The position numbers and the translations under genes were made by a program. A stretch of 64,000 bases of DNA. Origin: Vicinamibacterales bacterium (GTDB lineage Bacteria; Acidobacteriota; Vicinamibacteria; Vicinamibacterales; UBA8438). Below the pieces are notes generated by a model. The model searched no databases. It saw nothing but the letters and a program-made list of their open reading frames with translations, and was not told the origin of the DNA. Position 1 is the stretch's first letter; each line of letters begins with the position of its first letter. The stretch spans positions 2,089,396-2,153,395 of the forward strand of contig OZ253457.1 in NCBI GenBank assembly GCA_965261285.1, written 5' to 3'. Positions 1 through 64,000 of this stretch are shown here, in pieces.

Positions 1-9433: not shown

Positions 9434-10303
9434 ATGACATCGCTTCGTCAACGCATGCTCGAAGACATGCAGGTGCGGCAGCTGTCGCCGCGCACCCAGG
9501 AGACGTACGTCGAGACCGTGGCCCGGTTCGCTCGCCACTTCGGCCGCTCTCCGGCGTGTCTCGGTCCAGACGAGATCCGCGCCTACCAGGTCTACCTGAC
9601 CAACGAGCGCCGCTTGGCGCCGAGCTCGCTGGTCGTCGCCGTCTCTGCGCTCCGCTTCCTCTATCGGGTCACCCTTCGGAAGCGGTGGGCCTTCGACGAT
9701 GTGGTCCCCGTGCCTAAGAAGCCCCGCTCCTTGCCGGTCGTGCTCAGCCGCGACGAGGTGAAGCAGTTCCTCGACGCCATCAAGGCCGCCAACCATCACG
9801 CCATCCTGACCACGTGCTACGCCGCCGGCCTCCGCATCTCCGAGGCCGTCCACCTCACGGTGTCCGCCATCGACAGCCAACGGATGGTTCTCCGCATCGC
9901 GCAGGGCAAGGGGCAGAAGGACCGCTACGTGATGCTCTCGCCGAAGCTGCTCGAGGTGCTGCGCGCCTGGTGGCAGATCGACCGGCCACGGCACTGGCTC
10001 TTTCCCGGCGAGCGTCCGGAGAAGCCGATCACTCGCAAGGCGGTCCAGCTTGCCTGCAAACGCGCCGTCAGACGCGCGGGGCTCACCAAGCCGGTTTCCC
10101 CGCACGCGCTCCGCCACGCGTTCGCGGTCCACCTCCTCGAGGCGGGAACCGACCTGCGCACGATTCAGCTCCTGCTCGGGCATCGGAGCCTGCAGACCAC
10201 GGCCAACTACCTGCGGGTCGCGACCTCCAAGGTCTGCTCGACCGCCAGTCCGCTGGACCTCCTCCCGCAGCCTGTACCGGAACCGGCCCCGGACATCGCC
10301 TGA
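9434..10303 (+). CDS. Tyrosine recombinase / phage-type integrase
   Basis: Start at MTSLRQRMLEDMQVRQLSPRTQETYV. Catalytic region with GLRISEA, HALRHAFAVHLLEAGTDLRTIQLLLGH and TTANYLRV (R..HxxR..Y pattern). Confidence 0.85.
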   Translation: MTSLRQRMLEDMQVRQLSPRTQETYVETVARFARHFGRSPACLGPDEIRAYQVYLTNERRLAPSSLVVAVSALRFLYRVTLRKRWAFDDVVPVPKKPRSLPVVLSRDEVKQFLDAIKAANHHAILTTCYAAGLRISEAVHLTVSAIDSQRMVLRIAQGKGQKDRYVMLSPKLLEVLRAWWQIDRPRHWLFPGERPEKPITRKAVQLACKRAVRRAGLTKPVSPHALRHAFAVHLLEAGTDLRTIQLLLGHRSLQTTANYLRVATSKVCSTASPLDLLPQPVPEPAPDIA

Positions 10304-10312
10304 GCGACGGCC

Positions 10313-11522
10313 GTGCCACGCGCCGCGCTCACCGTGGCGGAGGTCTTCCGCCGCTACGGTGACACCTTCCGAGTCCACGCCGGGGCCGCCCTCTCCACGG
10401 CGCAACGCCGCGTGATGACGGCCATCGAGCAGTGCCGCACCGCCGCCCTCGGCGGCCATGTCGAGCAGTGTGACCATTGCGGCCATCGGCGCGTCTGGTA
10501 CAACTCCTGTCGCAACCGGCACTGTCCGACCTGTCAGTCGCTGGCCCGCGCCGCCTGGCTCGAACAGCGCCGGGCGGACCTGCTGCCCACCGAGTACTTC
10601 CACGTCGTCTTCACCGTGCCCCCGGCGGTCGCCGAGATCGCCATCCAGAACAAGGCCGTCGTCTACGGCCTCCTCTTCCGGGCCGTCGCCGAGACGCTGC
10701 GCACGATCGCCGCCGACCCCCGTCACCTCGGCGCCGAGATCGGTTTCTTCGCCGTGCTGCACACCTGGGGTCAGACGCTCGTCCATCACCCGCATCTGCA
10801 CTGCGTCATCCCGGGTGGGGGGCTCGCGACCGACGGCAGCGGCTGGGTTGCCTGCCGTCCCGGGTTCTTCCTGCCGGTCCGGGTCCTCTCTCGCTTCTTC
10901 CGCCGTGTCCTCCTCGAGGCGCTACAGGACGCCTTCGTGGCCGGACAGCTACGTTTCGCCGGCCGGCTGCAGCCCCTCAACGACCCTCGCCGCTTCGCCG
11001 AGCATCTCCGCCCGGCCCGCCAGATCGAGTGGGTCGTCTACGCGAAGCGGCCCTTCGCCGGCCCCGAGCAGGTTCTCGACTACCTCGGCCGCTACACCCA
11101 CCGGGATCGCCATCGGCAACCAACGCTTGTGCAGCCTCGACGCCGGCGCCGTGCGCTTCCGCTACACCGACTACCGCCGGGCCGGCGCGTCTCGCCAGAA
11201 GACCATGACGCTGTCGGCGACCGAGTTCATCCGCCGCATGCTCCTCCACGTGCTCCCGCCCGGCTTCCACCGCATTCGCTACTACGGCTTCCTCGCCAAT
11301 TGCACCCGCCGGCAGAAGCTCACCGAGTGCCGGCGGTTGCTGTCGGCGCCGCCACCACCGCCCGAGCTGGCCGACCGCGCCGTCGCCGACTATCGGGACC
11401 GCTACGAGGCGCTGACCGGCCGCTCGTTGCGGCGGTGCCCCCGGTGCGACGGCGGAAACATGCTCGTCGTCGACCACCTCGCCGGTCAGCACGCGTCTCC
11501 CGCTATCCTGGATTCATCGTGA
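10313..11522 (+). pseudogene. IS91-family transposase with a +1 frameshift
   Basis: N-terminal zinc-finger block (CDHCGHRRVWYNSCRNRHCPTCQ), HUH-like FHVVFTVP, and HTWGQTLVHHPHLHCVIPGGG. The frame breaks after YLGRYTHR at G-run 11103-11105. It continues in ORF 10458..11522 as IAIGNQRL...FHRIRYYGFLAN. Confidence 0.8.
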
Positions 11523-12085
11523 CGACCCCACCGACGCCCGCCAGCCACCGCCCGACGCTCCCGGTGCTCCCGGGCCGGTCGATGTGCGTCTCGGACGCCT
11601 CACCACCGCCGCGGGACGGCTCTCGTCGCCACCCGCACCGACCATCGTTGCCCGGCACTTCCACGCACCACCCCGTGACCGGCATCCCGGCCGCACCTCG
11701 CGACCATGCAACGCCCATAGGCGAGCGGCGGAGCTGCGGTTCAGTCCAATCCAATCTTGAGTCACCGGCGCGGTGACACGCTCTACTACTTACCGACCGT
11801 CGTTGCCGCCGCGCCGCCGACCCAAGAATGCTCTGCATTATGGGACACCGTTGCGTCCGCTCAAGGGCGACCCGCATTCTGGACGAACGTCCACCAACGC
11901 GTCGAAGGAAACGCGGCTTCGAGAGCATCCCGACTTAACACCCGGATAGGGGTGGGGCAGTTGGCCAGCGCTCTGTCCGTCCGGCTCCTGAGTCACTCCG
12001 GGAGCGCGCGCGGCAACTTCGCGTTGGGGGGCGCCCCGGCGGACCAGCGCTGCAGAGGCGGGAGGGCTACCGAGACGACGTGATT

Positions 12086-13972
12086 CTACGCCTGCCGGAA
12101 AACGCGGTGCCGTTCGCCGAGATCGCGGGCGGCGGGGGTGATGATGGTGCGGTCGTTCACGGCGATGCGGCGGCCGTTCTCGACGGCCTGGCGGACGTCG
12201 TCCTCGCAGACGAAGTCGACGGGGCGGGCGGTCTCGGCGGCGGCGTTCATCTCGACCGGGGCGGGCGGCGCCGGCGGGGGGGACGGCGGCGGGTCCGCCC
12301 GGGTCGCGTCGGCCATGGCGGACCGGGTCGGAGAGGCCGCGGCGGACCGGTTCGGAGAGGCCGTGGCGGACGGGTTGGGGGACGTCGAGGCGAACCGGTG
12401 CGGGGGCGTCGGGGCGGCTCCGGCGGCGGACGAAGCCGCGCTCACGCCGCGCCCGGCCAGGAACGCATCGATCCGGCGGGAGAGGAGCTCGGGGTCGAGC
12501 CCCCGCGCGGCCGGGCGCGCCGCAGCCGGTGGGGCCGGCGACGGGGTGGCAGCGGCCACGCGGCCGGGCGGACCCGTCTGGCGACCATCGCGAGCGGGCC
12601 GGTCGGCCGGGCGCACCTCCCAGGCCAGGCGCTTGACGTTCAGCAGGTGCCGCGGGGTGATGTTGTCCGAGGTGATGTTGCCGCCGTGCCCGCCGCAGCC
12701 GAGGGTCATCGAGGGGTCGAGCCCCGTCGTCATGCCGATCGAGCCGAGGGTCGTGGGGGTGTTGACGACGATGCGGAAGGCGGGCTTGCGGAGGCCGAAC
12801 TCGAGGATCACCTGCTCGTCCTGCGAGTGGATGGACATGGTGTGGCCCATGCCGCCGTAGCGCAGGATCTCCATGCACCGCTCGCAGCCTTCGCGCCAGT
12901 CGGCGACGACGTAGAACGACAGTACCGGGCAGAGCTTCTCGATCGACAGGGGGTGGTCGCGCCCCACCCCTTCGAGGGGGGCGATGAGAACCCGGGTCCC
13001 CGCCGGTGCGTCGATGCCCGCGCGGGCCGCGATCTCCGACGCGGTCCGGCCGACCAGCGCCGGGCTGGGCAGGCGGTCGGCGGTGACGAGGGCGGCGGCG
13101 AGGCGGTCGGCCTCGCTCGCGTTGAGGAAGTAGCCGCCCTGCCGCTCGAACTCGCGGCGCACCTCCCCGGCCACCGCCTCGTCGGCCACGACGGAGTTCT
13201 CCGACGAGCAGAGCAGGCCGTTGTCGAAGGTCTTGCCGGTGATGATGTCGGCGACCGCCTTCGGCAGGTCCGCCGTCCTCTCGATGTACGCGGGGGCATT
13301 CCCTGGCCCGACCCCGTAGGCCGGCTTGCCGGCGCTGTAGGCGGCGCGGACGAGGCCGAGGCCCCCGGTGGCGAGAATGAGGGCGACCTCGCGGCGGCGC
13401 ATCAGCTCCTGGGTGCCCTCGAGGGTCACCGTCGTCATGCACGTGACCGCGTCGTCCGGCATCCCCGCCGCGGCGGCGGCCGCCGTCATCACCTCGGCGA
13501 CCCGGCGCACGCACCGGGCGGCGGCGGGGTGGGGGCTCAGGACCACCGCGCACCGCGCCTTCAGGCAGACGAGGATCTTGTAGATCGCGGTGGAGGTGGG
13601 GTTGGTGGACGGCACGACGGCGGCGACGACCCCGAACGGCTCGGCGATCTCGACGACGCGCTCGGCCTCTAGCCGCCGGATGACGCCGACGGTGCGCATG
13701 GGCTCGATGAACCGGTGAATCGTCTCGGCCGCGAAGAGGTTCTTGCGCACCTTGTCCGCCTCGTTGCCGTAGCCGGTCTCCTCGACCGCCATCCGGGCGA
13801 GCGGCGCCGCCTGCGCGGCGGCGGCCGAGGCGGCGGCGCCGACCAGGCGGTCCACCTGCTCCTGGGTCAGCTCGGCGAGGCGCGTCTGGGCGGCGCGGGC
13901 GCGCCGGGCGAGCTGCCGGGCCTCGCGTATCGAGTCGAGGTCGGAGTCGATGCGGGGAACCCGATCAGCCAT
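12086..13972 (-). CDS. CoA-acylating aldehyde dehydrogenase (EutE/PduP-like) with ~160-aa C-terminal extension
   Basis: EutE/PduP-like blocks (PFGVVAAVVPSTNPTSTAIYK, LATGG, GPGNAP, NGLLCSSENS, HTMSIHS). The extension is a Pro/Ala-rich linker, then an amphipathic LDPELLSRRIDAFLAGRG, then three 8-aa repeats, then the module DFVCEDDVRQAVENGRRIAVNDRTIITPAARDLGERHRVF. Confidence 0.85.
   Translation of the reverse strand: MADRVPRIDSDLDSIREARQLARRARAAQTRLAELTQEQVDRLVGAAASAAAAQAAPLARMAVEETGYGNEADKVRKNLFAAETIHRFIEPMRTVGVIRRLEAERVVEIAEPFGVVAAVVPSTNPTSTAIYKILVCLKARCAVVLSPHPAAARCVRRVAEVMTAAAAAAGMPDDAVTCMTTVTLEGTQELMRRREVALILATGGLGLVRAAYSAGKPAYGVGPGNAPAYIERTADLPKAVADIITGKTFDNGLLCSSENSVVADEAVAGEVRREFERQGGYFLNASEADRLAAALVTADRLPSPALVGRTASEIAARAGIDAPAGTRVLIAPLEGVGRDHPLSIEKLCPVLSFYVVADWREGCERCMEILRYGGMGHTMSIHSQDEQVILEFGLRKPAFRIVVNTPTTLGSIGMTTGLDPSMTLGCGGHGGNITSDNITPRHLLNVKRLAWEVRPADRPARDGRQTGPPGRVAAATPSPAPPAAARPAARGLDPELLSRRIDAFLAGRGVSAASSAAGAAPTPPHRFASTSPNPSATASPNRSAAASPTRSAMADATRADPPPSPPPAPPAPVEMNAAAETARPVDFVCEDDVRQAVENGRRIAVNDRTIITPAARDLGERHRVFRQA
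12317..12388. repeat. 3 x 24-bp in-frame tandem repeat inside the aldehyde dehydrogenase linker
   Basis: GGCGGACCGGGTCGGAGAGGCCGC / GGCGGACCGGTTCGGAGAGGCCGT / GGCGGACGGGTTGGGGGACGTCGA. On the coding strand these encode SPNPSATA-SPNRSAAA-SPTRSAMA. Confidence 0.7.
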
Positions 13973-14085
13973 GACGGGACGTGCCGCGGGGCCGCGCGCC
14001 GGACGGGCGCGCGTTCGGCGTCCAACCGAGGTCCGCGTCGTTCAGGAAGGCCCGATCAGCCATGGCCGGATGCGCGGCGAACCGA

Positions 14086-14373
14086 TCACTTGGCGTCGCG
14101 GGCCTGCGGCAGGATCTTCTCGACCTCGCCGTGGGGGCGCGGGATGACGTGGACGGCCACGAGCTCGCCCACCCGGCGGGCGGCGGCCGCGCCCGCGTCG
14201 GTGGCGGCCTTGACGGCGCCGACGTCGCCGCGCACGAAGACGGTGACGTAGCCGGCCCCGATGTACTCCTTCCCGACGAGCAGCACGTTGGCGGCCTTGA
14301 CCATGGCGTCGGCCGCCTCTATCGAGCCGACGAGACCCTTGGTTTCGACCATGCCGAGGGCTTCGAGAGACAT
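14086..14373 (-). CDS. Bacterial microcompartment shell protein, BMC-H (PduA/EutM/CcmK type, Pfam00936)
   Basis: [81 protein letters not shown] is a canonical BMC domain. ATG at 14371-14373 (reverse strand). Confidence 0.9.
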
Positions 14374-14786
14374 CGCCGTGGTCCTCCGCTGGACTCGCTG
14401 TCTGCGTGGCATGCCGGACCGGCCCACCGCTCGTCGTGGCGCAGGGAACTCCGTATCGGCAGAGCTCCCGACACGACGGCAGGTGCGCGGCGGGCGCGAA
14501 AATCGCCGCAACTCTAACATGCGGCGAGACATGCGGCAACCACGCGCACGACCCGCGCGGACGTCGCTCGGAGCCTCGCGGCACCGGGCCCCGCGTCGTC
14601 GAGGGGAGTCGGCCGGCGGGTCGGACGCCGCGGGGCGGCGGGCTTCGCCGGCCGGCGGCCCCGGCGAACCCGGCCGGGGCCGATGCGTGGCGCGGCCGGA
14701 CCCGGACTGCTAGAATCGCGTTCGACAGGCCGGGCGGCGGCCGGGCGGGCGCCGTGCGTCCGCGACGGCGCGCGCCGGCGAACCGC

Positions 14787-15995
14787 ATGGAGTTCCACTG
14801 CAGGCTCGGCACCGAGACCGGCGAGGTCATCGAGGGCGTGCACGTCGCCGAGAACGAGGCGGCCCTCCGCCAGGAGCTCGAGGCCAGGGGGCTCTACGTG
14901 CTCGCCCTCAGCCGCCGGGGCTCGTTCGCCTGGTCGGGCCTTTCGTCGGCGCCCCGCCGGCGCATCCGTACCCGGGAGTTCCTGGTCTTCAACCAGGAGC
15001 TTGCCACGCTCCTGCGGGCGGGCCTGCCCCTCGTGCAGTCGCTCGACATCCTGCGGCAGCGCATGGACGACCCCGGCTTCAAGGCGGTCCTGAACGACGT
15101 CCACGACCGCGTCCACGCCGGCGCGGCGCTCTCCGAGGCGTTCGACGCGCAGGGCGAGATCGTGCCCGGCATGTACACCGCCTCGCTGCTAGCGGGGGAG
15201 AAGAGCGGGGGCCTCGAAGAGGTCATCCGCCGCTACGTCGACTACGTCAAGGTGGTCACCGCCCTGCAGCGCAAGACCCTCTCCGCGATGATCTACCCGG
15301 CCGTGCTGCTGGGCCTCTCGATGGTCGTGGTGTCCATCATCATCCTGCGGGTGGTGCCCGAGTTCGAGGCGTTCTACGCCGGGTTCGGGGCCGAGCTGCC
15401 CCTGATGACCCGCGTCGTGGTGGCGGTGTCGAACGCGGCCAGGGGCAACCTGCTGCTCATCGTCCCGGGCGCGGCCCTCGCGGGGTGGGCGGCCTGGCGC
15501 TGGGTGCGGCGGCCGGGCCGGGCGGCGCTGCTCGACCGCCTGGTCCTCCGGCTGCCCGGCGTCGGCTCGATCGCGGGCCGGTTCGCGACGTCGCAACTGT
15601 CGCGCACCCTGGCGACCCTGCTCGGCGGCGGGATACCCCTGGTCGACGCCATCGACGTCGCGGCGCGCGCCCTCGGCAACCGGTTCTACGCGGAACAGCT
15701 CGCGGTGGCGGGGCAGCGGGTCCGCGAGGGCGAGGCGCTGGCCGCGGCCCTGGCCGCGCGGGGGATCTTCCCGTCGGTCGTCATCCGGATGGTCGAGGTG
15801 GGCGAGGCGACGGGGGCGTTGCGCGAGATGCTGACGAGCGTCGCCGACTTCTTCGACGAGGAGATAGACACCCGGCTCGGGCGCTTCGTGGCGGTCATCG
15901 AGCCGCTGCTGCTGATCGTGATGGGGATCGTCATCGCCGCCCTCCTCGTCGCCTTGTACCTGCCCCTGCTGCAACTGGGGACGGTCCTGTCATGA
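14787..15995 (+). CDS. pilC: Type IV pilus / T2SS platform protein (PilC/GspF family)
   Basis: Start MEFHCRLGTETGEVIEGVHVAENEAALRQELEARGLYVL. Two GspF repeats (FNQELATLLRAGLPLVQSL; LSRTLATLLGGGIPLVDAI). Confidence 0.9.
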   Translation: MEFHCRLGTETGEVIEGVHVAENEAALRQELEARGLYVLALSRRGSFAWSGLSSAPRRRIRTREFLVFNQELATLLRAGLPLVQSLDILRQRMDDPGFKAVLNDVHDRVHAGAALSEAFDAQGEIVPGMYTASLLAGEKSGGLEEVIRRYVDYVKVVTALQRKTLSAMIYPAVLLGLSMVVVSIIILRVVPEFEAFYAGFGAELPLMTRVVVAVSNAARGNLLLIVPGAALAGWAAWRWVRRPGRAALLDRLVLRLPGVGSIAGRFATSQLSRTLATLLGGGIPLVDAIDVAARALGNRFYAEQLAVAGQRVREGEALAAALAARGIFPSVVIRMVEVGEATGALREMLTSVADFFDEEIDTRLGRFVAVIEPLLLIVMGIVIAALLVALYLPLLQLGTVLS

Positions 15996-17893
15996 GCGCC
16001 CTCGATCCTCCCGCGGCGGCCGGCGGCGTCAGCGCGCCGAAGGCCGGCGGCGTCAGCGCGCCAAGGGCCGGCAGCATCAGCGCCGCAGAGGGCGGCAGCG
16101 TCAGCGCGCCGGAGGCCGGCGGCGTCAGCGCGCCAAGGGCCGGCAGCGTCAGCGCCGCAGAGGGCGGTAGCGTCAGCGCGCCGGCGGCCGGCAGCGTCAG
16201 CGCCGCAGAGGGCGGCAGCGTCGGCGCGGCGGAGGCTGGTCGCGGCGGCGGCACCGGGACCGGCGCGGGTCCGCCGGACGACCTGCCGGCCAACGGCGGG
16301 CCGGCCGCGGTCGACCATGCGGAGGAGATCGCGCGGGCGCGCCGGCTCGCCGAGCGCTACCGCGTGGAGTTCGCGGACATGGACCGGTTCAGCATGGACG
16401 CGGACCTGTTCCGGTCCATTCCCGCCGACCTCATGCTCCGCTACGGCTTCGTCCCCTACCGCCGGGTGGGGGACACCCTGGTCATCGTCGTCTCCGACCC
16501 CGACCTCCCGAAGATCGACGAGCTGGCGTTGCTGCTCGACACCGCCATCCGGGTGACGGTGGGGACGCGGTCGGCCATCGAGTCCATCCTCAAGAAGAGC
16601 GAGGGGTCGCAGCGGGTCCTCGACGAGGCCACCGAGAGCTTCGAGCTGCAGATTCTCCACGAGGACGAGGGCGCCGAGGACAGCCTGACCGTCGAGCGGC
16701 TCACGAGCGACATCAGCCCCATCATCCGCCTCGTCGACTCGACGATCTACACCGCCCTGCAGCGCCGCGCGAGCGACATCCACGTCGAGACCCTCGACGA
16801 CGCCGTCCACGTGAAGTACCGCATCGACGGCACCCTGCAGCCGGCCATGCGGCCGGTGGACAAGCAGTTCCACGGCGCCATCCTCTCGCGCATCAAGGTC
16901 ATGGCCGAGCTCGACATCGCCGAGAAGCGGATTCCCCAGGACGGCCGCTTCAAGGTGCGGGTGCCGGGGAAGACCATCGACTTCCGGGTGTCGGTGATGC
17001 CCACCGTGCACGGCGAGGACGCGGTGATCCGCATCCTCGACAAGGAGACCATCAGCGAGCAGTTCCGCGAGCTGCGGCTCGACGTGCTCGGGTTCGCCGA
17101 CGCCGAGCTGCGGCGGTTCCGCCGCGCCATCAAGGAGCCCTACGGCATGGTGCTGGTGACCGGGCCCACCGGCAGCGGCAAGACGACGACGCTCTACGCG
17201 GCGCTCTCGGAGATCCACTCGCCCGAGGACAAGATCGTCACCATCGAGGACCCCGTCGAGTACCAGCTTCACGGCGTCACCCAGATCCCCATCAACGAGC
17301 GCAAGGGGCTGACCTTCGCCCGCGGGCTGCGCTCCATCCTCCGCCACGATCCCGACAAGATCATGGTCGGGGAGATCCGAGACTCGGAGACCGCGCAGAT
17401 CGCCATCCAGTCGGCCCTGACCGGGCATCTCGTCTTCACCACCGTGCACGCCAACAACGTGCTCGACGTGCTCGGCCGGTTCCTGAACATGGGCGTCGAG
17501 GCCTACCAGTTCATCTCGTCGCTGAACTGCGTGCTCGCCCAGCGCCTCGTCCGGATGATTTGCACCGAGTGCCGCCGGCCGGCCCGGCTGAGCGACGAGG
17601 CCCTCGAGGAGGCCGGCATCGACCCCGGCCTCGCGCGGGGCCGCGAGCTCTTCGAGGGCACAGGGTGCATCGAGTGCAACGGGACCGGGTACCGCGGCCG
17701 CACCGCGCTGTGCGAGCTGCTCGACCTGAGCGACCGGCTGCGCGAGTTGATCCTGGCGCGGGCCCCGACCTCGGAGATCAAGCAGGCGATGCGGGCCGAG
17801 GGCATGCGCTTCCTGCGGGAGTCGGCAGTCGAGAAGGTGCTGGCCGGCCTGACCACCCTGCAGGAGATCAACAAGGTCACGTTCTTCAAATGA
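15992..17893 (+). CDS. pilB: Type IV pilus / T2SS assembly ATPase (PilB/GspE family) with repetitive N-terminus
   Basis: ATGA overlap with the pilC stop. T2SSE N-domain (FRSIPADLMLRYGFVPY), Walker A GPTGSGKTTT, Asp box and His box (HLVFTTVHAN), and a tetracysteine motif (CTECRRP...CIECNGTGYRGR). Confidence 0.9.
   Translation: MSALDPPAAAGGVSAPKAGGVSAPRAGSISAAEGGSVSAPEAGGVSAPRAGSVSAAEGGSVSAPAAGSVSAAEGGSVGAAEAGRGGGTGTGAGPPDDLPANGGPAAVDHAEEIARARRLAERYRVEFADMDRFSMDADLFRSIPADLMLRYGFVPYRRVGDTLVIVVSDPDLPKIDELALLLDTAIRVTVGTRSAIESILKKSEGSQRVLDEATESFELQILHEDEGAEDSLTVERLTSDISPIIRLVDSTIYTALQRRASDIHVETLDDAVHVKYRIDGTLQPAMRPVDKQFHGAILSRIKVMAELDIAEKRIPQDGRFKVRVPGKTIDFRVSVMPTVHGEDAVIRILDKETISEQFRELRLDVLGFADAELRRFRRAIKEPYGMVLVTGPTGSGKTTTLYAALSEIHSPEDKIVTIEDPVEYQLHGVTQIPINERKGLTFARGLRSILRHDPDKIMVGEIRDSETAQIAIQSALTGHLVFTTVHANNVLDVLGRFLNMGVEAYQFISSLNCVLAQRLVRMICTECRRPARLSDEALEEAGIDPGLARGRELFEGTGCIECNGTGYRGRTALCELLDLSDRLRELILARAPTSEIKQAMRAEGMRFLRESAVEKVLAGLTTLQEINKVTFFK
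16019..16234 (+). repeat. 9 x 24-bp in-frame tandem repeat in the pilB 5' region
   Basis: Unit GCCGGCGGCGTCAGCGCGCCGAAG and variants. These encode AGGVSAPK/AGGVSAPR/AGSISAAE/GGSVSAPE... Confidence 0.85.
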
Positions 17894-18861
17894 GTGCGTT
17901 CGCCAGCCTGTCCCGCCTCTTCGCCGCCCCCGCGCCGTCCGCGGGCATCGAGATCGCGGCCGACCGCGTCACCGGCGTCGTCCTCGACCGCGAGCGGCGC
18001 GTGGCCGCCGCCGTCTCCCGGCCGCTTCCTTCCGGGGTGGTGACGCCGGCCGTCAACGCCGCCAACGTCGTCGAGCCCGACACGGTCCGCGACGTCGTCC
18101 GGGACGTGCGGCTGGCCCTGCCCGGGGCGCCCCGGCGCGTGGCCCTGGTCGTGCCCGACAGCGCCGCCAAGGTGTCGCTGCTCCGCTTCGACAAGGTGCC
18201 CGCGCGCGCCGCCGACCTCGATCAGCTCGTGCGATGGCAGGCGCGGAAGACGGCGCCGTTCCGCATTGAGGACGCCCAGGTGGCCTGCGCGCCCGGCGCC
18301 CCCCTCGACGGCGGGGGGCGGGAGTTCGTCGTGAGCCTCGTGCGGCGCGACATCGTCGAGGAGTACGAGGGCGCCTGCACCCGGGGCGGGGCCCACGCGG
18401 GGGTAGTGGACCTGGCCAGCTTCAGCCTGATCGACGCCGTGCTCGCGGGCCGTCCCCCCGCCGAGGCGGACTGGCTGCTCGTGCACGCGGCAGGTGGATA
18501 CCGGTCGATCGCCGTCGTGCGCCGGGGACACCTCATCCTGTTCCGCCACCGCCCGGCCCGCGGCGGCGACGAGGACCTCGTGGACCTCGTGCACCAGACC
18601 ACGATGTACTACGAGGATCGGCTGGCGGGCGACGGGTACGGGCGCGTGCTGCTGGCCGTCAGCCGGCAGGGGGCCACGGCCGAGGACGCGGCGCGGGTGC
18701 GGCGGCTCATCGAGACCCATCTCGACACCCCCGTGACCCCCATCGCCGCGGGCCGGTCGGCGGAGCCGCCGCAGGAGGGGGAGCCGCTTCCCGACGTGGC
18801 GGCGGCGTTGGCGGGCCTGCTCGTCCGCGAGCACGGCCCCCGCGGCGGGGCCGCGGCCTGA
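17890..18861 (+). CDS. pilM: PilM-like actin-fold pilus assembly protein
   Basis: ATGA overlap with the pilB stop. PilM-like sequence (IEIAADRVTGVVL..., VALVVPDSAAKVSLLRFDKVPARAADLDQLVRWQARK, VVDLASFSL), in the position expected before pilN/pilO. Confidence 0.8.
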   Translation: MSAFASLSRLFAAPAPSAGIEIAADRVTGVVLDRERRVAAAVSRPLPSGVVTPAVNAANVVEPDTVRDVVRDVRLALPGAPRRVALVVPDSAAKVSLLRFDKVPARAADLDQLVRWQARKTAPFRIEDAQVACAPGAPLDGGGREFVVSLVRRDIVEEYEGACTRGGAHAGVVDLASFSLIDAVLAGRPPAEADWLLVHAAGGYRSIAVVRRGHLILFRHRPARGGDEDLVDLVHQTTMYYEDRLAGDGYGRVLLAVSRQGATAEDAARVRRLIETHLDTPVTPIAAGRSAEPPQEGEPLPDVAAALAGLLVREHGPRGGAAA

Positions 18862-19135
18862 CCGAAGTCGCGCCGGCGGGCCTGCTCGTTTGCGAGCACG
18901 GCCCCCGCGGCGGGGCCGCGGCCTGACCGAAGACGCGCCGGCGGGCCTTCTCGTCCGCGAGCACCCCCCCCCGCGGCGGGGCCGCGGCCTGACCGAAGTC
19001 GCGCCGGCGGGCCTTCTCGTCCGCGAGCACGGCCCCCCCGCCGCGGGGCCGCGGCCTGACCGAAGTCGCGCCGGGGGCCTTCTCGTCCGCGAGCACGGCC
19101 CCTGCGGCGGGGCTGCGGCCTGACCGACGACGCAG
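18811..19135 (+). repeat. 5 x 65-66-bp tandem repeat: pilM 3' end plus four extra copies
   Basis: The anchor GCGAGCACGG recurs at 18827, 18892, 18957, 19023 and 19089. Each unit carries the ...LLVREHGP.GGAAA-TGA coding end and the palindrome GGCCCC-GCGGC-GGGGCC. The C-run length differs between copies. Confidence 0.85.
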
Positions 19136-19183
19136 CGGGCGCCCATGCCGCGGCCCGCGCCCGTGGTATGTTGCAGGTTGGCG

Positions 19184-19843
19184 ATGCTGCGGACGAATCT
19201 GGCGACCCGGCCCTTCTACAACGAGCGCCTGGCGCGGGCGGCGCTCGGTCTGGCCGCGGCGGTCGGCCTTGCGATACTCGCGGCCGGGGTGGTGCGCCTC
19301 GTCGACCTCGCCCGCCTGAACGGCGACCTCGAGGCGCGCATGGATCGCGCGGCCCGGGACACCGCGGCCCTGGCCGCCCGCGCCGCCGAGGCGCAGCGCG
19401 CCGCGACCCCGCGGGACCTCACGGCGCTGGCCGAGGCGACCCGGGAGGCCAACACCCTGATCACCCAGCGCGTGTTCTCGTGGACCGACTTCTTCAACCG
19501 CATCGAGGCCACCCTGCCGCCGGACGTCATGGTGACCGAGGTGCGGCCGGAGATCGAGCCGGGCACGGTCGACGTGACGATGGGGGTGCTGGGCCGGAGC
19601 CTCGACGCCGTCAGCCGGTTCGTCACGACCCTGGAGACGTCCGGCGCGTTCATCGGGGTGCTGAACCGGCAGGTGGAGCTGACCGAGGACGGGATGTACC
19701 GCGCGGTGCTGCGGGGCCGCTACCTCGAGTCGGAAGCGCCCCTCGACGCCGCCGGCGGGGGAACGGGGGAGGGCGGCCCGCCGGGGAGCGCGTCGGAGGC
19801 GCCGCCGGGCTCGGGCGCTCCCGATGCCCGGCCCGGCGACTGA
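19184..19843 (+). CDS. pilN: PilN-like (fimbrial assembly) membrane protein
   Basis: MLRTNLATRPFYNERLARAALGLAAAVGLAILAAG is the typical PilN N-terminus plus TM segment, followed by a coiled-coil and an alpha/beta C-terminus. It lies between pilM and pilO. Confidence 0.7.
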   Translation: MLRTNLATRPFYNERLARAALGLAAAVGLAILAAGVVRLVDLARLNGDLEARMDRAARDTAALAARAAEAQRAATPRDLTALAEATREANTLITQRVFSWTDFFNRIEATLPPDVMVTEVRPEIEPGTVDVTMGVLGRSLDAVSRFVTTLETSGAFIGVLNRQVELTEDGMYRAVLRGRYLESEAPLDAAGGGTGEGGPPGSASEAPPGSGAPDARPGD

Positions 19844-19866
19844 GGGTGCGCGCCGCGGGGGACCCG

Positions 19867-20173
19867 ATGATCGAGACCGGCATGTCGATGACGCTGCTGC
19901 GGCGCATCGCCTCGGACCACCGGCGGCTGGTGACGGCGGTGGCCGTGTTGCCGGCGGTCGACGGCCCATGATCGAGACCGGCATGTCGATGACGCTGCTG
20001 CGGCGCATCGCCTCGGATCACCGGCGGCTGGTGACGGCGGTGGCCGTGTTGCCGGCGGTCGACGGCCCATGATCGAGACCGGCATGTCGATGACGCTGCT
20101 GCGGCGCATCGCCTCGGATCACCGGCGGCTGGTGACGGCGGTGGCCGTGTTGCCGGCGGTCGACGGCCCATGA
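19867..20173 (+). other. Three chained 34-codon mini-ORFs (MIETGMSMTLLRRIASDHRRLVTAVAVLPAVDGP) produced by the 101-bp repeat
   Basis: ORFs at 19867-19971, 19968-20072 and 20069-20173. Each stops at a TGA that overlaps the next ATG (ATGA). The last one hands over to the pilO ATG at 20170. Confidence 0.5.
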
Positions 20174-20270
20174 TCGAGACCGGCATGTCGATGACGCTGC
20201 TGCGGCGCATCGCCTCGGATCACCGGCGGCTGGTGACGGCCGTGGCTCTGTTGCTGGCCGTCGACGGCCT
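19867..20270 (+). repeat. 4 x 101-bp tandem repeat of the pilO 5' end
   Basis: ATGATCGAGACCGGCATGTCGATGACGCTGCTGCGG... begins at 19867, 19968, 20069 and 20170. Copies 1-3 are nearly identical. Copy 4 diverges after ~75 nt and continues as pilO. Confidence 0.9.
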
Positions 20271-20784
20271 GCTCTACGCGGTGGCGTTGTACCCGTGGTC
20301 GCGAAGGGTCGTGCAGGCGGAGGCCGACGCGGCGGCGGCGGAGAGCCGCCTGGTCCAGATGCGCACCGCCTGGGAGACGGCGACCCGGACCGGTGTCAGC
20401 AGCACCCGTGCCGAGGAGCGCCTCGAGCAGTTCTACACGCAGGTGCTCCCGCCCGACTTCGCGGGCGCTCGCGCCATTCTCTCGCCCTACCTCGATCGAC
20501 TGGCCCGCGATTCCGCCCTCGTGCTCGAGCGGCAGAGCAGCGTGTCGGACCGGGGGGGCGGCGGCGGGCTGTCCCGGCTGCGGACCACGATGGTCCTCGC
20601 GGGTCGCTACGAGGACGTCCGCCGCTTCATCCACGTCCTCGAGACGGCCCCCGAGTTCATCCTCGTCGAGGACGTCGTGCTGGGGCAGGGCAACGAGTCG
20701 GACGACCGGCTGGTGCTGACCCTCGGGGTCTCGACGTACTATCGCGACGCCGCCCCGGCGGCCGAGGGCGGGCCCGGGTCATGA
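20170..20784 (+). CDS. pilO: PilO/GspM-like pilus assembly protein
   Basis: An N-terminal TM segment (LVTAVALLLAVDGLLYAVALY), a coiled-coil, then a ferredoxin-like C-terminus (LRTTMVLAGRYEDVRRFIHVLETAPEFILVEDVVL). Positioned after pilN. Confidence 0.7.
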   Translation: MIETGMSMTLLRRIASDHRRLVTAVALLLAVDGLLYAVALYPWSRRVVQAEADAAAAESRLVQMRTAWETATRTGVSSTRAEERLEQFYTQVLPPDFAGARAILSPYLDRLARDSALVLERQSSVSDRGGGGGLSRLRTTMVLAGRYEDVRRFIHVLETAPEFILVEDVVLGQGNESDDRLVLTLGVSTYYRDAAPAAEGGPGS

Positions 20785-21290
20785 GGGGACGCCGCGGGCT
20801 CCTGCGCGCCCTTCACGCCCGGGCCGGGGCCGAGCGCGGGTACAGCTTCGTCGAGCTGCTCGTGGTCAGCGCCATCATTCTCATCCTGGCGTCGGCGGTG
20901 ATGCCGCTGACCCGGGTGACGATGCAGCGCCAGCGCGAGGCCGAGCTGCGGCGGGCGTTGCGGGAGATGCGCACCGCGATCGACCGCTACAAGGACGCCG
21001 TCGACCTCGGCACGATCGGCGGCCTCGAGGTGGAGGCGGACAACCAGGGTTACCCGGCCAGCCTCGAGGTCCTCGTGGAGGGCGTCGAGCTGGCCAACGA
21101 CGCGACCGGCCGCAAGATGCGCTTCCTCCGGCGCATTCCGTTCGATCCGATGACGCAGGGCCGCGAGTGGGGGCTGCGCTCGTACGAGGACGAGCCCGAT
21201 TCCCGGCGGTGGAGCGGCGACAACGTGTACGACGTCTACACGACGTCGAGGGCGACGGCCCTCGACGGGACGCGTTACGACGAGTGGTGA
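20781..21290 (+). CDS. GspG-like type II secretion pseudopilin / type IV pilin-like protein
   Basis: ATGA overlap with the pilO stop. Prepilin-type N-terminus RGYSFVELLVVSAIILILASAVMP, then a GspG-like core (ELRRALREMRTAIDRYKD..., FLRRIPFDPMT). Confidence 0.8.
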   Translation: MRGRRGLLRALHARAGAERGYSFVELLVVSAIILILASAVMPLTRVTMQRQREAELRRALREMRTAIDRYKDAVDLGTIGGLEVEADNQGYPASLEVLVEGVELANDATGRKMRFLRRIPFDPMTQGREWGLRSYEDEPDSRRWSGDNVYDVYTTSRATALDGTRYDEW

Positions 21291-21478
21291 CGATGACAGG
21301 CTGGCGACAACGTGTACAACGTGTACACGACGTCCAGGCGACGGCCCTCGACGGGACGCGTTACGACGAGTGGTGACGACGATGGAACGCTGGCGACAAC
21401 GTGTACGACAGCTTCACGCGGTTGACGGCCACGGCTCTCGACGAGACCGGTTGCGACGAGCGATGACGATGGCAGGCT
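21216..21478 (+). repeat. ~3 x 87-89-bp tandem repeat of the pseudopilin 3' end and gene junction
   Basis: GGCGACAACGTGTAC... starts at 21216, 21303 and 21392. Copy 2 retains ...ALDGTRYDEW-TGA in another frame. Copy 3 is degenerate and runs into the start of the next pseudopilin. Confidence 0.8.
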
Positions 21479-21939
21479 GGCGTACCCGACGTGCGGCGCC
21501 CCGGCCGGAGGCCCGCCCGCCGATCCCGGCCCGACGGCGGCCGGCGACCGGCGCCGGTTCGGCGGCGGGCTGGACGCTCATCGAGCTGGTGGTGGTGGTC
21601 TCGCTGATGTCGACGCTGGTCGCCATCGCCATGGTCGGCTACGGGACGGCGGTGACACGGACCCGGGAAGCGGTCCTGAAGGAGGACCTCTTTCGCATGC
21701 GCGACGCCATCGACCAGTACTACGCCGACCGGACCGAGTATCCGCCGGCCCTGGAGAACCTGGTCTCCGAGGGGTATCTGCGCGCCATCCCGGAAGACCC
21801 GTTCACGCGCTCGACGTCGACCTGGCAGGTCGTCCTCGCCGAGTACGATCCCGCCGATCCCCTCGCCCAGGGCGTCTTCGATGTGCACAGCGGCGCGAGC
21901 GGGGCCGGCCTCGACGGCACGCCCTACGCGGAGTGGTAG
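21463..21939 (+). CDS. GspG-like type II secretion pseudopilin
   Basis: Prepilin N-terminus AGWTLIELVVVVSLMSTLVAIAMVGY. GspG core TREAVLKEDLFRMRDAIDQYYADRTEYPPALENLVSEGYLRAIPEDPFT. It shares the C-terminal LDGT.Y.EW with the preceding gene. Confidence 0.8.
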   Translation: MTMAGWRTRRAAPRPEARPPIPARRRPATGAGSAAGWTLIELVVVVSLMSTLVAIAMVGYGTAVTRTREAVLKEDLFRMRDAIDQYYADRTEYPPALENLVSEGYLRAIPEDPFTRSTSTWQVVLAEYDPADPLAQGVFDVHSGASGAGLDGTPYAEW

Positions 21940-22152
21940 GGCCGGCGGGTTGCGCCCGGGGCGGGTCCCGGGATCGGCGCGGCGCCTTTGCCCCCGGGCT
22001 GGCAGGAAGAGGATCGAACGTCGTGTCGGCGGGCCGACATCACCTCCAAGTTGTTGTTTCCGCAATTACTTGGATGGGGCGACACCCGGACCGATGGGCA
22101 CGTTCGCCGAGCGCCGAGCGCCGAACGGCGGGGGGCGAACGGCGGGCGGGGG

Positions 22153-22923
22153 CTACCGCCCGGGCGGTCGGCCCCGGCCGGGGCGGTCGCCGAAGCCGCC
22201 GCCGGCCGGGCTCCGGAAGAGGCCGCCATCGAGGCTCCCGGCCGCCCGGCCCGGTCCGCCCGGCCCGCTCCCGATGCCTCCGGGGAACGGAGCCGCCGTA
22301 CCCGCGGCGCCAGGGGTCACCCCCTGCCCTTGATGGATGAAGAGCCACTGGTCGTAGCGGGTGGCGCCGTTGTAGTCGCGGAGCGACTCCTCCGTGGACC
22401 GGCTGACGACCCCGACGATGCCGCCCAGCTCCTCGTCGTCCTCGCCCAGGGCCCCCGAGAACGGACCGGGGGAGACCCGGCCGGCCCTGCCTCCCAGGCC
22501 CGAGCCCGGGCCGCCGAACCCGCTTCGGCCGCCGCGGTCGGAGAGTCGGCTCCGCGAACCGCCATCCTCCCCGTCGGCCTCGGCCGCCGCTTCGCCCGCG
22601 GCCGCCGCGGCCGAGCCCTGGGTCAGGATGCGGAACGGCTCTCCCGTCATCGGGTCCGGATACAGACGCCGGAGAAAGCGCTCCTCCACGAGCATCTCGA
22701 TGTCGGTCGGGTAGGCGCCGGGAAACAGCCGCTGATACAGGTCGATGGCCCGCACGTACTGCTGACCGCGGAACAGCAGCTCGGCCTCCTTCTCCCGCTT
22801 GGCGAGGGTGCGCCACGCGGGCATCGCCACCGACATCAGGACGCTCATGATCCCGATGGCGACGAGCAGCCCCGCCATCGCGTAGCCGGGCTCGGAGCCT
22901 CGCCTGCGGCCGTGCGGGCGCAT
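22153..22923 (-). CDS. Pseudopilin-like protein with Gly-rich low-complexity C-terminal half
   Basis: N-terminus PGYAMAGLLVAIGIMSVLMSVAMPAW (prepilin-type), then KREKEAELLFRGQQYVRAIDLY (GspG-like helix), then a long G/S/A/P-rich tail. Confidence 0.6.
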   Translation of the reverse strand: MRPHGRRRGSEPGYAMAGLLVAIGIMSVLMSVAMPAWRTLAKREKEAELLFRGQQYVRAIDLYQRLFPGAYPTDIEMLVEERFLRRLYPDPMTGEPFRILTQGSAAAAAGEAAAEADGEDGGSRSRLSDRGGRSGFGGPGSGLGGRAGRVSPGPFSGALGEDDEELGGIVGVVSRSTEESLRDYNGATRYDQWLFIHQGQGVTPGAAGTAAPFPGGIGSGPGGPGRAAGSLDGGLFRSPAGGGFGDRPGRGRPPGR

Positions 22924-22932
22924 GTCGGTATG

Positions 22933-24690
<1,758 letters not shown>

Positions 24691-24700
24691 GGCCGGCGTT

Positions 24701-25768
24701 TCAGCTCCCACGGGTCAGGGCCCGGACCACCGCATCGTGCACGGCGGGGCGGACCCCGAGAATCGCCTCGTTGGCCCGCGTCGGATGGACCCGGTTGGTC
24801 AGCAGCACCACGTACAGATCCTGCACCGGGTCCATCCACAGGGACGTCCCCGTGAAGCCCGTGTGACCGAAGGCGGCGGGCGACAGCGACCGCCCGCACG
24901 ACGAGGTGACGAGCATCGTATCCCATCCCAGGGCGCGCGAGCTGCCGGAGACGCGGCCACGCCGTACGAACCGCGCGAGGGTCTCCGGGCGGGCCAGCCG
25001 CGGCCGCCCCTGCAGCGTCTCGAGTGCGGCCCGGGCGAAGCGGCCCACCGCCGGGGCGGTGCCGAACAGGCCGGCGTGCCCGGCGACGCCGCCCAGGGCC
25101 CAGGCGTTCTCGTCGTGCACCTCGCCGCGCAGGAGGCGGCCCCGCCACGGGTCGACCTCGGTCGGCGCCGTCCGCGAACGCCACGCGGCGGGGGGGCGGA
25201 AGCGCAGGTCGGCGATGCCGAGGCGGCCCGCGACCTCGTCGAACTGCTCGTCGAGGCCGGTTCCGGCCGCGTCGGCGGCGATGAACGCGAGCAGGATGAA
25301 CCCCAGGTCGCTGTAGACGGACCGGGTCCGCGGCGCGTACTCCAGGGGCAGGGTGCAGATGGCGTGCTGGTAGTCGCGGCGCCCGTGGTGGTCCCGGAAG
25401 AACGGCAGATGGGCGGTCAGGCCGCCGGCGTGCTCCAGGAGATCGGCGACGGTCACCGCCTCGCGGTCGCCGCCCCGCCACTCGTCGAGCCGGCTTCCCA
25501 CGCGGTCGGCGAGGGTGACGGCCCCCGCGTCGACGAGCCGCATGAGGGCCGTGGTCGTCGCCAGCACCTTCGTCAGGGACGCGAGATCGAAGACCGTGTC
25601 GAGCGTTGCCGGCTCGGCCTCGTCGTCGTAGGTCAGGGCGCCGGCGGCATGGCTCCAGACGGGGCCGGCGCTGCCGCCGACCTCGATGGCGGCGCCGGGA
25701 AAAGCGCGCCGGTCCACCGCGTCGCCGATCACCCGTGCCACCGGGGCGAACGCCCCCTCCGTGCCCAT
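24701..25768 (-). CDS. Serine hydrolase, beta-lactamase/transpeptidase-like (class C / PBP4*-like)
   Basis: Active-site SLTK (FDLASLTKVLATT), YSDLGF, and HTGFTGTSLW (the HxG triad position). The true ATG is at 25766-25768, inside the spurious 857-aa ORF. Confidence 0.85.
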   Translation of the reverse strand: MGTEGAFAPVARVIGDAVDRRAFPGAAIEVGGSAGPVWSHAAGALTYDDEAEPATLDTVFDLASLTKVLATTTALMRLVDAGAVTLADRVGSRLDEWRGGDREAVTVADLLEHAGGLTAHLPFFRDHHGRRDYQHAICTLPLEYAPRTRSVYSDLGFILLAFIAADAAGTGLDEQFDEVAGRLGIADLRFRPPAAWRSRTAPTEVDPWRGRLLRGEVHDENAWALGGVAGHAGLFGTAPAVGRFARAALETLQGRPRLARPETLARFVRRGRVSGSSRALGWDTMLVTSSCGRSLSPAAFGHTGFTGTSLWMDPVQDLYVVLLTNRVHPTRANEAILGVRPAVHDAVVRALTRGS

Positions 25769-25842
25769 TCCCACTATCCTCCGGCCGCGAACCCGACGCG
25801 CCGAATCGACGCCTCCGGCTCCCCTCGGCGGCCGACCCGCCA

Positions 25843-25874
25843 GGAGTCCGGGCCGCTCTACGGCGCAGACTGCC
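25843..25874. repeat. REP-like palindromic element copy
   Basis: GGAGTCCGGGCCGCTCTACGGCGCAGACTGCC, between the SSS stop and the hydrolase start. It shares the TCTACGGCGCAGACT core with the other copies. Confidence 0.55.
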
Positions 25875-27396
25875 GGCCGTCCCGCGCCGCACTCCGAGTG
25901 GCGCCCCGGTCCGCCGCCCATCCCGCCGCGAGGGTCACCGCGGCGCCGATGAGGACGTACCACTGCCAGGACACGCTCGTGAGCAGCCGGACCGCCAGCA
26001 TCACGCCGGCGCCGACCGCGATCCCGGCGTACGCGGTCGCGTTGCGGCGGTAGCCGGCGAGGCCCAGGAGGAAGACGCCGAGGATGAGGCCGTTGGTGAA
26101 CGACGAGATGCCCAGCACCTCGTCGACGATGCTCCGCGAGACGGGAATCGCGGCGAGGGCCACGACCACCTGGACGGCGCCCCAGACGACGGTGGCGCGG
26201 CGGGCCACCGCGAGGTAGTGCCCGGCCGGCCGGCCGCCGCCGGTGGCGGGCAGGTAGAAGTCGGCCAGGGTGGTCGACGCCGACGCGGTCAGCGACGACG
26301 ACAGCGTGGACATCGCCGCCGCGACGACCGCGGCGACCATGAGGCCCCGCACGCCGGCCGGCAGTTCGGTGACGATGAACGTCGGGAAGACGCGGTCGGT
26401 CTGGACCGCTCCCCCGGGGGCCAGCGTCGCCAGCACGTCCGGGGCGTGGCCCGTGTAGTAGACGTAGAGCATGACCCCGATGACGAGGAAGAGCGCGAAC
26501 TGCGCGAGGACCACGACCCCGCTCCAGAGCAGGGCCCGGCCCGCCGCCTCCCGGGACCGGCTGCACAGGTACCGCTGCACGATGAGCTGATCGGTGCCGT
26601 GGGTGGAGACGGTGAGGCACGCTCCCCCGACGAGGCCCGACCAGAAGGTGTAGCTCCGGGTCGGGTCGAGAGAGAAGTCGAGCAGGCGGAACCGGTCCGC
26701 CGCGGAGCCGGCTGCGGTCACCTCCGCCCATCCGCCCGGGATGAGGTCGAGGAGGACGACCGCGGCGACGACCGAGCCGCCCAGGTACACCGCGAGCTGC
26801 ACCATGTCCGTCCACAGCACCGCGGTCAGCCCGCCGCGCCAGGTGTAGGCGGTGGTGACCGCGCCCATCGCCACGATCGACAGGACGAGCAGGGTGGTGG
26901 ACGGCGCGAGCCCCGGGGCCAGCGCGGCGGCGGCGGCGCCGGCGGCCGGCCATGTCAGGAGGGCCGCCCCGAGGACGATCCCCGCGGCCATGAGCCGGAG
27001 GCCGTCGGCGAGGTTCCGGGTCGCGAGGAAGATGGTGGCGGCGAGGCGGCCCACGCCGGCGTCGAAGCGCTCGGCGAGAATCTGGTAGACGGTGAGGTAC
27101 TCCCCCCGGAAGTAGCCCGGCAGCAGGAGCACGGTGATGATCGCCCTGCCCGCGAGGTAGCCGAGCACGAGCTGCAGGAAAGTGAGGTCGGTCCCGAAGG
27201 CGAACCCCGGGACGCTGACGAGGGTCGCGGTGCTCGTCTCCGTCGCGACGATCGAGGCCATCACCACGCCCCACGGCGCCCGGCGGCCGGCCGCGAAGTA
27301 GTCGCGGACGGTCGCCTGGCCGCGCGCGAGGACCAGGCCCAGCGAGAGGGTCGCCGCCATGTAGACGACGATGACCAGGAGGTCGAGCAGGCTCAT
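25858..27396 (-). CDS. Sodium:solute symporter (SSS) family transporter
   Basis: MSLLDLLVIVVYMAATLSLGLVLARG..., DYFAAGRRAPWGVVMASIVATETSTATLVSVPG, and ~13 hydrophobic segments. Confidence 0.85.
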   Translation of the reverse strand: MSLLDLLVIVVYMAATLSLGLVLARGQATVRDYFAAGRRAPWGVVMASIVATETSTATLVSVPGFAFGTDLTFLQLVLGYLAGRAIITVLLLPGYFRGEYLTVYQILAERFDAGVGRLAATIFLATRNLADGLRLMAAGIVLGAALLTWPAAGAAAAALAPGLAPSTTLLVLSIVAMGAVTTAYTWRGGLTAVLWTDMVQLAVYLGGSVVAAVVLLDLIPGGWAEVTAAGSAADRFRLLDFSLDPTRSYTFWSGLVGGACLTVSTHGTDQLIVQRYLCSRSREAAGRALLWSGVVVLAQFALFLVIGVMLYVYYTGHAPDVLATLAPGGAVQTDRVFPTFIVTELPAGVRGLMVAAVVAAAMSTLSSSLTASASTTLADFYLPATGGGRPAGHYLAVARRATVVWGAVQVVVALAAIPVSRSIVDEVLGISSFTNGLILGVFLLGLAGYRRNATAYAGIAVGAGVMLAVRLLTSVSWQWYVLIGAAVTLAAGWAADRGATRSAARDGRQSAP

Positions 27397-27493
27397 GAAG
27401 GCAGGTGCGGAAGCGTCCGGTCAGACGCCGGCGCCGCCCCGACCCGGCGCGCTCGCCGGTGCGCCGCGGCCGCGAGCCGGGAGGCGGGGCGGC

Positions 27494-28426
27494 TCACCCC
27501 CGGGCGGACCGGGGGAACGCGTCCTCGCCGATGGCCCGGCGGACGAGGTTTCCGGCGCGCCGGATGCGGGCGAGGGCCTTGGCGTAGGTGTCGCCGGTCT
27601 TCTCCATCACGATGGCGGCCTTGACGTTCCACTTCGCGCGCCCGAGCAGGGTCCCGGCCGCGTCGTAGTCGAGGCCGGTCACCGTCGTGATGATGTTGCG
27701 GGCCCGGCTCCGGCGCTGCTCCGAGCCCGTCTGCACGTCCACCATCAGGTTGCCGTAGGTCTTGCCGATGTGCACCATCGAGATGGTGGTCAGCATGTTG
27801 AGCACCATCTTGGTCGCCGTGCCCGCCTTCAGCCGGGTCGAGCCGGCGATGACCTCGGGCCCCACCTCGGGGGCGATGATGACGTCGACGAACGTCTGCA
27901 GCTCGCTTCCCGGCCAGCACGTGACGAAGACGATCTTCACGCCCGCCCGGCGCGCCCGGGTCAACGCCCCCCGCACGAACTGGGTCATGCCGCTGGCGGA
28001 AATGCCCACGAGGACGTCCTTGCTCGACAGGCGCAGCCGCCGAACCGCCCGCCCCCCCTCCTCGAAGTTGTCCTCGACGCCTTCCCGCGACTTGAAGAAC
28101 GCCTCGCGCCCCCCCGCCATGACCGCCTGCACGAGCTGGGCCGGGGTGCTGAACGTCGGCGGCATCTCCGCCGCCTCGAGGACGCCGAGCCGCCCGCTCG
28201 TGCCCGCCCCCACGAAGACGAGCCGGCCGCCCTTGCCGAACGCCTCGGTGATCAGATCGGCGGCGATGACGATGCGCTCCTTCTCGCGCTGCACCGCCTT
28301 GATGATGCGGCGGTCCTCCTTGAGCATCAGCTCGGCGATCTCCTCGGCGGAGGCCTGGTCTATCGCGATGGAGCGGGGGTTGATGGCTTCGGTGGGAAGG
28401 GACTGCCACTTGGAACGCTTCGGCAT
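27494..28426 (-). CDS. murQ: N-acetylmuramic acid 6-phosphate etherase
   Basis: SIS-domain MurQ signature: LPTEAINPRS, GRLVFVGAGTSGRLGVLEAAEMPPTF, LVGISASG, AGSTRLKAGTATKMVLNMLTT, GNLMVDV. Confidence 0.9.
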   Translation of the reverse strand: MPKRSKWQSLPTEAINPRSIAIDQASAEEIAELMLKEDRRIIKAVQREKERIVIAADLITEAFGKGGRLVFVGAGTSGRLGVLEAAEMPPTFSTPAQLVQAVMAGGREAFFKSREGVEDNFEEGGRAVRRLRLSSKDVLVGISASGMTQFVRGALTRARRAGVKIVFVTCWPGSELQTFVDVIIAPEVGPEVIAGSTRLKAGTATKMVLNMLTTISMVHIGKTYGNLMVDVQTGSEQRRSRARNIITTVTGLDYDAAGTLLGRAKWNVKAAIVMEKTGDTYAKALARIRRAGNLVRRAIGEDAFPRSARG

Positions 28427-28637
28427 GAGACGCCACCCGACGGAGGGTGCGGCGGATACTACTCCTCGGTCCGGCGGGTGTCAACCGGGGCACCGGCGGC
28501 TCCGCGGCGGGTGCTTCGGCGTCGCGGCGGGGCCGGGAGCGAATCGGCCGGGGAGCGCCCGCGGCCGGAACGGCGGGCCGGAAGCCCCGCGCCGCTCCGG
28601 CCGGAAGCCGGCCGGCTTCGCTCGCCGGCCGGGCGGG

Positions 28638-28666
28638 TTGACGGCGGGGCCGCGAACGGCTAGAAT
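28638..28666 (+). promoter_or_regulatory. Sigma-70-like promoter TTGACG-N17-TAGAAT
   Basis: TTGACG at 28638-28643 and TAGAAT at 28661-28666 with 17-nt spacing. It lies in the 430-nt divergent murQ/hom intergenic region, ~45 nt upstream of the leader ORF. Confidence 0.5.
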
Positions 28667-28711
28667 GCGCTGTTGATCCGAAGGGCGTGGCAGCAAGCTC
28701 GGGCGCAGGCC

Positions 28712-28783
28712 ATGACAGAGAACATGACGACTCCGGTTGTGATGACCACCATGGCGCCCGCTCCGCGCGGGCACAGTGGGTGA
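28712..28783 (+). promoter_or_regulatory. Candidate leader peptide ORF (MTENMTTPVVMTTMAPAPRGHSG) of a thr-type attenuator
   Basis: 23 codons, with 5 Thr and 4 Met codons among the first 14. It sits between the promoter and the intrinsic terminator that precedes hom. Confidence 0.45.
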
Positions 28784-28813
28784 TGTAGCCGGAGAGCAGC
28801 AGGGTCCGACCAG

Positions 28814-28845
28814 CCATCATCCACACCGGATGATGGTTTTTTTTT
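28814..28845 (+). terminator. Rho-independent terminator / attenuator hairpin
   Basis: CCATCATCC-ACACC-GGATGATGG followed by T9. This is the only long T-run I noticed in the window. It ends 10 nt before the hom ATG (28856). Confidence 0.8.
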
Positions 28846-28855
28846 GCACAGTCGC

Positions 28856-30184
28856 ATGGACGTGGTGACGGCCAGTCGACCGACCGGGTGCGCGTGCACC
28901 GTGGGCATCGCGGGTTTCGGAACGGTGGGCCGGGCGGTGGCCCGCATCCTCTCCGACGGCTCGCACCCGGGCCTGCGGCTGACGCACGTCTGCAACCGCG
29001 ACGTCGCCCGCAAGCGTGTCGACTGGGCGGGACCCGACGTGGTCTGGACCGACTCGTTCCAGGCCCTCGTCGACAGCCCGGTCGACGTCATCGTCGAGCT
29101 GATCGGCGGGCAGGATCCGGCCCGGGCGTGGATCGAGCAGGCGCTGGCCGCCGGCAAGTCCGTCGTCACCGCCAACAAGCAGGTCATCGCCCACGGCGGC
29201 CCCGCGTTGCTGCAGGAGGCGGGACGCCGGGGCCGGCACCTGTTGTTCGAGGCCGCCGTGGCGGGCGGGATCCCGATTCTCCGGGGGCTCCGGGAAGGCG
29301 TGGCGGGGGACCGCCTGCGGCGGATTCAGGGCATCCTCAACGGCACCTGCAACTACGTCCTGACCCGGATGGAGAACGCGGGCCTGTCGTTCCGGGACGC
29401 GCTGGCCGAGGCCCAGCGCCTCGGCTACGCCGAGGCGGACCCGACCGACGACGTCGACGGCCACGACGCCGGGGCCAAGCTGGCGATCCTCGCCGGCGTC
29501 GGGCTCGGCCGCGTCGTGCGCGTCGGCGACATCCCGGTGGAGCCGATCACCGCGGTCGCCGCCGTCGACATCGCCTACGCCCGCCGGCTGGGATGCGTCA
29601 TCCGGCAGGTGGCGCGGGCCGAGCTGCTTCCCGACGCGGGCGGCCTGCACGCGGCGGTGCGGCCGGCCCTGGTCTCGGCGGCGTCGACGCTGGGGCGGGT
29701 CGAGGGCAGCCGGAACGTCGTGGTCGTCGACGGGGAGTTCGGGGGAGAGACCGCGTTCTCGGGGTTCGGGGCCGGCGGCGAGCCGACCGCGGTCGCCGTG
29801 GTCTCGGACCTGATGGCGATCGCGCGAGGCAACGCGGCGCCGCCGGACGGCTGGCTGCCGGCCGCGGCAGAACCGTCGCCGGTGGCCCGCGAGTTCGAGG
29901 CCCCCCACTACGTGCGGTTCCTGATCGACGACCGTCCGGGCATCGTCGCGGGCCTGGCCCGGGTCTTCTCGCACCATGGCATCAACCTCGACGCGGTGCT
30001 GCAGGAGCCGGGCTGGCCGAAGGCCGAGCTGCCGTTCGTCATGACCCTCGAGCCGTGCAGCTCGGCGTCGGTCGCGGCGGCGCTGGCCGACGCCGCCCGC
30101 TTCGATTTCCACGTGCGGCCGCCGGTGTGGCTGCCGATGTTCGTCGACCGGCCCGACGCGGCCGACGGTTCGTCGCCGGCGTGA
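28856..30184 (+). CDS. hom: Homoserine dehydrogenase
   Basis: VGIAGFGTVGRAVA (NAD-binding), VVTANKQVIA, FEAAVAGGIPI, ILNGTCNYVLT, LGYAEADPTDDVDGHDAGAKLAILA, and a C-terminal ACT domain. Confidence 0.9.
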   Translation: MDVVTASRPTGCACTVGIAGFGTVGRAVARILSDGSHPGLRLTHVCNRDVARKRVDWAGPDVVWTDSFQALVDSPVDVIVELIGGQDPARAWIEQALAAGKSVVTANKQVIAHGGPALLQEAGRRGRHLLFEAAVAGGIPILRGLREGVAGDRLRRIQGILNGTCNYVLTRMENAGLSFRDALAEAQRLGYAEADPTDDVDGHDAGAKLAILAGVGLGRVVRVGDIPVEPITAVAAVDIAYARRLGCVIRQVARAELLPDAGGLHAAVRPALVSAASTLGRVEGSRNVVVVDGEFGGETAFSGFGAGGEPTAVAVVSDLMAIARGNAAPPDGWLPAAAEPSPVAREFEAPHYVRFLIDDRPGIVAGLARVFSHHGINLDAVLQEPGWPKAELPFVMTLEPCSSASVAAALADAARFDFHVRPPVWLPMFVDRPDAADGSSPA

Positions 30185-30288
30185 TCGGGTGCATCCACAC
30201 CGCGCCGACGCGGGCGCCGCGGGGTCGGCCGGGGCGGCGGCGGCGCGAGACGGCGGCAGAGCCGGAGACAGGGATCGTCGGGCCGGCC

Positions 30289-30315
30289 GTCTGCGCCGTA
30301 GAACCGCGCGTGCGG
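30289..30315. repeat. REP-like palindromic element copy (degenerate)
   Basis: GTCTGCGCCGTAGAACCGCGCGTGCGG in the hom-thrC spacer. Core GTCTGCGCCGTAGAAC is the reverse complement of GTTCTACGGCGCAGAC. Confidence 0.45.
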
Positions 30316-30391
30316 CCGGCCGAGCGGAGCCGTCAGGCGGCGGTCGCCCGTCAGGTCCCCGGCGGACCAGAGCGAAAGGGGAGGAGCGTTC

Positions 30392-31642
30392 ATGAGTGCG
30401 TTCACCGGTCTGCGGTGTGCGATGTGCAAGACCGGGTTTCCGTCGGAGGCGTTGTACGTCTGCGACCAGTGCCTCGGTCCCCTCGAGGCGGTATACGACT
30501 ATGATGCGGCGCGGCGGACGCTCACCCGCGAGGCCGTCGCGGGGCGGCCGCGCAACCTCTGGCGCTACCGCGAGCTGCTCCCCGTCACCGGCGAGCCCCG
30601 GACCGGCCTTCATTCCGGCTGCACCCCGCTGGTGCGGGCGCACCGGCTGGGACGCGAGCTCGGGGTGGCCGAGCTCTACCTCAAGGACGATTCCGTGAAC
30701 CACCCGACGCTGTCCTACAAGGACCGCGTCGTGCCGGTGGCGGCCACGCGGGCCGTCGAGCTCGGGTTCGACACCCTGGGCTGCGCGTCGACCGGCAACC
30801 TCGGCAACAGCGTGGCCGCCCACGCGGCCCGGCTCGGCCTGACGTGCTACGTGTTCATCCCCCACGACCTGGAGCCGGGCAAGATTCTCGGCTCGGCCGT
30901 CGCCGGCCCCCACATCGTGAAGATCGACGGCACCTACGACGACGTGAACCGGCTGTGCACCCAGGCCGGCGAACGGTACGGGTGGGCGTTCGCCAACATC
31001 AACCTGCGCAGCTACTACGCCGAGGGGGCCAAGACGTACGGCTTCGAGATCGTCGAGCAGTTGGGGTGGCGCTATCCGCGCCACGTCGTCTCGCCGGTGG
31101 CCGGGGGGACCCTGCTGCCGCGCATCGGGCGGGCGTTCCGCGAGCTGCGCGAGGTGGGGCTGGCCGAGGGAGAGCTGCCGAGGATCCACGCGGCGCAGGC
31201 GGCGGGATGCGCGCCGGTGATCAACGCCCTCGAGAGCGGGGCCGAGTATCCGGAGCCGGTGCGGCCCGACACCATCGCGAAGTCGATTGCCATCGGCAAC
31301 CCCGCCGACGGCCACCAGGTGCTCGAGACGGTGCGGGGCAGCGGGGGGACCGGGGCGCGGGCGACCGACGCGGAGATTCTCGACGCCATCGCCCTGCTGG
31401 CGCGCACCGAGGGCATCTTCACCGAGCCCGCCGGCGGCACCACTCTCGCCGCCACCATCAACCTGCTCGAGGCGGGGGCGATCCCGAAGGACGAGTCGCT
31501 GGTCGTGTGCATCACCGGCAACGGGTACAAGACCGCCCACGTCATGGCCGACCACCCCACCGAGTCGACCCACATCGGCCGGTCGCTGCGCGAGTTCGAG
31601 GCGTTCATGGCCTCGCGGACGGGGCAGCCGGTCCATTCCTGA
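30392..31642 (+). CDS. thrC: Threonine synthase (with N-terminal Cys4 zinc-ribbon)
   Basis: CAMC...CDQC N-terminus. PLP lysine motif NHPTLSYKDRVV, plus CASTGNLGNSVAAHAA and TEPAGG. Confidence 0.9.
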   Translation: MSAFTGLRCAMCKTGFPSEALYVCDQCLGPLEAVYDYDAARRTLTREAVAGRPRNLWRYRELLPVTGEPRTGLHSGCTPLVRAHRLGRELGVAELYLKDDSVNHPTLSYKDRVVPVAATRAVELGFDTLGCASTGNLGNSVAAHAARLGLTCYVFIPHDLEPGKILGSAVAGPHIVKIDGTYDDVNRLCTQAGERYGWAFANINLRSYYAEGAKTYGFEIVEQLGWRYPRHVVSPVAGGTLLPRIGRAFRELREVGLAEGELPRIHAAQAAGCAPVINALESGAEYPEPVRPDTIAKSIAIGNPADGHQVLETVRGSGGTGARATDAEILDAIALLARTEGIFTEPAGGTTLAATINLLEAGAIPKDESLVVCITGNGYKTAHVMADHPTESTHIGRSLREFEAFMASRTGQPVHS

Positions 31643-31655
31643 GAGAGCGTGCGCC

Positions 31656-32945
<1,290 letters not shown>

Positions 32946-33024
32946 CCGCAACCGGGGGACGCGGCGGCCCGCCGGCCCGGCGGTCGCGCAGAAGGACGGA
33001 GGGACGTCGGTGGCGACGGTGGAG

Positions 33025-34284
33025 ATGACCGCGCCGGCGGATCGCGAGGACGCGGTCGTCGTGCAGAAGTACGGGGGGACGTCGGTGGCGACGGCGGAGC
33101 GGATTCTCGCCATCGCCGACCGCATCGAGCGGAACCTGGGCCGGACCCCGCGGCTGGTGGTGGTGCTCTCGGCCATGGGCAGCACCACCGACGAGCTCGT
33201 CGGCCTCGCCCACCAGGTCTCCGACCGGCCCGCGGGCCGCGAGATGGACCTCCTGCTCTCGACCGGCGAGCAGGTCACGGTGTCGCTGCTGGGCCTGGCC
33301 CTCCAGAACCGGGACATTCCCGCCATCTCCCTCACCGCACTGCAGTGCGGCATCCGCACCGACGGGGTGTTCAACGTCGCGCGCATCCGCAGCATCGACA
33401 CCGCCCGCATCCGCGCCGAGCTCGACGCGGGACGGGTGGTCATCGTGACCGGCTTCCAGGGCATCAACGACGCCGACGACGTCACGACGCTGGGCCGCGG
33501 GGGGAGCGACATCACCGGGGCCGCCCTCGCCGCCGCCCTCGGCGCGGACGCCTGCGAGATCTGCACCGACGTGGACGGGGTCTTCTCCGCCGACCCCTCG
33601 CGGGTGCCCGGGGCGAGGCTGTGGGCGGAGATCAGCTACGAGGAGGCCATCGAGATGGCCTCGAGCGGTGCCAAGGTCCTGCACCCCCGCGCCGCCGAAG
33701 TGTGCATGGAGTACGACGTGCCGATTCACGTGCGCAGCAGCTTCCACCTGCGCGAGGGCACCTGGATTCGAGGAGCGGCGAGCATCATGGAACGAGCCGA
33801 GGTGGTGGCGGTCACCGGGGACGCGAAGATCGCCAAGTTCACGTTGCGGGACGTGCCGGACGAGCCGGGCATGGCGGCGCGGGTCTTCCAGGACCTCGCG
33901 GCCGGGGGCATCAACGTCCGGCTCATCATTCAGAGCGCGAGCTCCGCCCACCAGGGCCGCATCACGTTCATCCTCGACAAGGAGTTCGTCGCGGGGGCGC
34001 GGGAGCTCGCGCGGAGCTGGGAGGCCGGGGGGGTGACCAGCGGCTGCGTGGTCGAGGACGACGTCGCCAAGATCTCCATCGTGGGCTCGCGGCTCGCCGC
34101 GACGCCGGGGCTCGCGGCGCGCATGTTCGCGGTCCTCGCTCGCCGGGGCATCAACATCGACTGCATCAGCTCGTCGGAGATGAAGGTGGCCTGCGTGATC
34201 TCGGCCGAGCGGCTCGACGAGGCCACCGCGGCGGTGCACGAGGAGTTCTTTCCCGCGAAGGAGACCGCGGCGGCGACGGCCTGA
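33025..34284 (+). CDS. lysC: Aspartate kinase (monofunctional, two ACT domains)
   Basis: VVVQKYGGTSVAT, VVVLSAMGSTTDEL, TLGRGGSDITGAALAAAL, ICTDVDGVFSADP, EMASSGAKVLHPRA, and C-terminal ACT repeats. Confidence 0.9.
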   Translation: MTAPADREDAVVVQKYGGTSVATAERILAIADRIERNLGRTPRLVVVLSAMGSTTDELVGLAHQVSDRPAGREMDLLLSTGEQVTVSLLGLALQNRDIPAISLTALQCGIRTDGVFNVARIRSIDTARIRAELDAGRVVIVTGFQGINDADDVTTLGRGGSDITGAALAAALGADACEICTDVDGVFSADPSRVPGARLWAEISYEEAIEMASSGAKVLHPRAAEVCMEYDVPIHVRSSFHLREGTWIRGAASIMERAEVVAVTGDAKIAKFTLRDVPDEPGMAARVFQDLAAGGINVRLIIQSASSAHQGRITFILDKEFVAGARELARSWEAGGVTSGCVVEDDVAKISIVGSRLAATPGLAARMFAVLARRGINIDCISSSEMKVACVISAERLDEATAAVHEEFFPAKETAAATA

Positions 34285-34302
34285 CGAGAGGGACGGGCAG
34301 GG

Positions 34303-35349
34303 ATGAGCACGAAGATCGAGGCGGGCGTACTGGGTGCGACGGGAACGGTGGGGCAGGAGTTCATCACCCGGCTGGCCGACCATCCGTGGTTCGAGGTCGC
34401 GTGGATCGGCGCCAGCGAGCGCTCGGCCGGCAAGGCCTACCGGGACGCCACTCCCTGGCGCCTGCCGGCGCCGCGGCCGGACCGCATCGCGGACATGACC
34501 GTCGATCGGGTGACGCCGGGCCGGGCGCCGAAGCTGCTGTTCTCGGGCCTCGACGCGTCGGTGGCGGGGGAGGTGGAGGCGGAGTTCGCCCGGGCGGGCC
34601 ACGTCGTGGTCAGCAACGCCCGCAACCACCGCATGGACCCGCTGGTGCCGCTCGTGATTCCCGAGGTGAACGCGGACCATCTCGCCCTGCTGGACGAGCA
34701 GGGCGCGGCCCGGGGCTGGCCGGGCCTCATCGTCACCAACCCCAACTGCTCGACCATCGTCCTCGCCCTCGCCCTGGCCCCGCTGCGCGAGTTCGGCCTG
34801 AGGCAGGTCATCGTCTCCACCCTGCAGGCGGCGTCCGGCGCCGGGTATCCGGGCGTGGCGTCGCTCGACCTCGTCGGCAACGTCATTCCGGTGGTACGCG
34901 GCGAAGAGTCGAAGATGGAGACGGAGACGCAGAAGATCCTCGGCCGCGTGAACGGCAGCGGGGTGGAGCCCCATCCGGTGACGGTCAGCGCGGGCACCAC
35001 CCGGGTGCCGGTCATCAACGGTCACACCGAGCTGGTGTCGGCGTCCCTCGACGCGGCGCCCCCCGTCGACGACATCGTCGCCGCCATCCGCGGCTTCCGC
35101 GGGCGCCCGCAGGAGCTCGGCCTGCCCGGCGCCCCGCCGCGGCCCGTGCTCTACATGGACGAGGAGGACCGGCCGCAGCCGCGCCTCGACGCCGACCGCG
35201 ACCGCGGCATGGCGGTGTGCGTCGGCCGCCTCCGCACGTGCCCGGTGCTCGGCTACAAGCTCGTCGCGATGGGGCACAACACCGTCCGCGGCGCCGCGGG
35301 GGCGGCGGTGCTGAACGCGGAGCTGTTGAAGGCGACGGGCCGGCTGTAG
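34303..35349 (+). CDS. asd: Aspartate-semialdehyde dehydrogenase
   Basis: GVLGATGTVGQEF, NPNCSTIVLALAL (active-site Cys), SGAGY, and RVPVINGHTE (active-site His region). Confidence 0.9.
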   Translation: MSTKIEAGVLGATGTVGQEFITRLADHPWFEVAWIGASERSAGKAYRDATPWRLPAPRPDRIADMTVDRVTPGRAPKLLFSGLDASVAGEVEAEFARAGHVVVSNARNHRMDPLVPLVIPEVNADHLALLDEQGAARGWPGLIVTNPNCSTIVLALALAPLREFGLRQVIVSTLQAASGAGYPGVASLDLVGNVIPVVRGEESKMETETQKILGRVNGSGVEPHPVTVSAGTTRVPVINGHTELVSASLDAAPPVDDIVAAIRGFRGRPQELGLPGAPPRPVLYMDEEDRPQPRLDADRDRGMAVCVGRLRTCPVLGYKLVAMGHNTVRGAAGAAVLNAELLKATGRL

Positions 35350-35364
35350 CGGTTTGGAAGGTGC

Positions 35365-35389
35365 CGGGCCGGCCGTAGCGGCCGGCCCG
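35365..35389. terminator. GC hairpin between convergent genes (possible bidirectional terminator)
   Basis: CGGGCCGGCC-GTAGC-GGCCGGCCCG, a 10-bp perfect stem 16 nt after the asd stop. There is no U-tract. Confidence 0.35.
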
Positions 35390-35457
35390 CCGCATCGACT
35401 CGATACATCATCGCCGACCGCGGTCGACGGGGCAGAAGCAGTCGCCCTGCGAACCGG

Positions 35458-36684
35458 TCAGTCAGCCGTCGTCGCGCGGCTGGTGTGGTCCACGAGCAGG
35501 CGCATCGGAGCATCGCTGGCGAAGAGCGAGGGAACGTCTCCGGGGCCGGCGCCCGGCTGGAGCGTCGCCGTGACCTGCAGCGCGCTGCCCGCCGGCAGGT
35601 CCAGCGGCTCGTCGAGCCAGTACCGTGTCGGCCACGCCGGGTCCGGCTCGCGAATCAGCAGGAGAGGCTGTCTGGACCCGTCCGGCAGCACGCCTTCGAC
35701 CTGCAGCTCGGTGGAACCCACCGCGACCTCCGGAAGCAGGGCGAGCAGGGTGGTCTCGTCGTCGAAGACGTGACTGAAGGTCAGCTCGCGGCCGGCCGGC
35801 TCGGCCGTCGCGTCGACCACCGTCTGCTCGATGGCGCCGGCGTCGCCGTCCGCCAGGTGCAGGCCGAGCTGCGTCCGATCCGTGAACTCCAGCCCCTCGG
35901 TGATCCAGGTCTTCTTGTAGAGGATCCTCGCCACGAGATCGGCCCCGGCCGGCAGGGGATAGCCGACGCCGTCGAGGACCTCTATCTGCTGGCCCGGCCA
36001 CCAGACCGCGACCGGCTCGGCGCTCTCGAATCCCGAGGCGAACCCCGGCCCGTCGTCCGCGGCGTCGGCGGCCCGGGCCTCGCCGCTCGTGTCGACGTAC
36101 ACCGAGACGTGCCGCACGACGGCGCGGCTCTCGGGCAGCACGTCGATCGCGCGGATCGACCGGTCCGCCCCGAGATCGGTGGGCAGCACGAAGTAGCGAA
36201 CCGTCTCGGACGTGGCGCCATCGAGGACGAACGGCTCGGGGAGGGGAATCGCCACCGTCGGTTCGTCGAGGTTCCATCCCGTGCTCGGCGGCGGCGCGGG
36301 CGGCGTCAGGTTGCGCGGGCCCTGCGGGTACCCGCCGGCCGACCACTCCAGCAGCATGTCCATCTCGTGGGCCGGCAGCACATGGCCGTTGCTGAAGCTG
36401 CCGAAGCCGTCCTCCGCCTTCCAGGGCGGCATGCGGAGGCCGAGAATCTCCTCACGAATCGACTGGGTCCACGGGTACGCCTCGCGGTAGGTCAGCAGCG
36501 ACATCGGGCCGATGCCGCCCTCGACGTGGCAGCTCCCGCACTGGCGCTCGAAGATGGGGAAGACGTGCTCGTTGTAGGTGAAGCGGGACGCGATGGGGGT
36601 GTGCCCCCGCGTCACGCCGCCGAGCAGCACGACGGCCCCGACGGCCGCCAGAAGGAGCATCCCGGACGCATGGCGTCGCATCAT
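35458..36684 (-). CDS. Secreted CxxCH (heme c-type) protein with copper type II ascorbate-dependent monooxygenase-like region
   Basis: Signal peptide, then FPIFERQCGSCHVEGGIGPMSLLTYREAYPWTQSIREEILGLRMPPW. This N-terminal block recurs in cytochrome-c/Cu2-monooxygenase-like proteins. The family call is from memory, not a search. Confidence 0.55.
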   Translation of the reverse strand: MMRRHASGMLLLAAVGAVVLLGGVTRGHTPIASRFTYNEHVFPIFERQCGSCHVEGGIGPMSLLTYREAYPWTQSIREEILGLRMPPWKAEDGFGSFSNGHVLPAHEMDMLLEWSAGGYPQGPRNLTPPAPPPSTGWNLDEPTVAIPLPEPFVLDGATSETVRYFVLPTDLGADRSIRAIDVLPESRAVVRHVSVYVDTSGEARAADAADDGPGFASGFESAEPVAVWWPGQQIEVLDGVGYPLPAGADLVARILYKKTWITEGLEFTDRTQLGLHLADGDAGAIEQTVVDATAEPAGRELTFSHVFDDETTLLALLPEVAVGSTELQVEGVLPDGSRQPLLLIREPDPAWPTRYWLDEPLDLPAGSALQVTATLQPGAGPGDVPSLFASDAPMRLLVDHTSRATTAD

Positions 36685-36760
36685 TCATCCTCCCGAATTC
36701 GGCGCGGGAACGCCGGCCGGCGCGAGGCGCCGCGGCGGGCTTCGCGGCCGGGGCCGGCGT

Positions 36761-37990
36761 TCACTGGATGTCGTAGACCGAGTTGATCTCGCCCACGGCG
36801 CCGCCGAAGACGGCATAGGCGCTGTCGACGTTGTTCTTGTTGCCGAGATCGCCGTACCAGTCCAGCAGGTAGGCCGAGCGCACCAGGTGACGGACGGCGA
36901 TGCGCACCTGGTTGCCGCTCGCCGGCGGCAGGTCGGTCGCCGCCTGCTGCAGGGCCAGGGCCAGCTCCTTGGCCTGGAGGGCCGGGATGAAGATCTCGGT
37001 GAACGCCCCGCGGGCGATCAGGTCCTGAATCTGCCGGTCGCGCGACGCGATCTCGGCCGCGATCCCGAACGCGGTGTCGGGGATGTCCGGCAGGATGCGC
37101 TGGGCCAGGGGCACCGCCTCGGGCGCGGCCCCGCCGAAGACGGCGGGCGGCGGGGCGTCGGCGACCGCCGCCTCGGTGGTCAGCGCGCCGAAGATGAAGT
37201 CGAAGCGCTCGGCCGGGAAGTCCTCCTGGAAGATGACCTTGGCGGCGAACTCGGCCGGGGCCTCGTAGTTGGGGTCCGAGGTCGGGATGAGGGCCTCGAG
37301 ATACTCGCCGTTCGGGCCGGGGAAGAGATCGAAGGCCCGGACCTCGACGAACTCGTCGGTCGCCTCGTCGTACTCCTCGAGGGTGACGGCGCGGCCGGTC
37401 CACGTGGTGACGTCCACCGGCTCCCGGTAGTTGTCGGTCGCGTAGATCCGGAACAGGCCCGGCTCGGGGAATGTGCCCTCGATGTGGTGGAAGCTGTCGG
37501 GGGCCATGAACACGGTGCCGCCGTGCTGGGGGCTGTGGTCCATGTGGGCGCCGGCCGCCGCGTCGACGACGCCGCAGGTGAGCATGAACGCGCCGTAGTA
37601 GGGATTGCGGACCGGGCCGTCGCGCTGCACCCAGGCCGACCCGTTGTCGTACATCGGGCAGTAGGCCCGCGCGAACCCCTGGGGCAGGGCCTGCTCGGCC
37701 AGCGACTCGGACAGCGGCTTGAAGCGGGCGCGCATCTCCTCGATGTCGCCGGCCTCGAGCGCGCGCATCGCGAGGGCCCGGGTCGCCTCGTCGGTGATTC
37801 GGGCGAACTCCTCGAGCTCGGCCATCGCGGTCTCGAAGTCGTCGGCGGCCAGCGCTTCCTGCACCTGCACGTACTCGTTCAACTGGATCGCGAAGTCGAC
37901 CGGCGCGGCCTGCGTCGAGCCCGCGGCGACCGGCGCCGCCGCGACGAGAACCGCAAGAAACCCCGAGAGAAGAAGGAAGCGTCTCTGCAT
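36761..37990 (-). CDS. Secreted protein, DUF3347-like N-terminal region (possible metal-binding)
   Basis: Signal peptide MQRRFLLLSGFLAVLVAAAPVAAG. YCPMYDNGSAWVQ resembles the DUF3347 C-P-M motif, and there is a His-rich stretch HMDHSPQHGG. The ATG is at 37988-37990. Confidence 0.5.
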   Translation of the reverse strand: MQRRFLLLSGFLAVLVAAAPVAAGSTQAAPVDFAIQLNEYVQVQEALAADDFETAMAELEEFARITDEATRALAMRALEAGDIEEMRARFKPLSESLAEQALPQGFARAYCPMYDNGSAWVQRDGPVRNPYYGAFMLTCGVVDAAAGAHMDHSPQHGGTVFMAPDSFHHIEGTFPEPGLFRIYATDNYREPVDVTTWTGRAVTLEEYDEATDEFVEVRAFDLFPGPNGEYLEALIPTSDPNYEAPAEFAAKVIFQEDFPAERFDFIFGALTTEAAVADAPPPAVFGGAAPEAVPLAQRILPDIPDTAFGIAAEIASRDRQIQDLIARGAFTEIFIPALQAKELALALQQAATDLPPASGNQVRIAVRHLVRSAYLLDWYGDLGNKNNVDSAYAVFGGAVGEINSVYDIQ

Positions 37991-38116
37991 TGCTCGCACC
38001 CTGTCCTGGATTCGGCCGCGGCGGCGGCGCGCGGCTGCGCCTCGCCCCGTCGACCCTTCCTGCCGATAGAATCTGAGGTGGAAAGTATACAACGCGCGAA
38101 TCGGCCCGGACAATCG

Positions 38117-39022
38117 ATGCCCGACCTCGAGGACGCCCCGCCGGAGGTGCTCGGCTTTCTCGACGAGATGCGCGTGTCGCGCCGCCTCGCCGCCAACACC
38201 GTGCTCGCCTACCGGCGCGACCTCGTGCGCCTGTGCGCGTTCGCGGCGCGGCTGGACCTGGCCCCCGCGGCGCTCGACCGAGGGCAGCTCGAGGCCTTCG
38301 TCCGCGAGCTCATGGTGTCGGGGCTGTCGCCGCGTTCGGTGGCGCGCCACGTCGCGAGCGTGCGGGGGTTCTACCGGTTCCTGGTCATCGAGGGTCGTCT
38401 CATGGCGAGCCCCGCCGACGACGTCCACGCGCCCCGGGCGTGGCCGGCGCTGCCCCGGTTCCTCTCCCTCGACGAGGTCGACCGCCTCCTCGAGCAACCC
38501 GACGCCGGCCGCCCGGCGGGCCTGCGCGACCGCGCGCTCCTCGAGGTGCTCTACGCGACGGGCATGCGGGTCAGCGAGCTGGTGGGCCTGCGGGTCGGCG
38601 ACGTCGACCTCGACCGGGGCCTGCTCACGTGCCTGGGGAAGGGCGCGAAGGAGCGGATGGTCCCCGTCGGCGAGGCGGCCGCCGCGTGGACCCGCAGCTA
38701 TCTCGCCTCGGGTCGGCCGGTCCTGCTCAAGCGCCGCGAATCGGCCTTCCTCTTCCTGAACGCACGGGACGGGGGAGTCCTGACCCGGGTCGGGTTCTGG
38801 AAGATCGTCAAGAAGTACGGCCGGCAGGCCGGCCTCTCGCGCGAGCTCAGCCCCCACACGCTGCGGCATTCCTTCGCCACCCACCTCCTCGAGCGGGGAG
38901 CGGACCTGCGCGTCATCCAGACCCTGCTGGGCCACGCGGACCTGTCGACGACGCAAATCTACACCCACATTCTCGACGCGCGGCTCCGGGCTATCCACGA
39001 CGAGTTCCATCCCCGGGCATAG
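38117..39022 (+). CDS. xerD: Tyrosine recombinase XerD (XerC/D family)
   Basis: LAANTVLAYRRDLVRL, LYATGMRVSELVGL, and LSPHTLRHSFATHLLERGADLRVIQTLLGHADLSTTQIYTH are close to canonical XerD motifs. Confidence 0.85.
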   Translation: MPDLEDAPPEVLGFLDEMRVSRRLAANTVLAYRRDLVRLCAFAARLDLAPAALDRGQLEAFVRELMVSGLSPRSVARHVASVRGFYRFLVIEGRLMASPADDVHAPRAWPALPRFLSLDEVDRLLEQPDAGRPAGLRDRALLEVLYATGMRVSELVGLRVGDVDLDRGLLTCLGKGAKERMVPVGEAAAAWTRSYLASGRPVLLKRRESAFLFLNARDGGVLTRVGFWKIVKKYGRQAGLSRELSPHTLRHSFATHLLERGADLRVIQTLLGHADLSTTQIYTHILDARLRAIHDEFHPRA

Positions 39023-39072
39023 CCCGGAGAGCGTCGCCTGCGGCTCCGTTCACCGCCCACCCAACCCCGCCA

Positions 39073-39103
39073 GGAGTCTGCACTGTTCTACGGCGCAGAC
39101 TCC
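39073..39103. repeat. REP-like palindromic element copy
   Basis: GGAGTCTGC-ACTGTTCTACGGC-GCAGACTCC, 50 nt after the xerD stop. Confidence 0.55.
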
Positions 39104-39384
39104 CAGGCCGCCAATCGTCGCTGCGCGGCCCCGCCCGGTCCCGGTGACCCCTCGCACGAACCCGGCCGTTCCACGGTGCGGGCCACCGCTCGCGCATTGA
39201 TTCGGGTCGCGCGCGAATGGTATCGTTAGCGGTTCCCGACGCGCCGGCGGGGCCGGCTGTACGCACCCGCGGGCGCCTCGCAACCATCACTTCAGGGTCC
39301 GCGGACTCGGGACGTGACCGCGTCACCCGTCCGGCGCCGCCGGATGCCCGCAGTCGTCACCCAGCGGATCAAGGAGCACGTCAC

Positions 39385-40536
39385 ATGCGCCGGACCGGGC
39401 ACTATCTCTTCACGTCGGAGTCCGTCACCGAGGGCCATCCCGACAAGATCGCCGATCGGGTCTCGGACGGCATCGTCGACGCCGTCCTCGCGCAGGACCC
39501 GCAGGGCCGCGTTGCCTGCGAGACGCTGCTGACGACCGGGCTCGTGGTGATCGCGGGCGAGATCACCTGCAACGGCTCCACCGACTTCACCAACGTGGTG
39601 CGGGACGCGATCCGCGACGTGGGGTACACCCGCGCCAAGTTCGGGTTCGACGCCGACACCTGCGCGGTGCTGTCGGCCATCCACGGGCAGTCGCCGGACA
39701 TCGCGATGGGGGTGGACCCCGGCGGCGCCGGCGACCAGGGGCTGATGTTCGGCTACGCGTGCCGCGAGACCGAGTCGCTCATGCCGCTGCCGATATCGCT
39801 CGCCCACGACCTGTGCCGGGGCCTGTCGCGGGCCCGCCGCGACGGCGTCATCGACTACCTGCGCCCCGACGGCAAGTCGCAGGTGACGGTGGAGTACGAC
39901 GGCGACCGGCCGGTGCGGGTCGCCACCGTCGTGGTGTCCAGCCAGCACGGCGACCACGTGGGGAACGACCGCATCCGCGAGGACGTGCTGGCGCACGTCG
40001 TGAAGCCGACCGTCCCCGCGTCGCTGCTCGACGAGAAGACCTGCATCCTGGTCAATCCGACCGGCCGGTTCGTGACGGGCGGACCGCACGGCGACGCCGG
40101 CGTGACCGGGCGGAAGATCATCGTGGACACGTACGGCGGAGCCGCACCCCACGGCGGCGGCGCCTTCTCGGGCAAGGACCCCACCAAGGTCGACCGTTCC
40201 GCGAGCTACATGGCCCGATACGTCGCGAAGAACTGCGTCGCGGCCGGTCTCGCCGACCGCGTCCAGGTCCAGTTGGCCTACGCCATCGGCGTCGCCGACC
40301 CGGTGTCGGTGCTCGTCGACACCTTCGGCACCGCCAGGATCGACGAGCAGCGCATGAGCGGGCTCGTGCGGGAGCATTTCTCCCTGACTCCCAAGGGCAT
40401 CATCGAAACCCTCGATCTCCGCCGGCCCATCTACCGGCAGACGGCCGCCTTCGGCCACTTCGGCCGGTCGGAGCCCGAATTCACCTGGGAGCGGACCGAC
40501 AAGGCCGCCGCCCTTCGCAGCGCCGCCGGGCTGTAG
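39385..40536 (+). CDS. metK: S-adenosylmethionine synthetase
   Basis: [34 protein letters not shown], and [23 protein letters not shown] lies 9 nt upstream of the ATG. Confidence 0.95.
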
Positions 40537-40586
40537 GCGTCCCCATCGACGCCGGGCACGTTCGCGGTCAGGCAGGCCCCTCGGCC

Positions 40587-42914
40587 TCAGGTCCGCGCCG
40601 CGAGCAGCAGGTAGACGGCCGAGCCGCCGAAGAGGACGTTGGGGGCCCAGGCGGCGAGGGTGGGAGTCAGCATGCCGGCGCTCCCGATGGCCGCGAACAC
40701 GCTGACGAGGACCCAGTAGGAGAGCGCCAGCAGGATGCCGACGCCGACCCCCGACAGCGCCCCGTGCCGGCCGATGGTGACCGCGAACGGGACCGCGATG
40801 AGGGTCAGGATCAGCGTGACGAGCGGGAACGACAGCTTGCGCTGCAGCTCGACCCGGAGCGGCACCACGTCGTGGCCGCTGGCGGAGAGCTCGCCGATAT
40901 AGCGATCCAGCTCCCGGTAGTTCATCCGCTCGGCGTCGGGCGGGTCCGTCGCGAACGCGTCCGGCGGGGCGATCGGCAGCGCGAGCTGCGCAATCGCCTC
41001 GAACGCCCCCGGACTCCTCTCCTCGTCGAACTTCCGGACCCAGACGTCGCGGCCCTGCCATCCGTCTTCGTGGACCGCCAGCCCCGCGAACAGCCGCTCG
41101 GCGAGACGCCATTCGTCCTCGACGAATCGATAGGTCGTGAGGTCGTGCAGCATCACCTCGACCGGGTTGAAGCCCGCGTAGTTGTAGATGGCGCCGTCCT
41201 CGCCCATGAGCCACTGCCGCTGCAGGATGTCGACGTACTGCGGGGAGCCGCCGCGAATGACCCGGCGGAGCTCGGCGGCCCGGCGGTTGGCGTCGGCGAG
41301 GAAGCTCTCGCCCATGCCGAACAGGGCGCCGCTCCACAGCAGCGAGAAGAGGACGAGGGGCAGGGCGACCCGGTACAGGCTGATGCCGCACGCCTTCATC
41401 ACCGTGAGCTCGCTCGTCCTCGAGAGCAATCCGACCGTCACCAGCGTGGAAACGAGGGCGGAGATGGGCAGTACGTAGTAGACCCACTGCGGCGTGGCGT
41501 ACCAGAAGTACTCCAGGACCATGTCGAGCGTCGTATCGCCCCGGAACAGCCGGTCGGAGATTTCGAAGAAGGTAATGATGTAGAAGATGCCCAGCAGACC
41601 GACGAAGGCGAGGGCGACGAGACTCAGGTACTGCTTGGCGACGTAACGATCGAGCAGACCCGGGCCCCAGCCGAGGGCGAGGGCGCTCCCCAAGCTCACC
41701 CCGCGTCCCGCTTCCGCGTCGGGCGGCGGCACCGGAGGAACGGGCTCGGCGGTCGTCGGCGCGGGAGCACGCCCACGGAGGCGGGACAAGACGGGCAGGA
41801 TGCGATCCTCCCCGAAACGGGCGCGCCAGGCCAGCAGCAGCACACCCACGCCGCCCAGCACGATGTTGCAGATCCACATGGCCCAGTGCGGCGACACGAG
41901 GGCGCTCCTCGCCAGCCCCATGGCACCGATCATGAGGACGTAGTACGCGAAGATGACGCCGATGCCAAGCACGACGCTCGCGAGCTTGCCGTCCTTGCGG
42001 CTGGTGACCCCCAGCGGGAGGCTGATGAGGGCGAACACGAAGCACGCGACCGGGAAGGAGAACTTCCTGTGGATCGCCATGATCGGGTTGTGAGCCGGGA
42101 GTTCCCGCGACTCCAGCCACGCCGCGTCCGCCCGCAGCTCGGCAATGGTCTTCTCGTTCTCGCCGGGCGGCTGGACGATGTCGGGGAAGACGTCGTCGAA
42201 CTCTAGGCCCAGCACGATCTCTTCAAACCGGTTGACGTTGTAGGTTGAGGGCTCGGACCGGTCGACGTCGTGCGCGGCCCCCGAGGTCAGCACGATGTCG
42301 ACCTGCCGGTTCGCCGGGTCGAGCACGATGCGCCCCTCGTCGGCGATGTAGGTCTGCGGCGCGTCGCTGTCCCGCGTGTCTGCGAGGAAGACACCGGACC
42401 AGCCGGTGCCCAGGAGATCGACCTCGTCGACGTAGAGCGCCATGTTCGGCAGGCCCAGGTAAAAGACGCGCGCCTTCACGTCGTTCTCCGCCCCCGCCGC
42501 GATGGTCTGGAAGACGATGTCGCGAAACCGCTGGTTGGCCTCGGGCAACACCACGACGAGGGTGTAGCAGGTGGCGGCGGCGGCGACGACGGCCAGCGCG
42601 ACGACGGGGCGCAGCAGCCGGGTGATGCTGACGCCGCACGCCTGCATGACGACGATCTCCCGATCGCCCGACATCCGGCCCAGGCCCATCAGCAGGCCGA
42701 TCAGCACCGCCAGCGGAATCGTGATGGCGAGCCCCTGCGGCACCAGCAGCAGCAGGAGCTCCGCGATCGTCCAGCCGTCCACGCCCTTGGCGATCAACTC
42801 CTGGGCGTAATTCATGATCGGCGGAATCAGCAACAGGAAGGTGAAGACCAGCAGGCTCAGGAAGACCAGCGGCAGCGTCTCGCGCAGGATGTAGCGGTCG
42901 ATGATACGGAACAT
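40587..42914 (-). CDS. Fused LptF-LptG lipopolysaccharide export permease (two YjgP/YjgQ modules in one ORF)
   Basis: Module 1: MFRIIDRYILRETLPLVFLSLLVFTFLLL...MQACGVSITRLLRPV. Module 2: LLDRYVAKQYLSLVALAFVGLLGIFYI...MKACGISLYRVALPL. The frame is uninterrupted across both. Confidence 0.8.
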   Translation of the reverse strand: MFRIIDRYILRETLPLVFLSLLVFTFLLLIPPIMNYAQELIAKGVDGWTIAELLLLLVPQGLAITIPLAVLIGLLMGLGRMSGDREIVVMQACGVSITRLLRPVVALAVVAAAATCYTLVVVLPEANQRFRDIVFQTIAAGAENDVKARVFYLGLPNMALYVDEVDLLGTGWSGVFLADTRDSDAPQTYIADEGRIVLDPANRQVDIVLTSGAAHDVDRSEPSTYNVNRFEEIVLGLEFDDVFPDIVQPPGENEKTIAELRADAAWLESRELPAHNPIMAIHRKFSFPVACFVFALISLPLGVTSRKDGKLASVVLGIGVIFAYYVLMIGAMGLARSALVSPHWAMWICNIVLGGVGVLLLAWRARFGEDRILPVLSRLRGRAPAPTTAEPVPPVPPPDAEAGRGVSLGSALALGWGPGLLDRYVAKQYLSLVALAFVGLLGIFYIITFFEISDRLFRGDTTLDMVLEYFWYATPQWVYYVLPISALVSTLVTVGLLSRTSELTVMKACGISLYRVALPLVLFSLLWSGALFGMGESFLADANRRAAELRRVIRGGSPQYVDILQRQWLMGEDGAIYNYAGFNPVEVMLHDLTTYRFVEDEWRLAERLFAGLAVHEDGWQGRDVWVRKFDEERSPGAFEAIAQLALPIAPPDAFATDPPDAERMNYRELDRYIGELSASGHDVVPLRVELQRKLSFPLVTLILTLIAVPFAVTIGRHGALSGVGVGILLALSYWVLVSVFAAIGSAGMLTPTLAAWAPNVLFGGSAVYLLLAART

Positions 42915-43089
42915 CACGTTCGATTGTACCAAGTCGCCCGTCCGCCGCGGCGGGGCAGTCTCCGCTCCGCGACCGAAGAGCCCCCTCGACTACACGCTCA
43001 GGGGTTCAACTCGCTGAAGACCCGAGGTTCCGGCGGCGATGTCGGCCGGCCGACGGTCGCGTCACCCGTGTCCCTCGGCCGGTGACCTC

Positions 43090-43650
43090 AGGCAACGTCA
43101 AGCCGAACCGCAGCACCATCCGCTGAACCCCGCAACTCCGGCCGCCACCACCGACCCGGCAGAACGCAGAAACCGGGGCACCGTCCCACGACCCAGCAGA
43201 ACGCGGAAACCGAGGGCACCGTCCCCCGAGCCCCGCGTCACCGTCGTCCGAGCCCCTCGCAGCGCCGAGCCGAACCGCCGCACCCGGCAGCGTCCCCCGA
43301 GCCCCGCGAAACGCCAAGCCGAACCGCAGCACCACCGCCAAGCCCCAGCAACTCCGGCCACCAATCACGACCCACCGTCACGTCAAACCACGTCACCGTC
43401 GTCCGAGCCCTCGCAGCGCCGAGCTGAGCCGCCGCACCCGGCAGCGTCCCCCGAGCCCCGCGAAACGCCAAGCCGAACCGCAGCACCACCGCCAAGCCCC
43501 AGCAACTCCGGCCACCAACCACGACCCACCGTCACGCCGAGCTGAACCGCCGCACCCGGCAGCGTCCCCCGGGCCCCGCGAAAACGCCAAGCCGAACCGC
43601 AGCACCACCGCCAAGCCCCAGCAACTCCGGCCACCAACCGACCCAGCCAA
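43090..43650 (+). repeat. C-rich/G,T-poor tandem array (~3.5 units of ~118-154 bp)
   Basis: GCCGAGC(C/T)GAACCGCCGCACCCGGCAGCGTCCCCCGAGCCCCGCGAAACGCCAAGCCGAACCGCAGCACCACCGCCAAGCCCCAGCAACTCCGGCCACCAA... starts at 43264, 43418 and 43536. A degenerate copy lies at 43090-43260. Confidence 0.85.
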
Positions 43651-43651
43651 C

Positions 43652-43687
43652 CCCTTGATCGGACCCACGAAGTGGGTCCGATAAGGG
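43652..43687. terminator. Long hairpin downstream of parB (possible terminator)
   Basis: CCCTTGATCGGACCCAC-GAA-GTGGGTCCGATAAGGG, 16 bp with one bulge, followed on the + strand by AT-rich ATGTTATGTTAACTTT. It lies 125 nt beyond the parB stop. Confidence 0.4.
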
Positions 43688-43812
43688 ATGTTATGTTAAC
43701 TTTGGTGTCCTGAAACGCCCTCAGAGCGCGTGCAAACCGCCGGCGAGGGGCCGATCAGTGCTGGGCCGCCGGTTAGGTCACTTCCGAACGATCCGGCGCG
43801 ACCGCCGGCCGG

Positions 43813-44646
43813 TCACTCGGCGCGCTTCAGCTCCTCGATGATCTCGGTGAGGGCCGAGATGATCTCCTCGCGCTCGACGTCGGACTTCCGGAACCTGAGG
43901 TTGAGGTTGAAGCTCTTGGCGGGCGGGACGTACTTGAACACGAAGGCCTTGGGGCGCCCCGGCTTCTGCTTGTCGCTCTGCCTCGCCGCCACCGCTCGCG
44001 CCTGCTCGCGTGTCGCCTGGCCACCCCGCGTGAGCTGCTCCAGGAAGGCCACCATCTTCTTGGCGTCGCCCTGCCTGACGACTTGCAGGAGCAGCGACTT
44101 GGAGGTGATGTCGGCCAGCCGACACAGCTCCCGGACCTCGTCCGGCATGGCCTGGAGGGCGAGGGACTCGGTGACCGAGGTGCGCGACTTCCCGATCTTC
44201 CTGGCGATCTCCTCGTGCTTGTAGCCGTGCCCGAGGACAAGGGACTGCAGCGCCTCCGCCTCTTCGAAGGGGCTGATGTCCTTGCGCTGGAGGTTCTCGA
44301 TGAGGGCGAGCTCGATCATCTCGTCGTCCGCGACGTCGCGGATGACGGCCGGCACCTCGGCGAGCTGAAGCCGGACCGCGGCCTGGTAGCGCCGCTCGCC
44401 GGCCACGATCTGGAACCGGCCCCGCCGCTGCCGCACGATCAGGGGCTCGAGGATGCCCTTCTCCGAGATGGACGCCATGAGCTCGGACAGGTCGCCCATG
44501 ACCTGCCGCGGCTGGTCGGGATTGGGGTCGACCTGGTCGATGGGGACCATGCGGCCGAGGGGAGCGCCGGCCGAGGCGGCCAGGGCCTCCACGTAGTGCT
44601 CATCGTGGCGCATCTTGACCGCGCTCGGGAGTCCTCTTCTAGGCAC
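43813..44646 (-). CDS. parB: Chromosome partitioning protein ParB
   Basis: The GTG start overlaps the parA stop. Motifs: PIDQVDPNPDQPRQ, GILEPLIVRQ..., FQIVAGERRYQAA (ParB box), ALIENLQRKDISPFEEA, and an HTH (EIARKIGKSRTSVTESL). Confidence 0.85.
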   Translation of the reverse strand: MPRRGLPSAVKMRHDEHYVEALAASAGAPLGRMVPIDQVDPNPDQPRQVMGDLSELMASISEKGILEPLIVRQRRGRFQIVAGERRYQAAVRLQLAEVPAVIRDVADDEMIELALIENLQRKDISPFEEAEALQSLVLGHGYKHEEIARKIGKSRTSVTESLALQAMPDEVRELCRLADITSKSLLLQVVRQGDAKKMVAFLEQLTRGGQATREQARAVAARQSDKQKPGRPKAFVFKYVPPAKSFNLNLRFRKSDVEREEIISALTEIIEELKRAE

Positions 44647-45396
44647 GATCAATGACCTCCTCGCACAGGCGGTAGTAGTCCGACGCGCCCTTGGAGTCCG
44701 GGGCGAAGGAGAAGATCGATTCGCGGTACGCGGGGCTCTCCTCCAGGCGCACGTTCTTCGAGATGACCGTCTTGAACACCTTGGCGCCGAAGACCTTGTT
44801 GATCTGGGTGCGGATGTCCGGCCGAGAGACGTGCGCCGGTCGTGCATGGTGATGAGCACGCCGATCATCTCCAGGCTCGGGTTGGCCCTCGTTCTGACCT
44901 TCTCGATGGTTTCCAGGAGGTCGTCCGTGCCCTCGAGCGCGAAGTACGACGACTGAATCGGAATCAGCAGGTGCGTCGCGGCCACCAGGGCGTTCACGGT
45001 GAGGAGGCCGAGGGTCGGCGGGCAGTCGATGACGACGTAGCGGTAGGTGTCGCCGAGAGGCGCCAGCAGGTCCTTCAGCTTGAAGTGGGCGTCGAGCTCG
45101 CCCACCATGCGCGCCTCGAGCTTGGCCAGCGAGATCTGCGCCGGCGCGACCGACAGGCTCTCCTGCTGCTCGGCCGGCAGCACGATGTCCGCGAGCGAGC
45201 AGTCGCGGTCGGCGAAAGCGTCGTAGACGGAACGCGTGATGGTGGTGCGGTCGATGAACGACAGGGTGCTGTTGCTCTGCGGGTCGAGATCGATCAGCAG
45301 GGTCCGCCCCTCGCGGAGCGACAGCGCGGCGGCGAGGTTGATCGCGGTGGTGGTCTTGCCGACGCCGCCCTTCTGATTGGCGATCGCGACGATCAT
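44639..45396 (-). CDS. parA: Chromosome partitioning ATPase ParA/Soj, interrupted by a 1-nt frameshift near 44818-44821
   Basis: The N-terminus MIVAIANQKGGVGKTTTAINLAAAL...VLITMHDRRTSLGR is in one frame. The C-terminus DIRTQINKVFGAKVFKTVISKNVRLEESPAYRESIFSFAP is in another (ORF 44639..46123). Confidence 0.85.
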
Positions 45397-45501
45397 GTCG
45401 AGCGGCTGCTGGCAGGAAACGCGCCGAGGACCTGGTCGGACGCCCGATCCGACTGCGGCCCCATTTTAGGAACGCTCGCGACGACGTGTCAATGGGCCCC
45501 G

Positions 45502-45987
45502 TCACATCTTGTACTTCCCCAGCTCTTCCGGATCGAGGGCCTCGAGCCACTTCTGCAGGCGCTCCGAGTCGGCCTTGTCGGGCGTGATGTTCAGCGATTT
45601 CGCGCGGTCGATGACGGTGTCCTCGGCGAAGATCGGGGCCCGCACGCGGAGGGCCAGCGCGATGGCGTCGCTGGGGCGGGCGTCGATGGCCACCGGCTCG
45701 CCCTGCGCCACCAGGTGGATCACGGCATAGAAGGTGTTGTCCTTCAGGTCGGTGACGACGACCTTGCGGACGTCCGCCTTGAGATCGTGAATGACGTTGC
45801 GCAGCAAGTCGTGCGTCATCGGCCGCGGGGTCGACACGTTCTCGATCTGCAGGGCGATGGCGTTGGCCTCGAACACGCCCATCCAGATGGGCAGGACGCG
45901 CTGCCCCTCGGCGTCGTGCAGGATCACGATCGGCATGTTGGTGATGGGATCCACCATCAACCCCTTGATGGACATCTCGACCTGCAT
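45502..45987 (-). CDS. Bifunctional nuclease (BFN/DUF151) family protein
   Basis: MVDPITNMPIVILHDAEGQRVLPIWMGVFEANAIAL...RPMTHDLL...ARPSDAIALALRVRAPIF is the typical DUF151 pattern. Confidence 0.8.
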   Translation of the reverse strand: MQVEMSIKGLMVDPITNMPIVILHDAEGQRVLPIWMGVFEANAIALQIENVSTPRPMTHDLLRNVIHDLKADVRKVVVTDLKDNTFYAVIHLVAQGEPVAIDARPSDAIALALRVRAPIFAEDTVIDRAKSLNITPDKADSERLQKWLEALDPEELGKYKM

Positions 45988-46070
45988 CGATACCTCCGCT
46001 GCTCACCGGAGTCCGACGGCGGGGCGCCCGCCGGGTGGTCGGGCGGCGCCCGGACGCCGCCGCGCGACCG

Positions 46071-46182
46071 CGCGACCTTCGGTCGCGTTGGGAGTTTCGC
46101 TGAAGCGAAACTCCTGCGGCCATCGGCCGGCTGCGCGACCTCGGGTCGCGTTGGGAGCTTCGCTGAAGCGAAATTCCTGCGG
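46071..46182. repeat. 2 x ~62-bp tandem unit, each with two hairpins, downstream of miaB
   Basis: GCGACC-TTC-GGTCGC plus GGAGTTTCGC-TGAA-GCGAAACTCC (46073-46114), repeated with substitutions at 46133-46182. Confidence 0.75.
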
Positions 46183-46198
46183 CGAACGGACTACCGCC

Positions 46199-47602
46199 CT
46201 ATCCTGCCGCCCCGCCGAGCTCCTCGGCCACGACCCGGCCGGCCGGCGGCGACGGGTGCGGCGCAGGAGAATCGGCGAGCTCGCCCCGGAGGCTGAACGG
46301 TCCGCTGTCCGTGATGCGCACGCTGACGAGCCGGCCCAGCAGGTCGCCGGCCGCCGCGTCACCGGAACCCGCGCGGAAGTTGACCACGGTGTTCCCGCTG
46401 GTGCGGCCGGCCAGCTCGGTGGCGCGCCGGCGGCTCGTCGAGTCGACCAGGACCTCGACCACGGCGCCGACGCGCGTCCGGTGAATCTCGGACTGTATCC
46501 CCTTCTGCAGCTCCTGCAGCCCGACGATTCGCCGCGTCTTCTCGGCCGCCGGCACGTCGTCGGCGAGCCGCTTGGAGGCCAGCGTGTTGGGCCGCTCCGA
46601 GTACTTGAAGGAGAACATGCTGTGATACCGCACGCGGCGGGTCAGGCTGAGCGTGTCCTCGAAGTCGCGGTCGGTCTCTCCCGGAAAGCCGACGATGACG
46701 TCGGTCGACAGGGCGATGTCGGGCATCGCCGCCCTTAACCGATCGACGAGCTGCAGGTAGTCGTCCCGCGTGTGGCGGCGGCGCATCCGCGCCAGCACCG
46801 CGGTCGAGCCCGATTGTACGGGCAGGTGCAGATGCCGGCACACCTTCGGGAGCGACCGCATGGCCTCGATCATCCGGTCGGTGACGTGACGCGGGTGCGG
46901 GCTCGCGAACCGGATGCGCTCGATGCCCGGGACGTCGTCGACCAGCGCCAGCAGCTCGGCGAAGTCGCAGCGGGGGCGGTCGGGCGCCGAGTAGTGATTC
47001 ACGATCTGGCCGAGGAGGTGGACCTCGCGATGGCCGTCGTCGGCGGCGAGCCGCACCTCGTCGAGGATCTCCGCGGCCGGCCGCATCCGCTCGTGGCCCC
47101 GCGTGTACGGCACGACGCAGAACGCGCAGAAGTCGTTGCAGCCCTCGATGATCGTGACCGCCGCCGTCACCGGGCTCGAGCGCCGGGCCACCCCCAACGG
47201 GAACGAGACGTTGTCGTAGGGATTGACGTCGACGCGCTCGGGCCGATGGCCGGTCAGGCCGTCCACCATGGCCGGCAGCCGGCTCAGCGCCTGCGTGCCC
47301 ACAACGAGGTCGACGCGTTGGCCGCGCTCGAGCAGGGCGCGCCCCTCCTGTTGCGCGACGCAGCCGGTGACCGCGACGACCGGGCGCCTGCCGCCGCGGC
47401 CGCCGGGCACCATGCCCAGCTCCGTGTAGAGCCGCTCCTCGGCCCGCTCGCGGACGCTGCACGTATTGATGACCACGAGATCCGCGTCGCCGACGGCCTC
47501 GGCCGCTTCGTACCCCGCCTGGTCGAGCAGGCCGGCGAGCCGCTCCGAGTCGTGGACGTTCATCTGGCAGCCGAACGTCTCGATGAAATACTTCCTCGCC
47601 AC
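46199..47602 (-). CDS. miaB: tRNA-2-methylthio-N6-dimethylallyladenosine synthase
   Basis: MARKYFIETFGCQMNVHDSE, the radical-SAM motif CNDFCAFCVVP, and a TRAM domain at the C-terminus. Confidence 0.9.
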   Translation of the reverse strand: MARKYFIETFGCQMNVHDSERLAGLLDQAGYEAAEAVGDADLVVINTCSVRERAEERLYTELGMVPGGRGGRRPVVAVTGCVAQQEGRALLERGQRVDLVVGTQALSRLPAMVDGLTGHRPERVDVNPYDNVSFPLGVARRSSPVTAAVTIIEGCNDFCAFCVVPYTRGHERMRPAAEILDEVRLAADDGHREVHLLGQIVNHYSAPDRPRCDFAELLALVDDVPGIERIRFASPHPRHVTDRMIEAMRSLPKVCRHLHLPVQSGSTAVLARMRRRHTRDDYLQLVDRLRAAMPDIALSTDVIVGFPGETDRDFEDTLSLTRRVRYHSMFSFKYSERPNTLASKRLADDVPAAEKTRRIVGLQELQKGIQSEIHRTRVGAVVEVLVDSTSRRRATELAGRTSGNTVVNFRAGSGDAAAGDLLGRLVSVRITDSGPFSLRGELADSPAPHPSPPAGRVVAEELGGAAG

Positions 47603-47665
47603 GGTTGCCTTCCTGGTCCGCCCGTCGTCGCCGGCGGAACCGGCGGGCGGCCCGCCCGACCCGCC

Positions 47666-47695
47666 GGAGTCCGCGGTGTTCTTCGGCGCAGACCC
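47666..47695. repeat. REP-like palindromic element copy (degenerate)
   Basis: GGAGTCCGCGGTG-TTCTT-CGGCGCAGACCCC in the recN-miaB spacer. Confidence 0.45.
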
Positions 47696-47707
47696 CGCCC
47701 GGCGCGC

Positions 47708-49348
47708 TCATGGAGCCCTTCGGTTCGGCTTCGCCGGCGACAGCAGCTCCCGCGCACTCTCCAACACGGTACCCGAGACCCGGGTCCCGGTCATCATCCT
47801 CGCGATCTCCGAGGCCCGCGACTCTCCGTCGAGCCTGTCCACCGAGGCCAGCGTCCGTCCGTCGCGGACCGACTTCGTGACCCGGTGATGGCTGGTGCCC
47901 CAGGCCGCGATCTGCGGCAGGTGCGTGATGCAGAGCACCTGGTAGCGCTCGGCCAGCCCGTGCAGCCTGGCCCCTATCCGTTCCGCCGCCTCCCCGCCGA
48001 CGCCCGCGTCGACCTCGTCGAAGACCAGCGTGCGGCCCGGCGCGTCGGTGGAGATCACCGTGCGCAGCGCCAGCATGACGCGGGAGAGCTCGCCGCCGGA
48101 AGCGATGCGCGCGAGCGGCCGGACGTCCTCTCCGGGATTGGCCGAGAAGTAGAACTCCACCCGGTCGACTCCCCGGTCCGTCCACGCCGCCTCTCCCTCC
48201 GCCTCGAGGAACACGACCTCGAACCGCGTGCGCTCCATCGCCAGCTCGCCCAGCCCGCCCTCGACGGCGCGGGCCAGCTCGCCCGCCGCCGCGCGGCGGC
48301 GCCCGGACAGCGTGCGGGCGAGGCCGGCGTAGCGTTCCCCGGCCGCCGACGCGACGCCCTCCAGCGATTCGAGGTCGCTCTCCCCTTCCATCTCCTCGCG
48401 TTCCCGCCGCAGCCCGTCGCGATGGGCGACGACGTCCGCGAGGGTCGGGCCGTAGCGCCGCTTGAGGCTCTCCAGCTTCGCCAGGCGCTCCTCGACCGCC
48501 GCGAGCTGCCCGGGCGACGCGTCGGCCCCGCCGGCGCGCGAGCGCAACGCGTACGCCAGCTCCTCGAGGTGGGGCCGCACCGTGTCCCTCGCCGCGAGGT
48601 GCGGCGCGAACTCGCCGTCGAAGCCCGCGAGCTCCTCCACCCGCCGCCACACCCGGTCGAGGACGTCCAGCGCGGCGCCGTCCCCGTCGTACAGCTCCGC
48701 GTAGCCTTCGGCCGCGAGCCGGTGGACCCGCTCGACGTTGGCGAGCAGCCGCCGCTCGGCGGCCAGCGTCTCGTCCTCGCCCTCCACGGGGTCGACCTCG
48801 TCGATGTCGCGAAGCCGCAGCGCCACGATCTCGGCGCGCTCGACCGCGGTGGCGGCGCGGGCGCGCGCCTGCTCGAGCCTCCGCCGGGCGTCCTGCCAGC
48901 CCGCGAAGGCGTCCCGCACCGAGCCGCGCAGCGGCCCGAGGTCGGCATGGCGATCGAGCAGATCGAGGTGGGTCGACGGATCGAGCAGCGCCTGATGCTC
49001 GTGCTGGCCATGGATGTCCAGCAACCGCGCGCCGACGGCTCGGAAGGCCGCGGTCGAGACGAGCCGGTCGTCGACGAAGGCCCGGCTCCGTCCCCGTGCC
49101 GACACCTCGCGGCGCAGCACGCGCTCGCCGCCGTCGGCGTCCTCCGCCATCGCCTCCACCACCGCCCGCTCGGCGCCGGTGCGCACCAGGCCCGACGATG
49201 CCCGCGCCCCCCGCAGCAGGCCCAGGGCGCCCACCAGGATCGACTTGCCGGCGCCGGTCTCGCCGGTCAGGATCGTGAAGCCGGCGTCCAGCTCGAGCTC
49301 CAGGCGATCGATGACCGCCATGTCTCGGATGCTGAGAAAGCGGATCAT
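47708..49348 (-). CDS. recN: DNA repair protein RecN
   Basis: MIRFLSIRDMAVIDRLELELDAGFTILTGETGAGKSILVGAL (Walker A), a long coiled-coil, then SGGELSRVMLAL and LVFDEVDAGVGG. Confidence 0.9.
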   Translation of the reverse strand: MIRFLSIRDMAVIDRLELELDAGFTILTGETGAGKSILVGALGLLRGARASSGLVRTGAERAVVEAMAEDADGGERVLRREVSARGRSRAFVDDRLVSTAAFRAVGARLLDIHGQHEHQALLDPSTHLDLLDRHADLGPLRGSVRDAFAGWQDARRRLEQARARAATAVERAEIVALRLRDIDEVDPVEGEDETLAAERRLLANVERVHRLAAEGYAELYDGDGAALDVLDRVWRRVEELAGFDGEFAPHLAARDTVRPHLEELAYALRSRAGGADASPGQLAAVEERLAKLESLKRRYGPTLADVVAHRDGLRREREEMEGESDLESLEGVASAAGERYAGLARTLSGRRRAAAGELARAVEGGLGELAMERTRFEVVFLEAEGEAAWTDRGVDRVEFYFSANPGEDVRPLARIASGGELSRVMLALRTVISTDAPGRTLVFDEVDAGVGGEAAERIGARLHGLAERYQVLCITHLPQIAAWGTSHHRVTKSVRDGRTLASVDRLDGESRASEIARMMTGTRVSGTVLESARELLSPAKPNRRAP

Positions 49349-49395
49349 GGTCCGGCAGGGTCCCGGGGGCCGGGAAGCGCCATCGTATCATAGGT

Positions 49396-49424
49396 TTGAC
49401 AGCGCCTCGCCACCGTGTTACCTT
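49396..49424 (+). promoter_or_regulatory. Possible promoter TTGACA-N17-TACCTT upstream of tolQ
   Basis: Perfect -35 (49396-49401) and a weak -10 (49419-49424) in the divergent recN/tolQ spacer. Confidence 0.3.
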
Positions 49425-49505
49425 GCTCTGTCGGCGCTTTCCCAGCGGCGCACATCGGTAGTTGACGGAGGGCTCGTGCGTGCTCTTGGTTGCTACGCCT
49501 TGGCC

Positions 49506-50219
49506 ATGCAACTGCAGGCCGATGGCGCGTCGTCTGCTGGGTTGAGTGGCGGCCTGCTCGACTGGATTGCCCAGTCGACGCCCCTCAACAAGTTCGTCCT
49601 TCTTCTTCTGCTCCTGTTCTCGGTCTATTCGTGGGGCATCGCCCTCCACAAGCTGTGGCTGTTCCCCCGGATAGAACGGCAGACATGGAGCTTTCTCGAC
49701 GTGTTTCGGCGCAGCACGAAGTTCTCCGAGGTGAACTCGGCGTGCCGCACGCTGAAGCACAGTCCGCTGGCCGGACTCTTCCAGGCCGGCTACGCCGAGC
49801 TCAACGCGCAGCTTCGCCAGGGCGACGGCGGGACCGGCGAGCGTCCCGTCCTGCGAAGCCTCGAGGCGGTCGACCGGGCGCTGCAGCGGGCCACGGTGGT
49901 CGAGACCAACAAGCTCGAGCACCGCGTCCACCTGCTGGCGACGACCGCCAGCATCACCCCGTTCATCGGGCTGTTCGGCACCGTGGTGGGCATCGTCAAC
50001 AGCTTCCAGGGCATCGCGGGGACCGGCTCCACGAGCCTGACGGTGGTGGCTCCCGGCATCGCCGAGGCGCTGGTGGCGACCGCCGCCGGCCTCGGGGCGG
50101 CGATTCCCGCCGTCTACTTCTACAACCACCTGACGAACAAGGTGCGCCTGTACCTGTCGATGATGGACGACTTCTCCCTGGAGTTCCTCAACATCTCGGA
50201 GAGGAACTTCATGCAATAG
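49506..50219 (+). CDS. tolQ: Tol-Pal system proton channel TolQ (MotA/TolQ/ExbB family)
   Basis: FVLLLLLLFSVYSWGIAL..., ITPFIGLFGTVVGIVNSF, APGIAEALVATAAGLGAAIPAVYFYN. It heads a tolR-tolA-tolB-pal-cpoB series. Confidence 0.85.
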   Translation: MQLQADGASSAGLSGGLLDWIAQSTPLNKFVLLLLLLFSVYSWGIALHKLWLFPRIERQTWSFLDVFRRSTKFSEVNSACRTLKHSPLAGLFQAGYAELNAQLRQGDGGTGERPVLRSLEAVDRALQRATVVETNKLEHRVHLLATTASITPFIGLFGTVVGIVNSFQGIAGTGSTSLTVVAPGIAEALVATAAGLGAAIPAVYFYNHLTNKVRLYLSMMDDFSLEFLNISERNFMQ

Positions 50220-50378
50220 TCTGCGCCGTGGTAACGGCGCGGACTGCTGGAGGGTTGGTTGGGCGCCCGGCGGAGCCGCAGGCGACGGCGGGCGGGCGAG
50301 TAGTCGCCGTGGAACGGCGCGGACTGCTGGAGGGTTGGTTGGGCGCCCGGCGGAGCAGCAGGCGACGATTGGCGGGCC
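50218..50378 (+). repeat. Two tandem ~81-bp copies of the REP-like element in the tolQ-tolR spacer
   Basis: AGTCTGCGCCG-TGGTAA-CGGCGCGGACT (50218-50245, overlapping the tolQ TAG), then GCTGGAGGGTTGGTTGGGCGCCCGGCGGAGC.GCAGGCGACG. The unit is repeated from ~50299. Confidence 0.8.
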
Positions 50379-50414
50379 AGCCGCCCGCGAGCGCAGGTCA
50401 GGCGTCATAAGGAC

Positions 50415-50882
50415 ATGCCCACGATTCACGGCAACGGTGCGGGCGGCCCCTCCGGCGGCCGGCGGCGGGGACGCCCGCGGGCCGCGACGTCGCTGTCGGA
50501 GATCAACGTGGTGCCGCTCGTGGACGTCATGCTCGTGCTGCTGATCATCTTCATGGTGGCGGCGCCGATGATGCAGCGCGGCATGGACGTGAGCCTCCCG
50601 GTGTCGCGGCGCTCCGATCAGCTCGTCGCCGAACGGCTGTTCGTGACGATCGGGTTGACGTTCCGCGAGGATCGCATCGTGCAGGTGGGGGAAGACCTGG
50701 TCCGGCTCGAGGTTCTCGCGGAGCGCATGCGGCAGGAGCTGGACGCGAGCGCCGCGCGGGAGGTCTTCGTCCGGGGCGACGGAGACATCACGTATCGGGA
50801 GCTGGTGTCGGTCATCGACGAGCTCAAGGCGGGCGGCGTCTCCGACGTCGGGCTCGTGACCGCGCTGCCGACCGAGCCGTGA
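50415..50882 (+). CDS. tolR: TolR (ExbD/TolR family)
   Basis: EINVVPLVDVMLVLLIIFMVAAPMM...VSLP, then a periplasmic domain. Confidence 0.85.
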   Translation: MPTIHGNGAGGPSGGRRRGRPRAATSLSEINVVPLVDVMLVLLIIFMVAAPMMQRGMDVSLPVSRRSDQLVAERLFVTIGLTFREDRIVQVGEDLVRLEVLAERMRQELDASAAREVFVRGDGDITYRELVSVIDELKAGGVSDVGLVTALPTEP

Positions 50883-50903
50883 CCGACGCGTACAGGCGAC
50901 AGC

Positions 50904-50985
50904 AGTCTGCGCCGTGGAACGGTGCAGGCTCCCGGCAGGGTCGGTTGGGCGCCGAGCGGCGCCGAAAGGGACGATTGGCGGGCTA
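50904..50985 (+). repeat. Third, more diverged copy of the ~80-bp REP-like element (tolR-tolA spacer)
   Basis: AGTCTGCGCCG-TGGAA-CGGTGCAGGCT...GGTCGGTTGGGCGCCGAGCGGCGCCGAAAGGGACGATTGGCGGGCTAGC aligns with 50299-50378. Confidence 0.7.
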
Positions 50986-50987
50986 GC

Positions 50988-51776
50988 ATGCAGTCCATCA
51001 CCGACGTGGTTCGCCAGCGCCGGGCCGGCGGGGACGGCCTCGGCCGCACCTGCGCGATCTCGCTGGCCGGCCACGGCGCCCTCCTGGCCGTGCTCGTCGT
51101 GTTCCCGTCGGCCTTCGTCGCCGACCTCGGGACCGAGCTGTCGGCCGACGTCATGAACATCAGCCTCGGGGGCCCGGCCGGGCCCAGCACCGGGGGGCAG
51201 ACGGCGCTCGCGGCGCGCCCCGTGCAGGAGGTGCTGCCGCTCGAGGAGGCGAACCGCCCCCAGTGGATTCAGCCCCCCACCCCCGCCCCGCCGGAGGTGA
51301 TCCTGCCCGACGAGGACGCCGCCCGCCGGGTCGAGGAGGACGTGCCGCCGGAGACGGCGCCGGAAGAGTCGCGGGGCCGGACGCCGACCCGGGGGCCGGC
51401 GCTGCGCGAAGGCAGCGCCCTCGCGGACACCGGCGCCGAGGGGGGCGGCGTGGGACTCTCCGCCGGCGGGCTCGGCGACGGCGGAGAGCTCGAGCTCCTG
51501 AACTTCTGCTGTCCGGAGTACATCGCGGTCATGACGGAGCGGATCCGCAACAACTGGAACCGCCGTCAACCCGTGACCGGCGTGGTGACCATCAGGTTCA
51601 CGATTCAGCGTGACGGCCGCATCACGGACGTCGAGCGGGAGACCAGCAGCGGTCACTTCGCCCTCGATACGAGCGCCGAGCGCGCCGTGCTCCTGACGAG
51701 GCAGTTGCCGTACCTGCCGCCGGCGTTCCCCGCCGACCGCCTGACCGTTCATCTGGATTTTCAGTACAGACGCTGA
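50988..51776 (+). CDS. TolA-like / TonB C-terminal domain energy transducer
   Basis: A TM anchor (AISLAGHGALLAVLVVF), a Pro-rich spacer, then a TonB_C-like end (VVTIRFTIQRDGRITDVERETSSGHFALDTSAERAV). Its position between tolR and tolB supports the call. Confidence 0.7.
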   Translation: MQSITDVVRQRRAGGDGLGRTCAISLAGHGALLAVLVVFPSAFVADLGTELSADVMNISLGGPAGPSTGGQTALAARPVQEVLPLEEANRPQWIQPPTPAPPEVILPDEDAARRVEEDVPPETAPEESRGRTPTRGPALREGSALADTGAEGGGVGLSAGGLGDGGELELLNFCCPEYIAVMTERIRNNWNRRQPVTGVVTIRFTIQRDGRITDVERETSSGHFALDTSAERAVLLTRQLPYLPPAFPADRLTVHLDFQYRR

Positions 51777-51788
51777 GGAGCATCATCG

Positions 51789-53150
51789 ATGGCCCGTATT
51801 TCCCGCCGTTCCGCCCTGTTCACGCTGGCCGCCCCCCTGCTGCCGGCGCCGGCCGGCGCGGGCGGGAGGCCGGTGCAGCAGGACACGGTCAGGGTCACCA
51901 TCGGGGACAGCATCGGATCCCAGCCGAGCATCGCCGTGCCCGACTGCCTGCCGCTGACTCCCGACCAGACGACGCAGGAGGCGAGCCGCACCATCGCCCA
52001 GGTGCTCTGGGACGATCTGGACTTCGAGCGCGAGTTCAGGATGATTCCCCGCGACGTCTACCGCACGATTCCGGCGGCGACGTCCCTGGTCGATCTGCCC
52101 TTCGACCGATGGCGGGAGATCGGCGCCGACGGCGTGGTGAGCTGCACCGTCGAGGCCCGCGGCGACCGCCAGCTCGAGATAGCGGCCCGGTTGTTCTCGG
52201 TCCGCGACGGCGGGTCGGCGTTCGGGGTCATCTACACCGGCTCCACCCGCAACGTCCGTCTCTACGCCCACCAGCTCGCGGACGAGATCCACCGCCACCA
52301 GCGCGGTCTCGAAGGCGTGGCCCGCACGCGGCTCGCGTTCGTCTCCGACCGCGACAGCGAGTCGGCGTTCGGGCTGGTCGAGAACCGGCCGGTCAAGGAG
52401 ATCTACATCGCCGACTACGACGGGGCCAACCCGCGGCGGGTCACCGTGTCCCGCACCCTCAACACCAACCCCGCGTGGTCCCCCGACGGCCGGTCCATCG
52501 CGTACACGTCGTGGCTGAGCGGGTTCGCCGACGTGCTGGTGTCGCACCTGTTCGAGGGCCGCATGGCGACGCCGATCGAAGGCGACAGCCGGCGCCAGAA
52601 CTTCCTGCCCGCCTTCTCTCCGGACGGCCGGCGCGTCGCCTTCAACTCGAACCGCGACGACAGCAGCGACATCTACGTCGCCAACGTCGACGGCACCGGG
52701 CTTCTGCGGCTGACGAACCACCCCGCCATCGACACGAGCCCCACGTGGTCGCCCAACAGCCAGCAGATCGCGTTCACGTCCGACCGCACCGGGGCCCCGC
52801 AGATCTACGTGGTCGGCGCCGACGGCACCGGCCTGCGGCGGCTGACCTACGAGAGCTACTGCGACCGGCCGACGTGGTCGCCGCCGCCGTTCAACGAGAT
52901 CGCCTACTCGTCGCGGACCGGCCTGGGACACGACATCAAGGTGCTGGATCTGGCCACGAACGAGGTCCGCCAACTGACGTTCGGGCTCGGCTCGAACGAG
53001 AGTCCGAGCTATGCACCCAACGGTCGCCACATCGCGTTCATGTCGACGCGCAACGAGACGAAGCAGATCTACACGATAGGCCGGGACGGCCGGGGGTTGC
53101 GCCGGGTGACGTCGGTCGGCAACAACGAGATGCCGAGCTGGTCGCGGTAA
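51789..53150 (+). CDS. tolB: Tol-Pal system beta-propeller protein TolB
   Basis: TolB N-domain followed by repeated WSPDGR..IA(F/Y)(T/N)S propeller blades (NPAWSPDGRSIAYTS, PAFSPDGRRVAFNS, PTWSPNSQQIAFTS, PSYAPNGRHIAFMS). Confidence 0.9.
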   Translation: MARISRRSALFTLAAPLLPAPAGAGGRPVQQDTVRVTIGDSIGSQPSIAVPDCLPLTPDQTTQEASRTIAQVLWDDLDFEREFRMIPRDVYRTIPAATSLVDLPFDRWREIGADGVVSCTVEARGDRQLEIAARLFSVRDGGSAFGVIYTGSTRNVRLYAHQLADEIHRHQRGLEGVARTRLAFVSDRDSESAFGLVENRPVKEIYIADYDGANPRRVTVSRTLNTNPAWSPDGRSIAYTSWLSGFADVLVSHLFEGRMATPIEGDSRRQNFLPAFSPDGRRVAFNSNRDDSSDIYVANVDGTGLLRLTNHPAIDTSPTWSPNSQQIAFTSDRTGAPQIYVVGADGTGLRRLTYESYCDRPTWSPPPFNEIAYSSRTGLGHDIKVLDLATNEVRQLTFGLGSNESPSYAPNGRHIAFMSTRNETKQIYTIGRDGRGLRRVTSVGNNEMPSWSR

Positions 53151-53205
53151 CTCGCGGGGCCCGCGGGCAACCCGGGTTGCCGGGTGCAGGGAGAGTCGGA
53201 GATAC

Positions 53206-53823
53206 ATGGAGGCACTGGCGAAGATGCACGATCGAGGACACGGTTCACGGCTCGTCGCACTCGCGGCGCTCGCAGCGGCGGCGTGCCTGCAGGCCGCATG
53301 CTCCGACAACCCGCCGCCGGCGTTGCCCGAACCGGCGATGGAACGGACGGTGATCGAGGATCCTCCCGAGATCGTCGCCTCCAGCCCGGCGCCGGAGACC
53401 CTCGCCCCGCCGCCGGCGGCGGCGACCCCGGCCTTGACGCCCGACGAGGAGATCGCCGCCCGGTCGCTCGAGGAGCTCAATCGCTCGCTGCTGCTCGAGC
53501 CGGTGTTCTTCGTGCTGGACGGCGCCGAGCTCGACGAGCGGGGCCGGCAGGTGGTGGAGGCCAACGCGGACATGCTCGCGCGCTTCCCCACCTGGACCGT
53601 GACCATCGAAGGGCACTGCGACGAACGCGGCACGCCCGAGTACAACCTCGCGCTCGGCGAGCGGCGGGCCCTGGCCGCCCAGCGCTACCTGCTGGAGCTC
53701 GGACTGGACGCGGGCCGCGTCCGGACGGTCAGCTACGGCAAGGAGTTTCCGTTCGATCCCGGGAACGACGAGACGGCGTGGGCCGCCAACCGGCGGGCGC
53801 ATTTCGTGATCACGGCGAAGTAG
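53206..53823 (+). CDS. pal: Peptidoglycan-associated lipoprotein Pal (OmpA family)
   Basis: Lipobox-like LAAAACLQAC. OmpA_C core VFFVLDGAELD..., IEGHCDERGTPEYNLALGERRA, ANRRAHFVI. Confidence 0.9.
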   Translation: MEALAKMHDRGHGSRLVALAALAAAACLQAACSDNPPPALPEPAMERTVIEDPPEIVASSPAPETLAPPPAAATPALTPDEEIAARSLEELNRSLLLEPVFFVLDGAELDERGRQVVEANADMLARFPTWTVTIEGHCDERGTPEYNLALGERRALAAQRYLLELGLDAGRVRTVSYGKEFPFDPGNDETAWAANRRAHFVITAK

Positions 53824-53948
53824 GCGCGGAGGCGCCCGGGCTGGCGGATTGGCCGCGGCCGGGCTACCATAGGGCGGATCGCTCGTGCCGGCGCCCGGTC
53901 TCGGGCGCCCCCGGTTTCCATCCCCCGTTTCGGCGCAGAGGTAATGTC

Positions 53949-54773
53949 ATGAGAGGGCTTCCCTTCAGGTTCGCGCTCGGATTCCTCGTGGCCGCCCTGA
54001 CCGTCGTTCCCGCCCGGGGCCAGAACCGCGAGCACCAGCAGATCGCGGCCGATATCCGCATGTTGCAGGAGCAGAACGCGCGGCTGCAGTTGACGTTCAC
54101 GGCGCTGGAGCAGACTTTGCAGGCTATCCTGACGCGGCTCGACGCGCAGGGCGACGAGGTTCGCCGCGGGTTCGCGAATCAGCAGCTTCAGATCGACAGC
54201 GTGGCAACCGGGGTGCGGGTGGTGCGGGAGAAGATCGACGAAAACAACGTGCGGGTCTCCTCCCTCGCCCAGGAGGTCGAGGCGCTGCGCATGGCCATGC
54301 CGATGCTGGGAGCGCCCCTGACCGACCTCGAGGTCGATCCGGAGACGGGCCTGCCGGTGAACCCGGCGGTCGCGTCCTCGCTGCCCGCCAACGCGGGGAT
54401 CTCGCCGAAGCGGCTCTACGACACCGCGTACACGGACTACACGACGGGCCAGTGGGCGCTGTCGCGCCAGGGGTTCGAGCAGTTCATCATCACGTTCCCC
54501 CGGTCCGAGCTGGCCGATGACGCCCTGTTCTTCATCGGGCAGAACTACTACGCGGACGGGATGTTCCTGGAGGCGGCCGACACCTACGAGCAGGTCTCCG
54601 TGCGCTATCCCGCCGGCGACGTGGTGGCCGAGGCGCTCTACAAGCGCGGCCTCGCCCTGGAGCGCCTCGACCAGATCGACCTGGCGCGGGAGACCTTCCA
54701 GACCGTGGTGCGGGAGCATCCCGACGACAACATGGCGAATCTGGCGCAGCAGGCGCTCGATCGCCTGGACTGA
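53949..54773 (+). CDS. cpoB: Tol-Pal system protein CpoB/YbgF (coiled-coil + TPR)
   Basis: Signal peptide, a coiled-coil ([23 protein letters not shown]...), then TPR repeats ([25 protein letters not shown]...[10 protein letters not shown]...[12 protein letters not shown]). Confidence 0.8.
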
Positions 54774-54778
54774 GAGCT

Positions 54779-55210
54779 ATGGGAAGCGTCAACAAGGTCT
54801 TTCTCGTCGGCAACCTCGGCCGGGACGCCGAGCAGCGGCATACCGCCGCCGGCCGCGCCGTCAGCAACTTCACTCTCGCCACCACCGACACGTGGACCGA
54901 CAAGACGTCGGGGCAGCGGCAGGAACGCACCGAATGGCACCGGATCGTGGTCTGGGGCCGGCAGGCGGAGTCGTTGCAGCCCTACCTGACCAAGGGCAAG
55001 CAGATCTGCGTCGAGGGACGGCTTCAGACCCGGGAGTGGAACGATCGGGACGGCAACAAGCGCTACACCACCGAGGTCCAGGCCGACCGCATCACGCTGC
55101 TCGGCAGTCGCGGCGGCGGCGGAGAACGCCAGGACATGGGGGCAGACCGCGGACAGGACGCGCCCGCCGGAGGCGGAGCGGAGCTGACCGACGACGACAT
55201 CCCGTTCTGA
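54779..55210 (+). CDS. ssb: Single-stranded DNA-binding protein
   Basis: [15 protein letters not shown]...[14 protein letters not shown]...[11 protein letters not shown], a Gly-rich linker, and the acidic tail DDDIPF. Confidence 0.95.
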
Positions 55211-55341
55211 TCAGCCGGCCGGGAGCGTTCTGCGCCGCCGTTCCCGAACCTCGCCCGCCAGTCGGGTCGCACCGGGAGAGGGATGCTGTCGTCGTCGCTT
55301 CACCGCGCCTTTGCGGCTGACCCACATGCGAGAGACCGCCA

Positions 55342-55563
55342 ATGCCAAGCACTGACGCGAAGTGGATCATCGGCGTCATCCTCGTGCTCGGGGGCATCCT
55401 GATCGCGCAGAACGTCGGCATCCGGAACGACATCACCGACATCCGCACCGACATGCGGCGCCTCGACGACCGCCTCCGTGCGGTCGAAATCGCCCTCGGC
55501 AAGGTCGACCAACGGCTGGCCACGCTCGAACGCATCATCCTGCCCGGCGCTCAGCCGGATTGA
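55342..55563 (+). CDS. Hypothetical small membrane/coiled-coil protein
   Basis: One TM segment (WIIGVILVLGGILIAQNV) followed by heptad-like DITDIRTDMRRLDDRLRAVEIALGKVDQRLATLE. No family recognised. Confidence 0.4.
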   Translation: MPSTDAKWIIGVILVLGGILIAQNVGIRNDITDIRTDMRRLDDRLRAVEIALGKVDQRLATLERIILPGAQPD

Positions 55564-55946
55564 CGACGTTCGGGGTCCGAACCCCTTGCGGCAGGCTTCG
55601 CGCCGCCGGCCACGCCGCGGCCGTAGCGGTCCTCGAGGCGGACGACATCGTCGAGCTCGGGGGTCGACACCTCGAAGATGTCGGTGGGCTCGAGGGCCGT
55701 CATGCGGTGCACGGTGCCCGGCGCGATGTGAACGCTCTCTCCCGGCCCCATCTCGCGGGCCACCCGGGAGTCGCCCTGCCCCGTCTCGAACCGGATGCGT
55801 CCGCTCCAGACCAGGATGGTCTCGTCCTTCACCCGGTGGTACTGCAGGCTGAGGGCGTGTCCGGCGTCGACGTGGATGATCTTCCCGACGTAGCGCTCGG
55901 TCTTCGCCCAGTGCAGCTCGTAGCCCCACGGCTTGTCCACTCTCAT
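55551..55946 (-). CDS. Cupin domain protein (type II mannose-6-phosphate isomerase C-terminal-like)
   Basis: KPWGYELHWAKTERYVGKIIHV.AGHALSLQYHRVKDETILVWSG...VHIAPGTVHR is the cupin two-motif pattern. Confidence 0.7.
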   Translation of the reverse strand: MRVDKPWGYELHWAKTERYVGKIIHVDAGHALSLQYHRVKDETILVWSGRIRFETGQGDSRVAREMGPGESVHIAPGTVHRMTALEPTDIFEVSTPELDDVVRLEDRYGRGVAGGAKPAARGSDPERRQSG

Positions 55947-56893
55947 CCGACGCCCTCCCCGTCATCGCCGCGTCCCGCTCCCACGTCCCGGTGACGTACG
56001 CGCCATCGGACCCCGTCGACCGCCGACAGCCTTGCCTCGAGCTGCTCGACGATCACGACGGAGCGGTGACGTCCGCCGGTGCACCCCACGCCGATGGTCA
56101 GGTAGCTCTTGCCCTCGTGGATGTACCTGGGAAGCAGGAACTCGAGCAGATCGGCGGTCTTCTCCAGGAACGGCCCGGCCGTGTCGGTCGCGCACACGTA
56201 GTCGCGGACCCCCGGGTCGAGGCCGCTCAGCCCCTTCAGGTCCGGAACGAAGTACGGATTCGGCAGGAAGCGGACATCGAAGAGCAGGTCCGATTCGGGA
56301 GGCACCCCGTGCTTGTAGCCGAAGCTGAGCAGGGTCGCCGTCAACCGCGCCCGGCCGTCCCTCCCCTCCGCGAGCTCGCCGAACGCCCGGCGCAGCTCGT
56401 GCACCGTGAGGTCGGAGGTGTCGAGCACCAGGTCCGACATCTCCCTTATCGGGCCGAGCCGCGTCCGCTCGGTCAGGATGCCCTCGATCACCGACCCCGC
56501 CGGCGCCAGCGGGTGCGGCCGGCGGGTCTCGCTGAAGCGCCGCAGCAGGGCGGCGTCGGAAGCCTCGAGAAAGATGAGCCAGGTCTGCAGGCGGCCTCGC
56601 GCGCGGAGCGCCGCGAAGACGTCGGCGAAGCGATCGGGAAACGACCGGTCCCGTGCGTCCACGACGACGGCGATGGCGTCACGGCGCGCGCCTTCCCCGG
56701 GATCGAGGTCGGCCAGCGTCGGGATCAACACCGTCGGCAGGTTGTCGACGCACAGGTAGCCGAGGTCTTCCAGGGCCCGGATCGCCGCGGACTTCCCGGC
56801 CCCCGACAGACCCGTGACGACGACGAAGCGGGTCGCCGGGCCGGCGCCCGCCGGGTGCTCTTCGCCTGCCGACCCGCGATGAGTATCGGCCAT
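55943..56893 (-). CDS. rapZ: RNase adapter protein RapZ (YhbJ, P-loop NTPase)
   Basis: VVVTGLSGAGKSAAIRALEDLGYLCVDNLP, IAVVVDARD, and IGVGCTGGRHRSVVIVEQL. The start may be 56893 or 56923. Confidence 0.9.
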   Translation of the reverse strand: MADTHRGSAGEEHPAGAGPATRFVVVTGLSGAGKSAAIRALEDLGYLCVDNLPTVLIPTLADLDPGEGARRDAIAVVVDARDRSFPDRFADVFAALRARGRLQTWLIFLEASDAALLRRFSETRRPHPLAPAGSVIEGILTERTRLGPIREMSDLVLDTSDLTVHELRRAFGELAEGRDGRARLTATLLSFGYKHGVPPESDLLFDVRFLPNPYFVPDLKGLSGLDPGVRDYVCATDTAGPFLEKTADLLEFLLPRYIHEGKSYLTIGVGCTGGRHRSVVIVEQLEARLSAVDGVRWRVRHRDVGAGRGDDGEGVG

Positions 56894-57057
56894 ACCGCTC
56901 CCCCGCCGCGCCGGCGCATCCATCGGCCGGCCGGCAGAGGCGCGCCCGCCATCCGCCGGAACGCGGCCCGTTCACCGGAGCGACGCGGCTCGTCGGCCCC
57001 GATCGAGGCCGCCCGCGGACACCCTGGACCCGCCTGTGGCAGATCACCTTCGGCGGC

Positions 57058-57423
57058 TCAACCGATGCTCGTCGTGTCGTCCATCTCCGCATCCGGGGTC
57101 GTGGTTTCGGACGCCGGCACGGCGTGACGCCGGCGGTCCTGCCACTTGCCCTTCAGGGTGTGGGCCTGGTGGCTGACCTTGTCCACGGCGGCGCCGACCG
57201 CCGCCTGCCAGTTCGGCGCCTCCGCGACGCCGTGCAGCCGGTGATCGCCCCGCGCATGGACGATCAGCTCGGACACGCACAGGTGGCGGGCCGACGACAA
57301 CACCACCTCGGCGGACACCAGGGCGTCGCCGAGCACCCGGTCGAGAGGCAGCAGCCGCTTGTCGATGAGATCGCGCAGCTCGTCGTTCACCGGGACGTTC
57401 CGGGCCGTCAACGTGAATTGCAT
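57058..57423 (-). CDS. hpf: Ribosome hibernation promoting factor / sigma-54 modulation protein
   Basis: MQFTLTARNVPVNDELRDLIDKRLLPLDR...A.....AAVGAAVDKVSHQAHTLKGK is HPF/YfiA-like. It lies directly downstream of rpoN. Confidence 0.85.
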   Translation of the reverse strand: MQFTLTARNVPVNDELRDLIDKRLLPLDRVLGDALVSAEVVLSSARHLCVSELIVHARGDHRLHGVAEAPNWQAAVGAAVDKVSHQAHTLKGKWQDRRRHAVPASETTTPDAEMDDTTSIG

Positions 57424-57538
57424 TTGCGTCAGTGTCCTGTAGATCTGCAAACGGTCGATTCGAGCAACGGCCTCCTGCCGCCCGCGACGGTACGGTGCTC
57501 CGGCCCCGGCCGGCACCCGGCGGCGGCAGGGCGTGGGG

Positions 57539-58975
57539 TCAGAACAGGACCCGCCGCTGGCTCGAGGTGGGAATCTTCATTTCCTCACGGTACTTGGCAA
57601 TCGTCCGCCGGGCCAGGATCAGGCCGTCGTCCTGGAGAAGGCGCACGATGCGCGAGTCGCTCAGCGGTTTCCGGGAATCCTCCTCCTCGATGATCTTGCG
57701 AATGCGCTGCTTGATGGCGACCGAAGACACGCTCTCGCCGTAGGCGCTGCTGATGCCGCTGTGGAAGAAGTACTTCATCTCGAGCACCCCTTGCGGCGTG
57801 TGCATGTACTTGTTGTTGACGACGCGGCTGACGGTGGACTCGTGCATGCCGATGTCGTCGGCGACGTTTCGCAGCACGAGGGGCCGGAGGAACTCGATTC
57901 CGCGATCGAGAAACTCCTGCTGGAACGAGATGATGCTGGTGGCCACCTTGTGGATAGTCTTCTGGCGTTGATCGACCGACTTGATGAGCCACAACGCGGA
58001 TCGGAACTTCTCCTTCACGTAGGCCCGGGTCTCGCGGTTGTCGTTCTTCTTGTCGAGCAGCCGCCGGTAGACCGGGCTGATCCGGAGCTGCGGCATGCCG
58101 TCGTCGTTCAGCATGGCGACGTACCGGTCCTCGACCTTGACGACATAGACGTCGGGGATGACGTGCTGGGAAGCGGTGCGGTTGTAGCGGCTGCCCGGTT
58201 TCGGATCGAGCTGCCTGATGACGCCGACGTGATGCTTCAGCTCGTCGAGCGTCAGTCCGAGCCGCCGGGCGATCTCCTGACCCTGCTGGTTCTGAAGCAG
58301 CTTCAGATGGTCGCGGACGATCATCTCGGTCGCGCTGCCCTCGAGGCCGAGGTGCGCAATCTGCAGCATCAGGCACTCGCGAAGCCCCCGGGCGGCGACC
58401 CCGACCGGATCGAACCCCTGGACCACCCGGAGGACGCGCTCGACGTCTCCCGTGTCCCAGTCGCCCATCGCCGCGATCTCTCCGACCGACGCCACGAGGT
58501 AGCCGTCGTCGTCGAGGTTGCCGATGATCGCCGAGCCGATGTCCCGCAGAAGCGGATCGTCGTCCCCGGGCTGGAGGGAGAGCTGCCACATCAGGTGATC
58601 GGCAAGCGCGCCCGGGGTCGAGAGGGTGTTCTCTATCGGGGGAAGCTCGCGGATCTCACGCGGCGTATGCGGGCGGTAGCCGTCGTCCAGGTAGTCGCCG
58701 AAGAAATACTCGTAGTCGGCGTCGTCCCACGACTCCTGCGGTTCCTTGTCGGCCGCCCCGTCCTGCTTGGCCGCCTCCGCCGGGTTCACCGCGTCCGGCG
58801 GCTCCAGGTCCTCGGCCGTCACCTCCTCCAGCATCGGGTTCTCGACCACCTCCTGGGTCAGCAGGTCCACGAGCTCGAGAGTCGACATCGGCAACAGCTT
58901 GATGGCCTGCTGCAGCGATGGGGTCAGGACGAGCTTCTGCGAGAGGCGGGTCTGGAGTCGTTGCTGCAGTGCCAT
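57539..58975 (-). CDS. rpoN: RNA polymerase sigma-54 factor
   Basis: MALQQRLQTRLSQKLVLTPSLQQAIKLLPMSTLEL (region I). RpoN box ARRTIAKYRE near the C-terminus. HTH DIGMHESTVSRVVNNKYM. Confidence 0.95.
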   Translation of the reverse strand: MALQQRLQTRLSQKLVLTPSLQQAIKLLPMSTLELVDLLTQEVVENPMLEEVTAEDLEPPDAVNPAEAAKQDGAADKEPQESWDDADYEYFFGDYLDDGYRPHTPREIRELPPIENTLSTPGALADHLMWQLSLQPGDDDPLLRDIGSAIIGNLDDDGYLVASVGEIAAMGDWDTGDVERVLRVVQGFDPVGVAARGLRECLMLQIAHLGLEGSATEMIVRDHLKLLQNQQGQEIARRLGLTLDELKHHVGVIRQLDPKPGSRYNRTASQHVIPDVYVVKVEDRYVAMLNDDGMPQLRISPVYRRLLDKKNDNRETRAYVKEKFRSALWLIKSVDQRQKTIHKVATSIISFQQEFLDRGIEFLRPLVLRNVADDIGMHESTVSRVVNNKYMHTPQGVLEMKYFFHSGISSAYGESVSSVAIKQRIRKIIEEEDSRKPLSDSRIVRLLQDDGLILARRTIAKYREEMKIPTSSQRRVLF

Positions 58976-59146
58976 GGGGCCGGTGTTCTCGATCCGCGGG
59001 AACGAGGCGCATCGAGAGCCAGGGTCCGATCCGCGGGGAGTCTGGCGTCGGCGACTCTCCGCCGCGCCGTCGGGCCGCGCCGACGGCGCGAAACGCGGCC
59101 CTGTCTCGATTCTAGTGCTCCCCCGCCGCGGTTCGCAACCGGCGCC

Positions 59147-59175
59147 GAGTCCGCGCCGTTCCACGGCGCAGACTC
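59147..59175. repeat. REP-like palindromic element, best-preserved hairpin
   Basis: GAGTCCGCGCCG-TTCCA-CGGCGCAGACTC, a 12-bp stem with one mismatch, between the lptB stop and the rpoN start. Confidence 0.65.
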
Positions 59176-59185
59176 CTGCCCCCGG

Positions 59186-59911
<726 letters not shown>

Positions 59912-59975
59912 GCGAGGCGGGGTGCAGCGGCGCGTCCGGCACCGGATGGCGGCTGCCGGGCACACGGCCGCCGGG

Positions 59976-62585
59976 TCAGAACTCCAGGGGCTGGCAGGGG
60001 CCGCTGGCGGTCTCGGTCCGCGATCGCTCGCGCCCGTCGACCGCCACGACGTCGGACGCGCGATAGAATGTCAGCGCGAGCCCCCGCGTGCTGCGGCACA
60101 CCGGCTCGGCGGGCTCGACGGGCTCGGCCGGCTCGGCCTCGGCCGAATCGTCGGGCTCGACCTCCTCGACGATCTCCACCGGCGCTCCCTCCATCTCGTA
60201 GCGCCCCTCGGCCTCATGGTACACGAGAGCCTCGCCCGTCGCCCATCGGTCGTCCAGGCGCAACTGCACGGCGCCGGTCGAGGCCAGCCGGTCCAGGGTC
60301 CGGCCGTCCGGCTGCAGGAAGACCTCGATCGTCTCGGCCGCGAGATCGCCGTGGTCGGAGCGGAGGACGGCCGCGCCCTCGTAGAGGGCATGCCGGAGCT
60401 CGTCGTCGTAGGCGAAGCTGCCCGCGGTGGCGTCGGTGCGTGCGACGACGCTCTCTCCCGTCTCCGCGTCGATGCGCACGATCTGGATGGTCGTTCGCGC
60501 CGACCCGCTGATGGAGAGGCCCCCGGTGGCGTGGTCGATGGTGATGGCCTCACCCTCGAAGCTCGTGTTGCCCTGCCACATCCGGACCTGACCGCCGTAG
60601 GTGACCTGGCGCGAGTCGTTGTCGTAGTCCAGCGTATCGGCCCGGATGTTGATTCTCTGCGTCCGCTCCATGAGGGCGGGCACCCTGTCCTCGTCGTCCC
60701 CGCCCCGGCCGTCGCCGGGCGGAGCGAGGACGGTCTGCACGCCGCCCGACCCCGACACCCTCGACCCGTCCAGGGCGACCTCGAGACGCCCTCCCGCCTC
60801 GATGGTGCGGTCGCCGTCGACGAGGATCGCCGGCGGGCCGGCGTCGGCGTCCGGCGAAGGCCCACCGTCCGGCGAAGGCCCACCGTCCGGCGAAGGCCCA
60901 CCGTCCGGCGAAGGCCCGCCGTCCGGCAAGGGCTCACCGTCCGGCGAAGGCTCACCGTCCGGCAAGGGCTCACCGTCCGGCAAAGGCTCACCGTCCGGCG
61001 AAGGCTCACCGTCCGGCAAGGACTCGCCGTCCGGCAAGGGCTCGCCGTCCGGCGAAGGCTCGCCGTCCGACGCGGACTCGCCTTCCGACGAGGATCCAGC
61101 CCTCGGCAGAGAATCGGCGCTCGGCGAGAGCGTTATCGTCCCCTCCAGCAGGTCGTAGGCCGCGCTGACCGCCTCGGCCCGGCGGGTCTCGTCCTCGAAC
61201 CGGACCCCGCCGAAGAACCGCACGTCCAGCAGGCCGATCAGCCCCCGGCCCACACCGGCCTCGAACCGCTCGGCGCGGACGGTCCGGGTGACCGCCGCCT
61301 CGCTCGCCGATGCCTCGTGCCGCTCGCGATACGCGACCCCGCCGTCCAGGCTGATCGCGTTCAGTCCCGTTTCGGGGGTCCCGGTGGCGGTGAGCGTCCG
61401 GGCGCGAATCTCCTGGCGGGGTTCGCCGGGACTCACGGGAAGCTGCAGGAATACGCCGCCGCCAGCGTCCAGTCCGACGACCTCGGCCCGGCCCGGCGCC
61501 ATGAGCACGTCCATCGTGTCGCTCTCGATCCGCGAGCCTTCCCCGCCGTCCGTTCCCACCAGGTCCACGACCGACTGCCCGGTCAGGACGACCCGCTGGA
61601 GCTGCCGCGTGGCCGGGTCGAACGCCAGGGTGGTCTCGTCCGCCGCCGATTCGCGCAGCCCCCCGTCGCCCGCGGCGGCGGAACGAATGCGGACGCCCCC
61701 GAGCAGCTCCATCGACTCGAGCGCGTTCTCGCCGTCCCCGAAGTACGCGGTCGCCGCCTCGGCGGCGATGGTCAGATCGCCGGTCCGGATGCTCGTTCCC
61801 CCCTCGAAGCGCATGTAGCGGTCGGCGTCGGCGAGGGTGACGTGCGGGGCGTCGACGTCGACCGCGGCCCGGTCCGCGTCGCCGGTCAACCGCACGCCGG
61901 CGGCGCCGTCGAGGGTGATGACGCCCCGCTCGCGGTCCTGAACGACGTCGTTCCCGAACGCCTCCAGGCCGGCGCGGGCCAGGGTCGTCACCCCGCCGGG
62001 ATCGCTCATGGTGACGACGTTGCGGGCTTCGCTGTAGCTGGCGTCGCCGGTCCGGGCGGCCAGGCCGCCGGCGTCGGCGAGGCGCACGTCGCCGCTCACC
62101 GTGAAGTCGCCCTGCCCCTCCTCGACCGACAGCTCCGAGGCGCTCATCGTGAAGCCGTCCCGGTCTCCGCGCGGCGGCACGGTCACGTCGACGCCGCCGA
62201 AGAACCGCATCGACCCGTCCGCGTAGGTCGACTGCCACGGGGCTTCGAGCCGGAAGATCACCACGTCGCCGTCGCTCCGGACGAACTCGATGCCGGCGCT
62301 CTGGCTCACCGCCTCGGGGTCTGCCCGATCGACGGCGCGGGCCTCCGTCGATTCCCTGCGCTCGCGCATGCCGGTGACGAGGAAGGCCGCGAAGAGGGCC
62401 AGCCCGGCCGCGATGCCGAGCCGGGCCGCACGCTGCCATCGGACGGGCCGACGGCGCCGGCGCGCGCCCCCGGAGACCCCCGCGGGGGCCGTCGCCGGGG
62501 CCGGCCGCGCTTCGCCGGCGGAGCCCGGGACCGCGGGCGCGTCGGGCCCGGCCTCCGACCGGTCGGGTTGGTGATCCACGTTCAT
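59976..62585 (-). CDS. Large membrane-anchored LptC/LptA (OstA-like) multi-domain protein
   Basis: An N-terminal anchor ([17 protein letters not shown]) followed by repeated OstA-like beta-jellyroll-type segments. The C-terminal part resembles LptA ([36 protein letters not shown]..., [25 protein letters not shown]). The position before lptB supports the call. Start ATG at 62585, or TTG at 62615. Confidence 0.65.
60849..61083. repeat. ~13 x 18-bp in-frame tandem repeat inside the LptC/A-like gene
   Basis: GTCCGGCGAAGGCCCACC and variants, encoding ([18 protein letters not shown])n between two OstA-like halves. Confidence 0.85.
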
Positions 62586-62609
62586 CACTGTATCGAGCTT
62601 GCGCGGCGT

Positions 62610-62878
62610 CGGCAATCCGGCGGCGCGCGGGGGACGGTTCGCGTGTGCGTCTCACACCCGCCCGGAGGCACGGCAATCCGCGGGCGCGCGGAGGGGCGCG
62701 TGACGGTGGGCCGGCTGCCGGGGTGATCCCCCGGCAATCCGCGAGCGCGCGGAGGGGCGTGGTACGGCCGCCGAACATCCACCGTCTCGACGCGGCAATC
62801 CGCGGGCGCGCGGAGGGGCGCAGCGCACCGTGGTTACCGGCGAAGTGGTCCGGCCATCCCCGGGCGCGCGGAGGGGCG
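62610..62878. CRISPR. Short CRISPR-like array: 5 repeats of 28-29 nt, 30-34 nt unique spacers, 61-bp period; no cas genes in window
   Basis: CGGCAATCCGCGGGCGCGCGGAGGGGCG at 62671 and 62793, with one substitution at 62732. Degenerate copies at 62610 and 62851. The repeat contains the stem TCCGCG-GGCG-CGCGGA. I could not align the spacers to each other. Confidence 0.5.
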
Positions 62879-62961
62879 CCCATGCCCCGCGGGCGCGGCC
62901 GCCGCGAGACGCCCCGCGGGGGACCGGTCGGGACCGGCGCGGCGTGTAGTACCATGAACGC

Positions 62962-63207
62962 GTGCAGGAACCACTCACGCCGGTCATCATCGAGCTGGCG
63001 GAGCCCGCCACGGAGGAGATCACCGTCGCCGACATCCTGATCGGCGCGTTCAGCTTCGCCGGCGTCCTGTTGCTGGTGGCGGTGGGGCTTGCGGTCCTCT
63101 TCGCCGGCGGCCTCATCGGGCTCCGGCGGCTGCGACCGGAGAACGCCATCAACGGCGAGACCGCCAACCAGACCAGCCTGGGCCTTCACCTGCCCCCGAA
63201 TCCGTAG
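62962..63207 (+). CDS. Hypothetical small membrane protein
   Basis: GC3-rich ORF with one clear TM segment (ILIGAFSFAGVLLLVAVGLAVLFAGGLIGL). No family recognised. Confidence 0.4.
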   Translation: MQEPLTPVIIELAEPATEEITVADILIGAFSFAGVLLLVAVGLAVLFAGGLIGLRRLRPENAINGETANQTSLGLHLPPNP

Positions 63208-63326
63208 CCCCGGCAGCGCCGGCCGCACCCACCTGAAGCTGCATCCTGCTCGACCCTGGTGTAACGCGCAGCCCGCGGTTCGGCGTCGTCGCCGCCGGCC
63301 CCGCTCGCCGCCCCCCCCCCCCCCGA

Positions 63327-63354
63327 GGAGTCGGCGCCGCTCTACGGAGGCTCC
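63327..63354. repeat. REP-like palindromic element copy (degenerate) overlapping the recJ stop
   Basis: GGAGTCGGCGCCG-CTCTA-CGGAGGCTCC, immediately preceded by a C14 homopolymer (63311-63324). Confidence 0.45.
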
Positions 63355-64000
63355 TGCCCGGCGGGCGCCTCCGATTCGTCTCCACGTGCGGCCGGCCGGA
63401 TGTCCGCCACCGACAACTCGACGGTGCGCTCGCCCCGCCAGGTGTTCTCGGTCAGGTGGAACGCCAAGTCGAGCGCGTCCCCGTGGCGCCGGACGAAGTC
63501 CGCCCGGTCGGCCATGCGCCAGGCGACCGCGCGGAACACCCGTCCCTGCTGCCGGACCCGCATCGCGAGGTGCCGCGACTTCAGCACGCGGGGGCCGTCC
63601 GCGAGGGCCAGCTCCCCGGTATGGAACACGGGCCGGGGATTGCCCGCGCCGAAGGGCTCCATCGCCCGCAGCCCCGCCATCATGCGGGGCGTGATGGCGG
63701 CCAGCGGCAGGCGGCCGTCGATGCGGAGCCGCGGCATGAGCTGCTCGGGGCCGAGCCGGTCGTCGGCGAACGCGGTGAGCCGGCGCCGCAGCTCGGCGAG
63801 GCGGTCGGCCTCGATGGTGACGCCGGCCGCGTGCCGGTGTCCGCCGTACTTGGTGAACAGCTCGCCGCAGTGCTCCAGGGCCGCGAGGAGATCGAACCCG
63901 GGGATGCTGCGGCCGGAGCCGTAGGCCCGGTCTCCCTCCACCGCGAGAACGACGGCGGGACGATGAAAGAGGTCGACGAGCTTCGAGGCGACGATGCCGA
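63342..64000 (-). CDS. recJ: Single-stranded-DNA-specific exonuclease RecJ, C-terminal part (5' end outside window)
   Basis: SGRSIPGFDLLAALEHCGELFTKYGGHRHAAGVTIE, EPFGAGNPRPVF, and a C-terminal OB-like region. The frame stays open to the window edge (...IVASKLVDLFHRPAVVLAVEGD). Confidence 0.85.
   Translation of the reverse strand, partial: GIVASKLVDLFHRPAVVLAVEGDRAYGSGRSIPGFDLLAALEHCGELFTKYGGHRHAAGVTIEADRLAELRRRLTAFADDRLGPEQLMPRLRIDGRLPLAAITPRMMAGLRAMEPFGAGNPRPVFHTGELALADGPRVLKSRHLAMRVRQQGRVFRAVAWRMADRADFVRRHGDALDLAFHLTENTWRGERTVELSVADIRPAARGDESEAPAGQEPP

Follow-up and report, generated by a model that had tools for sequence, protein, structure and literature searches.

A copy-variable 101-bp tandem array at the start of a PilO/GspM-like gene in a Vicinamibacterales lineage

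Background

Bacterial minisatellites, or variable number tandem repeats (VNTRs), are formed by slipped-strand mispairing or unequal recombination, and they are used for MLVA typing. The array described here, at the start of a pilO-like gene, shares with generic VNTRs its head-to-tail arrangement, high identity, variability between strains, and hybrid units at breakpoints. It differs from them in that the unit carries a start codon and half of a TM helix, making each extra copy an extra translatable decoy ORF. A further difference is the clustering of several such arrays within a single operon.

Among described systems, the mycobacterial MIRU-VNTR (Supply et al. 1997, 2000) comes closest to this array. 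As summarized in PMC3184786 and PMC5056196, both of which cite Supply et al. 1997 for these features, MIRU-VNTRs are tandem, co-oriented, copy-variable units of 40–100 bp in operon spacers, and they contain small ORFs that overlap the flanking genes at their ends. The pilO array is likewise tandem, operon-internal, co-oriented and copy-variable, and the stops of its mini-ORFs overlap the next start. Given these descriptions, the remark in the initial annotation that no precedent had been described for the arrangement was too strong. However, the pilO array is not a member of the MIRU family. MIRUs constitute one family dispersed at about 40 loci, possibly inserted by transposition, whereas the arrays here are local duplications at gene borders. 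The first mini-ORF begins 23 nt past the pilN stop without overlapping it, and the unit is part of a gene rather than of a spacer. Nor is there dispersal within the 64-kb window (the whole stretch of DNA analyzed here), which holds no extra copy of the 101-bp unit with up to 3 mismatches allowed and in which the units of the other arrays are unrelated.

Two further systems bear comparison. Like VNTR3690/MTUB39 upstream of lpdA in M. tuberculosis (PMC4338821, PMC12817950), the pilO array is a copy-variable repeat directly upstream of a gene that could scale its expression. However, the M. tuberculosis promoter VNTRs act on transcription via promoter elements, whereas the pilO array lies inside an operon and would act on translation, if at all. 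Coupling of neighboring genes by termination and reinitiation is efficient at overlaps and nearly lost by a distance of about 20 nt (Huber et al. 2019, 2023; PMC6728339, PMC10666635). The junctions of the pilO array have the same 4-nt overlap as ATGA-coupled gene pairs, of which the operon itself contains native examples. Unlike those native overlaps, which join two different conserved genes, the array junctions join truncated copies of a single gene and are lineage-specific. Nothing relevant emerged from literature searches on tandem repeats in Vicinamibacteria and on start-codon duplications together with translational coupling.

Results and discussion

The operon and its repeated gene

The genes, overlaps and arrays of the operon that are given with coordinates below lie on the + strand of the window. 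The operon has the gene order T2SSF-type platform protein, GspE/PilB ATPase (matching PF00437, E=4e-131), PilM-like protein, PilN-like protein, the repeated gene, and two prepilin-type pseudopilins. The PilN-like gene (19145–19843) closes on a TGA at 19841–19843, 23 nt ahead of the first copy of the array. The operon is tightly packed, with native spacers of 2–40 nt as well as native ATGA stop/start overlaps between the ATPase gene and pilM (17890–17893) and between pilO and the first pseudopilin gene (20781–20784). The related genomes are all Vicinamibacterales (Acidobacteriota) MAGs.

The repeated gene (20170–20784) encodes 204 aa when counted from an ATG specific to the window's subclade. 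Every profile match falls under the curated cut-offs: NCBIfam GspM is matched with E=1.5e-10 and 41 bits (cut-off 60), and Pfam T2SSM_b with E=1e-3 and a score of 19.4 (cut-off 21.7). The top PDB sequence match is Myxococcus PilO (3jc8, E=0.7), and several homologues carry the JGI name PilO. Topology and context are those of a PilO/GspM protein, with a short cytoplasmic N-terminus, one TM helix, a length of about 200 aa, and a gene that follows pilM- and pilN-like genes, precedes pseudopilin genes and lies beside that of a GspE/PilB ATPase. The name pilO is acceptable if it is understood as denoting a putative PilO/GspM-like platform protein.

Structure of the array

Tandem Repeats Finder reports the array at 19867–20269 with a period of 101, 4.0 copies, 98% matches, 0% indels and a score of 764. 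Within the 64-kb window the initial 50 nt of the unit match exactly at 19867, 19968, 20069 and 20170 only, with 0 matches expected by chance, and both results bear out the four head-to-tail 101-bp copies of the initial annotation. The array is thus a direct repeat with a unit of tens of base pairs and high identity, as is typical of a minisatellite. The repeated segment extends from 15 nt upstream of the family-conserved start codon into the TM helix. The only hydrophobic segment of PilO covers approximately residues 21–41 and the unit stops in codon 34, which agrees with the earlier reading that each copy encodes the cytoplasmic tail and about half of the TM helix. Inspection by eye of the duplication borders for microhomology found no clear direct repeat. 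The junction base, a C at unit position 101, differs from both parental flanks.

Copy 1 (19867–19967) is the sole copy with native upstream context, and copy 4 (20170–20270) forms the 5' end of the full-length gene. Copies 2 (19968–20068) and 3 (20069–20169) are identical to each other and differ from copy 1 by one synonymous base at unit position 51 (GAC in copy 1, GAT in copies 2 and 3). Copy 4 differs from copies 1–3 at six positions, all within the final 30 nt of the unit, and the codon at unit position 86 encodes Leu in copy 4 but Pro in copies 1–3. Copies 2 and 3 combine a 5' part like that of the functional copy (GAT at position 51) with a 3' part like that of copy 1 (positions 72–101), which makes them hybrids. 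Such hybrids are exactly what unequal crossover or slippage in a two-copy array would yield.

The start codon of pilO

In protein alignments the N-terminus of the family reads MSMTLL... or MTLL..., and in the DNA alignment the ATG at unit position 16 (20185 in copy 4) is universal. A conserved CGAGACCGGC precedes this ATG, and one relative has a canonical GGAG there. The ATG at unit position 1, which forms the ATGA, is restricted to the window's subclade, the codon elsewhere being GGG, AGG or ATA. The initial annotation had placed the start of pilO at position 1. An ATG is indeed present there, but the family-conserved start is the position-16 ATG, corresponding to MSMTLL... Both the conserved start and the 9–10 nt preceding it sit within the unit, so that every copy has the proximal initiation region.

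A G-rich, Shine-Dalgarno (SD)-like GGGGGA at 19856–19861 is found before copy 1 alone. The predicted SD duplex energy at the position-1 ATG is -8.6 kcal/mol for copy 1 versus -6.2 kcal/mol without this element, and the position-16 ATG scores -3.0 kcal/mol, similar to several genes of the operon. Because most operon genes score weakly (-3 to -5 kcal/mol), SD scoring cannot settle which ATG is used. For the conserved start, the predicted opening energy is 7.2 kcal/mol in a reconstructed single-copy mRNA and only slightly higher, 8.0 kcal/mol, in the last copy of the real array; the corresponding values for the position-1 ATG are 9.8 and 11.8 kcal/mol. If the position-1 ATG were the real start in this subclade, PilO would depend on reinitiation, since the SD-like element is kept by copy 1 alone.

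Copy number among relatives

The number of copies varies among close strains. There are four copies in the window and in L044, three in L045, and two in L002 and L007, while the contigs of L001 and L003 start inside the array. Nucleotide identity to the window, measured just downstream of the array (over 930 bp for L002), is approximately 96–99.8% for array-bearing loci: 99.8% for L001, 99.7% for L045, 99.2% for L002, 98.9% for L003, 97.2% for L007 and 96.0% for L044. The L044 locus is a short-read scaffold from a different sample, and its four copies are merely 94% alike, for which reason they are well resolved by short reads. The two copies of L007 are 91% alike. In every relative of other lineages there is one copy, with the pilN stop approximately 20–35 nt before the start. 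The single-copy set comprises L004, L005, L008–L025 and L043; L004, L005, L008, L010, L043 and L009 have 94.5–96% nucleotide identity, and there are about 30 more distant single-copy loci. A scan of JGI metagenomes with a conserved 25-mer gave a single match, L043, which is single-copy. Comparison of the pilN–pilO junction, as proposed in the initial annotation, finds the array in independent assemblies of the same species but only one copy in other lineages.

Two derived bases, T86C (which changes the TM-helix Leu to Pro) and T101C, are common to all upstream copies in all strains, indicating a single origin of the array. The Leu-to-Pro change in the half TM helix of all upstream copies could reflect chance fixation or selection against a membrane-active fragment. 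Copy 2 of L045 has the same hybrid make-up as copies 2 and 3 of the window. The penultimate copy of L001 is also a mosaic of copy 1 and the functional copy, and its breakpoint differs from that of the window hybrids, which argues that expansion occurred more than once. In total, mosaics with at least two distinct breakpoints are found among the window, L045 and L001. Together with copy numbers of 2, 3 and 4 among close strains versus 1 in other lineages, this is the behavior of a VNTR.

The paralogous copies diverge by 6–9% and the orthologous copies by 3–4%. As paralogues differ more than orthologues, the duplication is of some age and has been retained through divergence at the species level. 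The suggestion that the array is simply a recent duplication thus holds as to duplication, the relatives being single-copy, but not as to a very recent date, since strains 3–4% apart share the array. All seven sampled members of the array lineage, which are few and not independent, hold at least two copies, and collapse to one copy was seen in none. A one-copy recombinant would be a good gene, and the lack of such a collapse could mean a mild benefit over neutrality.

These loci document natural VNTR behavior, with 2–4 copies, in an uncultured and abundant order of soil acidobacteria. Such loci could act as strain markers in metagenomes, and they account for contig breaks in short-read assemblies.

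A chain of mini-ORFs

Each upstream copy translates as MIETGMSMTLLRRIASDHRRLVTAVAVLPAVDGP and closes on the TGA within the ATGA of the next copy. Mini-ORFs 1 (19867–19971), 2 (19968–20072) and 3 (20069–20173) each consist of 34 codons plus the TGA, that of mini-ORF 1 overlapping the ATG of copy 2. The junctions read CC-ATGA-TCG at 19966–19974, 20067–20075 and 20168–20176. They constitute 4-nt stop/start overlaps only for translation from the subclade-specific ATG, the conserved one being 11 nt past the TGA. The three 34-codon ORFs with a TGA overlapping the next ATG stand as first described, and in the window their peptides are identical. The exact peptide of mini-ORF 3 is a called gene on 3 public contigs, and the exact mini-ORF peptide is recorded on a 6.70-Mb chromosome.

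The chain arises automatically, because the unit opens with ATGA and 101 is 2 mod 3. On the sequence evidence, the three 34-codon ORFs chained by ATGA arise as a by-product of arithmetic, given the length and phase of the unit. The ATG, frame and TGA are intact without indels in all upstream copies, even the 6–9% diverged ones of L044 and L007. However, by a rough estimate only about 0.6 chain-breaking substitutions would be expected, and the 0 that were seen carry no statistical weight. A caution for the reading of such loci is that a single tandem duplication, given a unit led by ATGA and a length of 2 mod 3, can create a striking chain of coupled mini-ORFs for free.

A minisatellite at a gene border

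The feature is real but of a known kind, a gene-border minisatellite VNTR. It is quite probable that this is a near-neutral array generated by local duplication of the 101-bp segment. From the patterns described above, the array would have arisen once in one species-level lineage of Vicinamibacterales and would later have grown and shrunk by unequal recombination or replication slippage between copies. It may be tolerated because the last copy is the intact gene and every copy carries the CGAGACCGGC-ATG proximal initiation region. Ribosomes probably initiate on each copy, yield short truncated peptides, and partly reinitiate, with termination either right at the following start or 11 nt ahead of it. 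Overall, PilO output is probably altered little, and any such change may vary with the number of copies.

Alternative explanations

An alternative is that the array is a translational ladder or dosage tuner. Ribosomes would start at copy 1 and undergo termination and reinitiation at each ATGA, so that the PilO:PilN ratio would follow copy number, a heritable and fast-mutable rheostat. ATGA overlaps are the native coupling style of the operon, as between the ATPase gene and pilM and between pilO and the first pseudopilin gene, and the SD-like GGGGGA stands before copy 1 alone (-8.6 versus -6.2 kcal/mol). Reinitiation coupling operates at overlaps, but not over a distance of about 20 nt (PMC10666635, PMC6728339). 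In L004, L005 and L008, which are single-copy members of the window's subclade, pilO lies 20 nt past the pilN stop, and it was thus probably uncoupled before the duplication. Also consistent with this explanation are the different copy numbers of near-identical strains, the lack of reversion to one copy in any sampled strain, the local excess of arrays in the operon, and the precedent that VNTR copy number upstream of lpdA alters expression in M. tuberculosis (PMC4338821, PMC12817950).

However, the array is restricted to one species-level lineage. The conserved start lies 15 nt downstream of the ATGA with its upstream motif present in all copies, so that initiation at the last copy probably does not require the others. 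Furthermore, a sister array at the pilM stop is without start codons and merely moves pilN 283 nt away, which argues that chaining is not a shared design. The translational-coupling ladder or dosage device put forward in the initial annotation is neither shown nor needed, as the chain follows automatically from ATGA and a length of 2 mod 3. The claim is further weakened in that this is one of several border arrays, that the pilM 3' array is ORF-less, and that the ATG of the ATGA is not the family-conserved start. We consider a ladder unlikely. The natural allelic series, with 1 to 4 decoy start regions, is nevertheless suited to tests of termination–reinitiation chains.

A broader form of this proposal extends to the whole operon. 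The gene-border minisatellites would be a selected, fast-mutating means of retuning translation between platform subunits, with the pilO chain setting the dosage of PilO versus PilN and the other arrays uncoupling pilM from pilN and pseudopilin 1 from pseudopilin 2. This is improbable; if true, it would be a translational, operon-internal analogue of the promoter VNTR rheostats.

The 34-aa (or 29-aa) peptides could themselves be functional, either as decoy PilO N-termini that bind a platform partner or as small membrane-associated regulators, with the dose given by copy number. The three peptides in the window are identical, and the ORFs are intact in all strains and called as genes in public data. 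However, the upstream copies vary freely and non-synonymously between strains (I to S, T to A, M to V, H to N, V to G), the peptides contain a mere half TM helix with a Pro in it, and they are absent from all other relatives. A function for the peptides is therefore very unlikely.

We give still less weight to a classical phase-variable contingency locus in which the number of repeats switches pilO ON or OFF. The period is not a multiple of 3 and the copy number is variable, and the slippage-prone heterogeneity noted in the initial annotation does exist, with 2, 3 and 4 copies in the same species. However, the repeat lies upstream of and includes the start, and for each copy number observed, the last copy leads into an intact frame. 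Because the frame of the last, full-length copy is independent of copy number, an ON/OFF switch is unsupported.

Spurious expansion of a single or double copy during assembly was rejected, having hardly any likelihood. Two short-read contigs do break inside the array, but seven independent loci from at least three projects each have at least two copies. Independent assemblies hold 2, 3 and 4 copies; L045 has three, and L044 resolves four mutually diverged copies. Moreover, the orthologous copies have T86C and T101C in common. Insertion of a dispersed MIRU- or MITE-like mobile repeat can be given next to no credence and was also rejected. The array recalls MIRUs in position, size, orientation and small ORFs (PMC3184786, PMC5056196), but its unit is local pilO 5' sequence, orthologous to the single-copy sequence of relatives, and occurs at one site in the 64-kb window, where the units of the other arrays are unrelated to it.

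Three further candidates were set aside. A structured RNA was rejected, as an Rfam search of the whole window gave no family match and the array folds just slightly better than shuffled sequences (z = -2.5); the sole recurrent local RNA element is a small CAUG...CAUG hairpin that is present in single-copy relatives too. Template and variable repeats in the style of a diversity-generating retroelement were dropped because the changes between copy 4 and copies 1–3 are G/C and C/T and not adenine-specific. A programmed -1 frameshift at C-CCA-TGA that would fuse the copies is unsupported by the sequence, and its product would hold three half TM helices.

Other arrays in the operon and window

The pilO array is one of several in the operon. 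A 66-bp array of 4.9 copies, 91% identical, spans the pilM stop (18810–19127). Its unit comprises the last 17 codons of pilM, the TGA, and 12 nt of spacer, and it opens no chain of start codons. An 87-bp array of three copies, 82% identical, spans the stop of the first pseudopilin gene, 2 nt, and the ATG of the second (21216–21482). It yields a 27-codon ORF (21293–21376) beginning 2 nt past the stop, followed by an ATG at 21382 in the frame of the second pseudopilin. Two in-frame arrays are found as well: three copies of a 72-bp unit in the N-terminal extension of the GspE/PilB ATPase gene (16018–16236), and a 63-bp array in the tail of pilN with about 1, 2.2 or 3.2 copies in different strains. 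The units of the different arrays are mutually unrelated, each being derived from its own neighboring genes. The older arrays, 82–91% identical and with indels, look like arrays in decay.

All of the operon arrays differ among relatives. The gap between pilM and pilN ranges from 60 nt in L044 to 283 nt in the window, and the pseudopilin genes are 2 nt apart in L006, 89 nt apart in L004 and L005, and approximately 176–196 nt apart in the window's lineage. In other lineages the pilM–pilN spacer contains unrelated arrays with units of 75 bp (L006), 41 bp (L009) and 56 bp (L024).

No gene body in the window contains an array with a period indivisible by 3. Of such arrays, those of 101 and 65–67 bp span a gene end, and those of 80, 37, 49, 119 and 154 bp are intergenic. 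All intragenic arrays have periods that are multiples of 3. Intragenic duplications of such size that are not a multiple of 3 would be purged by selection, and for this reason the arrays that survive in a tightly packed operon would be expected to sit on gene borders. The three border arrays and the in-frame arrays within 5.5 kb match this pattern.

The 64-kb window has 8 long-period arrays (about 1.3 per 10 kb), and 4 of these 8 fall within the 5.5 kb of this operon. Loci of close relatives reach a density of approximately 2 per 10 kb and those at 75–90% PilO identity one of 0.66 per 10 kb, while 156 kb of distant relatives contain none. A cluster of four to five border arrays of variable copy number in a single operon, with none in distant relatives, points to a lineage- and locus-specific tendency toward tandem duplication, for which repair defects, hairpin-rich GC DNA and selection are candidate causes. 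The interest of the locus rests more on this cluster of border arrays in an uncultured soil lineage than on the pilO array alone.

A purely genome-wide mutational tendency does not account for the local excess of arrays in the operon. Outside the operon, the window contains a duplication of 80 bp in the exbB–exbD spacer, as well as a 0.8-kb non-coding stretch full of nested repeats.

Clustering of tandem arrays in the secretion/pilus operon

The 64-kb window has eight long-period tandem arrays, and four of them lie in a 5.5-kb part (window 16000-21500) of the secretion/pilus operon that carries the pilO array. An even spread would place approximately 0.7 such arrays in a segment of this length, and by our own Poisson estimate the probability of the observed clustering is roughly P=0.005.

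The border between the pilM-like and pilN-like genes holds a tandem array of 4.9 copies of a 66-bp unit (18810-19127). Each unit comprises the final 17 pilM codons, the TGA that closes the gene, and 12 nt of spacer, and the array pushes pilN to a distance of 283 nt. Copy number ranges from approximately one to 4.9 across relatives. In other lineages this spacer carries arrays of unrelated sequence, with periods of 75 bp (L006), 41 bp (L009) and 56 bp (L024).

A further array, three copies of an 87-bp unit (21216-21482), covers both the stop codon of pseudopilin 1 and the ATG of pseudopilin 2. It creates a 27-codon ORF at 21293-21376 and also yields an upstream ATG (21382) that is in-frame with pseudopilin 2. 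The unit is present once in L006, twice in L004, L005, L008, L010 and L043, and three times in the lineage to which the window belongs. Two loci, L007 and L044, carry an extra duplication of 107-108 bp at this border.

In-frame repeats are also found within the proteins of the operon. The Gly/Pro/Ala-rich C-terminal tail of PilN contains a 63-bp (21-aa) repeat, which is present in approximately one copy in the window (19731-19800), 2.2 copies in both L002 (3701-3836) and L045 (576-711), and 3.2 copies in L007 (385-583). The ORF encoding the GspE/PilB ATPase contains three in-frame copies of a 72-bp repeat with a 24-bp sub-period (16018-16236). This repeat lies in a long N-terminal extension and encodes (A/G)GSVSAP-like units.

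Repeats elsewhere in the window

Two large ORFs contain leucine-rich-repeat-like 72-bp (24-aa) coding repeats of up to 10.5 units (4444-4672 and 8194-8952), and a large minus-strand ORF (59976-62651) contains 12-16 in-frame copies of an 18-bp repeat (60811-61094).

Two minus-strand genes are separated by a 0.8-kb non-coding stretch (42990-43812) packed with nested tandem repeats of 37, 49, 119 and 154 bp. Its minus strand is G/T-rich, and the stretch includes an AT-rich island and, near 43664-43690, a hairpin whose 9-bp stem is perfectly paired and closed by a TTCG loop. No Rfam match to this stretch was found. A tandem duplication (50224-50377; 1.9 copies of 80 bp, 93% identical) lies in the spacer that separates an ExbB/TolQ-like gene, which ends with a stop at 50219, from an ExbD/TolR-like gene, whose start is at 50415.

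The end of the metagenome contig L001 is not colinear with the window beyond 22937, and its last 55 bp (2844-2898) exactly match window positions 1095-1149. Two explanations fit this jump: a chimeric join of k-mer size, or a rearrangement carried by the L001 strain.

Follow-up and report, generated by a model that had tools for sequence, protein, structure and literature searches.

In the trp, his, leu and ilvGMEDA leaders of E. coli and Salmonella, a ribosome near the stop codon masks segment 2 of the leader RNA, so that segments 3 and 4 pair and transcription terminates, and an upstream stall frees segment 2. Some of the E. coli leaders are multivalent, the thr leader reading Thr and Ile, and the ilvGMEDA leader, with its mixed codons, several amino acids. 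In the thr leader (thrL, RF00506) an ORF of Thr codons mixed with those of a second pathway-related amino acid, Ile, stands before aspartate-family genes, the first of which is thrA, and an intrinsic terminator competes with an antiterminator under a ribosome-stalling logic. T-box leaders work without translation, by direct binding of uncharged tRNA, and they reuse one conserved expression platform before many amino-acid genes, a small variable part, the specifier codon, setting the specificity. By 2010, demonstrated cases of leader-peptide attenuation were confined to Proteobacteria and Actinobacteria, to which a study of that year added a candidate from the Firmicutes; the same survey remarked that, of the attenuators predicted in Acidobacteria, almost none could be given a function (PMC2965389). 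Among the actinobacterial trp attenuators, conserved complementary triples of the form gGCC-rGCy-GGCC are retained over long evolutionary distances (Seliverstov et al. 2005, PMC1262725); in the same work, threonine and methionine genes yielded no RNA element.

The leader described here precedes the hom-thrC-(TIGR00300)-lysC-asd operon of a sponge-associated acidobacterium, and it was analysed within a window (the whole 64-kb stretch of DNA under study, 71% GC) whose DNA is found in sponge metagenomes. We consider it a probable ribosome-mediated (leader-peptide) transcription attenuator of that operon, and we would put the probability of this reading at about 0.8. Its elements, their conservation, the mutually exclusive pairings, the position of the stop codon inside a pairing strand and a codon bias specific to the downstream gene are directly established, and on account of the elements, conservation, exclusive pairings and bias the attenuator reading is well supported. 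The preliminary description of this DNA had likened the layout to that of the E. coli thr leader, and as regards mechanism the comparison stands: both have a Thr-codon ORF mixed with a second pathway-related amino acid before aspartate-family genes, and in both a terminator competes with an antiterminator under what would be the same ribosome-stalling logic. However, cmscan finds no sequence or structure homology between the two, Met takes the place of Ile as the second amino acid, the operon opens with a monofunctional hom where that of E. coli has thrA, the ORF here ends within the strand that forms the antiterminator, its 1:2 protector is weak, and the phylum is a different one. At gathering thresholds, Rfam has no match to Thr_leader (RF00506), T-box, riboswitch or any other leader family in the whole window, and between positions 27000 and 30000 a search at E up to 10 returned only chance-level matches (mir-598, sar and similar). 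As such, we regard the likeness to the thr leader as a mechanistic analogy and not as homology.

The other described systems each share a part of the arrangement. As in the trp, his, leu and ilvGMEDA leaders, a ribosome near the stop would mask segment 2 and leave 3:4 to terminate, and a stall further upstream would free segment 2; unlike those leaders, in which the sequences are operon-specific, one frozen module of segments 2, 3 and 4 here stands before several operons and only the ORF changes. The triple signature of the actinobacterial trp attenuators is also that of the blocks found here (GGGUGAUG, CAUCAUCC, GGAUGAUGG), although the sequence, the amino acid and the phylum all differ. The reuse of a conserved platform with a small variable part recalls the T-box leaders, with the distinction that the specificity of the acidobacterial module would lie in the codon content of its ORF; no T-box model matches the window. 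What is new is the phylum, the mix of Thr and Met codons, and a single sequence-frozen platform with built-in stops common to several operons, while the mechanism is classical. We know of no described Met-codon attenuator. A full-text literature search found no earlier description of this module or of Met-codon attenuators, the cross-phylum attenuator survey of Lopatovskaya et al. 2010 (Mol Biol 44:128) being outside its scope.

The coordinates of the leader and of the operon are collected in Table 1. A TTGACG-N17-TAGAAT promoter, a 23-codon ORF with five Thr and four Met codons among its first 14, an intrinsic terminator with an ACACC loop whose T9 tract ends 10 nt before the hom ATG, and the gene order of the operon had all been reported previously; every one of these elements was recovered at its reported position and is unlikely to have arisen there by chance, and the genes are confirmed by NCBIfam. 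In a promoter consensus scan, TTGACG-N17-TAGAAT-like sites occur twice in 2.5 kb against 0.1 expected, and we would place the start of transcription at about 28672-28675, some 40 nt 5' of the ORF. The promoter is also seen in alignments of relatives' leaders, and among 91 unique leaders, 26 have a TTGACN-16..18-TANNNT motif 100-120 nt 5' of the stop of the small ORF, as compared to 35 of 3000 random windows; the strict regular expression matches only these 26 because many of the -10 boxes are TATAAA-like. At the other end of the leader, the hom ATG (28856) lies 10 nt past the end of the T run. This tract had been called striking in DNA so rich in GC, and it is the sole run of six or more T in the entire window, in which the terminator core occurs once against 0.00 expected. 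The gene 5' of the leader, murQ, is divergent, and the terminator therefore does not end an upstream transcript. The 207-nt gap between hom and thrC, when read through, showed neither a T run nor any obvious second attenuator. Synteny of hom and thrC is kept in most relatives.

Table 1. Positions, in the window, of the leader elements and of the genes behind them.
Feature	Position	Strand	Description
Promoter, sigma-70-type	28638-28666	+	TTGACG 28638-28643, N17, TAGAAT 28661-28666; 10/12 consensus positions
Leader ORF	28712-28783	+	23 codons and UGA; ATG 28712, TGA 28781-28783; encodes MTENMTTPVVMTTMAPAPRGHSG
Thr12-Thr13-Met14	28745-28753	+	ACC ACC AUG; best-conserved regulatory codon cluster, 10-12 codons 5' of stop
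P1 hairpin	28754-28774	+	GCCCGC (28756-28761) : GCGGGC (28767-28772)
Region 2	28776-28789	+	GUGGGUGAUGUAGC; antiterminator 5' strand, near-invariant in 55 distinct sequences; pairs with region 3
Terminator stem	28812-28838	+	11 pairs, loop ACACC; then T9 28837-28845
Region 3	28812-28824	+	AGCCAUCAUCCAC (GCCAUCAUCCAC); common to antiterminator (28813-28824) and terminator 5' arm (28812-28822)
Region 4	28828-28845	+	Terminator 3' arm GGAUGAUGGUU (28828-28838) and U9 (28837-28845), from terminator scan; also given as GGAUGAUGG, then U9
hom (homoserine dehydrogenase)	28856-30184	+	First gene controlled; NCBIfam
thrC (threonine synthase)	30392-31642		3' of hom; NCBIfam
TIGR00300 protein	about 31655-32945		3' of thrC; now named nickel-pincer-nucleotide-dependent ornithine cyclodeaminase; NCBIfam
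lysC (aspartate kinase)	about 33030-34284		3' of TIGR00300 gene; NCBIfam
asd (aspartate-semialdehyde dehydrogenase)	34303-35349		3' of lysC; NCBIfam

Within the leader ORF, the Thr codons start at 28715, 28727, 28730, 28745 and 28748, and the Met codons at 28712, 28724, 28742 and 28751, so that all five Thr codons and the three internal Met codons fall in codons 2-14; the last regulatory codon, Met14 (28751), is 25 nt 5' of region 2. In the peptides of the window's clade and of a neighbouring clade the motif S/T-T-M is kept. The mixed Thr/Met character noted for this one peptide holds for its hom-linked relatives (16.5-20% Thr and 8-9% Met in frame): the 50 distinct peptides read in frame 0 contain 16.5% Thr and 8.4% internal Met, the other two frames of the same leaders 5.7% and 1.6% Thr and 0.2% Met, and the Hom, ThrC, LysC and Asd proteins of this operon 5.4% Thr and 1.5% Met. 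A reading of the window sequence gives no convincing Shine-Dalgarno element before the small ORF (GGGCGCAGGCC-AUG); such an element is also absent at hom, murQ and the symporter gene, and present at thrC and asd. We infer that the small ORF is translated and that it senses Met. The leader might instead serve mainly as a stand-alone product, whether a micropeptide or a trans-acting small RNA that ends at the terminator, in the manner of the dual use of leader RNA and peptide documented for rnTrpL/peTrpL in Sinorhizobium (PMC7298713, PMC7968998). Attenuators by design release a short terminated RNA, and the C-terminal part of the peptide, APAPRGHSG, is conserved in the window's clade. Between clades, however, the peptide is conserved no further than the RNA blocks impose, and a product of this kind would add to attenuation in cis rather than replace it; as the main function of the leader we hold it to be very improbable.

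The two structures on which the attenuator reading depends compete for region 3. The antiterminator is a 12-bp helix with a bulge, in which GUGGGUGAUG (28776-28785) and, beyond a UA bulge, GC (28788-28789) pair with GC (28813-28814) and CAUCAUCCAC (28815-28824). The pairing of GGTGATG (28779-28785) with CATCATC (28815-28821) proposed in the preliminary description is contained within it, but the helix extends beyond the 7 bp envisaged there. Region 2 contains the UGA stop of the ORF (28781-28783), an AUG and, in another frame, a UAG (28786-28788). When the nascent RNA is folded from the inferred start to the terminator loop, the minimum free energy structure consists of P1 and the antiterminator (-18.8 kcal/mol for that segment), whereas that of the complete leader includes the terminator, the hairpin of which is -16.3 kcal/mol alone. 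The mutually exclusive structures that had been anticipated are thus both recovered by folding. The antiterminator is the predicted nascent fold even without a ribosome, and the same antiterminator folds in the window with a ribosome placed at Thr13 or Thr7. With the ribosome at the stop and the RNA masked to 28795 (the first 13 nt past the stop), only the terminator can form, in agreement with the earlier suggestion that a terminating ribosome would mask the antiterminator.

Every clade has a hairpin at the position of P1, immediately 5' of region 2, its sequence differing from one clade to another (GCGCCCGC/GCGCGGGC, ACCGGTC/GACCGG, CGACCG/CGGTCG), and its folding shows, as a family-wide tendency, a mean z of -1.16 as compared to +0.12 for a control window. 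It is possible that P1 acts as an RNA-polymerase pause hairpin and forms the core of a weak 1:2 structure, and in some folds CACC (28747-28750) can pair with GGUG (28779-28782) around it. A strong 1:2 protector of the trp type was also considered; it is present in some folds, but in the window it is weak (4 bp and P1) and loses in the nascent fold. Given that the 1:2 pairing does not win the nascent fold, the design of the attenuator may be one of three segments rather than the four of the trp-like arrangement.

It is reasonable to postulate the following course of events for the attenuator. When charged Thr-tRNA, and probably charged Met-tRNA as well, is abundant, the ribosome would follow the polymerase to the stop codon, where its footprint would cover region 2; region 3 would then pair with region 4, and transcription would terminate 10 nt before hom. 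When Thr or Met is scarce, the ribosome would be expected to stall in codons 2-14, at least nine codons before the stop, leaving region 2 free to pair with region 3 once the latter is made, in which case no terminator would form and the operon would be transcribed. The P1 hairpin may pause the polymerase 5' of region 2 and let translation catch up. The geometry is in keeping with such a course, in that the stop lies inside region 2 in all members and the regulatory codons lie 5' of region 2; the masking at the stop codon was judged from the generally known size of the ribosome footprint. Stalling, pausing and regulated termination are presumed for this leader. The most likely role of the element would be to switch on the hom/threonine operon when Thr or Met runs short, and since homoserine is the branch point for both amino acids, bivalent control is physiologically sensible.

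A search with the Hom protein returned 80 loci, nearly all in Acidobacteriota genomes assembled from metagenomes, with the closest relatives (82-97% identity) in the Vicinamibacterales, and the leader recurs 5' of hom at about half of the 80. After two pattern scans, which covered 185,579 species genomes, approximately 66 distinct hom-linked leaders were at hand from Vicinamibacterales and other Acidobacteriota. The small ORF and the alternative pairings, on whose conservation the preliminary description had staked its proposal, are kept in dozens of relatives (Hom 50-97% identical), as are the stop in the antiterminator strand, the competition of the helices and the Thr/Met bias. Three blocks are near-invariant, namely region 2 with GG(G/A)UGAUGUAGC, region 3 with GCCAUCAUCC, and region 4 with GG(A/G)UG(A/G)UGGC and a U run, and regions 2 and 4 are each complementary to region 3. 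In 55 distinct sequences, 99% of cells in the terminator (3:4) are paired, with compensatory changes at three pairs, and 95.7% of cells in the antiterminator (2:3) are paired, as compared to 20-55% when its register is slid by 1-3 nt. The columns of the antiterminator, being nearly invariant, vary too little for covariation statistics by column shuffling to be informative, and its support comes from the slid-register control and from two leaders (L033 and L040) with a three-way compensatory change, in which region 2 reads GUAACC, region 3 GGUCAUC and region 4 GAUGACC. The one frequent substitution in regions 2 and 4 exchanges A and G at positions that face a U of region 3, by which both helices are preserved, and this is, in our judgement, the pattern expected for one strand that pairs with two partners.

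The way in which the small ORF ends is equally constant. Nearly all hom-linked leaders have an ATG-initiated ORF of 21-45 codons which ends on the UGA within GG(G/A)UGAUGUAG; in others (among them L018, L080, L133, L188, L213 and the 'Woeseiaceae' contigs) the frame differs, and translation would end 5 nt later, on the UAG that this block also contains. As both UGA and UAG are in the block, UGAUGUAG closes two of the three frames. The exceptions are one terminator without an ORF (L027), one variant block (L031) and one locus, with a Hom protein of 82% identity (L012), from which the leader has been lost. Outside the three blocks, neither the spacer that separates regions 2 and 3 nor anything 5' of region 2 is constrained in sequence or length, which argues against an aptamer. 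This bears directly on whether the terminator and antiterminator might be the expression platform of a metabolite riboswitch or a T-box-like tRNA sensor, with an ORF that is merely fortuitous. Open frames are common at 71% GC, and P1 and the conserved blocks could form parts of an aptamer, but sequence conservation is confined to the three pairing blocks (P1 included among what varies), no Rfam family gives a match above chance even at E up to 10, and frame, start codon and stop position are all kept, with a codon bias that is specific to one frame. Sensing of this type is accordingly judged to be highly improbable.

The attenuator proposed in front of hom is supported, but the element is not restricted to hom as it had appeared to be; it belongs to a family spread through the phylum. 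The pattern scans found the same three blocks 5' of other Acidobacteriota genes, in Vicinamibacterales, Terriglobia, gp1, gp6 and Solibacteraceae. Among the genes behind the module are ilvD (dihydroxy-acid dehydratase), leuA (2-isopropylmalate synthase), ilvB (acetolactate synthase) and pheA (prephenate dehydratase), and further copies precede genes for a LysR regulator, an MFS efflux protein and a DrrA-like ABC ATPase. The ORFs not linked to hom likewise stop within region 2 (leuA, ...RLRLLALSVAILGLVLAP..SG and stop; ilvD, ...PVVVIITGTVVPD..GMM and stop). The last 25 codons of the hom-linked ORFs comprise 20.3% Thr, 9.2% Met, 2.9% Leu, 2.7% Ile and 8.4% Val, and those of the remaining ORFs 4.9% Thr, 2.3% Met, 17.6% Leu, 7.0% Ile and 15.3% Val, which amounts to a 4-fold enrichment of Thr and Met in hom-linked as compared to non-hom ORFs on the same platform. 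As the RNA platform is equal in both groups, the codon bias is a property of the ORF, one that goes with the pathway, and this switch of codons on a constant platform is, to our minds, what speaks most strongly for sensing by translation. A second, unrelated family of hom leaders was found at 12 loci in other Acidobacteriota, with a terminator of the form CCCGCCGGC..GCCGGCGGG and a U run, and its ORFs are also rich in Thr and Met (MLPLTMTATCSMAMRIRMTRIHHAGGFCAVAS and stop, MLPLTMTATCSMAMRIR...); the bias toward Met therefore does not arise from the GAUGAUG platform.

Not every member of the family fits a model of amino-acid sensing. The pheA-linked copies were considered as Phe sensors, but they have just one Phe codon and the simple model is unsupported, and the ORFs of the ABC-, MFS- and LysR-linked copies have no obvious regulatory codons. 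It could be postulated from these copies that the module is a general sensor of translation or stalling without specificity for Thr or Met, in which stress, antibiotics or global starvation relieve termination as in leaders of the erm or ABC-F type. Such a sensor would suit the copies in front of the MFS efflux gene and the DrrA-like ABC ATPase, whose ORFs lack amino-acid bias, and also a predicted default fold that, without a ribosome, is readthrough. Nevertheless, a general sensor does not account for the 4-fold Thr/Met enrichment of the hom-linked ORFs over others on the same platform, nor for the same Thr/Met bias in the independent hom leader family, and we think it quite improbable.

The copies without obvious regulatory codons bear also on a second possibility, that a trans-acting factor (an RNA-binding attenuation protein like TRAP, PyrR or HutP, or an sRNA) binds the conserved blocks and selects the terminator or the antiterminator, the ORF being secondary or an aid to coupling. 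The blocks are almost invariant across the phylum and before genes as unrelated as hom, ilvD, leuA, ilvB, pheA and those of the LysR, MFS and ABC copies, covariation in the antiterminator is scarce, and an invariance that extends across a phylum and paralogous operons exceeds that of most attenuators and leaves room for an extra factor. The constraint of three-way pairing, however, itself predicts invariance, and the variation that does occur is exactly the A/G opposite U. Furthermore, a factor that senses one signal does not explain the change from Thr/Met to Leu/Ile/Val with the downstream gene, and it leaves unexplained why the stop codon always lies within region 2, in either of two frames. 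We consider control by such a factor improbable, and ribosome-mediated attenuation remains the preferred reading.

A more far-reaching version of that reading may be put forward, albeit as speculation to which we give a low probability. The module could be a portable, phylum-wide attenuator chassis of the Acidobacteriota, with two stops in different frames and an overlapping UGA-AUG, the specificity of which is reset by rewriting of the ORF (Thr and Met at hom; Leu, Ile and Val at leuA, ilvB and ilvD; none at the efflux genes), and which would as such be the leader-peptide counterpart of the T-box. Its sequence would be frozen for a cause beyond pairing, either a dedicated trans factor or a special termination or re-initiation event at UGAUGUAG, and the hom version would be the first sensor of Met-tRNA charging by means of AUG codons. 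If it is true that the freezing has a cause beyond pairing, it would point to an unknown factor. The family provides a concrete and testable set of attenuators for a poorly studied phylum, in which one RNA switch module would serve several operons with only the sensing ORF altered, and in which regulation at the homoserine branch point would be tied to both of its products, Thr and Met. It should also be of use in annotating Acidobacteriota genomes and the small ORFs missing from them, in models of amino-acid regulation for uncultured symbionts of sponge and soil, and potentially as a compact, reprogrammable part for synthetic biology.

Last, the sponge and marine metagenome and metatranscriptome runs that contain the sequence were examined for transcripts of the leader, in the form of assembled contigs in which 3' ends are invisible and DNA is possibly included. 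One of them (X21) gave nothing. Metatranscriptome contigs in X25-X28, from relatives 92-97% identical to the window, begin at about 28632/28690, cross the terminator and enter hom, as they would if the leader and hom shared a common transcript. In one of these (X25), the depth of the contig is higher over the leader.

The proposed attenuator module, in which three mutually complementary RNA blocks (regions 2, 3 and 4) are followed by a U run, is not confined to hom: in Acidobacteriota we also observe GG(G/A)UGAUGUAGC ... GCCAUCAUCC ... GGRUGRUGGC-Un upstream of a range of other genes (see table). The small ORFs at these non-hom copies likewise have their stop codon within the module, and their codon content is rich in Leu, Ile and Val, with no bias ahead of efflux genes. 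One metagenome-assembled genome (UBA2161) carries the module twice, before hom (L188) and before ilvD (L198).

Features of the window and of the loci compared with it
Feature	Position or loci	Strand	Remark
Module before ilvD	L172, L187, L197, L198		
Module before leuA	L200, L210, L215		
Module before ilvB	L219		
Module before pheA	L177, L185		
Module before LysR gene	L171, L202		
Module before MFS gene	L195		
Module before ABC ATPase gene	L108, L149		
Module before unknown-protein gene	L131, L205		
Second hom leader family	L034, L036, L037, L041, L044, L045, L047, L048, L050, L057, L061, L065		hom at 3001 in most loci
Variant hom leader	L027, 2895-2968		
TIGR00300 gene	window 31655-32945	+	nickel-pincer-nucleotide-dependent ornithine cyclodeaminase; NCBIfam, 509 bits vs cut-off 411
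murQ promoter-like site	window 28456-28484	-	divergent; TTGACA-N17-TAGTAT; surrounding string conserved in L010, L022
murQ start ATG	window 28426	-	
hom-thrC gap	window 30185-30391		207 nt, very GC-rich

The module first described here was also found upstream of hom in contigs binned as Woeseiaceae (Gammaproteobacteria; L174, L199, L211), where the hom product is 50-56% identical to that of the window and the small ORF reads MINVRLFNWFKKTVDVNFTISVSTATVVTIFGTTTMPW..MM before its stop; either horizontal transfer or misbinning would account for these copies. Other Acidobacteriota carry a distinct second leader family within 200 nt upstream of hom, with Thr/Met/Cys-rich ORFs (typically MFATITMTCSMCMRIRMTRMLHAGGRLANAV and a stop), a palindrome of the GCGAAUUCGC type and a terminator, CCCGCCGGC..GCCGGCGGG, that runs into a U run.

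Natural variants of the hom leader exist as well. One relative (L012), whose Hom is 82% identical, has neither leader nor terminator upstream of hom (at 3001), while L027 retains the terminator and region 2, the antiterminator 5' strand, but lacks the ORF start codon.

Within the window, the TIGR00300 gene is placed between thrC and lysC, inside the aspartate-family operon. The hom-thrC gap contains no T run, and neither a small ORF nor the signature of a terminator is seen in it. Upstream of thrC there is a strong Shine-Dalgarno sequence, GGGGAGGAG; hom lacks one. The DNA of window positions 28600-30200 is nearly intact in two runs from one organism, and because 30-80% of its sampled words are present in many sponge metagenomes, the window probably derives from a sponge-associated member of the Vicinamibacterales.

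Follow-up and report, generated by a model that had tools for sequence, protein, structure and literature searches.

A five-repeat CRISPR array with type I-E geometry beside the start of an lptA-like gene, possibly born in place from native sequence

How does a CRISPR array come to lie beside the start of a row of housekeeping genes, with no cas gene near it? The natural origin of new CRISPR arrays is largely unknown. Type I-E Cas1-Cas2 cuts its site in a staggered manner, and repair leaves a new spacer inserted and the repeat duplicated. Off-target integration by the E. coli enzyme pair is described as able to spawn new arrays (Nivala et al. 2018, via PMC7054753, PMC6698737 and bioRxiv 10.1101/148544). 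In such neo-CRISPR arrays, as presented in those sources, a non-CRISPR sequence is duplicated around an integrated spacer and more spacers may follow; Cas1-Cas2 was over-expressed in the laboratory, and the support that these accounts give from natural genomes is so far circumstantial. In this study we analysed a window of 64,000 nucleotides from a Vicinamibacterales bacterium, in which five short direct repeats stand between an lptA-like gene and a small divergent gene.

Our reading, to which we assign a probability of roughly 0.55, is that this is a real CRISPR array, if a very small one, with the dimensions of type I-E, which arose by CRISPR adaptation and was born in place. The components of this statement differ in strength. 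It is very probable that CRISPR adaptation produced the array, and, given that, an origin in place rather than by import is the favoured alternative, with some reserve. Use of the array for interference today seems doubtful; it probably lies idle at present, with service in trans as the most that can be supposed. As its maker we infer a type I-E Cas1-Cas2, whose cas genes lie or lay elsewhere. The features of the region, in window coordinates, are these:

59976 to 62585, minus strand: LptA/OstA-like gene of 869 aa with PF03968 and its ATG at 62585 (Pfam, ORFs)
62586 to 62609, minus strand: block between the lptA start and R1, conserved in alignment
62610 to 62637, minus strand: R1, the degenerate repeat at the trailer end and the oldest, plus-strand sequence CGGCAATCCGGCGGCGCGCGGGGGACGG (direct reading, repeat search)
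62638 to 62670, minus strand: S1, 33 nt, the oldest spacer, common to several lineages
62671 to 62698, minus strand: R2, a consensus copy
62699 to 62731, minus strand: S2, 33 nt, seen only in the window's species and L007
62732 to 62759, minus strand: R3, off the consensus by a single G-to-A change in the loop
62760 to 62792, minus strand: S3, 33 nt
62793 to 62820, minus strand: R4, a consensus copy, from which strains L002 and L005 have lost 2 nt
62821 to 62850, minus strand: S4, 30 nt, the newest spacer, with a 109-nt MITE-like insertion in L007
62851 to 62878, minus strand: R5, the leader-proximal repeat, with two mismatches (CGGCCATCCCCGGG...)
62879 to 62961, no strand assigned: leader-side flank, containing CCCCGCGGGCGCGG (62885-62898) inside a long imperfect palindrome
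62962 to 63207, plus strand: gene for an 81-aa membrane protein, GTG start
63342 to 64000, minus strand: 3' part of recJ, with DHHA1 and RecJ_OB domains

Direct reading and a repeat search agree on five direct repeats of 28 nt, starting at 62610, 62671, 62732, 62793 and 62851 with periods of 61, 61, 61 and 58, and thereby bear out an earlier interpretation made from the window's letters and open reading frames (the sequence-only reading). The consensus is CGGCAATCCGCGGGCGCGCGGAGGGGCG. R2 and R4 are identical and R3 departs from them at one position, so that three of the five repeats lie within one mismatch of the consensus; R1 and R5 are degenerate, R1 more so, again as that reading had it. 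Four copies occur in the 64-kb window at two mismatches or fewer, where the chance expectation from 100 dinucleotide-preserving shuffles of the window is 0.00, and there is no further copy elsewhere in the window at three mismatches or fewer. The spacers measure 33, 33, 33 and 30 nt. No pair of them is more similar than shuffled sequences are, allowing for 15 comparisons, which upholds the claim that they are mutually unrelated; the first spacer as originally delimited had taken in one base of the repeat and needed correction. At least three near-identical direct repeats of 23-47 nt in regular spacing, and unique spacers of similar length, are generic properties of CRISPR arrays, and both are found here.

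An internal stem of 6 bp, which had been proposed for the repeat, is predicted on both strands with a 4-nt loop (-15.4 and -10.2 kcal/mol). In the sense (minus) orientation the repeat can be written (G/A)CGCCCC-TCCGCG-CGCC-CGCGGA-TTGCCG. When the whole array is folded as one RNA the z-score is -1.2, and in the structure of minimum energy a separate hairpin is seen for only one repeat out of five, which says little for a sequence of 75% GC; the G+C content of the window is 71%. Tandem Repeats Finder did not report the array, as would be expected because unique spacers separate the repeats. Rfam gave no CRISPR-DR match over the array region even at E <= 10, and none of relevance window-wide at the gathering threshold. 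A repeat within a protein-coding sequence was considered and rejected, since the long ORFs over the array do not carry the GC3 signature of the local genes and the indels of relatives ignore the reading frame.

The array fills most of the 376-bp gap between the lptA-like gene and the 81-aa gene. The flanks are those first described, the lpt operon to the left and recJ to the right, with the small gene between. That the array adjoins a probable essential-gene start also holds, the distance from R1 to the lptA-like ATG being 24 nt. This gene heads the row lptA-lptB-rpoN-hpf-rapZ, and its strand is the one inferred to be the crRNA sense strand. On the other side, the small gene has a conserved promoter block (GTCGGGACCGGCGC.GCGTGTAGTACCAT), which falls within the leader-side flank. 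The GTG start of that gene is only 6 nt past TACCAT, and judged from this spacing the gene is probably leaderless.

The geometry had been likened to that of type I-E arrays, and the likeness extends to the period of 61 bp, a repeat of 28-29 nt and a spacer of 32-33 nt, a GC-rich repeat with a central 6-bp stem and 4-nt loop, and a degenerate trailer-end repeat with polar growth at the leader end. It is strengthened by the recurrence of the same 28/33 (or 29/32) unit with independent spacers in sister lineages. A BLAST search of the array against 72,556 plasmids gave weak matches, with E-values near 1. The two top matches examined, L044 and L045, proved to be arrays on Streptomyces plasmids, each beside a complete type I-E cas operon (cas3, casA, casB, cas7e, cas5e, cas6e, cas1e, cas2e). 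These arrays have a period of 61 and the repeats GGGACCATCCCCGCGGGCGCGGGGAGCAG and GGGCTCATCCCCGCGGGCGCGGGGAGCGG, which share the core GCGGGCGCG with the window repeat, at the plasmid E-values near 1 just given. They also contain the 14-mer CCCCGCGGGCGCGG, which is identical in the leader-side flank of the window at 62885-62898. Some differences should be set against this. Relative to canonical type I-E repeats, the hairpin of the window repeat is shifted by 2 nt towards the 3' end, with a tail, TTGCCG, of 6 nt in place of an 8-nt handle; by analogy, Cas6e cleavage of the window repeat would leave the 6-nt handle TTGCCG. Furthermore, and unlike type I-E loci, the window has no cas operon within 64 kb, only five repeats, and a repeat that is native to the locus.

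Comparison with related loci gave the decisive evidence on how the array grew. Some 30 such loci, together with 12 sequencing runs, made up the comparison set, from sponge-associated Vicinamibacterales. The window itself was assigned to this group (Acidobacteriota) by exact look-up of the 81-aa protein and by scanning species genomes with proteins as guides. Divergence from the window at third codon positions is 4-13% for L018, L019, L026 and L029, and 4-10% for the first three alone. L019 and L047 have one repeat followed directly by the right-hand flank, so that the leader-side flank of the window comes straight after the lone copy. L037 has one repeat and the first 9 nt of S1. L026 has two repeats with S1 and then an aberrant insert. 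In L039 two repeats with a period of 61 surround a different 33-nt spacer and S1 is absent; L018 is a derivative of this form from which 9 nt of the spacer have been deleted. Among the sequencing runs, which were of sponge and marine origin, the X11 contigs read R1-S1-R2-Sx-R-leader with an Sx of 33 nt, the X16 contigs read R1-S1-R2-Sz-R-leader with an Sz of about 31 nt, and the X20 contig ends S1-R-leader with no second spacer. The region is prone to repeats, and L026 shows a plain tandem expansion of a neighbouring GC-rich motif.

At least seven distinct inserts of 30-33 nt are thus present at this site, each beside a 28-bp copy of the repeat. This constancy of size fits what would be expected of a ruler-type integrase. 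Nivala, Shipman and Church reportedly found in 2018 that the duplication has the length of the repeat of the system concerned. Turnover of the inserts is polar, as it is in CRISPR arrays, with trailer-end spacers shared and leader-end spacers differing. S1 is common to the window, L026, L037 (as the 9-nt remnant), X11, X16 and X20, and the window and L026 copies differ at 1-2 of 33 nt, which is about the neutral rate. The spacers beyond S1 are lineage-specific, being S2-S4 in the window, Sx and Sz in the two runs, with the aberrant insert of L026 in the same position. Since the shared S1 stands next to lptA and the variable spacers are on its far side, the leader is placed from 62879 onwards and the minus strand is taken as the sense strand. 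The sequence-only reading had also preferred the minus strand. The Streptomyces arrays agree. Their position is downstream of cas2, and the strand that was aligned is the opposite one, so that in these cas-adjacent arrays too the orientation corresponds to a minus-strand sense in the window.

The repeat itself appears to be native to the locus. When the intergenic regions of 15 lineages are aligned, two conserved blocks are seen to flank a variable centre. The left block is CACTGTATCGAGCTTGCGCGGCGTCGGCAATCCG, the end of which is the first 10 nt of the repeat. The right block, GTCGGGACCGGCGC.GCGTGTAGTACCATGA, is where the small gene has its promoter region. The sequence CGGCAATCCG is kept in every relative having the small gene. 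Single-copy homologues of the repeat are found in L019, L047, L029, L028, L023, L021 and others, and array-less relatives can be aligned over the full 28 nt, as in L029 (CGGCAATCCGTGGGCGTGGGGGGCCGGG). In distant relatives without the small gene the recJ stop abuts the lptA start, and there GTCGGCAAC encodes the recJ C-terminus, ..VADIRQAR followed by the stop, with CGGCAA within those codons. The first 6-7 nt of the repeat thus go back to the former 3' end of recJ and are older than any array at this site. We regard the repeat as native DNA; an array acquired from outside would not start with such sequence. As in neo-CRISPR arrays, what has been duplicated is a native sequence which is single-copy at the same site in relatives. 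Single-repeat forms such as L019 could nevertheless be collapsed arrays rather than the ancestral state.

From these observations a course of events can be proposed. A native single-copy stretch of 28 bp by the lptA start would have served as an integration site for a Cas1-Cas2 encoded elsewhere in the genome. This 28-mer would have included the old recJ 3' remnant and carried a GC-rich 6-bp inverted repeat, beside a flank that was itself repeat-like. In the first event S1 would have been inserted and the 28 bp duplicated, through staggered cuts 28 bp apart and their repair. Each integration would add a spacer of about 33 bp and a 28-bp duplication, and later integrations would always have taken place at the leader-proximal copy, at the end facing the small gene. 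The outcome would be that the unit on the lptA side was kept while lineages came to have one, two, three or five repeats and differing leader-side spacers. By growing away from lptA, the array would also have spared the conserved block in which the lptA promoter probably lies. It is possible, then, that the locus records a natural and datable array birth, in which type I-E Cas1-Cas2 adopted a fortuitous repeat-like 28-mer in the lptA-lptB-rpoN promoter region and relatives keep the steps from one copy to five; this fuller account is put forward tentatively, with a chance that we place somewhat short of even.

A possible lptA promoter can be suggested within the conserved block and R1. It would have TTGCCG, the reverse complement of the CGGCAA of R1, as its -35 element, and after 17 nt the -10 element TACAGT (62592-62587, minus strand). 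This candidate matches 8 of 12 consensus positions, and a GTG lies 8 nt beyond TACAGT. A promoter and terminator scan returned no site at the threshold of the tool, TTGCCG-17-TACAGT included.

An alternative to an array that is now idle is one that is fully functional and served in trans, with a distant cas operon processing the repeats and the four spacers in use today. Spacers have been gained in several recent lineages, which indicates that adaptation machinery recognises the site; the predicted repeat hairpin is stable, and the sense strand is co-directional with lptA, which would make read-through transcription possible. The state of the array within the window's own species speaks otherwise. 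The same array is present in many independent short-read and long-read assemblies from several studies, and its four spacers are identical in all assemblies of the species, the differences being point changes and small indels. Some of the indels are in repeats, such as the 2-nt deletion in R4 listed above and a 1-nt deletion in R1 of L003 and L008. L007, a slightly more distant strain, has kept S2-S4 with several repeat changes and the 109-nt insertion in S4, and L010 has a longer element in S4 with the same right end as that insertion. Between the window and L007 the repeats differ at 8 of 112 positions and the spacers at 7 of 94, so that the repeats are no better conserved than the spacers. 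Indels in the repeats and this lack of stronger constraint argue against present function, and the pattern as a whole suggests that the array has been frozen since before the strains of the window's species diverged and is now idle. The predicted handle is also of atypical length.

Neither array RNA nor targets of the spacers were found. The spacers had no credible match in 50,697 phage records or in the 72,556 plasmids, sponge-symbiont viruses being poorly sampled, and no viral contig in IMG/VR was matched by seed patterns for six spacers. Self-matches in the window and related loci were orthologous spacer copies only. Sponge metatranscriptomes X12 and X13 held no contig of the array, and no array words occurred in X12, X13 or X25; the same metatranscriptomes also lack lptA contigs, so that the absence of the array says little. 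Only the small gene was covered (62974-63295), and standard libraries lose RNAs of 61 nt. Taking both sides together, we consider service in trans with all four spacers in use improbable, but worth keeping in mind.

It is also conceivable that the array is what remains of a horizontally acquired type I-E locus, the cas genes of which were lost and the array of which was trimmed to between one and five units by recombination between repeats. The array of Listeria RliB is an example of an orphan array. Orphan (cas-less) arrays in general are described as common (Zhang and Ye 2017, PMC5294841). Like the present array they are short, far from cas genes and stable within a species, and the single-repeat L019 and L047 may be read as collapsed arrays. 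Losses do occur at this locus, as in L037, with only 9 nt of S1, and in L018, where 9 nt of the spacer are gone. Orphan arrays, however, are usually leftovers or duplicates of cas-associated arrays with the same repeat, and no second array with this repeat was found by exact patterns in GTDB species representatives, JGI metagenomes or IMG/VR. The GTDB scan for the exact repeat core, which gave 0 matches, is a weak null because the copies of relatives are 1-3 nt off the pattern. Matches to a degenerate core in JGI metagenomes were rejected as chance, being seven singletons all in unrelated coding DNA.

The cas genes themselves would be expected to leave traces under such a history. As was first noted, the window has no cas gene: about 45 ORFs were scanned with Pfam, which identified housekeeping genes (Tol-Pal, LptF/G, ParAB, metK, the aspartate pathway and T2SS E/F), and at the left end of the window transposases, an integrase and LRR/reprolysin proteins. 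In a protein search with Streptomyces Cas1e, the best 120 of 5816 matches were all Cas1e of the Streptomyces type. The gene order dnaE-recJ-small gene-lptA-lptB-rpoN is unbroken across the relatives, with no cas remnant or pseudogene fragment in the loci examined. Against a remnant it may further be said that the repeat starts with native sequence older than any array, and that the array went on gaining spacers on the leader side once the lineages had separated, at 2-10% divergence. For this, the integrase must have been available without local cas genes. We regard a decayed import as an unlikely explanation, more so than service in trans.

A third possibility is that the array is not CRISPR at all, and that the repeats are regulatory or structural elements of a divergent promoter region, such as protein-binding sites or hairpins, which arose by slippage or templated insertion in GC-rich DNA. 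Such an origin would be in keeping with the tandem expansion in L026 as a sign that the region is repeat-prone, with the possible role of the leading 6 nt of the repeat as the lptA -35 box, and with the outcome of the searches made, in which cas genes, targets and crRNAs were not found. Tandem duplication is insufficient, however, because it would have copied the spacers together with the repeats, and these are mutually unrelated; S1 is only 1-2 nt different between species, and duplicated spacers therefore had no time to diverge beyond recognition. Nor does this explanation account for at least seven independent inserts which are all of 30-33 nt and each flanked by a 28-bp duplication. Most relatives are without extra copies, which are thus not needed for expression of lptA or the small gene, and constraint on the repeats is no stronger than that on the spacers.

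The sequence-only reading had itself allowed for two alternatives of this kind. A different class of repeat that mimics CRISPR geometry is now unlikely. The other was a REP-like element. REP and BIME sequences resemble the present repeat in being GC-rich, palindromic and intergenic, but the copies in the window are direct and not scattered, and the spacers between them are unique and of constant length. No scattered copies at five mismatches or fewer were found outside this site in 412 kb comprising the window and related loci, and the only other copies in the set at that level are the metagenome singletons L011-L015, in unrelated coding DNA. Within the DNA covered, a REP-like element is thus refuted. 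A non-CRISPR origin is accordingly very improbable. An assembly or sequencing artefact can be dismissed, as it is refuted by the independent short-read and long-read assemblies and by the best-matching run, in which the array lies in contigs at a depth of 74 with zero differences.

We return to the preferred reading, that of a type I-E-like array born in place. The array is closest to the laboratory neo-CRISPR arrays and to genomic orphan arrays. Compared with the former it is natural, it lies between housekeeping genes, it has a sister series of one, two, three and five repeats, and its integrase is deduced rather than supplied. As a natural series from one to five copies at a housekeeping locus it is unusually clear. 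For annotation it means that an essential LPS-transport operon has an array on its own strand, only 24 nt from where it starts, and is not disturbed by it; routine pipelines would file such an array as orphan or questionable. Should the genome prove to be without cas genes, the constant 33-bp inserts and 28-bp duplications would need a new explanation.

Within one clade, whose members are only a few percent apart, the locus offers a single-copy site, intermediates and a form with five repeats, and the sequence requirements for adoption of an array site could be read off this series. If the reading presented here is true, this would be a rare natural case of a CRISPR array born in place, and it would mean that off-target integration makes new heritable arrays in nature and would show what an adopted site needs.

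The region at window 62586-63400 was compared with its counterparts in L030 and L032-L035, five loci from more distant relatives. The recJ end lies about 10 nt from the lptA start in these relatives, whereas in the clade of the window some 750 bp separates the old recJ end from lptA. This segment takes in the array site and the small gene, along with a C-terminal tail that is new to recJ. It is bordered by two diverged copies of a piece of about 15 bp from the old recJ 3' end, and on this sequence comparison it has the look of an old insertion accompanied by target duplication. The features concerned are:

62603-62616, copy of the old recJ 3' end (GCGGCGTCGGCAAT), left flank of the segment
62962-63207, plus strand, gene for an 81-aa protein with one hydrophobic segment
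63311-63325, about 15 consecutive C residues separating the small gene from recJ
near 63398, copy of the old recJ 3' end (CCGGATGTCCGCCAC), right flank of the segment

The 81-aa protein matched no Pfam family. Its homologues, in 47 clusters, are all close ones, and those whose genome could be traced come from Vicinamibacterales relatives. In sponge metatranscriptomes the small gene is the sole feature of the region covered by RNA contigs (62974-63295). A conserved TACCAT stands 6 nt upstream of its GTG, which suggests that the mRNA is leaderless and strongly expressed.

In L026, a sister lineage, the reverse complement of approximately 5200-5850 of the locus (complete chromosome OZ242323.1) corresponds to window 62885-63210. 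Here the GC-rich motif lying on the array's right, CCCCGCGGGCGCGGCCGCCGCGAG, has grown to about seven tandem copies, and the final 115 bp or so of the small gene, together with its stop codon, is present at least three times. These expansions could represent either real hyper-variability or a problem of long-read assembly. The length of the C run differs among assemblies; the run has very high k-mer depth in one sequencing run, and one RNA contig stops just short of it, followed by AAAAAAGAA.

Within the array, the comparison of window R2-R5 with the four repeats of L007, a slightly more distant strain, revealed that the CCCCGG variant (as against CCGCGG) is confined to R5 in the window but occurs in all four repeats of L007. 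The CGGCCAT variant belongs to R5 of the window, whereas L007 has it in the fourth repeat. The different placement of these variants suggests that the repeat copies have exchanged sequence by gene conversion. L007 also carries a 109-nt element (L007:161-269), bounded by terminal inverted repeats of 9 bp (GGACAGTGA...TCACTGTCC), inside its counterpart of the newest spacer, S4 (62821-62850). A longer element in a further related locus (L010:1-97) has the same insertion point and an identical right end (..CGATCACTGTCC), so the short element has the appearance of a MITE that arose from the long one. No further copies were found in the window or the fetched related loci.

The neighbouring LptA-like gene contains a repeat of its own, forming a repeated-peptide linker in the protein, and L031 has a related repeat at the matching position:

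60811-61094, minus strand, 18-bp tandem repeat (12-16 copies)

Separately, the left end of the window (1206-11776) holds mobile and symbiosis-type genes:

DDE transposase
tyrosine integrase adjoining an IS91-type Y2 transposase
two proteins with leucine-rich repeats, of which one is a fusion with a reprolysin-like metalloprotease
Big_2 protein

Eukaryote-like proteins of the leucine-rich-repeat, reprolysin-like and Big_2 sort are typical of sponge symbionts.
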